Origin: Candidatus Saccharimonadota bacterium
GTDB taxonomy: Bacteria > Patescibacteriota > Saccharimonadia > Saccharimonadales > Saccharimonadaceae
Length of the DNA stretch: 32,000 nucleotides
NCBI GenBank assembly: GCA_002421785.1
Contig: DIRZ01000003.1
Location: 370,700-402,699 of the forward strand
Direction: 5' to 3'
Shown here: piece by piece, positions 1 to 32,000 of the stretch
Layout of the letters: the number at the start of each line of letters is the position of its first letter
Position numbering within the stretch: position 1 is the first letter of the stretch
Program-made: the position numbers and the translations under genes
The notes under the pieces: model-generated
The model's database searches: none
Told to the model about the DNA's origin: nothing
The model's input: only the letters and a program-made list of their open reading frames with translations

Positions 1-1263
1 CGAAGTAGACGACAAAATCGGCTCACCAGCAGCACCCCTCTGTTTCATGGCATCGACGGTTTGACGAATCGGTAATGGATCATTTGCATTCTTATTGTAG
101 TTTCCGATGGTATATACCTGGGCGACACCGAGCGACAATGTGGCAAACAGTGCGACGACGACTGGAACAGCAACACGCGGGCGTGTCCCATTCATCACCG
201 TCGCAAATGCGATTCCGATTGCCGCAAACCAAAATGGTACGCTTGGCAACAAGTACCGATCAACGAACGATGGGCGAAGTGGCGGCAATGATAACCCTAA
301 GAGCAAGAGAAGCGGTACAATCGCCATAACGAGCATCAAAACATACAGAGAGCGCTGTTCCCCGCGCAGCTTTCGATACGCAAGGACAAGACTCACGATG
401 GTCGTCGCCATAACGAACAGCATCAGCATCGCTAGCCATCCCTGCACCTCATGATTCTCACGATACATGAAGATATTTGTCAGAAAATTAAAGGGCGTTG
501 TAACACTGATTGGCCCTATCCAGAACCCGCCACCCTGCACGGTTGCCATTTGTTTTACCATGTACGGAAGCCATGGCAAGAATAAACCAATAGCAAGCAC
601 ATGAGCCAATACCCACTCTTTCGTCCAAAATACCTTAGCGGTTTTGCGTATGTTTTTGCGCCGTAGGGCAATGTAGCGCCAAGCCCAGTGAGTAATCCAC
701 ATGATTGCGGTGAAGTAGTGCGTCCACATGCCTAACGACACAAGCACCCCATATGTCACCCACTTCCAGCGTGCGGGCTTATGTGTTACATCGACAAGTA
801 CATACGTAGCAGCAGCCACAATCGCCATCACCACACCGTACATTCGCGCTTCTTCAGAATAGCGAATCAGCATGGGAGAAAGCGAGAGCAGTGCAATAGT
901 CCAGGCACCAACACGCACACCAAATGCCCTGCGAACTAGCAAGTACACAAACACGATAGCGATCATAATCATCACCATGCTCAATGAACGTAGCGCAATC
1001 TCGCTATTACCAAACCAGGTCTGCCATATCTTTAACATCCAATAATACAACGGAGGATGGACATCTGTGCTTGTGTATTTAGCAACTTCCAAAAAATTAA
1101 ATCGAATCAAGTACAGTCCATACGCCTCATCAAACCATACTGACCAACGAGCCATATTGCCGAGCGAAAGTAGTCCAAAGAGGCTCAAGCCGACGCCCAA
1201 TATTGCCCAGTCCTTATGCGTTAGCGCTTCGTTTTTTCGAAAGATCTTTTGAAATATGTTCAT
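1..1263 (-). CDS. GT-C fold membrane glycosyltransferase (PMT/ArnT-like, family 39/83 type), 3' end runs off the window
   Basis: Absent from the ORF track because it is open to the window edge. Hand translation from ATG at 1263..1261 gives MNIFQKIFRKNEALTHKDWAILGVGLSLFGLLSLGNMARWSVWFDEAYGLYLIRF... with no stop down to position 1 (421 codons). It is multi-pass hydrophobic and has a first-loop DE motif (WFDEAYG), typical of PMT_2/ArnT enzymes. Confidence 0.6.
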   Translation of the reverse strand, partial: MNIFQKIFRKNEALTHKDWAILGVGLSLFGLLSLGNMARWSVWFDEAYGLYLIRFNFLEVAKYTSTDVHPPLYYWMLKIWQTWFGNSEIALRSLSMVMIMIAIVFVYLLVRRAFGVRVGAWTIALLSLSPMLIRYSEEARMYGVVMAIVAAATYVLVDVTHKPARWKWVTYGVLVSLGMWTHYFTAIMWITHWAWRYIALRRKNIRKTAKVFWTKEWVLAHVLAIGLFLPWLPYMVKQMATVQGGGFWIGPISVTTPFNFLTNIFMYRENHEVQGWLAMLMLFVMATTIVSLVLAYRKLRGEQRSLYVLMLVMAIVPLLLLLGLSLPPLRPSFVDRYLLPSVPFWFAAIGIAFATVMNGTRPRVAVPVVVALFATLSLGVAQVYTIGNYNKNANDPLPIRQTVDAMKQRGAAGEPILSSTS

Positions 1264-1335
1264 AGGTCTTTCTATTGTAGTGGGTCATAGGGCACGTCGC
1301 AAGTGATACCCCTAGCATTCTCTGTTAGTTTGCGA

Positions 1336-1341
1336 TATAAT
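1336..1341 (+). promoter_or_regulatory. candidate -10 box (TATAAT) for tRNA-Pro
   Basis: gaTATAAT lies 18 nt upstream of the tRNA 5' end. The -35 is weak (TAGCAT, 17-nt spacer). Confidence 0.3.
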
Positions 1342-1359
1342 ATCGAACGAAACACCTAT

Positions 1360-1435
1360 CGGGGTGTGGCGCAGTTGATAGCGCGCTCGGTTTGGGACCG
1401 AGAGGTCGAAGGTTTGAGCCCTTTCACCCCGACCA
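1360..1435 (+). tRNA. tRNA-Pro (anticodon UGG), 3' CCA encoded
   Basis: Hand-folded cloverleaf: acceptor CGGGGTG/CACCCCG, D arm GCGC-AGTTGATA-GCGC, anticodon arm CTCGG-TTTGGGA-CCGAG, variable AGGTC, T arm GAAGG-TTTGAGC-CCTTT, discriminator A, CCA. Confidence 0.9.
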
Positions 1436-1446
1436 TTTTGATATAC

Positions 1447-1476
1447 AAACACTTCACTTCCTCGTGAAGTGTTTTT
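1447..1476 (+). terminator. rho-independent terminator after tRNA-Pro
   Basis: Perfect 11-bp stem AAACACTTCAC / GTGAAGTGTTT with 6-nt loop TTCCTC, running into a T tract. Confidence 0.7.
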
Positions 1477-1503
1477 CATACCGATCTTCTGTCTATAATA
1501 CTC

Positions 1504-2121
1504 ATGGTCATATACGATAAACTGGATTATGATATAACTATGCATGAATCACGTTGGCAGCTCCTGGTTGCAAACAGCCTCGGAACTCTTGGGTACTTTT
1601 CTTGCGGAGTGCAGTGGGTATGGGCAACAATTATTCTTTGCTACCCTATCATTTCAGACAAAAATTCATTTCTTTTTAAGCGCGACCTCGCTCCTGTCGT
1701 AACAAATACCCCTCCAACCGAACCATTGCCTCCTGTCATTGGCATCATCCTAATTGTCTTTACCCTCGCCCTGCTCATCATGACGGTCATTATACTTATG
1801 CGCCTACCAAAAACCATTGGAAAGACTGGGGCAAAAATCACCCAGACCGCAAGCGCCGCCATTGTACCAACAATTACTCACCGCAAAAAACTTACGAAAA
1901 AACGACGCTCTTTCCTGACGTACAGAGTAACACTCGCAGTTAAGCTAACAGCCTCTCTGCTTCCGCTTGCTGCGCTATTCTTCGCACCCTCAATACCAGC
2001 CATGCCGATAAACGTTATATGGGCGGTTGCCATATTCTGCTTCATCTGCACGGTGTTTGCTTTTACCCTCCAGGTGCTTGCCGTTCGGTTCTTTAGAATA
2101 CCAACAACTGGTGTTTGGTAG
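1504..2121 (+). CDS. hypothetical multi-pass membrane protein
   Basis: 205-aa ORF with several hydrophobic segments and a basic loop (HRKKLTKKRR). No recognisable family. An alternative start at ATG 1541 is possible. Confidence 0.45.
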   Translation: MVIYDKLDYDITMHESRWQLLVANSLGTLGYFSCGVQWVWATIILCYPIISDKNSFLFKRDLAPVVTNTPPTEPLPPVIGIILIVFTLALLIMTVIILMRLPKTIGKTGAKITQTASAAIVPTITHRKKLTKKRRSFLTYRVTLAVKLTASLLPLAALFFAPSIPAMPINVIWAVAIFCFICTVFAFTLQVLAVRFFRIPTTGVW

Positions 2122-2129
2122 CGCTCGTT

Positions 2130-2157
2130 TTGCATTCCGCTCTGCTCACGCTATAAT
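2130..2157 (+). promoter_or_regulatory. sigma70-type promoter for the S8 protease gene
   Basis: TTGCAT (2130-2135), 16-nt spacer, TATAAT (2152-2157), 15 nt upstream of ATG 2173. Confidence 0.45.
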
Positions 2158-2172
2158 AAAAAGTATAAAACC

Positions 2173-4023
2173 ATGAACACAAACAAAAATCTGACTGCCC
2201 TCCTTTGCTTTAGCACCTTGATTATGTCGGGACTCGTGGTATATGCTGTTTATTTCACGCCAGGCACCCCCACTATCGTGCAGACAATGCCTATTAGCAA
2301 GGATCAGCCTATTGGCGGAGTCGGCACGCCATCAACCGTTCAACAGACTCCTTCCGCCAATAGTCAAGACACGTCCATCCCAGGACAACCCGCCACTTTG
2401 AGTGCGCGTGAGCAACCCAAGGCGACTCCCTCGCCTGTCGATACGCGCCTCGCCCCTAAGCAAGCTGAAATTGCAAAAACAATCGACAAAGAGTACCCCT
2501 ACCAAGCATTCGTCACTCCCAACGATCCATATTACACTCACCCAACTCTAACCCCATGGGCGCTGACACGAACAGGCGCACCGACGGCGTGGGAACAAAC
2601 AACAGGCGCACCGGTTATTGTTGCCGTTATCGACACGGGGTTCGCCCTTCAACATGAAGACCTCATGACTCAGTGGTATCAAAATCCCGGCGAAACCGGC
2701 ACAACAAGTGCGGGGGGTGCCTGCTGGACGGGAGCCGCCCTTAATAAATCAACGAATAATTGTGATGATGACTCAAACGGATATATTGACGATTGGCGTG
2801 GGTGGAATTTTTATGGCCGCTACCAACCAACAGCCGACCCTTGCTCGAGCAGTGGGCTTGGTACTTACGTGTCAAACAACAACCCCCAAGCTGGACAATC
2901 AGGAGATGACATCTTATACCGGGAATTTGAAACCTGCAATGGTTATGCCGCAGATTCGGCAGGTGACCCATATGTCGCCATCTCACATGGCACATCGACA
3001 GCCGGCCTTGCAGGTGCGGCTACCAACAACGGAAAAGGTATCGCTACAATGAACTGGAATGCAAAAATCATGCCGCTTCAAGCGCTGGGCGACGACGGCA
3101 GTGGCTGGACGAGCAGTGTCACTTCGGCGGTTCGCTACGCCGTTGATAATGGCGCCTCTGTGATTAGCCTGAGCCTTGGCGGCATGAGCCTCGATCCTGC
3201 GCTTAAAAATGCCATCGACTACGCTTATAGCCACGACGTAGTTGTTGTTGCAGCAGCTGGAAACTGCGGTACTGGCCAGGAAAACGGCTGCGATTCCTCA
3301 AAGCCCGGCGAAATGGGCTACCCTGCCTTATTTGCCCATGTCATTTCAGTAGGCGCAACAGACGCAACCGACACTCGTGCCAGCTTCAGCAGCTACGGCC
3401 CGGGGCTTGATGTTGTTGCCCCTGGCTCTGGCGCCATAGTTTCACCGCTTATCGCACGCGGAACGACACCAAGTGACGCTGCAACCTTTAATTACACTAA
3501 CGCCTACGCCGGCAGCCTCTATGGCACATCTTTCGCCGCACCAATTGTGGCGAACATCGCGTCCCTCATTCGTGGGCACCGCCCCAGCGCAACCGTGGAC
3601 GAAGTAACGGGCCTGATTGACGGAGCTGCAGCCAAACCTAGCAACATGAGTGGCTATCCGTATACAGATCAATACGGACATGGTCTCATCAACGCAAACA
3701 CCGCGCTCACGATTGCCAGTGCATTCAATCAAACTTCCCCATCACAGCCAGCGCTCGGCCAAACAGGCGATCATCGTTCGGAACACAGCTTTTCAACCAG
3801 TGCCGCGATGAGCAGCGGTTGCACGGCAACCGCCCAAACGTACTGCACTGTTCGCATATCGAACCCCCTTGGATACGACCGCTACCTTCCCTATAGCAAA
3901 ACAAGCGCAGCGGGTACCGTGGGCTGGCAATGGCCTGGCTCAATTCTTGGCAGCGGCGAGTGGAGTGTTCGAGCGACCCAGGGCGCCACGCAGTCCGCAT
4001 CCTATTTCTTGTTCTCAAAGTAG
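2173..4023 (+). CDS. subtilisin-like serine protease (peptidase S8) with N-terminal membrane anchor/signal and low-complexity linker
   Basis: Catalytic triad motifs VIDTGF (Asp), SHGTSTAG (His) and GTSFAAPIVA (Ser). Ca-binding style DDDSNGYIDDWRGWNF. Hydrophobic N-terminus LLCFSTLIMSGLVVYAVYF followed by a P/T/S/Q-rich linker. Confidence 0.9.
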   Translation: MNTNKNLTALLCFSTLIMSGLVVYAVYFTPGTPTIVQTMPISKDQPIGGVGTPSTVQQTPSANSQDTSIPGQPATLSAREQPKATPSPVDTRLAPKQAEIAKTIDKEYPYQAFVTPNDPYYTHPTLTPWALTRTGAPTAWEQTTGAPVIVAVIDTGFALQHEDLMTQWYQNPGETGTTSAGGACWTGAALNKSTNNCDDDSNGYIDDWRGWNFYGRYQPTADPCSSSGLGTYVSNNNPQAGQSGDDILYREFETCNGYAADSAGDPYVAISHGTSTAGLAGAATNNGKGIATMNWNAKIMPLQALGDDGSGWTSSVTSAVRYAVDNGASVISLSLGGMSLDPALKNAIDYAYSHDVVVVAAAGNCGTGQENGCDSSKPGEMGYPALFAHVISVGATDATDTRASFSSYGPGLDVVAPGSGAIVSPLIARGTTPSDAATFNYTNAYAGSLYGTSFAAPIVANIASLIRGHRPSATVDEVTGLIDGAAAKPSNMSGYPYTDQYGHGLINANTALTIASAFNQTSPSQPALGQTGDHRSEHSFSTSAAMSSGCTATAQTYCTVRISNPLGYDRYLPYSKTSAAGTVGWQWPGSILGSGEWSVRATQGATQSASYFLFSK

Positions 4024-4075
4024 CCTAGCCGTACAACCATATTTAGGTTATACTAATTATGACTATAGGGGTATT

Positions 4076-4687
4076 ATGTTAACGATAAAAAAACAGCATA
4101 AAAAGCGGACCCGTTCGAGTGTTTTAACACTCTTTACTGTACTACTTCTGGGTGGTGGTGGCTACTTGCTTTCGCTTGTCGCAGCGCCAACCGTTGCACC
4201 CATCATCAGCATGAAACCAATCAACGTCAACGCGCTGCCAGTCCCCGTTCCGACTGACAATCGAATCGTCATTCCTAAGATTGGCGTCAATATTGCCTAC
4301 GGCCCCGGCCAAGACTCGCTTGATAATGGTGCCGAATGGCGCTACCCTGAACGGGGCAACCCCGACACGGGCGGAAACTTTATTATTGCCGCACACCGCT
4401 TCACCCTCGCACCCACACCAACCGAAACAATCCGTAAGTCACCTTTTTACCACATCGAAAAACTTGTACTCGGCGACAAAATTGTCATTGACTACAAGGG
4501 TATTCGTTACGGCTACGAGATTACTAAGGTATTTGACGTAAAACCAGACCAAACAGAAATCGAAGCGCCTTCAAGTGACGACAAACTAACGCTCTATAGC
4601 TGTGAGCTTAGCGGCCCAGAAGCTGGGCGTGTTGTTATCGTTGCAAAACCCCTCGGCAAAGTTGCCCTCGCGAAATCAGATAGTTAA
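4076..4687 (+). CDS. sortase family transpeptidase (N-terminal TM anchor)
   Basis: His motif NFIIAAHR, Cys motif LTLYSCE (TLxTC-like), downstream Arg (GRVVIVA), N-terminal TM VLTLFTVLLLGGGGYLL. Start moved to ATG 4076, preceded by AGGGG. The track start at 3869 overlaps the S8 gene. Confidence 0.8.
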   Translation: MLTIKKQHKKRTRSSVLTLFTVLLLGGGGYLLSLVAAPTVAPIISMKPINVNALPVPVPTDNRIVIPKIGVNIAYGPGQDSLDNGAEWRYPERGNPDTGGNFIIAAHRFTLAPTPTETIRKSPFYHIEKLVLGDKIVIDYKGIRYGYEITKVFDVKPDQTEIEAPSSDDKLTLYSCELSGPEAGRVVIVAKPLGKVALAKSDS

Positions 4688-5175
4688 ATATCGGTTTGTG
4701 GGGTTGAGTGAAATATTTGCTCATCGTAGCCACTCGTCCCGCCAGCCCACAGCTTGGTTGACTGCGAGTAATAGCGGTCACCGTCCAGTATTTGTTGTCT
4801 CGTCACTACCGCGATTTCTGCAATCTCATGTTCGTCAAGCTGAATACCCGCGATGTCATCGTCATCGATACGTCCTTCGAACACGAACTGATAGGTCTGC
4901 GCAATATCACTCACCCTGTCAGCAACCAACCGAAACTGCAGCGTATCCGGATTGACGCGTATCCCGACTTCTTCTAGCACCTCCCGGGCAGCAGCCTGCC
5001 GGGGAGTCTCGCCACGATCGATGACGCCGCCAGGAAAAGACCAATAGCGTTTATATGTCGCCTTTACGACAACCACCCTATCGTCAGCGGTCGTTAGCGC
5101 GACAGCGCCACTCGACATACGCTTCTCGAGCGTGTCCATCCATACAACTGTTTCTTGTTGACTAAATTCCTTCAT
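4684..5175 (-). CDS. NUDIX hydrolase
   Basis: Nudix box GGVIDRGETPRQAAAREVLEEVG (GX5EX7REUXEEXGU). ATG 5175 is preferred over the GTG at 5199, which lies inside rny. Confidence 0.8.
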   Translation of the reverse strand: MKEFSQQETVVWMDTLEKRMSSGAVALTTADDRVVVVKATYKRYWSFPGGVIDRGETPRQAAAREVLEEVGIRVNPDTLQFRLVADRVSDIAQTYQFVFEGRIDDDDIAGIQLDEHEIAEIAVVTRQQILDGDRYYSQSTKLWAGGTSGYDEQIFHSTPQTDI

Positions 5176-5176
5176 G

Positions 5177-6664
5177 CTACTTTGCGAATTCGATGGCACG
5201 TGTTTCGCGAATCACATTCACTTTTATCGTTCCTGGATACTGCATCGTGCTTTCAATTTTGTTAGCGATATCTCGAGCCAGCTTAATGGCGCTCAAATCA
5301 TCAATTGATTCTGGTCGCACAATCACACGAACCTCACGACCGGCACTAATAGCATAGGCTTTATCAATACCCTTAAACCCAAGGGCAATATTTTCTAGGT
5401 CACGCATGCGCTCAGCAAAGTTTTCCGCGCTAATGTTGCGAGCACCCGGACGTGCTGCGCTAATTGCGTCACACACTCGCACGATGAGAGCTTCTGGCGT
5501 GGTTGCGTCGATATCATCATGGTGCGCTTCAATTGCGTGTACGATGTCTTCGCTCAAACCAGCCTTGCGAGCCAACTCAGCGCCGATATGGTGGTGCTTA
5601 CCCTCGACCTTATGCGTGACCGCTTTGCCCATATCATGGAGCAAAGTCGCAATCTTCGTGACACGAACATCGGCACCAATCTCATTCGCAATCAGCCCAG
5701 CCATATGTGCCATTTCAGTGCTATGCATTAATACATTCTGGCCGAAGCTGGTGCGGTATTTTAGTTCGCCGAGTAGCTGTAACAGTTCGCGCGGAATGCC
5801 CGTCACGCCCACTTCACGTGCAGCATCTTCGCCGGCGCGAATTACTTCCTTTTCTATCTGCTTCTCAGCTTTAGCAAACACCTCTTCGATGCGGCCCGGG
5901 TGAATGCGCCCGTCCTTCATCAACATTTCCAAGCCAACACGCGCCACTTGGCGACGAATCGGGTCAAAGCTGCTTAGAACGACCATGCCTGGGGTATCGT
6001 CAACCAAGAAGTCGACGCCTGTGGCGCGCTGCATTGCCTGGATATTGCGGCCCTCTTTGCCAATAATGCGGCCTTTCATTTCCTCATCGAGCAACTTGAC
6101 GGCAGTGACGGTACGCTCAGAGGTCACTTCGCTTGCCATGCGCTCCATTGCACTCAGAATAATCAGCTGGCCTCGTTCTTCTGCGTCGTCAACGGCATCT
6201 TTTTGGAGCTTCGTTACTAAGCCCAACAAGTCATCTTTAATGTCGCGCTCGGTCATTTGCATCAGCTTTTCAGCGGCATCTTTCTTCTTCAGCCCAGCAA
6301 TTTTCTCAAGCTTCTCTTGCTGTCTGGTACGAATTTCACGAATTTCACTTTTCAGCGATTCAACCTCGTCCTCTGCACTTCGTAGCTTTTCGCTTCGCTT
6401 ATCAAGCTCGTCTAATTTACGGTCAAGCGAACCTTCGCGGTCAACAAGTCGGTTTTCGACTTTTTGCAACTCACGTCGGCGCTCTTGCTCAATTCGCAGT
6501 GCATCGTCCTTGGCTTTCAATATAATGTCACTTGCCTTTCGCTCCGCTTTCGCGACAAGTCCCTCGGCCTTATGCTTGTTCCGATTACTACGCTGTGTGT
6601 CGTAGGCAAATTTCCCCCCTATACCAGCAAGCAGACCGATAACTGCGGCAATAAACTCTATCAT
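5177..6664 (-). CDS. rny: ribonuclease Y
   Basis: N-terminal TM helix, long charged coiled coil, KH motif GRIIGKEGRNIQ and HD domain (LLHDMGK, EAHHDD). The C-terminal end is typical of RNase Y. AGGA lies 7 nt upstream of the ATG. Confidence 0.95.
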   Translation of the reverse strand: MIEFIAAVIGLLAGIGGKFAYDTQRSNRNKHKAEGLVAKAERKASDIILKAKDDALRIEQERRRELQKVENRLVDREGSLDRKLDELDKRSEKLRSAEDEVESLKSEIREIRTRQQEKLEKIAGLKKKDAAEKLMQMTERDIKDDLLGLVTKLQKDAVDDAEERGQLIILSAMERMASEVTSERTVTAVKLLDEEMKGRIIGKEGRNIQAMQRATGVDFLVDDTPGMVVLSSFDPIRRQVARVGLEMLMKDGRIHPGRIEEVFAKAEKQIEKEVIRAGEDAAREVGVTGIPRELLQLLGELKYRTSFGQNVLMHSTEMAHMAGLIANEIGADVRVTKIATLLHDMGKAVTHKVEGKHHHIGAELARKAGLSEDIVHAIEAHHDDIDATTPEALIVRVCDAISAARPGARNISAENFAERMRDLENIALGFKGIDKAYAISAGREVRVIVRPESIDDLSAIKLARDIANKIESTMQYPGTIKVNVIRETRAIEFAK

Positions 6665-6769
6665 AATGGTTCCTTTCTTCTAGCCCAGGAATACCTGCAT
6701 GTTGAGATATACGAGAAAACGACGCGTACACAGATAAGGATACTGAACTGGAAATTTCAAAAAATGGTT

Positions 6770-6804
6770 AAAAAATTATCAAACAGCTATAAAAGTAGCT
6801 GTTT
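6770..6804 (-). terminator. possible terminator downstream of tsaB
   Basis: 9-bp stem AAACAGCTA/TAGCTGTTT with a 6-nt loop. On the minus strand it is followed by GATAATTTTT, so the T tract is not adjacent to the stem and the call is weak. Confidence 0.3.
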
Positions 6805-6839
6805 CTATTGTAGCGCCGCATACCCCAGCGTGGCAATGT

Positions 6840-7226
6840 TTATTTTCGTGGTTTTGTGACGTGCGCATCGCCACCGTATTCTGGGAGTACAATGTGGTCA
6901 TTATCTCCATGTAAAAGTCGCTCGAGGCATTTTTCTTCCCAGCCATCACCTTGTTCACCAACAATCGGCACATGATTCGCCTGGGCCAGTGTGTTTAGAA
7001 CAGTCAGTCCAATGCGGAGCCCCGTGAAACTACCAGGCCCACGGAATACGCCGATGCCCTCAATATCATCAAGCGTTGCGTCATGCTCCGCCAACCTATC
7101 GCGCATATACGCCAGCATATCGCGAGCAAGGGTGCGGTCAGCCTGCCATTCCTGTGCGACTCGCACACCCTCTTTCACAAGTACCATTCGAACGAGCATG
7201 TCAGCGCTATTCCATAGCACTATCAT
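6840..7226 (-). CDS. tsaB: short TsaB-like protein (t6A biosynthesis, N-terminal domain only)
   Basis: GVFRGPGSFTGLRIGLTVLNTLA matches the TsaB GPGSFTGxRIG motif. Only 128 aa. ATGA overlap with tsaE. Confidence 0.7.
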   Translation of the reverse strand: MIVLWNSADMLVRMVLVKEGVRVAQEWQADRTLARDMLAYMRDRLAEHDATLDDIEGIGVFRGPGSFTGLRIGLTVLNTLAQANHVPIVGEQGDGWEEKCLERLLHGDNDHIVLPEYGGDAHVTKPRK

Positions 7227-7678
7227 GCCAGGGCCTCCAAGAGCGCACGGGACGTTTCTCCACCTGCGGTCAGCCGAAGCAATCGAGACTCTTCGCTAGG
7301 AGAAACAATTTTAATCTGCAGGACATCACTTGGCAATACGCCAGCAACAAGTTCCGCCCACTCAAGAATCGTAGTAGTCTGACAGTCAGATAATGACTCG
7401 GCGAGCTCGATACTCATAATTCCCGCATCAACAAGTCGATAAAAATCATAATGCGCGAGATGCCGTCCACCCGGCGCTTCATACACCCGGCTTATCGTAA
7501 ATGTAGGGCTCTGAACATCATCAACCACCCCCATCCCTCGGGCGATACCTTTGGTTAATGTCGTTTTGCCTACACCAACATCTCCTACAAGTTCAATCAC
7601 CTCACCACCCCTGAGTAGGGCACCAAGGCGCGAACCGAAATTCTTCATTTCGTCACTCGAGTTGACTACAAGTTCCAT
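7223..7678 (-). CDS. tsaE: tRNA t6A37 biosynthesis ATPase TsaE
   Basis: P-loop GDVGVGKTTLTKGIARGMG, SPTFT motif and HYDFYR motif. Start set to ATG 7678. The track extension to 7933 overlaps pilB on the opposite strand. Confidence 0.85.
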   Translation of the reverse strand: MELVVNSSDEMKNFGSRLGALLRGGEVIELVGDVGVGKTTLTKGIARGMGVVDDVQSPTFTISRVYEAPGGRHLAHYDFYRLVDAGIMSIELAESLSDCQTTTILEWAELVAGVLPSDVLQIKIVSPSEESRLLRLTAGGETSRALLEALA

Positions 7679-7687
7679 ATAGGTGTT

Positions 7688-7696
7688 AGTATAGCA
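7688..7696 (-). promoter_or_regulatory. extended -10 promoter (TGcTATACT) for tsaE-tsaB
   Basis: Minus-strand TGCTATACT lies 9 nt upstream of ATG 7678. Confidence 0.45.
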
Positions 7697-7748
7697 CATT
7701 TCCTCTAGCGACGTTGGGCGCATCTGTAGTACAATAGACATAAGTGGT

Positions 7749-9530
7749 ATGCGCATTTCAGATGACACATTGATAACCTTGCTGACCAGGAACAATATCG
7801 CCTCGGTCGAGCAGTTAAACACTCTCAAAGAAGAGGGTGCTCGTTTGAATCGCTCGTTACAAGAAGTCGTGATCGAGAAACAAGTGATTACCGGCCCCGA
7901 GCTTACAAAGCTCTTTGCTGCATACGCGGACATTCCCTATATCGAACTTGATCCCCGCGACATTCCGCAAGATATCTTAAATAAAATCCCCGAGCGTATC
8001 GCCCGACAATACAACGCGGTCATATTTCAAGTAGACGACGACGGGCTCGTCCACTTAGCAATGGACGACCCTGATGACGTGCAAGCGGTCAGTTTCATCG
8101 AAAAGGAAGTGGGCGAAAACACCCGCATTTACATCGCTTCTCACGATAACATTTTAATGTGTCTTGAAAATTATCGCGGCGATGTGAACGAAGAACTGAA
8201 CGAAGTTATCGACATTCAGCGCGAAGACGATGGTACCGCTCAGCAAGTAACCGAAGCAGAGGTCGCAGAAGATTCGCCAATTGCACAAACCGTCAACCTG
8301 CTCCTCGAATACGCCATCCGCTCACAGGCGTCCGACATACACATCGAGCCACGCGAAAGCTTCGTTCAGATTCGTTACCGCATTGACGGTGTTTTGCGCG
8401 AAGTGAATCAGTTGCCGCGAAACGTTCTCGGAGCCCTCGTGAGCCGTATCAAAATTCTCTCCAACCTAAAGATCGATGAACGGCGCGTCCCTCAAGACGG
8501 TCGATTCAAAATCAAAGTGGCTGGCAAGCAATACGCGCTCCGTGTCAGCACGCTTCCGATTGCTGATGGCGAGAAGGTTGTTATGCGTATTCTTGACGAA
8601 TCAAACCAAGCAATCACTCTTAGCGACCTTGGCTACTGGGGTCATTCGCTGACAGTCATTACCGAAGCAATCGCTGAGCCAAACGGCATGGTGCTCATCA
8701 CTGGTCCAACAGGTAGCGGTAAGTCCACCTCTCTCTTTAGCGTACTCACTATGCTTAATCGACCCGATGTGAATATCTCAACCGTAGAAGACCCAGTCGA
8801 GTATAAAATCCCAGGAGTAAACCAAACCCAAACAAACGTCAAAGCCGGAATGACATTTGCCAACGGTCTTCGAGCACTTCTTCGCCAGGACCCCAACATT
8901 ATCATGGTGGGAGAGATTCGCGACGGCGAGACGGCCAACCTTGGCGTGCAGGCCGCCCTTACTGGGCACCTTGTATTTACGACACTCCACACAAACAACG
9001 CAGCGACCTCTCTGCCGCGCCTGCTCGATATGGGCATTGAGCCGTTCCTGATCGCCAGCACCGTCAAAGCAGTCGTTGGTCAGCGCTTGGTGCGCAGGCT
9101 TTGCATGACGTGCCGCCAACAGTATACGCCCGAAAGACCACAAGTCGAAGAAATGATCAAGCTCTTCAATCTGAGAGAGGGCCAAAAGTTTGCCGATATT
9201 CACGACCTTGAAGTTCAAGCGGCTGAAGAAAAGGTCGGGGGAGATACACCGCTCAGCACTGACGACAAGACAATATTGACAATGTGGAAGGCGAACCCGG
9301 ATGGCTGCGATGAGTGTAATCACACAGGGTACAAAGGTCGCATCGGCATATACGAAGTACTCGGCACCAGCATTCCTGTTCAAAAAATGATTGTATCGAA
9401 CGCAACCAGCAATCAAATTCAAGACCAAGCGATTGCCGAAGGCATGCTGACGATGCAAACCGACGGGCTCATTAAATCACTTCGCGGCAACACAACACTC
9501 GAAGAAGTCTTGAGGGTGACCAGGGAATAA
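7749..9530 (+). CDS. pilB: type IV pilus assembly ATPase PilB (GspE family)
   Basis: N-terminal T2SSE_N-like domain, Walker A GPTGSGKST, Walker B IIMVGEIRD, His box TGHLVFTTLHTN, tetracysteine CMTC...CDEC. Confidence 0.9.
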   Translation: MRISDDTLITLLTRNNIASVEQLNTLKEEGARLNRSLQEVVIEKQVITGPELTKLFAAYADIPYIELDPRDIPQDILNKIPERIARQYNAVIFQVDDDGLVHLAMDDPDDVQAVSFIEKEVGENTRIYIASHDNILMCLENYRGDVNEELNEVIDIQREDDGTAQQVTEAEVAEDSPIAQTVNLLLEYAIRSQASDIHIEPRESFVQIRYRIDGVLREVNQLPRNVLGALVSRIKILSNLKIDERRVPQDGRFKIKVAGKQYALRVSTLPIADGEKVVMRILDESNQAITLSDLGYWGHSLTVITEAIAEPNGMVLITGPTGSGKSTSLFSVLTMLNRPDVNISTVEDPVEYKIPGVNQTQTNVKAGMTFANGLRALLRQDPNIIMVGEIRDGETANLGVQAALTGHLVFTTLHTNNAATSLPRLLDMGIEPFLIASTVKAVVGQRLVRRLCMTCRQQYTPERPQVEEMIKLFNLREGQKFADIHDLEVQAAEEKVGGDTPLSTDDKTILTMWKANPDGCDECNHTGYKGRIGIYEVLGTSIPVQKMIVSNATSNQIQDQAIAEGMLTMQTDGLIKSLRGNTTLEEVLRVTRE

Positions 9531-9532
9531 CA

Positions 9533-10762
9533 ATGCCAAGCTATCTGTATACCGCCACAAACTCGCAAGGTAAAATTGTCACTGGCTCCTTTGAGGCGCT
9601 TGATCGTACAGCAGCCGTTGTCGCCCTATCGAAGCAGAACCTCTCACCCATTAGCCTCAAAGAGGGGACGGCGAAGAAAACTTCGTTTGGTTTTCTCGAT
9701 TTTCTCGGTAGTAACCGAGTAAAGAACGATGACCTCGTCATGTTTACCCGCCAGCTGAGCGCAATGGTGAGTGCGGGCGTTCCGCTCCTGCGAGCCCTTT
9801 CGTCGCAGCACGACCACACCGACAATGCAGCCTTGAAAACCGTGACTTCTGGTATCGTCAAAGATGTCGAAGGTGGTGCGACTCTCGCGGATTCACTCGC
9901 AAAATACCCTAACACCTTTAACGATGTCTACGTCAACATGGTACGAGCGGGTGAAGCCGCCGGTATCCTTGATGAGATTTTAAAACGAATCGCCATCCAA
10001 CAAGAAAAAAATGCCAGCATGCGTAAGAAGATTAAGAGTGCAATGGCCTATCCTATCGTTCTGATGGTGATTACCGTTCTTGCGTTCTTCGGGCTCATGA
10101 TCTTCGTCATTCCTCAAATCGGTAAGATTCTCAAAGATCTTGGCGGTCCCGAGGCTAAGCTTCCCGCCCTCACCCAGGCCATGCTCGATATTAGCGATTT
10201 TCTTATCCGCAATGGACTCTTCCTTATCCCTGTCGCGATTGGTGGCGTAGTGCTCCTGATGCGCTACCTCAAAACTCCCAGGGGCAGGTCGCTTTTTCAT
10301 CACTTCGTACTAAAAGTTCCTGCTATCAATCCCATCATACGTAAAGTCGCCGTTGCGCGATTCGCTCGCACATTTTCAGCGCTGATGGGCGCAGGCGTTG
10401 CCGTTCTTGAAGCGCTTAATGTCACAGCTCGGGCCGTTGGCAATGTTGTCTACGAACAAGCACTCGTCGAAGCAGCCGAGCAAGTGAAGAATGGAAAGAC
10501 GCTTTCCTCTGTTATCGAAAAAAGTGACCTGTTCCCTCCTATCGTCGCACAGATGCTCGCCGTCGGTGAAGAAACCGGCCAAACCGATACCATCTTAGTG
10601 AAAGTGGCGGATTTTTACGAAGAAGAAGTCGATGTCGCAATTGATGGCATCAGCTCAATTATCGAGCCAGTGATGATCTTGATCATGGGATCAATGGTGG
10701 GTCTTATTGCTGCAAGTGTCATGGGACCAATTGCTGGTCTTGCACAAAGCATAAAAGGCTAG
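9533..10762 (+). CDS. pilC: type IV pilus platform protein PilC (GspF family)
   Basis: Two GspF-type repeats (FTRQLSAMVSAGVPLLRAL and FARTFSALMGAGVAVLEAL) with three TM segments. AGGGA lies upstream, 2 nt after the pilB stop. Confidence 0.9.
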   Translation: MPSYLYTATNSQGKIVTGSFEALDRTAAVVALSKQNLSPISLKEGTAKKTSFGFLDFLGSNRVKNDDLVMFTRQLSAMVSAGVPLLRALSSQHDHTDNAALKTVTSGIVKDVEGGATLADSLAKYPNTFNDVYVNMVRAGEAAGILDEILKRIAIQQEKNASMRKKIKSAMAYPIVLMVITVLAFFGLMIFVIPQIGKILKDLGGPEAKLPALTQAMLDISDFLIRNGLFLIPVAIGGVVLLMRYLKTPRGRSLFHHFVLKVPAINPIIRKVAVARFARTFSALMGAGVAVLEALNVTARAVGNVVYEQALVEAAEQVKNGKTLSSVIEKSDLFPPIVAQMLAVGEETGQTDTILVKVADFYEEEVDVAIDGISSIIEPVMILIMGSMVGLIAASVMGPIAGLAQSIKG

Positions 10763-10781
10763 GGAAAAACCATTCCGGTCG

Positions 10782-10790
10782 TGCTATACT
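10782..10790 (+). promoter_or_regulatory. extended -10 promoter (TGcTATACT) upstream of pilM
   Basis: TGCTATACT lies in the 59-nt pilC-pilM spacer, 31 nt upstream of ATG 10822. Confidence 0.4.
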
Positions 10791-10821
10791 ATACAGAGAG
10801 AAATTCTATTAGTGGGCATGA

Positions 10822-11880
10822 ATGACAAAGCTATTCTATAAAGACAAACCCCTGATTGGACTCGATATCAGCCAAACTGGTATCAAAGTCATGTCTATCG
10901 ACCCGAAAAAGTGGTTAGTTCTTGGCTATGGCTCGCTCGATCTCGACCCCTCTAAGGTGCAAGGCTCGCTAGATAATCCTGAAGATACCTACCTGACAGA
11001 CAGTATTCGCACACTCCTGACCGAAAATATTGTCGGGACGCTCAATTCAGACCATGTCGTCATCGGCCTGCCGACGGGTCGCACCTTTTCGCGTACCTTT
11101 ACCCTACCCTCATCACAAGAGAAAAACGTAAAAAGTGCCGTTGAAGTTGAGGTTGATCAATACATACCCATTCCACTCAACGCTCTGTACGTTGACCATG
11201 AAATCATCGAGCGTTCTAAAGATACCCTGACCGTGGTTATGTCGGCCGTTCCTTCTGCGCTTGTTGACCTATGCACGAAAGCTGTCAGCGCCACCGGCCT
11301 CGTCCCTATCGTGGCAGAGCCCAGCATTAATGCCGTTGCGCGCGTCATTGAAGCCACGGAAGAAGGACACCTGTCGACACTTATCGTTGATATTGGACCC
11401 GCCAGCACCGACATTGCTGTGCTCGATAAGGGTGCAATTCGCGTTACCGGTGGTATTGGGCTTGGTGGCAACACCTTCACACTAGATATTGCCAAGAAAC
11501 TTAACATCGCACTGGAAAATGCCCATCAGCTTAAAGTCCTTAACGGGCTAAGCGCCGGGCCGCGACAGGCAAAAATCTCAGCCGCTCTTAAGCCGAGTTT
11601 ACAGCGCATCATTACCGAAGTTCGCAAAGTGATTCGCTACTACAACGAACGGCTCAACGATGACCGCAAAATTGAACAGGTCTTGATCGTCGGTGGCGGA
11701 GCTAATGTCCCCGGTATCGGAGAATACTTCACGAACGAGCTTGTTATGCCCGCTCGCGTTGCGAGCCCGTGGCAAAAGCTCGACTTCGGGTCACTCCAAG
11801 AGCCAAATAAGCAATTCCGTCCGCGATACATCACTGTTGCAGGCCTTGCGAGCGTAAAGAGTGAGGCGATCTGGAAATGA
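10822..11880 (+). CDS. pilM: type IV pilus assembly protein PilM (actin-like ATPase fold)
   Basis: N-terminal IGLDISQTGIKV phosphate-1-like motif and LIVGGGANVPGI. Size and position immediately upstream of pilN fit. ATGA overlap with pilN. Confidence 0.85.
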   Translation: MTKLFYKDKPLIGLDISQTGIKVMSIDPKKWLVLGYGSLDLDPSKVQGSLDNPEDTYLTDSIRTLLTENIVGTLNSDHVVIGLPTGRTFSRTFTLPSSQEKNVKSAVEVEVDQYIPIPLNALYVDHEIIERSKDTLTVVMSAVPSALVDLCTKAVSATGLVPIVAEPSINAVARVIEATEEGHLSTLIVDIGPASTDIAVLDKGAIRVTGGIGLGGNTFTLDIAKKLNIALENAHQLKVLNGLSAGPRQAKISAALKPSLQRIITEVRKVIRYYNERLNDDRKIEQVLIVGGGANVPGIGEYFTNELVMPARVASPWQKLDFGSLQEPNKQFRPRYITVAGLASVKSEAIWK

Positions 11881-12437
11881 TAAACCTTCTTGCACCCGAT
11901 GATCGTCGGCAACTTGCCGCAGCGCGCACAAATACCCTGTTGCGGAGATATGTGTTTCTACTGGGGCTCGTTGTTGCTGTGCTCTTGATCGAAATTGGGG
12001 GAGTCTACGTCTTCCTGAGCGTCGATAAGGCCCGAAACGAAGCAGCGATTATTGAGAGCGAATCAAAAACGACAGAGTTTGCACAAATCCGACAGGATGC
12101 ATCGTCGTTCCGATCTAACCTCGCCACGGCAAAATACATTCTCGACAAGCAGGTCGACTACACTTCACTTATCGTTGGCGTTGCCAATGCTCTGCCAAAT
12201 GATGCCGTTATCGACTCGCTGTCTCTGAATCCCGAAACGTTCGGCACACCTGCAACGCTCACTATCCACACTAGCTCCTATGGACTTGCTATCGATGTGA
12301 AGACTCGTTTGCAGCAGTCACCCCTTTTCTCTGATGTAAGCTTCCAGTCTGTCGCTAAAGAGGACGATTCTACAAGCCCTCGTCCGTTCACTGCGGTATA
12401 TAATGTCACCTTTGCAAAGGACGCACTTAAGCCATGA
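11877..12437 (+). CDS. pilN: PilN-like pilus alignment protein
   Basis: N-terminal MINLLAP (INLLP motif), a single TM (VFLLGLVVAVLLIEIGGVYVFL) and a periplasmic-type domain. Confidence 0.7.
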   Translation: MINLLAPDDRRQLAAARTNTLLRRYVFLLGLVVAVLLIEIGGVYVFLSVDKARNEAAIIESESKTTEFAQIRQDASSFRSNLATAKYILDKQVDYTSLIVGVANALPNDAVIDSLSLNPETFGTPATLTIHTSSYGLAIDVKTRLQQSPLFSDVSFQSVAKEDDSTSPRPFTAVYNVTFAKDALKP

Positions 12438-13081
12438 AGACGTCACGACTTACCCCGTCTAAACTCCGTATAATACTAAGTATCTGTATGCTCCTGCTTA
12501 TTGGAGCGGGCGTTGGGCTATTCACAGTCGGTTATAAAGTAATCGCCGATTACTCAGCTGCAGCAAGAACAACCGCAGCCCAGGCCCAGGCAAGCAATAC
12601 CACTCTCCAGGATCTCAAAAAAACCGAAGCCCAGCTTGAAGCAAACGCCGAGACCGTCGCAAGGGCATCGCAAATCGTGGCCGAAAGCAAAAGCTATGTC
12701 TACCAAGACCAAATTATCCGCGACATCAATAATTTTGCAACCAACTCCGGTATTACCGTGACAAACATTACTTTCGCGGATGCCGTCGTGACACCGACGT
12801 CTGTCAGTACCCCTGCAGCAGGAACCACACCACCAATTGCAACAGGTACCCCAGCCGCAGGCGCCGCGACTGCAGCTCCAGCGGGAGTAAAATCAATGAC
12901 CGCAACCGTCACCTTAAAGAACCCCGTCAACTTCACCTCCATGCTTAAGTTCATTCGCTCTATCGAAGGTGGTCTATTCAAAATGCGCATTTCACAAGTC
13001 ACCTTGTCGCGCGCATCCGATTCCAGCAATAAAGATGAAGTAACCAGTGACGCACTCACTATAGAGGTATACGTACGATAA
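12434..13081 (+). CDS. pilO: PilO-like pilus alignment protein with internal P/A/T-rich insert
   Basis: Single N-terminal TM, a coiled-coil segment (LQDLKKTEAQLEANAE), then a small alpha/beta-type domain. Assignment rests on position after pilN with an ATGA overlap, plus topology. Confidence 0.5.
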   Translation: MKTSRLTPSKLRIILSICMLLLIGAGVGLFTVGYKVIADYSAAARTTAAQAQASNTTLQDLKKTEAQLEANAETVARASQIVAESKSYVYQDQIIRDINNFATNSGITVTNITFADAVVTPTSVSTPAAGTTPPIATGTPAAGAATAAPAGVKSMTATVTLKNPVNFTSMLKFIRSIEGGLFKMRISQVTLSRASDSSNKDEVTSDALTIEVYVR

Positions 13082-13359
13082 TGAAAGCCGACCTTAGCCT
13101 ACCCCAGCTCACAGCAGCACTCTCACGTTTTCTTCATCGATACCACGTCATACTCTTCGTTCTGACAGCAGTAGGTGGTCTCGCCCTAGCGAACTTCATG
13201 CTCAACCAAGCCATCAACGAAAAACCGATCGAACCACCCCAGGCAGTTTCAAGCTCATTTGACCAAGAAACGATGGATAAAATCGACCAACTCAACGAAA
13301 GCTCTACCCAGTCTACTAACTTCGTTCTACCAAGCGGTAGGATAAATCCATTCATATAG
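13081..13359 (+). CDS. small single-pass membrane protein, pilus-operon associated (unknown family)
   Basis: 92-aa ORF with start overlapping the pilO stop (TAATG), one TM (VILFVLTAVGGLALANFML) and a polar tail. Confidence 0.45.
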   Translation: MKADLSLPQLTAALSRFLHRYHVILFVLTAVGGLALANFMLNQAINEKPIEPPQAVSSSFDQETMDKIDQLNESSTQSTNFVLPSGRINPFI

Positions 13360-13372
13360 GTATACTACTAGT

Positions 13373-13954
13373 ATGATACTGCTCGGTTCGACCCTCATCA
13401 GCGCTCCTATCATAGGCTTACAGACTGGTGCCGAACTTGCGCGAACAAAGTCTCCCGTTATCGATCCCGCAAACCTTACGATTCTTGCTTACGAGCTTGA
13501 GGGTCCATTACTTGCCGAGCATCCTTCGCTCCTTCGTTTGGCAGATGTCAGAGAGTTGAGTGGCATGGGACTTATCGTCGACTCTAGCGATGAATTCGTT
13601 TTACCGAACGATGTTATAAAACTTGGCGAGATATATAAGCTCAACTTTACACTCGTGGGCATGGCAGTGATAGATGAAAAACGGCGTAGGCTTGGCAAAG
13701 TCACTGATTATACTCTCGACACGACCGGATTCAGCGTTCAACAACTGACCGTGCGTCGTCCTCTCCTCCGGAGCCTTAATGACACCGAGCTTCTTATCCA
13801 TCGCTCACAGATAATCGAAATTAACAACAATGCTATCGTTGTCCACAGTGAAGCCAAAGCGCCCGAACCGGAGCTACACCAAGTTGTTGGTAGTTACGTC
13901 AATCCATTTCGCAAATCCGAACCCGCACAGGAATCAGCTGAATCGCGAAACTAG
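13373..13954 (+). CDS. PRC-barrel domain protein (two PRC-like repeats)
   Basis: LGSTLISAPIIGLQTGAELARTKSPVIDPANLTILAYELEG and LVGMAVIDEKRRRLGKVTDYTLDTTGFSVQQLTV resemble the PRC-barrel pattern (L.G..V....G..lG.v.d..fd......al.v). Judged by eye only. Confidence 0.5.
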   Translation: MILLGSTLISAPIIGLQTGAELARTKSPVIDPANLTILAYELEGPLLAEHPSLLRLADVRELSGMGLIVDSSDEFVLPNDVIKLGEIYKLNFTLVGMAVIDEKRRRLGKVTDYTLDTTGFSVQQLTVRRPLLRSLNDTELLIHRSQIIEINNNAIVVHSEAKAPEPELHQVVGSYVNPFRKSEPAQESAESRN

Positions 13955-13961
13955 CCACTTC

Positions 13962-14603
13962 TTAGCTATTATCATCTGAGGCAAGCGCTGACTTAATCTC
14001 GTCATAGCTAAAACCTTGTCGAGCGAGGTATTGTATAAACTTTTGCTCATCGGGGTAACGAACCTGTTTTTTCGCAATGATTTTTTTGATTTCACTCTCA
14101 TCGTTTCTATCAGACTCCGCAAGCACGGCGTCGATTACCTGCCCCGCGACACCTTTGGCCTGTAGTTCTGCCCGCAATTTGCGAAGGGAAGTGCCTTTGA
14201 CGAGGTTGCGGCTTTCCACCCACCACCGAGCAAACTTTTCATCATCAACATGCCCTTTTTGCTCTAGCTTCGCCAGAACTCGTTCGGCAAGGGAAGCGGG
14301 ATACCCCTTTATGAGCTTGCCTTCCTTTCCTCGCCTGTCACGAGTCTTACGCCAAAGGTAATCGCGCACCTCTCGAATACTATGAGGGCGCAACAAACAA
14401 TACTCCAGCGTTCTACCGTAAAGTTTACCAAATTGACTCTCGGTCTCGAGTTCTACCAGCTCTTCCTCGTTATATTCTTTGCCGACTTTTACACCTAAGT
14501 CACCAACCTGGAATATATCAAGACTAAACCGATACTGTCCGTCAACCGATATATTTACTCGATCCTGATTCTTGGCTTGGACCGATATACTCGTAATCTT
14601 CAC
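13962..14603 (-). CDS. recX: recombination regulator RecX
   Basis: Lies immediately downstream of recA. Repeated three-helix RecX-type segments (KGHVDDEKFARWWVESR, LRAELQAKGVAGQVI, YLARQGFSYDEIKSAL). GTG start preceded by GGAGAGG. Confidence 0.85.
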   Translation of the reverse strand: MKITSISVQAKNQDRVNISVDGQYRFSLDIFQVGDLGVKVGKEYNEEELVELETESQFGKLYGRTLEYCLLRPHSIREVRDYLWRKTRDRRGKEGKLIKGYPASLAERVLAKLEQKGHVDDEKFARWWVESRNLVKGTSLRKLRAELQAKGVAGQVIDAVLAESDRNDESEIKKIIAKKQVRYPDEQKFIQYLARQGFSYDEIKSALASDDNS

Positions 14604-14647
14604 TCGACCTGCCTCTCCGGCTTATCGAAATACTCCGGCTTCTGCGC

Positions 14648-15688
14648 CTATACTTCGTTTTCAGCAGCTACTTTAGCGCGAACTTTTTTTTCAATTTCTG
14701 CCAAAACGTCCGGATTCTCTTTTAAGTATTTCTTCGTTGCTTCACGGCCTTGGCCAATCTTGGCATCGTTATAGTCAAACCATGCACCACTCTTGCCTAC
14801 AATTCCGTGCAATACACCGAGATCAACAACGTCGCCAGTTTTGCTTATTCCTTCGTTATACATAATGTCAAATTCAGCCACACGGAATGGCGGCGCAATT
14901 TTATTTTTGACAATCTTCACCTTTGTACGGTTACCGGTAATTTCCTCACCGTCTTTAATTTGCCCGGTGCGTCGAATATCCGCACGCACGCTCGCGTAGA
15001 ACTTGAGTGCGTTACCACCCGTGGTTGTTTCCGGATTACCGAACATCACACCAATCTTCATGCGAATTTGATTGATGAAGATAACGGTTGCCTTCGACTT
15101 ATTAATAATACCCGTTAGCTTACGGAGTGCCTGACTCATCAGACGCGCTTGCAGTCCCATGTGACTATCGCCCATGTCCCCATCAATTTCCGCCTGTGGA
15201 ACTAAAGCGGCAACCGAGTCGACAACGATCAAATCTACAGCATTACTTCGGACAAGTGTTTCAACGATTTCAAGCGCTTGCTCACCATTATCTGGCTGGC
15301 TGACGAGTAGATTGTCTGTGTCGACACCAAGTCTACGTGCATAGGCAGGGTCAAGCGCATGCTCTGCATCGATGAACGCCGCCGTGCCACCTTGTTTTTG
15401 AATTTCCGCAATCGCATGGAGCGTCAGTGTCGTCTTGCCGCTTGATTCTGGTCCATAAATCTCGATAATACGGCCCTTCGGGTATCCGCCACCCAGCGCA
15501 ATATCCAAGCTCAAGCTTCCACTCGACAGCAGCTCAACATCTACTTTCTTGGCCTCACCAAGCTTCATAATCGAACCATCACCAAATTGCTTGGTAATCT
15601 GATCCATCGCCAGGCCTAGGGCTTTGAGTTTTCCTTCGTCAGCAGTCGGTTTTTCGGCCAATGTCTTACTTTCAGTCTTTTTCGCCAT
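14648..15688 (-). CDS. recA: recombinase RecA
   Basis: [43 protein letters not shown] and [11 protein letters not shown]. Start set to ATG 15688 (MAKKTESK...) with AAGGGGA upstream. The track extension to 15880 is antisense to the pilin gene. Confidence 0.97.
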
Positions 15689-15737
15689 AGTATTCCCCTT
15701 ATTAGCTCCTCTTATTGTATCGTACTCTGGAAACGTT

Positions 15738-15746
15738 TGATATAAT
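15738..15746 (+). promoter_or_regulatory. extended -10 promoter (TGaTATAAT) for the pilin-like gene
   Basis: TGATATAAT ends 9 nt upstream of ATG 15756, with no SD in between. Confidence 0.5.
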
Positions 15747-15755
15747 AAACCTATT

Positions 15756-16148
15756 ATGAAGCGTAAAGGTTTTACTGTTGTTGAGCTACTCGTTGCGATT
15801 GTTCTGCTCATTGCAGGCGGGTGGCTGTTCTTTACCGAAAAAGCCAGTATCGATGCGGTGCAGCGCGATGCGGCTCGCAAAATTGCTATTAACGCGATGT
15901 ATTACAATCTCGAAGAAGTCTTCTACGAAAAAAATGGCCACTACCCTGTGACTATCGACAGTAAAACGCTCCGCGCGATGGACCCCTCATTGTTCACCGA
16001 TCCAATCGGCATAAAACTGGGCGACACGGGTTCAAACTATACCTACGACGCAAAAGGATGCTCAACCGATGGCCTTTGCGACGGCTACGAACTTCGGAGC
16101 ACCATGGAGCGCGAAGCGGACTTTACCAAGACCAACCGCAATAAATAA
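15756..16148 (+). CDS. type IV pilin-like protein (prepilin; minor pilin/pseudopilin candidate)
   Basis: Class III signal MKRKG|[17 protein letters not shown] with Glu at +5. C-terminal Cys pair CSTDGLC. Confidence 0.8.
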
Positions 16149-16152
16149 TTAG

Positions 16153-17001
16153 CTAATTTTTATCATTCGTCGAAGCAGGACCCTCGACTGGTCGGCCATT
16201 CTTAAACGCCTCAACGGCATTGTTGAGAATGGCTATTTGCACCTTTGGGTTTGCGACATAGTCAAATCGATAGGTGGTTTCTTCCCCCTCAGTACTCAAT
16301 CGGATTGAGCCATAATTCAGCAGTACCTGCAGAGGGCCTTTTTGACTATAGCTCGCGTCTTCAATATTCATTAGACTCACCGTCTGCTCTTTGTGCACAA
16401 AAACGCTCAACTGAATTTCTTGAATAACACTTTCATTCGTAAGAAAGAATCGGTTATTCATATATACCCATACCGCAAGATAGCCACCAGCCATAAATAA
16501 TACAGCAAGCAGAATGCCAATAGTAAGCACACTTCCGTATGTACTCATCGGCAAGCCAAGCAGCTCACTAATAAATGGGTAGTTAAAGATGAGGGTAAAC
16601 ATCATCGACAGTGATAACGCGGTAGCGATAAGCGGAGCAAGCATACCAATTGGATGGCGACGAATTGCGCTGATGATATACTCGTGATCACTCAGGTTAA
16701 GCGAAGGAAATTGCTTCATGGACTCGTCATGCCGACGCTTCGTTTCTTCAGACACCTCCACCGCTATCGGTTCAGTAGCACGTGCAACGTGCACGACCTG
16801 TGAAGGCGTTGCAGCGGGTTGCGCCGGCGCGGGAGAGACAGGCTCAACTGGGGCAGCATACAGTGGCTGTCCGTTTGCGTCATAGGCAACCGGGCGAGGA
16901 TGCTGCCTGTCAGTGTTTGGATCATTTTGCATACTCTCGTATAGCCTTTCAGTCATTAGTTGTACTCTATGTTCCCATTTTTTTACTAATGGTGATACCA
17001 T
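16153..17001 (-). CDS. membrane protein with bacterial PH (bPH_2/YdbS-YdbT-like) domain and Pro-rich N-terminus
   Basis: DHEYIISAIRRHPIGMLAPLI, two TM helices, then FFLTNESVIQE...VSLMNIEDASYSQKGPLQVLLNYGSIRLST. This is the typical bPH_2 arrangement. Judged by eye. Confidence 0.55.
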   Translation of the reverse strand: MVSPLVKKWEHRVQLMTERLYESMQNDPNTDRQHPRPVAYDANGQPLYAAPVEPVSPAPAQPAATPSQVVHVARATEPIAVEVSEETKRRHDESMKQFPSLNLSDHEYIISAIRRHPIGMLAPLIATALSLSMMFTLIFNYPFISELLGLPMSTYGSVLTIGILLAVLFMAGGYLAVWVYMNNRFFLTNESVIQEIQLSVFVHKEQTVSLMNIEDASYSQKGPLQVLLNYGSIRLSTEGEETTYRFDYVANPKVQIAILNNAVEAFKNGRPVEGPASTNDKN

Positions 17002-17015
17002 GTCTCTATTATACC

Positions 17016-18032
17016 CTAATCGGGGTGCTTATAGGTTTTGCCGAGGTGCTTGTAGGCTTTTGCCGTTACCCGCCTTCCACGAGGTGTTCGTTCAATAAAT
17101 CCGATTTGCATCAAATATGGCTCGTAAAAGTCTTCAATGGTAGTCGCCTCGTCACCCGTCAGCGCAGCAATCGTCGTCAAGCCTACGGGATTGGTCCCAT
17201 AGTTTTCGATGATACTCTCAAGCAAACGCCTGTCTGCCGGGTCAAGACCAAGCTCATCAATTTCAAGCATCGAAAGTGCCTTTTCGGCAGTCACTGTATC
17301 GATAATGCCATCACCGTTGACATCAGCATAGTCCCTCACCCGCTTAAGAAGCCTATTGGCGATACGTGGTGTTAAACGGGCACGAGTTGAAAGCATGTCT
17401 GCAGAGGAGTCATCCATCTTGCTATCCAGAATTGCTGCACTGCGGGTGATGATACGAGCAATTTCCTCTGGCGTGTAGAACTCGAGCCTATGAATATGCC
17501 CAAAACGATCACGCAGTGGTGCCGCTAGCGCTCCCGTACGCGTGGTCGCGCCGATCACTGTAAACTTCGGTAAATCAAGGCGCACACTCCGAGCAGCGGG
17601 GCCTTTACCAATCACGATGTCGAGCTTGAAATCTTCCATAGCGCTATATAGGACTTCTTCGACCGTTCTGCTCAAACGATGGATTTCATCGATAAATAAG
17701 ATGTCGCCATCTGCTAAATTTGTCAGGATACTCGCCAGGTCGCCCGCCCGTTCAATAGCCGGCCCAGCCGTGACACGGATACTCTGACCCATCTCGTTTG
17801 CAATAACCGTTGCCATCGTCGTTTTCCCTAGTCCGGGAGGACCGTACAACAATACGTGATCAATCGGCTCACCGCGTTTTTTTGCGGCATCGATACTCAG
17901 CTTAAGGTTTTTCTTCAACCGCTCCTGGCCCACATAATCATCAAAGCTCTGCGGACGCAGGGTTACTTCTATAACCTGCTCGTCCGCGTCGTCATGATGA
18001 TGACTCGTGTCAATAATTCTTTCAATTGCCAC
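17016..18032 (-). CDS. ruvB: Holliday junction helicase RuvB
   Basis: [21 protein letters not shown] and RTPRGR. The track start at 18068 is TTG. I prefer GTG 18032 ([10 protein letters not shown]...), which has GAGG 6 nt upstream and matches the N-terminal length of E. coli RuvB. Confidence 0.93.
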
Positions 18033-18489
18033 GTAAATCCTCTCGTATTTTGCCCGCAATTTCTGCAAACAATTCCTGGCTAACTGGTCGCTTCACACCC
18101 TCCAGGTGCCTTGGCCATTTCTCGTCAGGGAACTCGACGCCTCCAAATGAAGTGCCTCCGAGATACCTTGGATAAAGATGCCAGTGCACGTGAGTGGGCT
18201 GGTTTGCCATTACGGCATTGTTCATTAAACACTCCCAGTTTGCCACACTTGCACCAAACGCGCGCTTTATCGCACCTTCAAGCGAAGCCATGACAATATG
18301 CAGCTCGACCCAATCCACCGAGTCAAGGTCAGAAATAGTTTCCTTGTGCTCTCGAAGCGTCACATAAGATTTACCTAAGTAGCTTTGATTAGGGTCAAGC
18401 ACTGACACCCACCTGTCGGTCTGCATCAATACGTTTTCATCGTCAATCGACTGACCGACAAGGTAGGGGCAGATTTCACAGTCTTTCAC
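18022..18489 (-). CDS. HIT family (histidine triad) nucleotide hydrolase/transferase
   Basis: Histidine triad [11 protein letters not shown] and N-terminal CEIC. GTG start overlaps the ruvA stop (GTGA). Confidence 0.8.
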
Positions 18490-19058
18490 CCTCGGAGAGC
18501 CTCTCGTACGCGTTCGCTTGTCGAAAGCTCAGGGCTTATTCCTTCTAGGGCTTTAGTGGCGTCAGTGAGACCATAGCCAAGTGCAATCAGCGCTTCAAGC
18601 GCTTCGTCGGTCATGTTCAAATCGGTTTGTGCGGGGCTGCTGTGTTTGTATACTATCGGCAGCCCAACTTTATCACTCAAGTCAACGACAACGCGCTCGG
18701 CTGTCTTTTTGCCAACACCAGAAGCTTTCGCCAGGTAGGCGCTATCCGCGTTTGCAATCGCGTTGCGAACATTCTCGGCCACATCCAAACTGAGGATAGA
18801 AAGCGCCGCCTTAGGGCCCACTCCTTGTACCGTAATAAGCATTTCAAATAATTTTTTTGCCGCAAGCGTGCTAAATCCAAACAGCTCCTGGGACTGCTCG
18901 CGAATATGGTGGTATGTATAAAACTTTACATCGTCACCATATTTCACCGCATCATAGTCATTGGCTGCCACATTTATCTCATACCCCACGCCCTTGACGT
19001 CAACAATAATCGCTCCCCCGAACTTTTCAGCCACATTCCCAAATATATGCGCAATCAT
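18486..19058 (-). CDS. ruvA: Holliday junction DNA-binding protein RuvA
   Basis: MIAHIFGNV...VDVKGVGYEI OB domain and HhH motifs (LITVQGVGPKAALSIL, ASGVGKKTAERVV). Start set to ATG 19058. The track extension to 19175 overlaps the PBP gene. Confidence 0.9.
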   Translation of the reverse strand: MIAHIFGNVAEKFGGAIIVDVKGVGYEINVAANDYDAVKYGDDVKFYTYHHIREQSQELFGFSTLAAKKLFEMLITVQGVGPKAALSILSLDVAENVRNAIANADSAYLAKASGVGKKTAERVVVDLSDKVGLPIVYKHSSPAQTDLNMTDEALEALIALGYGLTDATKALEGISPELSTSERVREALRG

Positions 19059-19075
19059 ATATCTATTATGACACG

Positions 19076-21448
19076 CTACGGTGTTTTGGTACAGTTCGTC
19101 GTGTTGTTTGTATAGCGAGTACCGTCGAGTTGCGACTGAGGGATAGTCACCACGGTGCCCGTTGTTGTATCGCAAGCTTGGATTTTATTACTGTCTTCCT
19201 TTTCGCAATCCGCTAAGTTCTTCGAGTGCTTCGTATCATCAAACTCATCTTCATCAATCATGATGATTTTATCGTTCGACACATCACACACTTGAATCTG
19301 CTTTGTCTTACAGTCGTCTAAGTTTTTCGACTGCGCCTCGCTGTCGAATTTTTTTTCATCAATGCTAAGCACCTGTTTGGTGTCGAGCTGACATACAGCA
19401 ATCATGGTAGGTTCAGGCTCGCACGAAATTGTTGGCAAGGCGCCCGCCATAAAGTACTCGCTATAGGTGCCTTTGCCCGCGCTACTCGCCAACCCGCCAT
19501 TACTGGTACACACTTCACGCTGCACGACGCCGCTAGGAATAGGAAACTTCTTATCAGCCTGACCCATGAGCAGCTGCTGCATCGTCTGTCGCCACACCGG
19601 GCCTGCCATTCCCGATCCACCGTTCGCCATAGCGGCATTGTCGTTATTGCCCACCCACACACCCACAACATAATCGGGATTATAGCCGATAGTCCACGCG
19701 TCGCGGTTGTCGTTTGTCGTGCCGGTCTTGACTGCCGCCGTGTGTCCGCCCACGGTGAGCGAAGATCCAAAAATCGACGAACGCGTTTGATTATCTGACA
19801 ATATACTTGAGATTAAGTATGCACCTTGTTTGTTAATTGCTTGTCGACTGGTTGCAGAATTTGAAATCACTTTTTTGCCAAACTTATCGTTTACCTGTTT
19901 CACAACCAGGTTAGTATGCTGCTGCCCCTCGTCAGCAAATGCAGCATAGGCGTTTGCCATAGCCAGTAGCGACACTTCTTCCGAACCAAGTGCGAGTGTC
20001 AGGTCGTGGTCGCGCCCCGTGTCGAGAGCGATGCCCAAACTTTTTGCACCTGCAACCGATTTATCAATACTGTACGCCTGCATCACTTTGATGCTTGGGA
20101 TATTCAGCGACCATCCAAGCGCTTCGCGCACTGTCACGTCGCCATACCACTGTTTCGATGCGTTCTGCGGGGTATATCCGCCACCGAAGTCCGTCTTCTC
20201 ATCCTTGTAGATTGTTGCTGGGGTGATGACGCCGTCAGCTAGCGCATGCGCATAATAAATCGGCTTGAAGCTACTGCCTGGCTGACGTTTTGTCGTCACC
20301 ATATTTACCTTGCCCCAGGTTTCATTATTGTAATCAGCGCTTCCGACAAGTGCCCGAATCTCTCCTGTATTCGGGTCGAGCACGACACCACTAATATTGG
20401 AACCTCCGTTACGGTTCACGTAGGTAATTTGCTTATCAACATTGGCGTTTAAAATATTCTGAGCGTTCGTATCGAGTGTCGTTGTAACCTGGAAGCCAGA
20501 GCGCATGACGGTTTCATAACCATATTTTTCACTCAGCTCTGCGATCACCATTTCGACAAAATGCGGTGCGATAGACTTTTGACTCTGAGCCCCTTCGCCG
20601 TACGTAAGCTCCTGAGCGAGAGCTGCAGCTTTTTCATCTTCAGAAATATAGCCATTATTCACCATTCGGGTCAGCACCGTTCCTTGGCGCTCCTTGGCAT
20701 ACTCCATCGTTCCGCTAATCGGTGAGTACGCGGTTGGGGCAGGCAACACGCCAATCAGCATCGACGACTCCGCGAGGTTCAGTTCTTTGGGTGATTTATT
20801 GAAGTAAACGCGCGCCGCGTCCTCTATTCCAAAAGCATTCTCACCATAATAGACGGAGTTTAAGTACATAGCCAGAATCTCGTCTTTACTATAATTCTGC
20901 TCAATAGCTATCGATACAGCGAGCTCCTGGTATTTCCGCAAAAAACTACGCTGGTCGCTTAATACGGTGTTTTTGGCAAGCTGCTGGGTAATAGTAGAGC
21001 CGCCGCCAACGCGCGTGAAGAAGGCTCGGAAGATGCTAAGAACACTAAACCCTCCGTGCTTGTAAAAGTCCTTATCCTCGCTCGCAATCAATGCTTCCTT
21101 TAGCTCAGGTGACATCTCCGTCAGGGGCACCATCTCGCGATGCTCCGCACGCCCGAGTGTGTAAAAGGCATTTCCATCCTTGTCTTTCAGCACAATACCC
21201 GTATTATTTCGGTTCATCAGTCGCTCTTGGTCAGAGATATCGCGCGCATATACCAGGTACGTAATAATAGGGGTCAAAATAAGGAATGCGAGGATAGGCG
21301 TTGCAACTACGAGCAGCTTTTTACGCCAGTTTAGCCGGCCAAACCATGCAAAACGACCAGTACGAGTTAGTACCTTCCGCTTGGCAGGCTTGGTACCAGC
21401 CAGATTAGTGTAACGATTGAGCCGAACGGGTTGTTTGTGCTTTGTCAT
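19076..21448 (-). CDS. class A penicillin-binding protein (glycosyltransferase + transpeptidase) with C-terminal triple repeat
   Basis: GT51 motifs EDKDFYKHGG and GGSTITQQLAKN. Transpeptidase motifs SSFKP (SxxK), SLN (SxN) and KTGTT (KTG). N-terminal TM anchor. Confidence 0.95.
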   Translation of the reverse strand: MTKHKQPVRLNRYTNLAGTKPAKRKVLTRTGRFAWFGRLNWRKKLLVVATPILAFLILTPIITYLVYARDISDQERLMNRNNTGIVLKDKDGNAFYTLGRAEHREMVPLTEMSPELKEALIASEDKDFYKHGGFSVLSIFRAFFTRVGGGSTITQQLAKNTVLSDQRSFLRKYQELAVSIAIEQNYSKDEILAMYLNSVYYGENAFGIEDAARVYFNKSPKELNLAESSMLIGVLPAPTAYSPISGTMEYAKERQGTVLTRMVNNGYISEDEKAAALAQELTYGEGAQSQKSIAPHFVEMVIAELSEKYGYETVMRSGFQVTTTLDTNAQNILNANVDKQITYVNRNGGSNISGVVLDPNTGEIRALVGSADYNNETWGKVNMVTTKRQPGSSFKPIYYAHALADGVITPATIYKDEKTDFGGGYTPQNASKQWYGDVTVREALGWSLNIPSIKVMQAYSIDKSVAGAKSLGIALDTGRDHDLTLALGSEEVSLLAMANAYAAFADEGQQHTNLVVKQVNDKFGKKVISNSATSRQAINKQGAYLISSILSDNQTRSSIFGSSLTVGGHTAAVKTGTTNDNRDAWTIGYNPDYVVGVWVGNNDNAAMANGGSGMAGPVWRQTMQQLLMGQADKKFPIPSGVVQREVCTSNGGLASSAGKGTYSEYFMAGALPTISCEPEPTMIAVCQLDTKQVLSIDEKKFDSEAQSKNLDDCKTKQIQVCDVSNDKIIMIDEDEFDDTKHSKNLADCEKEDSNKIQACDTTTGTVVTIPQSQLDGTRYTNNTTNCTKTP

Positions 21449-21464
21449 ACAACCCCATTATACC

Positions 21465-21941
21465 TTATTGGCCCCGGAGCGTTAGTGCACACATAATTGC
21501 AGCCGCAAGCGCATCAGCACAGTCGTCTGGCTTAGGCACATCCGTTAGGCCCAGGTGCATTCGCACCATTTCCTGCATCTGTTTCTTATCTGCACGTCCA
21601 TATCCAGTCATCGTTTGCTTAATCTGCAGGGGAGTATACTCCTCAATACGGAGCCCCGCTTGCTGTCCAGTGAGCATCGCCACACCACGCGCATGTGAAA
21701 CGCTCATAGCGGTCGTAACATTCTGGTTAAAAAAGAGCTTTTCGATTGCCATAACAGTAGGAGATGTCTCAGCGATAATTTCGGTCAGTCCGTCGTAGAT
21801 ATCCACCAAGCGATCGGGCAGGGGAGTGTGTGGGGGTGTCCGAATAACGCCAGCTGTCACAAGCTTCGTCTTCCCTTTTGTTATATCGATGACGCCAAAT
21901 CCCAGAATCCCTGTGCCAGGATCAATACCGATTATTCTCAT
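21465..21941 (-). CDS. ruvC: Holliday junction resolvase RuvC
   Basis: MRIIGIDPGTGILGFGVI, MAIEKLFF and DDCADALAAAI. Start set to ATG 21941 with AGGGGA upstream. Confidence 0.9.
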   Translation of the reverse strand: MRIIGIDPGTGILGFGVIDITKGKTKLVTAGVIRTPPHTPLPDRLVDIYDGLTEIIAETSPTVMAIEKLFFNQNVTTAMSVSHARGVAMLTGQQAGLRIEEYTPLQIKQTMTGYGRADKKQMQEMVRMHLGLTDVPKPDDCADALAAAIMCALTLRGQ

Positions 21942-22578
21942 CGATTCCCCTTCCCGCCTGCAAAAAAGCGATGTTTGTTTCAAGCCGAGCCACCCATACT
22001 TCTAAATCTTCTGCCGTAAGTATGCGCGCCAAGTCCGACTGCGCTTCCTGCAGCAATTGTTCGGCGAACGCCGTAGTCCGCGCTACAGTCTCGTTCCAGC
22101 TCGGCGCACCCCATTCCTCGCGCATTTTACCTAAACTATCCAAAAATACCTCGTAGCCCGGCGCTGCCATATAACCAATGTCAGCAAAATGCAGTGCAAT
22201 CCCTTGGTTGCTTAACTTCGGGTGGTTACTGACTGTCGTATCGATAATTGATGCCGCAACGATCCCCAGCTCTTCCCCGGAAAGCTCGGGCATTGCCGAA
22301 TGCGCAAGCGCAGCGGACCGGTATTCTTTGGTGGGAAATCCCTCGAGCGGTACATGATAGCCCGCGTCATGCCAGGCAGCTGCAACCAAAAGCAGCGACC
22401 GATTCACTTGGCTACCTAGCTTCCGCCTCGACTTGCACGCAAGGTCATCAGCGTGCCAGTAAACGTCAACCGCATGCCCCCAGTTATGGTACGGTAAGGC
22501 TTCAGGACCAGGCATTTGATAGTATTGCTGTGCGCGACCAACATATTCTTCCACCTGTTCCCGTGGTAATTCACTCAT
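21922..22578 (-). CDS. HD-domain metal-dependent phosphohydrolase-like protein
   Basis: H...HD pattern: YHNWGHAVDV, then about 35 aa later LLVAAAWHDAGY. No closer family assignment is possible by eye. Confidence 0.5.
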   Translation of the reverse strand: MSELPREQVEEYVGRAQQYYQMPGPEALPYHNWGHAVDVYWHADDLACKSRRKLGSQVNRSLLLVAAAWHDAGYHVPLEGFPTKEYRSAALAHSAMPELSGEELGIVAASIIDTTVSNHPKLSNQGIALHFADIGYMAAPGYEVFLDSLGKMREEWGAPSWNETVARTTAFAEQLLQEAQSDLARILTAEDLEVWVARLETNIAFLQAGRGIDENNRY

Positions 22579-22592
22579 ACTTTCAGTATACC

Positions 22593-22860
22593 CTATGCTT
22601 TGCGGCGTACTATGCGCGTAGCCAGCTCAGAAATTTCGCGTCGCCATTCCCACACCGCATAGGCGCTGGCCGCGGTCAGGATTCCCGCAATCGCCCACCA
22701 CATTCCCGCTGACTGTGCCGTCTGCTTCATTGGCTCAACGGGATACGCGGCCAAAGGCACATCGCTCAGCGGTATTTTTCGACATCGATTAGTGCTCGGG
22801 TTGCGCTCATAGCCTTCATCGCATGGCAGTAACTCTGCAACCGCACTCGCAATACTGCGG
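22593..22860 (-). other. out-of-frame 3' continuation of the LTD gene (fourth repeat + TM anchor)
   Basis: Shifting one nt at the CCC run (minus strand, 22861..22859) reads RSIASAVAELLPCDEGYERNPSTNRCRKIPLSDVPLAAYPVEPMKQTAQSAGMWWAIAGILTAASAYAVWEWRREISELATRIVRRKA, then a stop at 22595..22593. Confidence 0.65.
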
Positions 22861-24195
22861 GCAACGATTTGTCAACGGATTGCGCTCCTGGCCCTCTCCG
22901 CAGGGAACCAGCGATGCGCTCACCGATGAAGGAGCCACGACAGATCGACAACGGTTCGTTGCAGGATTACGCGACTGACCTTCGGGACAACTCGCGAGCT
23001 CATTTACCGCTTCTTCGATAGCACGACAGCGGTTCGTTTCGGGGCTACGGTACTTGCCCGCCGGGCACTCCACTATCCCAGAACTATCGGCTGGCACGCT
23101 CACGATAACAGGAAATTCATTTGCACCTAGCGGGTTAGGCAGCGACGTCCACACCCACTCGCCTGCCGCGTTTAGTGCATAACCAAATTGCTGCTTTGTA
23201 GTACCGGCACTTTCATAAGAGCGCAGAGTATTTTGATACACTTTCATACCCCAAGCGTCTTCAAGCCATACGTAGCCACCACTATTTGTTAGGCTTAATC
23301 CCGCACCGTCATCAGTTAGGTGAACCGTTAAATATGCTTGTGGGGCAAGCGAGCCGTAGGTATCAAGCATAATAGTATTCGCGGTTGTTCGGTTCGTTGA
23401 TGAGCTATCCGTACGGAGCGCATACGCAGTCAAATCAATCGTCTCGCTCGTCCCGTTATGGAGCTTTACGTAGTCATGACAGTAAATGTCAGTATCGAAC
23501 GGATCGCAATTTTTTGCATAGGGATAGATTTCGACGACCTCCAAGCCTGGAGCGTCGGGAACTACATACAGACCATGGTCATAGAGCTGCGTTGCTGGCG
23601 CCGGTGCGAAGTTCGTTAGCGTCGACGAGTAGCCATCAGTAATCGGCACACGCCTCATCGGTTCGTCATACGCGCCACTCGGACTCTTCAAAACATATTC
23701 ATTTGTACTCATCGTCTGGGACGCAGGGACTGTTGTGAGCGAATACAGCTTGTCGTTAGGTTTCATTCCCGACCAGGTTGCCATCTCAAAAGAAGCATTG
23801 CTGACACCACGCCCAGCGTCGACGACCACATGCGAACCCGGTGTGATGTACCCAGGAACTCCGCCGCCGCGCTGCGCAATTACCATCGTTACGACGCCAC
23901 TTGTGATTAACTTTTTATCAGCGCCCAATGTTCCAAACGTACCCCGTATCGTCCAGCCGTCAAGAAGAATCGGCGAATCGCCCCTGTTATACAGCTCGAC
24001 GAGCTGAATATCGCGACCAGCATCATCCCACTGATACGCCGAGATTTCGAGCGCCGAGGAATCAAGCCAATACGTCGTAGGTGCGGGTTCGGCAACAACA
24101 GTCGTCGCATACATTCTGGGCGTAGGCATATACGCCATCACTAGGATCGTACATAACGTCATCAAAAATAATCGTCGTCTCGGCGTTGCGCTCAC
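22816..24195 (-). CDS. secreted lamin-tail-domain (LTD) protein with C-terminal CxxGxxRNPxTNRCR repeats (frame ends prematurely)
   Basis: Two LTD-like segments (IQLVELYNRGDSPILLDGWTI and LEVVEIYPY...YVKLHNGTSETIDLTAYAL). Three CP(A/E)G..R.P.TNRCR repeats. Preferred start is GTG 24195 (GAGGGG 6 nt upstream), giving the signal-peptide-like SATPRRRLFLMTLCTILVMAYMPTPRMYA. The track start is ATG 24267. Confidence 0.7.
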   Translation of the reverse strand: MSATPRRRLFLMTLCTILVMAYMPTPRMYATTVVAEPAPTTYWLDSSALEISAYQWDDAGRDIQLVELYNRGDSPILLDGWTIRGTFGTLGADKKLITSGVVTMVIAQRGGGVPGYITPGSHVVVDAGRGVSNASFEMATWSGMKPNDKLYSLTTVPASQTMSTNEYVLKSPSGAYDEPMRRVPITDGYSSTLTNFAPAPATQLYDHGLYVVPDAPGLEVVEIYPYAKNCDPFDTDIYCHDYVKLHNGTSETIDLTAYALRTDSSSTNRTTANTIMLDTYGSLAPQAYLTVHLTDDGAGLSLTNSGGYVWLEDAWGMKVYQNTLRSYESAGTTKQQFGYALNAAGEWVWTSLPNPLGANEFPVIVSVPADSSGIVECPAGKYRSPETNRCRAIEEAVNELASCPEGQSRNPATNRCRSVVAPSSVSASLVPCGEGQERNPLTNRCPQYCECGCRVTAMR

Positions 24196-24301
24196 ATAAA
24201 TCCCCTCATGTATTGGTTGCTGCACTAGGTATACAGTGATGCGTGGTACCACGTCAAACATGAGCATGACAAAAACGTCAATTTTACATCAACAGTAGGA
24301 A

Positions 24302-25027
24302 TTAGTCACCAAGTTCGACGGTAATGTCGGCGTTTGTGTGCACCGCCACAACATCATCAAGATCGTCAATCGCGTCCATAATTTTTAACACTTTACGTGC
24401 CGTTTCTGCGTTATCAATTGGCACCATTGCGTTGGGCACGTACTGCAACTCTGCGTCCTCAACTGTCAAACCAGAGTCAACCAGTGCTGTGCGGACTTTA
24501 GCAAGATCTTTCATTTCTGTGTACACGACGATTTCACCGTCTTCTTCTACTGCGTCTTCGGCGCCCGCATCAAGAATCGAAAGCAAGGCATCTTCGCCGC
24601 TTGCTGCAACACGAATCACGCCTTTACGAGTAAACTGGAACATCACACTACCAGCATCCGCCATCGTACCGCCGTTTTTCGTCAATGCAGTGCGGACTTC
24701 AGGGTACGTGCGGTTTTTGTTGTCGGTCGCTGTTTCCACGATAATACCCACGCCGCCAGGACCATAACCCTCGTACGTCGCTTCCTCGAGTGCCGCGGCG
24801 CCCTTGTCGGCCACGCGGTCGATTGCGCGTTGGATGTTGGCCACTGGCATATTGGCCGCCTTAGCCTTTTCGATGGCAAGCGCCAACGAAGAGTTCATTG
24901 TCGGATCAATTCCACCGCGAGCCGCAACGGCTATTTGATTACCGATTTTAGTGAAGACTGCACCACGTTTCGCGTCGTTCGCGCCCTTATCTCGTTTGAT
25001 TTTACTCCATTTGCTGTGTCCAGACAT
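24302..25027 (-). CDS. yebC: YebC/PmpR family DNA-binding transcriptional regulator
   Basis: MSGHSKWSKIKRDKGANDAKRGAVFTKIGNQIAVAAR... is the canonical YebC N-terminus. Full length, 241 aa. Confidence 0.95.
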   Translation of the reverse strand: MSGHSKWSKIKRDKGANDAKRGAVFTKIGNQIAVAARGGIDPTMNSSLALAIEKAKAANMPVANIQRAIDRVADKGAAALEEATYEGYGPGGVGIIVETATDNKNRTYPEVRTALTKNGGTMADAGSVMFQFTRKGVIRVAASGEDALLSILDAGAEDAVEEDGEIVVYTEMKDLAKVRTALVDSGLTVEDAELQYVPNAMVPIDNAETARKVLKIMDAIDDLDDVVAVHTNADITVELGD

Positions 25028-25067
25028 GACAATACTCCAGTAGTTATTAGTGGTATCCGTTTCCCAT

Positions 25068-25076
25068 AGTATACCA
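25068..25076 (-). promoter_or_regulatory. extended -10 promoter (TGgTATACT) for yebC, with conventional leader
   Basis: Minus-strand TGGTATACT lies 40 nt upstream of ATG 25027. GGAG lies 7 nt upstream of the start. Confidence 0.4.
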
Positions 25077-25088
25077 TGGTGACATCTG

Positions 25089-26543
25089 TTACTCCACTAT
25101 AGATGCCTCATACAGTCGGTATCGTGTGCGCCACTTCACGTACCAGCACGCCGCCGCTATGAGCCCGTACCATACCACTGCACCCCACCACGGGAATACC
25201 ACCTCACTTTGTGCCCACGGCACGCTTGCGCACCATTCGACCACAGCCACCATACTGCGAAGGACGAGTTCGGCCGGCCAACCTATTATCGGCGCAGCTG
25301 CTGGTAGCACGTAGCTTCCCAGCCCTGCGATAAACGTAAGGAGCATAGCCAGTGGAATAAATGGCAAGATGATAAGGTTACTCAAAATAGCAATATTACT
25401 AAATTGCCCAAAGGCGACCAGAATAATAGGCGCAGTTGCAAGCTGCGCCGAAATAGTTTCGCCAAGTATCTGCGGGACGAGTCGAGGTTTTTCATTCCCA
25501 TAAAAGTACGCCTGAAGAAGCGGCGCAACAATCATCACACCAGCAAATGCCGCGAAACTTAGCTCCCATCCTAGGTTTCCCCATGCATAACTGGGGTTTA
25601 CAAGCACCGTCGCTGCAGCGACCAATGCGAGCAGTGTTACAGGGTGAAATTTACGGCCATAATACCAAGCAAGCATACTAAGACTCGCTACCAGCCCCGC
25701 ACGAACCATACTCGGGCTCGCGCCTGTCATCGCAATAAACCCAACAATCAACACTCCGCCAGATAACGTGGCTAAATATTTTGAAACACGGGCAAAGGCA
25801 CGCCGCGCCAAACGTACAAGAATCGTTAAATTATAACCGCTCGCCACCACGATGTGCGTCAGCCCTGCAACAGTTAATGCCTCGACAAGATGGGGCGGAA
25901 GGGCGCTTTTCTGGCCAAGTAAATAGCCAATGCCTAGGCTTGCCGCTGGCTCCTCAATCGCTTTCCTCACGTGCTCCGCAAAATCATCGCGTACCATGAG
26001 CGCCACATCGCCGGGCTGCTCTCGCTCCACTTTTACGAGCGTCGCGCCGGTCATGGAGGCAGTAAAACTTCCGAACCCTGGCTGCAGCCGTCCATCAAGC
26101 GTCATGACATCACTCCGTCTCAGTACTGTTTGTCCCGCAACTACCGTCACCCACAGGTCGCCCGGCAGACTACGTGCATCAAGTGTCACGCGAGCCAGTT
26201 TTGCGACGGCCTGGCCTCTGTTATTCGTTTCAACATCATCGGCGATATGACCTCTTATTTGTACATGTTTCCCATAGAGTGCGTCGTACACCGCTACCGA
26301 TTCTTGAGTGGCGCTCCCCCGCCACATTCCCAGGCAAACCCCACCTATGAGTGCCGCCGCGAGCATAAAACGCCTGGGGCGCATCGCCCATAGAAGCGTC
26401 AACAATCCTGCCGTGAATAACCACGTCAACCCACCCGTGTGCGGCACCCACCGCGCACTCCACACTCCTATTACCACACCTAGGCACGCGGCCGTAAAAT
26501 GCCACGTCGGGTGAATCTTTGCCAGCAGCCAAGAACGTCTCAT
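25089..26543 (-). CDS. comEC: ComEC/Rec2-type DNA internalisation channel (OB-fold N-domain + competence TM domain, no beta-lactamase-like domain)
   Basis: N-terminal TM helices, an OB-like soluble insert (VQIRGHIADDVETNNRGQAVAKLARVTLD), then a polytopic competence-domain region (GLTHIVVASGYNLTIL, GASPSMVRAGL). The protein is 484 aa and ends right after the TM domain. Confidence 0.8.
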   Translation of the reverse strand: MRRSWLLAKIHPTWHFTAACLGVVIGVWSARWVPHTGGLTWLFTAGLLTLLWAMRPRRFMLAAALIGGVCLGMWRGSATQESVAVYDALYGKHVQIRGHIADDVETNNRGQAVAKLARVTLDARSLPGDLWVTVVAGQTVLRRSDVMTLDGRLQPGFGSFTASMTGATLVKVEREQPGDVALMVRDDFAEHVRKAIEEPAASLGIGYLLGQKSALPPHLVEALTVAGLTHIVVASGYNLTILVRLARRAFARVSKYLATLSGGVLIVGFIAMTGASPSMVRAGLVASLSMLAWYYGRKFHPVTLLALVAAATVLVNPSYAWGNLGWELSFAAFAGVMIVAPLLQAYFYGNEKPRLVPQILGETISAQLATAPIILVAFGQFSNIAILSNLIILPFIPLAMLLTFIAGLGSYVLPAAAPIIGWPAELVLRSMVAVVEWCASVPWAQSEVVFPWWGAVVWYGLIAAACWYVKWRTRYRLYEASIVE

Positions 26544-26583
26544 GACTCATATCGTAACAGAAGCGCTCAATTATCGCGCTACC

Positions 26584-26613
26584 TTGACAATACTCCCTGT
26601 AAAGTGGTATATT
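26584..26613 (+). promoter_or_regulatory. strong sigma70-type promoter for tRNA-Lys
   Basis: TTGACA (26584-26589), 18-nt spacer ending in TGg, TATATT (26608-26613). The tRNA 5' end lies 11 nt downstream. Confidence 0.6.
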
Positions 26614-26624
26614 CGAACAGTTAC

Positions 26625-26701
26625 GGGCCCATAGCTCAGCCGGTTAGAGCACCTGCCTTTTAAGCAGGGTGTCGTGAGTTCAAGTCTCACTGGGCCCTCC
26701 A
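26625..26701 (+). tRNA. tRNA-Lys (anticodon UUU), 3' CCA encoded
   Basis: Hand-folded: acceptor GGGCCCA/TGGGCCC, D arm GCTC-AGCCGGTTA-GAGC, anticodon arm CCTGC-CTTTTAA-GCAGG, variable GTGTC, T arm GTGAG-TTCAAGT-CTCAC, discriminator T, CCA. Confidence 0.9.
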
Positions 26702-26704
26702 AAG

Positions 26705-26741
26705 AAAAATACTCTGCGATTTCCGTAGAGTATTTTTCTTT
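26705..26741 (+). terminator. rho-independent terminator after tRNA-Lys
   Basis: Stem AAAAATACTCTGCG / CGTAGAGTATTTTT (one G-T pair) with 5-nt loop ATTTC, followed by CTTT. Confidence 0.7.
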
Positions 26742-26868
26742 GCACACAAATCGTTAGCGGAGCGTCAAAGTATCACGGGCAAAATTGCGTTATAGGCTAA
26801 GCCTGGGAGCAAAGCGATTGACTTACCAAGCCGTGGCTTCAGCGACACGACACTGGGCAAACGACGCT

Positions 26869-26945
26869 CACTTATTTTTTATGCTTATCCCAAGCGTGTG
26901 GTATTTTACAAAACATAACCTAATCCAGCGTTATCAATGGACAAG
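26869..26945 (-). pseudogene. decayed fragment homologous to the 3' end of the membrane-protein gene at 27681..28163
   Basis: Hand alignment of 26869-26945 with 27678-27755 gives roughly 70-75 percent identity. The minus-strand reading ..AGLGYVL(frameshift)CKIPHAWDKHKK* compares with ..ALGEVLFYKKPHARDEHKK* in the intact gene. Confidence 0.5.
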
Positions 26946-27074
26946 CTGGCCAGGGGCTACACTAATCTGCTGTGAATACCGCTCATTCTTAGATATTGGT
27001 AAAAGATGCCCCAAATAGACACATCCGCGAACAGACAACCACCAATGCCCTCTGTATGTCAGATGGCAGCGAAC

Positions 27075-27083
27075 TGATATAAT
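27075..27083 (+). promoter_or_regulatory. extended -10 promoter (TGaTATAAT) for the major pilin gene
   Basis: TGATATAAT ends 7 nt upstream of ATG 27091. Confidence 0.5.
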
Positions 27084-27090
27084 ACGAGGT

Positions 27091-27666
27091 ATGCATAAAA
27101 GAATAAGCGGCTTCACGATTGTTGAACTTTTGATTGTTATAGTCGTGATTGGCATCTTGGCCGCTATCTCCGTCGTCGTATTTAACGGGATTACCAGCCG
27201 AGCAATGAAATCAGCCACCGATAGTGATATAAGGAATATCGAAAAGAAACTACAGGTGCGGACACTTGAGACCGGTGGAGGCTTTAGGCGTGCGGCAGAA
27301 ATGATGACTAGCGGCGTATTGGCATCGTTTGGCAATAAGGTCCAGTATGACGTCACGAGTGACCCGGGCTCGCTATATAGCGCGCAAATGCAATCGACAA
27401 ATACGCCCAGGGGGAGCTACCTTTTTGATAACTATAGCTGGTCATATTCCTCCGACATCAACGTATATTACAGTAATATAGATCTTTACTACTGGGATTA
27501 CGGAGATGGCTACTGGCGGTGTAGCCTCTATAATTATTCTATTGGGAGAGATCCTGTGCTGGTTATTTCAAAGCCCGACAGGTGTGACTCTAATTTCTTT
27601 GACCGGGCAACGAATCAGCAGCCATGCCGAGCAGCCAGGGTCGAAGAATGTATTTGGATTTATTGA
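27091..27666 (+). CDS. pilA: type IV (IVa-like) major pilin candidate
   Basis: Prepilin signal MHKRISG|FTIVELLIVIVVIGILAAISVVVFNGITSRA with Glu+5. This is the classic PilA N-terminal helix. The C-terminal region has four Cys (two potential disulfides). Confidence 0.85.
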   Translation: MHKRISGFTIVELLIVIVVIGILAAISVVVFNGITSRAMKSATDSDIRNIEKKLQVRTLETGGGFRRAAEMMTSGVLASFGNKVQYDVTSDPGSLYSAQMQSTNTPRGSYLFDNYSWSYSSDINVYYSNIDLYYWDYGDGYWRCSLYNYSIGRDPVLVISKPDRCDSNFFDRATNQQPCRAARVEECIWIY

Positions 27667-27680
27667 GAAACAGTGACCAG

Positions 27681-28163
27681 TTACTTTTTATGCTCATCCC
27701 GAGCATGGGGCTTTTTATAAAAGAGAACTTCGCCCAGTGCCATGACAATGGCAACGGTAATGATGATTTTGTCATATGCAAGCAGTTGCGTGACAAAGAC
27801 TTGACTACCGTCATCCAATACGACGGCGTTCACGAACGCGCCGTACGTCAACATAACAGCTAGTACAGCAAACACAAGGCTACTCACGATACCATGGTGG
27901 CGTTGTGCCACCCTGTGCGATCGCGCCATCACTAGCAGCGCCGGCAGTAGCGTCAACGCAATTGCCACAAGGCTACTGAGCGGCGGCCGAATCACAATTA
28001 CGCCGGTGCTCGCAATAAGGGGAGTCAGGCTATCAGTCCACATTTTTGCAAGGACCGCACCCGCCGTGAGTGCCAGCGCTGGAACTGCCATACTGCGGCG
28101 GCTCGCCCAAGCGATAACAAAAAACGCGATGAGGTATGCTGCGAGAAGCACAAGGTAGGTCAT
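27681..28163 (-). CDS. hypothetical polytopic membrane protein
   Basis: 160-aa ORF with 4-5 hydrophobic helices. No recognisable family. TGgTATACT lies 6 nt upstream of the ATG. Confidence 0.5.
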   Translation of the reverse strand: MTYLVLLAAYLIAFFVIAWASRRSMAVPALALTAGAVLAKMWTDSLTPLIASTGVIVIRPPLSSLVAIALTLLPALLVMARSHRVAQRHHGIVSSLVFAVLAVMLTYGAFVNAVVLDDGSQVFVTQLLAYDKIIITVAIVMALGEVLFYKKPHARDEHKK

Positions 28164-28196
28164 GCCTATAGTATACCACTTATGATTCGGGAGTAT

Positions 28197-29108
28197 TTAC
28201 GCGCCGACTTTGTCTTTTTTGTGACCACGCTTCGCGTTCTGCTCGATGTACTCGATGATAGGTGTCGCAACGTCACGACCGGTCACTTTTTCGATGCCAA
28301 ATCCAGGGCTGGCGTTGACTTCAAGGATTAGTGGTCCACGCTCACTGCGCATCATGTCGACACCAGCGATATTAAGTCCCATAGCGCGCGCAGCTTTAAT
28401 CGCCATTTTGCGCTCTTCTTCAGTTAGCTTGATTGTCGTACCTTCGCCACCTTTATGCAGATTGCTTCGGAAGTCGTCGTCGAGACTCTGGCGTTTCATG
28501 CTGGCAACAACGCGGCCACCAACAACGAATGCGCGGATGTCTGTTCCGGCAGATTCCTTCACGAATTCCTGCAGCAATACGTTCGTGCCGTCATCGTTCG
28601 TGAGGTAAAATGCCTGCAGCACCGACTTTGCAGCCTTCTTGCTTTCTGCCAATACCACACCGTTGCCGTGAGTACCACGAGCGAGCTTGATGATAACGGG
28701 CGTACCGCCAAGCTTTTCCAGCAAGTCATCGATATCAGTGGAGTTACGACTAAAGACAGTTTTAGGAATACCCACGCCCGCTTTCGCGAGGAGCTGCATG
28801 CTTCGGAGTTTGTCACGGCTACGGTTAATCGCGAGCGAGCTTGAAAGTGTATATACACCTTGCATTTCCAGCTGGCGCACAATTGCCGTGCCGTATTTGG
28901 TCATATAGCTGGCAATACGGGGAATAATCGCATCATACTTTGCCAAGTCTTCACCACGGTAGCTCACCGTTGGGTTGTTCTTTTCAATCGAAGCATAGCA
29001 TTCGCGATACTTGATGACTTTGACGTCATGGCCACGGGCTGCCGCGACTTCTTTTAGTCGCTTGGTCGAGTAGTTACCCGTCCCGTTACTTAGGATTGCA
29101 ATTTTCAT
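28197..29108 (-). CDS. rimK: RimK-family ATP-grasp alpha-L-glutamate ligase
   Basis: Collinear by eye with E. coli RimK: MKIAILS, IPRI, RDKLRSMQLLA, VIIKLARGTHGNGVVLAE, DIRAFVVGGRVVA, DDFRSNLHKGG, AGVDMMRSERGPLILEVNASPG. Confidence 0.9.
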   Translation of the reverse strand: MKIAILSNGTGNYSTKRLKEVAAARGHDVKVIKYRECYASIEKNNPTVSYRGEDLAKYDAIIPRIASYMTKYGTAIVRQLEMQGVYTLSSSLAINRSRDKLRSMQLLAKAGVGIPKTVFSRNSTDIDDLLEKLGGTPVIIKLARGTHGNGVVLAESKKAAKSVLQAFYLTNDDGTNVLLQEFVKESAGTDIRAFVVGGRVVASMKRQSLDDDFRSNLHKGGEGTTIKLTEEERKMAIKAARAMGLNIAGVDMMRSERGPLILEVNASPGFGIEKVTGRDVATPIIEYIEQNAKRGHKKDKVGA

Positions 29109-30472
29109 TGGGAGGCTCCTTCTCGCGTTAAATACTTACTCAGTGCTTGCTGCTTGGCTTTGGCGTCGATACCACCAAGCATTTCGGGATTATAATTAAC
29201 TTCAATAATATACCAGATACCGGTGTTCGTGTCCTGTATCAAATCAACACCCGCAATGTTCCGTCCCATCGTGAGCGCCGCTTTAAGCGCTAGACTTATC
29301 ATTTCTGCGTTGGCGCTTTCCACAGGAATAAGCGTTGCGTTTGTTGAGCCATAAGGTTTATTGAGGTGTCGTTTCAAGGCATTTTTGTGGCCGCTAGTGG
29401 TTCGATGCACTACCTGCGCAATCTCATCGCCAAAGCACAGCACACGGTAAAATCCGTCATTGGGAATAAATTTCTGAACCAAAATTGTTTGAATATGCTC
29501 CAAGCGCTTTACGGCATTGGCAAATTCTACGGCGTTGCTCACGACATAGTTATTTTTGCCACGATCACTCGCAGGATCTTTCAGCACAATTTCTGGACCA
29601 AACTTGCTCGCGAGCTGCTCATAGCTGACAGAACTAAACCCATCCATGTTCAGACACGTAGGCGGCACAAGTACGCCACCGATGGCGAGCATAAACATCT
29701 CGCTAAGCTTGGTACTCGAAAGTGCATTCCCTACTTCGTAATCAATGAACCGCACATGGCGATACTGCAGGTACTTTGCAATTGCAACTGCATGGTCAGG
29801 GTAACGGCGATACGCCTTAAAGTACACAAGCGGGTGAGCTGCGATGTCCTCGCCACTAGGTAGCAAGATACGCGGCTTGCCTTCTACGGTAATTTCGTAG
29901 GTGAGATCTTGGTAATGGCATAGCTCAATCGTCGCCCCATCGCTACTATTCATGTCTTTTACTAAATTCGTTGTAGCTTCGTCGTTACGCGAGGTCAGCA
30001 GAATAACCGAGTTCTGGCTAGGGATGACGGGAGTATTGACGTTATGAAGTGATACGTCGACCAAAAAACGATTTCGCAAAAAGCGCTTGCCAATGAGTAC
30101 TGGGAAACGATTATTGGCACGGTTTGCCAGCGTAAACGATGCTCGGTATTTTTTGCCCGCAATGACCAACGCCAGTTTTACGCGGTATCGAAGCTCATCA
30201 TCACCGAAGGAATTTTTGATTTTCGCCAGACGAAAACTACGCGTGGTAAATACTTTCCCGGTGTAGCAGGCTGAACCTGGCCCGAACAAGACGAAAGACA
30301 GTTCGCCGTCCTGTTCGTTTACCTCTGTCGCCCATACACTCGACCCATCAGCGCCAGTGTCCACCTTTACCGGAACGGGCATATCACTGTTCTCGGGGAA
30401 TACAGCAAACTCGGTCGTTCCGATGACGCCGTAGGTCGCTTGGTTCTTATCTGACGATATGACCGTTTTCAT
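29105..30472 (-). CDS. fusion protein: retropepsin-like (RimB / 'ATP-dependent Zn protease' family) N-domain + divergent RimK-like ATP-grasp domain
   Basis: N-terminal region: IGTTEFAVFPENSDMPVPVKVDTGADGSSVWA ... RFPVLIGKRFLRNRFLVDVS (DTGA aspartyl motif). C-terminal region: ILVQKFIP, YRVLCFGDEI, AGVDLIQDTNTGIWYIIEVNYNPE. Its stop overlaps the rimK start (ATGA). Confidence 0.75.
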   Translation of the reverse strand: MKTVISSDKNQATYGVIGTTEFAVFPENSDMPVPVKVDTGADGSSVWATEVNEQDGELSFVLFGPGSACYTGKVFTTRSFRLAKIKNSFGDDELRYRVKLALVIAGKKYRASFTLANRANNRFPVLIGKRFLRNRFLVDVSLHNVNTPVIPSQNSVILLTSRNDEATTNLVKDMNSSDGATIELCHYQDLTYEITVEGKPRILLPSGEDIAAHPLVYFKAYRRYPDHAVAIAKYLQYRHVRFIDYEVGNALSSTKLSEMFMLAIGGVLVPPTCLNMDGFSSVSYEQLASKFGPEIVLKDPASDRGKNNYVVSNAVEFANAVKRLEHIQTILVQKFIPNDGFYRVLCFGDEIAQVVHRTTSGHKNALKRHLNKPYGSTNATLIPVESANAEMISLALKAALTMGRNIAGVDLIQDTNTGIWYIIEVNYNPEMLGGIDAKAKQQALSKYLTREGASQ

Positions 30473-30479
30473 TCTTTAT

Positions 30480-30508
30480 ATTATAGCAAATCATTACCAT
30501 TTTGTCAA
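30480..30508 (-). promoter_or_regulatory. consensus sigma70 promoter directly abutting the fusion-gene start (leaderless transcript predicted)
   Basis: On the minus strand: TTGACA (30508..30503), 17-nt spacer, TATAAT (30485..30480), 7 nt, then ATG 30472. Confidence 0.7.
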
Positions 30509-30519
30509 TATGTCCCACC

Positions 30520-31974
30520 TCAGGCAGCAACCGCTTGTTGTTTAGCAATTATCCGCTTAGCAAAGTAGAGCTCCTGGGGGTTAGTATGGTCAATATTGCC
30601 AATATGACTATCGTCCATCGCTTCGCTCAACCTATCGTCGGCAATTGCCTGCCGATAATACGCAGCATCCTTCATTATCCCTTCGTAATACACCTTGAGT
30701 TTGCTATAAATAACACCCGGCATCGCCCAGTTTGTGCCACGAAACGCGTTGTCATCGTGGACGGTCGCTTCCTTTTTTGCGCGTGCTTCAACTGCTTCGG
30801 TAATAAACCCATCTTCTGCATACTTAACGGCGAGTAGGCGCCACATCATTTCATAGGTTTGCCGGCCGTCCTTGGGCTGGCCATCCGCACCAAGCGCTAG
30901 TCCTGCAACGATATACCGGTCGCGTGCGCGATTAATTGATGGATTTTCCATCGTGCCAGCCTCCGCACACTCGTATAGTACCCCATCGCCCTCCTCAACA
31001 TCCGCGCTTTTCGCTGTACCGTACTTTAACAGCCGCACACCCGTGGCTTCACCTTTGACGCTTCGGTCAGCATGAACACCACGCTCATGCAGGTAGAGCC
31101 GACGTAATTCTGCGGCGTTGCGACGGGTTGTAGCGGGCAGGTAAATTCTCTTTTTTGCGACATGCGTAGACACAATGCTGATTTCATGCGAGACTTCAAA
31201 TTTCCACTTGCCCCCATCAAAACCGTCAGCATTGATGGCGCGGTTCATTATGTCTGCACACTGCGTTGCGTCGTAATACACATCATCAGGCGTATCGGGG
31301 AATTCCTCTAGTTCTTTGCCAAATCTGCGATGAAGTTCTTTCTGGATAGCAATGAGCTCACTGTTAGTCAGCAGCTCGGCCTCTTCGCCTTGAAATTCGT
31401 GCATATCAAAATAGCGGAGCAGCTGTTGCTGGATATTACGCGTACGTTCGTCTGCCGGTATAAAATTCGCGACACGCCGCGATTCTGTTGCCATCATCGC
31501 ACCAAATACCGCCTCGTCAATCTCGCCATAAATCTCATGATTGAGCTGCATAAATTCTTGACGAGCGGTCTGAACTGCTTGGGAATTCCCCGCTTCACGA
31601 AGTCGCTTTGCAGCCTCAACCAACATCATTTTTTTTAGTCGCATCTCATGACCACCTGCATAGAATTCATATTCTTCATCAGATATCACCCCAGACCCTT
31701 TATTTGCCTCGAGTTCGAGAATCGCCTCGTAGGTATCGCGCTTTCTTTCTGCAAATGTCGTTTTGCCCTCGACTGTATCGTAAAGTCGATCGAGCTTAGG
31801 GTACAAATAATCAGGCTCGTACGCCGAGCCATGGATAAAAGCTCTTTGGCTCTCAGCACGCCTGGCGGTGGAATCCTGGAAATACGGATAGTCCGTGAAG
31901 CCACTTTTCACATCGACATATGCTTGGATTTCTGGTGCTGATTTTTGTGTTTGCATAATGCTTACGCCTAGCAT
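30520..31974 (-). CDS. MATCAP/DUF1704-like gluzincin metallocarboxypeptidase candidate with long N-terminal extension
   Basis: RRNAAELRRLYLHERGVHADRSVKG (HExxxH at aa 296-301), followed about 25 aa later by VEEGDGVLYE. This echoes the HEIGTH ... QEGLA arrangement of DUF1704. Assignment is by motif pattern only. An alternative start is ATG 31956. Confidence 0.5.
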   Translation of the reverse strand: MLGVSIMQTQKSAPEIQAYVDVKSGFTDYPYFQDSTARRAESQRAFIHGSAYEPDYLYPKLDRLYDTVEGKTTFAERKRDTYEAILELEANKGSGVISDEEYEFYAGGHEMRLKKMMLVEAAKRLREAGNSQAVQTARQEFMQLNHEIYGEIDEAVFGAMMATESRRVANFIPADERTRNIQQQLLRYFDMHEFQGEEAELLTNSELIAIQKELHRRFGKELEEFPDTPDDVYYDATQCADIMNRAINADGFDGGKWKFEVSHEISIVSTHVAKKRIYLPATTRRNAAELRRLYLHERGVHADRSVKGEATGVRLLKYGTAKSADVEEGDGVLYECAEAGTMENPSINRARDRYIVAGLALGADGQPKDGRQTYEMMWRLLAVKYAEDGFITEAVEARAKKEATVHDDNAFRGTNWAMPGVIYSKLKVYYEGIMKDAAYYRQAIADDRLSEAMDDSHIGNIDHTNPQELYFAKRIIAKQQAVAA

Positions 31975-32000
31975 ATCATAATTTACGACACGCGGCGAGT

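Follow-up and report, generated by a model that had tools for sequence, protein, structure and literature searches.

A gene for an anchored lamin-tail-domain (LTD) surface protein is interrupted by one extra nucleotide in the window, by which we mean the whole 32,000-nucleotide stretch of DNA that was analyzed. The nucleotide lies in a CCC run on the minus strand (GGG on the plus strand) where relatives have CC. It is probably a genuine, very recent and strain-specific insertion of a single C that truncates the protein. Taken more widely, a recent frameshift particular to this strain, leaving either a nascent pseudogene or an anchorless variant and including a small chance that the released form is functional, is likely. 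No new mechanism is revealed, and an ordinary mutation is the most likely cause. The interest is more in the gene than in the frameshift: it encodes an uncharacterized anchored LTD protein that occurs throughout the Saccharibacteria and lies between yebC and ruvC in almost every locus that was examined.

Position of the break and the orphaned C-terminus

The minus strand reads ...AAT CGT TGC CCG CAG TAT... at the break. As encoded, the protein ends in ...NPLTNRCPQYCECGCRVTAMR at a stop codon at 22818..22816, and the last 14 residues after the CCC run (PQYCECGCRVTAMR) are out of frame. When one C is removed, TGC CCG CAG becomes TGC CGC AGT, which translates as C-R-S, and 88 codons are open up to a TAG stop at 22595..22593. 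SIASAVAELLPCDEGYER is a peptide of this restored tail and NPLTNRCPQYCECGCR is a peptide of the frame-0 tail. The features of the locus are listed in Table 1.

Table 1. Features of the interrupted LTD gene (positions in the window)
Feature	Position	Strand	Basis or remark
Truncated CDS as encoded	22816..24195	-	459 aa from GTG 24195; ORF listing and translation
Mechanical ORF	24267..22816	-	ATG 24267 start, 483 aa
CCC run with extra nucleotide	22859..22861	-	Comparison with relatives
Orphaned C-terminal coding region, 88 codons, RSIASAVAELLPCDEGYERNPSTNRCRKIPLSDVPLAAYPVEPMKQTAQSAGMWWAIAGILTAASAYAVWEWRREISELATRIVRRKA then stop	22596..22859	-	Translation, tblastn, codon differences
Fourth Cys repeat, CDEGYERNPSTNRC (CxEGxERNPxTNRC)	22782..22823	-	Translation; predicted beta-hairpin, P0001 residues 484-495
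Transmembrane helix, GMWWAIAGILTAASAYAVWEW, with the family-invariant EWR motif at its end	22644..22706	-	Translation, alignment, AF2 helix 515-554
Basic cytoplasmic tail, RREISELATRIVRRKA, and ancestral TAG stop	22593..22643	-	Translation
Mechanical 55-aa ORF, GTG start, inside the orphaned tail	22593..22760	-	ORF listing

A tblastn of the intact orthologue P0001 (555 aa) against the window resulted in exactly two HSPs, which abut at 22861/22859. The first covers P0001 residues 1-467 in frame -3 with 97% identity, and the second covers residues 468-555 in frame -1 (22859..22596) with 100% identity. The restored protein as a whole is 97% identical to P0001 with 100% of the query covered, and its restored 88 residues are the same in both. 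The restored frame of the tail differs from that of L002, a relative with 84% identity, by 33 synonymous and 7 non-synonymous codons. This synonymous excess indicates that the tail evolved as protein-coding sequence in the restored frame. Compared with close strains, the tail has zero to three codon differences and zero stops. The tail has thus not decayed, and the frameshift event must be very recent.

The original prediction, made from the DNA letters, had placed a one-nucleotide frame break at this run and had taken the shifted frame to be a real C-terminus (a fourth Cys repeat, a transmembrane anchor and a basic tail) and not a chance reading. The translation of the ORF, the split in the tblastn alignment and the CC of relatives bear out the break, which had been placed accurately to the base, and the C-terminus is identical to that of intact orthologues. 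It had also noted that the restored stop falls just before the next gene. The TAG is indeed 14 nt upstream of the ATG at 22578 of a gene for a 218-aa protein, and this distance is equally short in intact relatives.

Still encoded in frame are a Sec-type signal peptide, two LTD beta-sandwiches, the first of the two Cys hairpin-helix-hairpin modules and, after it, the third hairpin. The orphaned region holds, in order, a helix (SIASAVAEL), the fourth Cys hairpin, a linker, the transmembrane helix and the basic cytoplasmic tail. Both Cys of the fourth repeat, as well as its G and R, are invariant in 120 homologues. The full family architecture is thus not found in a single frame in the window's ORF, and it is found in one frame after one C is removed. 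The 55-aa ORF inside the orphaned tail is not an independent gene. Its exact sequence is absent from the protein collection searched, and by inspection its GTG is not preceded by an SD-like sequence.

The start of the gene is probably the GTG at 24195 rather than the ATG at 24267. An SD-like GAGGGGA (24206..24200) precedes the GTG, and the N-terminus that begins there (MSATPRRRLFLMTLC...) has the typical layout of a signal peptide. NCBI annotates the equivalent 533-aa form for the close relative P0130, in agreement with the GTG start. Gene callers place the start at ATG 24267 or 24261 (24196..24267, minus strand). The first ~25 residues from the ATG starts have a conservation of 0.03 and a pLDDT below 50. 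The annotation of the locus should read as a frameshifted gene or pseudogene, not as a 483-aa protein followed by an empty 240-nt gap.

Domain layout and conservation of the protein family

A search with the restored protein returned more than 1,400 homologues, of which the best was P0001. Pfam LTD (PF00932) matches the protein in two stretches with 61.4 bits (cut-off 34.3), and PF00932 is precomputed on most of the homologues. PF25314 (TNFR_nem) reached 23.8 bits, below its cut-off of 27, in one 17-residue stretch over one Cys repeat. Membership in the TNF-receptor-like Cys-rich domains was rejected because of this sub-threshold score; the resemblance is that of a Cys hairpin. No NCBIfam model matches the LTD protein or the downstream 218-aa protein. 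We did not find a paper on the protein family in a literature search that combined lamin tail with Saccharibacteria, Patescibacteria, TM7 and epibiont.

An AF2 model was built for the intact orthologue P0001 with a 120-sequence alignment (mean pLDDT 84.8, above 90 over both sandwiches). The model has an N-terminal helix at residues 27-44 (signal peptide), beta-sandwiches at 71-221 and 240-372, hairpin-helix-hairpin modules at 403-440 and 458-495, and a long C-terminal helix at 515-554 that comprises the transmembrane segment and the basic tail. Each hairpin is bracketed by two invariant Cys. The original prediction had counted four Cys repeats. The fourth is present in the restored frame, but the repeats are better grouped as two hairpin-helix-hairpin modules. 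In Foldseek the sandwiches match the lamin A/C Ig fold (1ifr) with a probability of 1.0 and a TM(target) of 0.53. Beyond the lamin Ig fold, Foldseek against the PDB gave only generic beta-sandwich matches (TM about 0.1) and no functional lead. The presence of a signal peptide and of Cys pairs, taken with the positive-inside rule, points to a type I topology, with the LTD domains outside on a disulfide-braced stalk and the tail in the cytoplasm. The window protein resembles other bacterial LTD (PF00932) proteins in its two LTD-type Ig-like beta-sandwiches. Unlike those, the Saccharibacteria family adds the two Cys-bonded hairpin-helix-hairpin modules, the C-terminal transmembrane anchor and the invariant EWR.

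The break lies inside the most conserved 20-residue block of the family (P0001 residues 461-480, NPLTNRCRSIASAVAELLPC), which has a mean column conservation of 0.90. The second stalk module (PCGEGQERNPLTNRCRSIASAVAELLPCDEGYERNPxTNRCRK; 22782..22900, minus strand; P0001 residues 453-495) is nearly invariant and far more conserved than the LTD domains, in homologues that are ~42-46% identical overall. That a stalk segment should be almost invariant even between proteins with ~45% overall identity is of interest in itself. Synonymous changes are frequent in the module; thus the constraint acts on the protein. This conservation suggests a conserved binding partner or an assembly interface.

Relatives at the site and the origin of the extra base

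The relatives L001 (ENA ERZ27232223) and L002 have TTG-CCGT and TTG-CCGG at the site. In L006 (Logan SRR18111923) and L007 (GCA_032229745.1) the site reads TTGCCGCAGT, compared with TTGCCCGCAGT in the window, and is the same as the window minus one C. L001, L006 and L007 are all intact. They have 98.1-98.6% nucleotide identity to the window over 4.6-7.3 kb, and thus belong to its species-level lineage. The window differs from L001 by only two indels over 7.3 kb, and the one in the CCC run is the sole coding indel. More widely, the site is uninterrupted in 80 out of 80 metagenome loci; one of them stops before residue 500, at a contig edge and still in frame. All 120 aligned family representatives have the fourth repeat as well as a hydrophobic helix near the C-terminus that ends in [WY]EWR, together with a basic tail. 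The comparison with orthologues that had been proposed with the original prediction therefore has a clear outcome: relatives are uninterrupted at the site, and none of the close strains, the 120 representatives or the 80 metagenome loci ends at the window's premature stop. Across these sequences the break is unique to the window's strain and is neither a hot spot nor a conserved feature.

The second indel relative to L001 is an intergenic G near 21465, in the spacer that separates the ruvC stop from the start of PBP1A (21448). It, too, alters the length of a short G run by one nucleotide (TAA-GGTATAAT vs. TAAGGGTATAAT). The MAG 'Candidatus Saccharibacteria bacterium 32-50-10' has the orthologue in two pieces, at the ends of two contigs (OYX38850.1 with 349 aa and OYX35495.1 with 198 aa, both partial). 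This assembly break is possibly due to strain variation in the gene.

One reading of the extra C is an error in sequencing or consensus, in which the true sequence is CC, the 533-aa protein is intact, and the additional C is an artefact that was carried into the deposited genome. A one-nucleotide length change in a short homopolymer is the classic type of indel error, and a perfectly intact tail is what would be expected had nothing happened. However, window-identical DNA (100%, including the CCC) occurs in Logan contigs of two runs, SRR943321 (6.8 kb) and SRR943318 (4.4 kb), and in an 812,921-bp ENA contig assembled with MEGAHIT; the identity of the window to these contigs is 100% over 4.4-7.5 kb. 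NCBI, JGI/IMG, Logan and ENA all contribute the 483-aa truncated protein to the public collection. Since the CCC is reproduced by different assemblers in at least two runs, an assembler artefact or a random read error is largely excluded, although the assemblies with CCC may share the read sets of one project and are independent in assembler, not necessarily in library or sample. The lack of any other coding indel in 7.3 kb against a 98% relative also argues that the assembly is not prone to indels. A systematic, chemistry-specific read error at the CCC is unlikely, and we know of no systematic indel site for short-read chemistry in a run of 3 nt, which counts against an error as well. A scan of metagenome contigs with a DNA pattern that allows CC or CCC gave zero matches. 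Overall, we consider an error unlikely, though a reading to be kept in mind.

Slipped-strand mispairing at the C run could also toggle the protein between an anchored (ON) and a truncated or released (OFF) form. The length of the run does vary between strains (CC vs. CCC), and contingency loci usually encode surface proteins, as this gene does. In phase-variable surface genes of Neisseria, Haemophilus and Campylobacter the frame of a surface protein is likewise set by homopolymer length. Contingency tracts are typically 7 nt or longer. The run here has 3 nt (2 nt in relatives), far short of the lengths at which slippage becomes appreciable, and there is no G7 or C7 run anywhere in the window. 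Unlike those contingency loci, it shows neither a detectable within-population mixture of lengths in contigs nor recurrent breakage in relatives. The Logan contigs of the two runs traverse the site unbranched, all 80 related loci are in frame, and the intact version of the exact allele, in three start variants, is absent from a collection of 15 billion proteins. Phase variation is thus highly improbable.

The sole point in favor of programmed +1 ribosomal frameshifting, or of other recoding that rebuilds the full-length protein, is that the frame after the break is intact and offset by +1 from the one before it, as in prfB (RF2). A shift that preserves the conserved C-R-S-I-A could take place only at UGC C CGC, where tRNA-Cys on UGC cannot re-pair with GCC. 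By inspection, CGU UGC CCG CAG has no A-site stop, no obviously hungry or rare codon and no upstream SD-like stimulator. The window lacks the slippery codon, the in-frame stop at the point of shift and the SD stimulator of prfB, and its orthologues do not share the break. Conservation among orthologues is characteristic of recoding sites. All relatives examined here (four close relatives and the 80 metagenome loci) have a plain uninterrupted ORF. Programmed frameshifting and transcriptional slippage were both rejected on these sequence grounds and because the break is not conserved. We regard recoding as extremely improbable, and phase variation and recoding together as very improbable.

Three causes had been left open in the original prediction. 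A recent inactivation is the one that is favored; an assembly artefact is largely excluded, and a homopolymer switch has no support. The break is like other frameshift pseudogenes in bacteria, which have a one-nucleotide indel in a short homopolymer, an early stop after a small number of out-of-frame codons, an intact downstream frame and intact close relatives. Compared with ordinary frameshift pseudogenes it has nothing unusual, except that it hits a gene conserved across the phylum and cleanly removes a membrane anchor. Genomes of the Saccharibacteria are very small and poor in pseudogenes.

Fate of the truncated protein and the surrounding genes

The ancestral protein carries a signal peptide, two LTD beta-sandwiches, two Cys-bonded stalk modules, a C-terminal transmembrane helix and a basic cytoplasmic tail. 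By placement on the AF2 model, the inserted C shifts the frame between the third hairpin and the helix at 470-477, within the family's most conserved block. The product as encoded closes with 14 aberrant, Cys-rich residues that include three extra Cys. Missing from it are the helix, the fourth hairpin and the anchor; the second stalk module is cut in half, and nothing of the membrane anchor is left. If stable and exported, the truncated protein would be released rather than anchored, and it would probably misfold in the second module. Going by conservation, the truncated protein is most likely non-functional and the locus a nascent pseudogene. The strain is abundant enough to yield an 813-kb contig; thus the loss is at least tolerated.

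The mutation could also be genuine without a loss of function, if the anchorless ectodomain is exported, released and selected as a decoy or as a way to shed a target of phage or host recognition. Everything from the signal peptide through both LTD domains to the first stalk module is still read in frame, and the strain with this allele is abundant, as its long contig indicates. The LTD ectodomain (22861..24195, minus strand) has 13 synonymous and 14 non-synonymous codon differences between the window and L001, which hints at pressure on the exposed part. However, there are no anchorless members among the 120 representatives or the 80 loci, the most conserved block is destroyed, and three unpaired-looking Cys are added. 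The allele was found as a single occurrence with no sign of spread beyond one population. A functional released form is therefore quite improbable. It is similarly doubtful, with a slightly better chance, that natural selection favored the truncation as a knock-out or release variant of an uncharacterized surface protein found across the phylum, e.g., a phage receptor or host-contact factor. If it did, the strain would be a natural mutant in which a core envelope protein proves dispensable, or is selected against, in certain conditions. For the preferred reading, a genuine and recent frameshift, the practical value would be that of a natural anchorless mutant, useful for studies of the envelope or of host contact in Saccharibacteria epibionts.

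The downstream 218-aa gene (21922..22578, minus strand) has counts similar to those of the ectodomain, with 13 synonymous and 13 non-synonymous differences between the window and L001. The comparison genes have 31 and 8 (ComEC) and 16 and 5 (PBP1A). The LTD gene and the 218-aa gene may be under relaxed or diversifying selection, as far as such small counts can be read. A scan for promoters and terminators around the gene gave counts that were not above those in shuffled sequence.

The order ComEC - YebC - LTD gene - ... - RuvC is common to the window and its close relatives. Of the 33 distant loci that have long flanks, 30 contain YebC, 29 ComEC and 28 RuvC, and the order is kept in about 85-90% of distant loci. 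The genes yebC and ruvC are adjacent in many bacteria, and here the LTD gene and the 218-aa gene are inserted between them (21465..26543, minus strand). At the left end of the window, positions 1..1360 contain no listed ORF, and an Rfam search of this region gave zero matches. It was considered as a second anomaly and rejected, as a minus-strand membrane-protein gene from ~1263 runs off the left end and for that reason is absent from the ORF list. The 218-aa gene, which matches neither Pfam nor NCBIfam and has an HNWGHAVD motif, is detectable in only 6/33 of the distant loci.

Follow-up and report, generated by a model that had tools for sequence, protein, structure and literature searches.

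Among the closest described systems is RimB/RimK (RimABK) of Pseudomonas, in which a retropepsin-like aspartic peptidase and the RimK ligase are encoded next to each other and are apparently cytoplasmic (PMC11957791, PMC7343187, PMC4741518). RimB is an endopeptidase that strips polyglutamate from RpsF and stimulates RimK, and RimK also synthesises free poly-alpha-L-glutamate, which RimB boosts (PMC11957791). RimB-RimK hybrid proteins keep protease activity; the RimBK hybrid of Desulfotalea psychrophila carries its protease domain N-terminal to a RimK-like ligase, and glutamylation of Pseudomonas RpsF by it was not seen (PMC11957791). The arrangement of a hybrid plus an extra rimK is found in 0.9% of rim-bearing accessions (PMC11957791). 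The RloABC operon of Pseudomonas aeruginosa combines a non-RimK ATP-grasp with a retropepsin-like peptidase from the same Pfam family; RloA carries a signal peptide, is secreted and acts together with RloB, in which an inactive transglutaminase is fused to seven transmembrane helices (PMC12239564). In the eukaryotic tubulin tail cycle, the ATP-grasps TTL/TTLL add Tyr or Glu to the C-terminus and are opposed by MATCAP/TMCP (KIAA0895L/KIAA0895) and CCP carboxypeptidases; the MATCAP/TMCP enzymes combine an HExxxH motif with EEG, remove C-terminal Tyr and Glu and act in deglutamylation (PMC10499314).

Here, we analysed a window of 32,000 nucleotides from a Saccharibacterium, a very small symbiotic bacterium with a reduced genome, a host that differs from those of the described RimB/RimK systems; we found no rim literature on Saccharibacteria. 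Three consecutive genes on the minus strand form a cassette with the following features:

30520..31974, minus strand: MATCAP-like gene, 484 aa as an ORF; PF08014 family, predicted zinc metallocarboxypeptidase
30480..30508, minus strand: promoter-like site of sigma-70 type, TTGACA-17-TATAAT with a TG extension
29105..30472, minus strand: fusion gene (retropepsin-like plus ATP-grasp), 455 aa
30035..30442, minus strand: retropepsin-like (RimB-like) domain of the fusion protein, N-terminal, about aa 11-146
29108..30007, minus strand: divergent RimK-family ATP-grasp domain of the fusion protein (GRASP2), C-terminal, aa 156-455
29105..29108, minus strand: ATGA overlap of the fusion gene TGA stop and the rimK ATG start, read from the sequence
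28197..29108, minus strand: canonical rimK, alpha-L-glutamate ligase of the bS6-modification type, 303 aa
27681..28163, minus strand: small multi-pass membrane protein, 160 aa, 33 bp downstream of rimK

The ORF list reproduces exactly the three genes and the overlap proposed in the initial annotation, and its four domain assignments hold in profile searches, which matched PF08014, PF05618, PF08443 and RimK. Judging from the ATGA overlap, the fusion gene and rimK are translationally coupled. The promoter-like site lies within the 47 bp that separate the MATCAP-like gene from the fusion gene, a gap in which no minus-strand terminator-like site was found. All 12 of 12 consensus positions are matched, and this perfect consensus together with its position suggests that the site is functional, with promoter-like sites in the whole region showing no excess (6 versus 5.9 in shuffles). 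Thus, the fusion gene and rimK may also be transcribed separately from the MATCAP-like gene, an observation that speaks against a joint cassette. The 160-aa membrane protein matched no Pfam, NCBIfam or PADLOC family; in at least 17 related loci a homologue is encoded downstream of rimK, and the gene may be a member of the operon. In some lineages, a DUF192 gene stands between rimK and an unannotated ORF of 162-163 aa, similar in size to the 160-aa protein.

RimK exceeds the cut-off of the 30S ribosomal protein S6--L-glutamate ligase equivalog NF007764 (348.7 bits, cut-off 331), scores 264.7 bits against rimK_fam and contains full-length Rimk_N and RimK Pfam domains. In the fusion protein, the retropepsin-like domain matches PF05618 (53.8 bits, aa 18-146) and the NCBIfam models for RimB (E = 3.4e-11) and for RloA3 (E = 2.2e-11), without reaching either equivalog cut-off. 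Its profile matched the solved RloA structures 9G59 (E = 4.8e-10) and 9G58 and also 2PMA, its AF2 model is all-β, and its DTGA motif (D38-T39-G40-A41) is invariant among 45 fusion homologues. GRASP2 is full length, including the pre-ATP-grasp N-domain, and matches the PF08443 RimK domain with 31.1 bits (aa 291-431). Across the same 45 sequences, which share 35-54% identity, K298, Q333, R343, R404, D410 and N426 do not vary, and E424 is kept in at least 90%. The best PDB matches of GRASP2 are RimK (5ZCT/4IWX/7QYR), followed by LysX/ArgX. The domain order thus resembles that of the RimBK hybrid, whereas the fused ligase is not RimK proper: its identity to the neighbouring RimK is 22% over 281 aa, its rimK_fam score (57.4 bits) falls below the cut-off of 143.4, and it forms its own clade apart from RimK, comprising 54 ORFs from 52 loci. 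GRASP2 is also encoded by a gene of its own and in tandem copies (loci L061 and L082). Compared with RimABK, the cassette lacks RimA and a c-di-GMP component and adds a metallopeptidase of the MATCAP family. Compared with RloABC, it lacks a signal peptide and RloB, its peptidase is fused to the ligase, and a canonical RimK is added.

The MATCAP-like protein matches Pfam MATCAP PF08014 with 47.4 bits (gathering score 27; E = 1.7e-12), a match restricted to the catalytic core (profile positions 90-220 of 365); a helical N-terminal region of ~200 aa is specific to the bacterial family. Its true start is likely the second ATG at 31956, as used in public gene calls and in all homologues, which yields 478 aa, instead of the ATG at 31974. 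Among 36 MATCAP-like homologues, H290, E291 and H295 of the HExxxH motif (H290-E291-x3-H295) and E322-G323 are invariant, and E321 is at least 90% conserved. The catalytic residues are kept in all four enzymes of the cassette, the two ligases and the two peptidases. The AF2 model of the MATCAP-like protein (pLDDT 94.1) shows a three-stranded sheet leading into the active-site helix and then into the EEG-bearing helix. A Foldseek search did not return MATCAP among the structural neighbours and thus gave no confirmation of the proposed structural likeness. A broadened family profile matched human MATCAP (7Z5G/7Z5H, E = 4.9e-10) via HExxxH, EEG, RGxTD and KDxxYxxG. The parallel drawn to eukaryotic ATP-grasp ligases opposed by MATCAP is thus real as far as homology goes, the window protein being homologous in sequence to the catalytic core of MATCAP; tubulin is absent here, and the ligases are of the RimK lineage, not TTL. 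No signal-like hydrophobic N-terminal stretch is visible in the MATCAP-like protein. The fusion protein likewise has no N-terminus resembling a signal peptide; both proteins therefore probably reside in the cytoplasm, as RimB does, whereas RloA is secreted.

A further related system is found in proteobacteria, where the 'QEGLA motif protein' (TIGR02421), a member of the DUF1704 family, is associated with the RimK-related 'alpha-L-glutamate ligase-like protein' (TIGR02291). Iyer et al. are said to have noted, in Mol Biosyst in 2009, a DUF1704-family protein neighbouring a RimK-related ATP-grasp. The window protein falls outside the TIGR02421 equivalog (40.8 bits, cut-off 338.65), and its adjacent ligases are of other types. 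We found no experimental function of the TIGR02421/TIGR02291 system in the literature.

In 81 of 83 Saccharibacteria loci, RimK either follows the retropepsin-like gene or is fused to it, and only this pair is close to universal. Its spacing to rimK is at most 60 bp in 75 of 77 related loci, with an overlap in 25. Of 80 related loci, 18 (about 22%) carry the MATCAP-like gene, which is absent from ~78%. It occurs in 17 of the 53 loci with a second ATP-grasp versus 1 of the 27 without (Fisher p = 0.004), counts that are not phylogenetically independent, as all loci belong to a single phylum in which DnaJ...ComEC synteny is conserved. Around a retropepsin-like/RimK core, both the second ligase and the MATCAP-like gene are accessory, the latter being dispensable for the core, and the primary partner of the MATCAP-like protein across genomes appears to be the second ligase, not RimK. 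In six loci, start and stop codons overlap between the MATCAP-like gene and the ligase or protease gene beside it, and the genes overlap or abut in many lineages. The pairing with a ligase persists when the genes are rearranged, and the ligase slot is filled from at least three different clades; in several related loci, this extra ligase resembles the ATP-grasp domain of cyanophycin synthetase (180-220 bits, partial). One locus (L087) encodes a distant MATCAP-like family member and an ATP-grasp where RimB/RimK are absent. In three of eight MATCAP-side contexts no ligase is nearby, and orphan copies lie in the str operon, after gatCAB and beside a trehalase gene; the MATCAP-like enzyme may have other substrates. 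Co-occurrence, as expected in the initial annotation, is thus conserved with translational coupling in many lineages, but not as a single three-gene unit.

On balance, we lean towards the view that the cassette is a saccharibacterial RimB/RimK module for editing peptide tails, to which two accessory enzymes have been added. A peptide C-terminus would be edited by two ligases together with an endo-acting and an exo-acting peptidase, and all four activities might share one substrate. RimK would be the main writer, adding alpha-linked glutamates to the peptide C-terminus at the expense of ATP, with bS6 as the acceptor by homology; the edited C-terminus is probably oligo-glutamate on bS6. The retropepsin-like domain would serve as an endo-eraser of the RimB type, cutting within oligo-glutamate. 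Retropepsins work as homodimers, and fusion to an oligomerising ATP-grasp could hold two protease domains together and close to a ligase. GRASP2 would be a second ligase, competent for catalysis and of RimK/LysX descent, whose specificity we infer to differ from that of RimK, in the amino acid added or in the step catalysed (for example initiation or capping). The MATCAP-like metallopeptidase would be the exo-eraser, taking C-terminal residues off one by one, either from what the endopeptidase leaves or where GRASP2 has added a residue. As the D. psychrophila hybrid did not glutamylate Pseudomonas RpsF, the fused ligase need not act on bS6. A bS6 gene was not found in the window nor in ~1.4 Mb of related loci.

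Instead of protein tails, the enzymes could make and break free peptides or polymers, such as poly-alpha-glutamate or short amino-acid polymers, which we consider possible and on the whole unlikely. The product would then store amino acids or nitrogen, act as an osmolyte or form part of the envelope, and the peptidases would mobilise it, one cutting inside the chain and one from the end. This would agree with the synthesis of free polyglutamate by RimK and its stimulation by RimB (PMC11957791), with the ligases beside the MATCAP-like gene in several related loci, which resemble part of the polymer-making cyanophycin synthetase, with a ligase slot that varies by lineage, as expected for different small products, and with the finding that no acidic-tailed candidate substrate is encoded near the cassette. 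However, RimK attains the bS6-ligase equivalog score, those MATCAP-family enzymes that have been characterised work on protein tails, and RimK, LysX and ArgX, the closest solved relatives of GRASP2, each join amino acids to the C-termini of proteins, which we count for a protein tail; none of these points is decisive.

Conserved DnaJ...ComEC synteny means that adjacency can be inherited, and the MATCAP-like gene might be a mere syntenic neighbour between dnaJ and the rim genes in this lineage, with a promoter of its own and encoding a carboxypeptidase that is either general or dedicated to other substrates. The perfect promoter ahead of the fusion gene, the orphan copies and the many rim loci without a MATCAP-like gene fit such a neighbour, but we judge it improbable, as the gene tracks the second ligase, overlaps adjacent ligase or protease genes, stays beside a ligase despite rearrangements and swaps of ligase type, and is paired with an ATP-grasp even where RimB/RimK are absent. 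Highly improbable, in our estimate, is a cassette with one ligase only, in which GRASP2 would be a regulatory or scaffolding module, for example a platform that senses nucleotides and dimerises the protease, or a hetero-oligomer partner of RimK. The published hybrid with protease activity and no detectable RpsF-glutamylating activity (PMC11957791), the low rimK_fam score of GRASP2 and the known binding and regulation of RimK by RimB could be read in this way. Yet GRASP2 also exists outside the fusion, and the conservation of its ATP/Mg-binding residues (K298, R343, D410, E424 and N426) argues for retained catalysis.

For the tail-editing module that we favour, the initial annotation's statement that no characterised system has this gene set stands for the MATCAP-like and second-ligase additions only, as the RimB/RimK core is characterised (PMC11957791). 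The combination of RimB/RimK with a second ligase and a MATCAP relative is not fundamentally new: the core, RimB-RimK hybrids and hybrids with an extra rimK were known, and what this locus adds is the MATCAP-like enzyme and the second ligase.

The cassette consists of three minus-strand ORFs, which lie exactly at the coordinates given in the initial annotation:

30520..31974, minus strand: MATCAP-like gene, 484-aa ORF
29105..30472, minus strand: fusion gene, 455-aa ORF, encoding an N-terminal retropepsin-like domain and a C-terminal, divergent RimK-like ATP-grasp (GRASP2, residues 156-455)
28197..29108, minus strand: rimK, 303-aa ORF

The overlap of the fusion-gene stop with the rimK start in a shared ATGA, also described at the outset, is visible in the sequence, and profile searches recovered every domain that had been named (i.e., PF08014, PF05618, the RimK ATP-grasp and the RimK equivalog). 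For the MATCAP-like gene, public gene calls and all homologues use the second ATG at 31956. The 47-bp gap between the MATCAP-like and the fusion gene contains a perfect sigma-70 consensus (TTGACA-17-TATAAT with a TG extension; 30480..30508, minus strand), and no minus-strand terminator was predicted in this gap upstream of the fusion gene. The rim genes may therefore possess a strong promoter of their own besides read-through.

RimK scored 348.7 bits against the family model of the 30S ribosomal protein S6--L-glutamate ligase (NF007764, cut-off 331), with residues 1-296 of 303 aligned, and both of its domains are present in full length (PF18030, Rimk_N, 122 bits; PF08443, 200.7 bits). The retropepsin-like domain of the fusion protein (residues ~11-146) matches PF05618 over residues 18-146 with 53.8 bits (gathering score 27), and its catalytic D38-T39-G40-A41 is invariant among 45 homologues of 35-54% identity. 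Its scores against the RimB equivalog NF052261 (43.1 bits, E = 3.4e-11, cut-off 200 bits) and against RloA3 (43.7 bits) are about equal and both below the equivalog cut-offs, and a profile of the fusion family matches the RloA structures 9G59 and 9G58 with its N-terminal domain. Judged by these profiles, the domain is a relative of both RimB and RloA and a member of neither equivalog. RloA belongs to the rloABC operon, in which a secreted retropepsin-like enzyme is paired with a non-RimK ATP-grasp (PMC12239564).

GRASP2 gave a weak match to the Pfam RimK ATP-grasp (31.1 bits), and the family profile matches RimK in the PDB with E = 7e-17. We considered whether GRASP2 is a RimK proper and ruled this out by its rimK_fam score (57.4 bits, cut-off 143.4), its 22% identity to the adjacent RimK in an alignment along the whole of RimK, and its placement in a separate clade. 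The residues K298, Q333, R343, R404, D410 and N426 are invariant and E424 is at least 90% conserved in the same 45 homologues. An AF2 model of the fusion protein (pLDDT 91.6) shows two well-folded domains, an all-beta N-terminal domain followed by a complete ATP-grasp, and among solved structures the C-terminal half lies closest to RimK (5ZCT, 5ZK6, 4IWX, 7QYR), followed by ArgX/LysX and Ddl. With a RimB-like domain at the N-terminus and a RimK-like ATP-grasp at the C-terminus of one polypeptide, the fusion shares the domain order of the published RimBK hybrid but differs from it in that its ligase half falls below the RimK family cut-off; it is a divergent form of that hybrid. The hybrid from Desulfotalea is active as a protease but gave no glutamylation of Pseudomonas RpsF, and among rim-bearing accessions rimBK occurs in 12% and rimBK together with an extra rimK in 0.9% (PMC11957791).

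The MATCAP-like protein matches PF08014 with 47.4 bits (gathering score 27, E = 1.7e-12), in an alignment that covers only profile positions 90-220 of 365, and 51 of the 53 family members match this profile as well. H290, E291 and H295 of the HExxxH motif are invariant, together with E322 and G323, in 36 MATCAP-like sequences, where E321 is at least 90% conserved. Over 53 sequences reaching down to 19% identity the three HExxxH residues stay invariant, while E321, E322 and G323 are conserved to at least 90%. An HExxxH followed by a downstream EEG, which provides the third metal ligand, is the signature of human TMCP1/MATCAP (PMC10499314). Both the fusion protein and the MATCAP-like protein look active, as their catalytic residues are intact.

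A narrow profile of the MATCAP-like family found no match among PDB sequences. When distant members were included, the broadened profile matched human MATCAP (7Z5G/7Z5H, E = 4.9e-10; 7Z6S, E = 3.3e-8), the sole PDB family matched, in an alignment that passes through HExxxH, EEG, RGxTD and KDxxYxxG. Because the broadened profile matches 7Z5G/7Z5H, we regard homology to the catalytic core of MATCAP as established at the sequence level; the claim concerns this core and does not extend to the whole fold. An assignment as QEGLA-motif protein (TIGR02421) was rejected at 40.8 bits against a cut-off of 338.65. The family is large, with 1,974 clusters at 50% identity in an exhaustive search (E <= 1e-3).

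The AF2 model of the MATCAP-like protein (30520..31956; m18819b649c63) is of high confidence (pLDDT 94.1, pTM 0.92). A Foldseek search of the PDB with this model returned nothing at E <= 1e-3, only weak echoes of M32 carboxypeptidases with a TM of about 0.3, and MATCAP was absent from the 50 matches listed, although the sequence profile links both proteins. The mostly helical character of the family and its bacterial-specific N-terminal region of ~200 residues may be an obstacle to a 3Di-based search. Missing MATCAP with a model of pLDDT 94 cautions against screening by structure alone.

Named homologues of the cassette proteins come nearly all from Candidatus Saccharibacteria/Saccharimonadales. 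A scan of GTDB species representatives yielded at least 562 relatives, of which 80 loci were analyzed. The pair of retropepsin-like gene and RimK is the invariant feature of these loci: 81 of the 83 retropepsin-like genes are either fused to a canonical RimK (4 cases, the true RimB-RimK fusions of the loci L048, L053, L054 and L057) or upstream of a RimK gene in the same orientation (77 cases, 75 of them within 60 bp and 25 overlapping). The second ligase is variable: 43 loci carry it fused to the protease, like the window, and elsewhere it is stand-alone, in tandem or absent. Its representatives fall into at least three clades, i.e., GRASP2 (54 ORFs in 52 loci), a cyanophycin-synthetase-ATP-grasp-like clade and a type of 456-469 residues. 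A profile search located the MATCAP-like gene in 18 of the 80 loci. The conserved co-occurrence proposed for the cassette thus holds for the core pair, and does not extend to the second ligase or the MATCAP-like gene as constant members.

The distribution of the MATCAP-like gene follows that of the second ligase: it is found in 17 of 53 loci with such a ligase vs 1 of 27 without (Fisher p = 0.004; counted without phylogenetic correction). The loci are not independent events, because they stem from one phylum with a conserved DnaJ...ComEC synteny. In many lineages the stop codon of the MATCAP-like gene reaches into, or lies right against, the ligase or protease gene that follows, with an overlap in six loci. 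Among eight contexts collected from the MATCAP side, five have an adjacent ATP-grasp, one of them (locus L087) without RimB/RimK, and three are orphans. Judging from these overlaps and from the counts for the core pair and for the MATCAP-like gene with a second ligase, all from this single phylum, the genes for ligases and peptidases are inherited together and predicted to be expressed together, as would be expected of writers and erasers. An association of DUF1704 with RimK-like ligases in Proteobacteria is reportedly recorded in NCBI/TIGRFAM family descriptions and in the comparative genomics of amidoligases by Iyer and coworkers in 2009. Annotated plasmids gave no tblastn match to the MATCAP-like protein and therefore provide no annotated context for its gene outside Saccharibacteria.

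In several Saccharibacteria, stand-alone ATP-grasps of ~320 residues located beside the MATCAP-like gene show similarity, in partial matches of 180-220 bits, to the G domain of cyanophycin synthetase (L029:7488-8444, L050:9021-9995, L069:9003-10007, L074:9024-9998 and L088:7399-8415). This suggests that the same slot can be filled by ligases of putatively differing specificity. The slot can also be duplicated, since one related locus carries two tandem GRASP2-type genes (L061:9977-11989) and another an extra stand-alone GRASP2 before rimK besides the fusion (L025:2709-3683). MATCAP-like genes that lie away from rim genes (L085:6001-7359, L087:4685-6187 and L089:6001-7368) tend toward translation-gene surroundings: one is flanked by rpsL-rpsG and fusA, another by trmD and khpA, and the third comes immediately behind gatCAB. 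These three cases hint at a translation-related substrate of MATCAP-like enzymes.

The window is otherwise composed of ordinary core chromosomal genes (type IV pilus, RecA/RecX, RuvABC, PBP1, YebC, ComEC). A mobile island was rejected, given the even GC across the window and the core housekeeping neighbors, as was a role in anti-phage defence, with none of 4 proteins matching PADLOC models. The type IV pilus cluster (PilB, PilC, PilM, PilN-like; 7749..13081, plus strand), a protein with a prepilin-type N-methylation motif (27091..27666, plus strand) and ComEC (25089..26543, minus strand) fit the pilus and competence machinery expected of Saccharibacteria. At 22816..24267 (minus strand) lies a gene for a 483-aa protein with lamin-tail (LTD) domains, whose C-terminus carries three tandem Cys-framed repeats (CPAGKYRSPETNRCR, CPEGQSRNPATNRCR and CGEGQERNPLTNRC). 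A small multi-pass membrane protein of 160 residues without family assignment is encoded 33 bp downstream of rimK (27681..28163, minus strand); at least 17 related loci have a homologue of it after rimK, and some lineages have a DUF192 gene between rimK and an unannotated ORF of similar size. On the other side, just past window position 32000 and on the cassette strand, the source-genome locus (L081:6756-9923) encodes a very hydrophobic polytopic membrane protein of 1055 residues that has neither a Pfam match nor an acidic tail; its gene separates the MATCAP-like gene from dnaJ. The relatives examined do not have this gene, and in them dnaJ is directly upstream of the MATCAP-like gene.

We favor, as somewhat probable, a reading of the locus as a RimB/RimK tail-editing module joined by two accessory enzymes. 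The identity of the domains, their intact active-site residues and the order, coupling and joint occurrence of the genes are observed, and we infer the substrate, chemistry and division of labor as follows. RimK would add oligo-glutamate to a peptide C-terminus and the retropepsin-like domain would cut inside it, while the fused second ligase would add something that RimK does not, or act at a different step, and the MATCAP-like enzyme would take off C-terminal residues one by one. In known systems, RimB is a retropepsin-like endopeptidase that strips polyglutamate off RpsF (bS6) and requires about five glutamates (PMC11957791), and MATCAP/TMCP enzymes cleave off C-terminal Tyr and Glu and also erase polyglutamylation (PMC10499314). 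With bS6 of E. coli and of B. subtilis as queries, phmmer found no bS6 homologue at E < 10 among ORFs of at least 70 residues in the window and 80 related loci (L001-L080).

A metabolism of free peptides or polymers, as opposed to protein tails, is somewhat unlikely in our view. RimB stimulates the synthesis of free poly-alpha-glutamate by RimK (PMC11957791). An acidic-tailed substrate encoded nearby was rejected: an acidic tail at the C-terminus was seen in only 2 of 3,620 ORFs, both lacking conservation, and no conserved neighbor carries such a tail. On the other side stands the match of RimK to the S6 ligase family above its cut-off. That the MATCAP-like gene is merely a syntenic neighbor of the rim genes appears quite unlikely: the loci do share the synteny, yet the pairing of the MATCAP-like gene with a ligase survives rearrangements and swaps of the ligase type. 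We regard it as very unlikely that the fused ligase serves as a non-catalytic regulator; its divergence from RimK is considerable, yet its invariant ATP-grasp residues speak for an active enzyme.

Building on the tail-editing reading, one may speculate that the MATCAP-like peptidase and the second ligase, which varies between loci, form a self-contained bacterial write/erase pair. Atop polyglutamylation by RimK/RimB, this pair would attach a specific residue other than glutamate to the C-terminal end of a protein of the ribosome or associated with translation, and remove it again. We consider this unlikely as it stands. If true, it would amount to a 'tail code' of two letters used by a minimal bacterium, a prokaryotic counterpart and possibly a predecessor of the cycle in which tubulin undergoes tyrosination/detyrosination and glutamylation.

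The core of the locus is a known system, from Pseudomonas. The initial claim that no characterized system has this gene set therefore does not hold for the RimB/RimK core and the RimBK hybrid; it stands for the recurrent MATCAP-family peptidase and second ligase, which appear to be an unreported and readily testable addition. Within the searchable literature we found no paper on RimK in Saccharibacteria and no experimental paper on DUF1704/QEGLA proteins of bacteria or on MATCAP homologues of prokaryotes. The steady genomic partnership of bacterial MATCAP/DUF1704 with ATP-grasp amino-acid ligases seen here gives the family a concrete, testable candidate function, i.e., the removal of ligase-added C-terminal residues, and ties a eukaryotic eraser of the tubulin code to a bacterial ligase/peptidase system. 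As the RimB/RimK pair is retained in at least 562 species-level genomes despite genome sizes of ~0.8 Mb, it is likely that the editing of tails, or else the metabolism of poly-glutamate, matters to Saccharibacteria for translation control or amino-acid economy.
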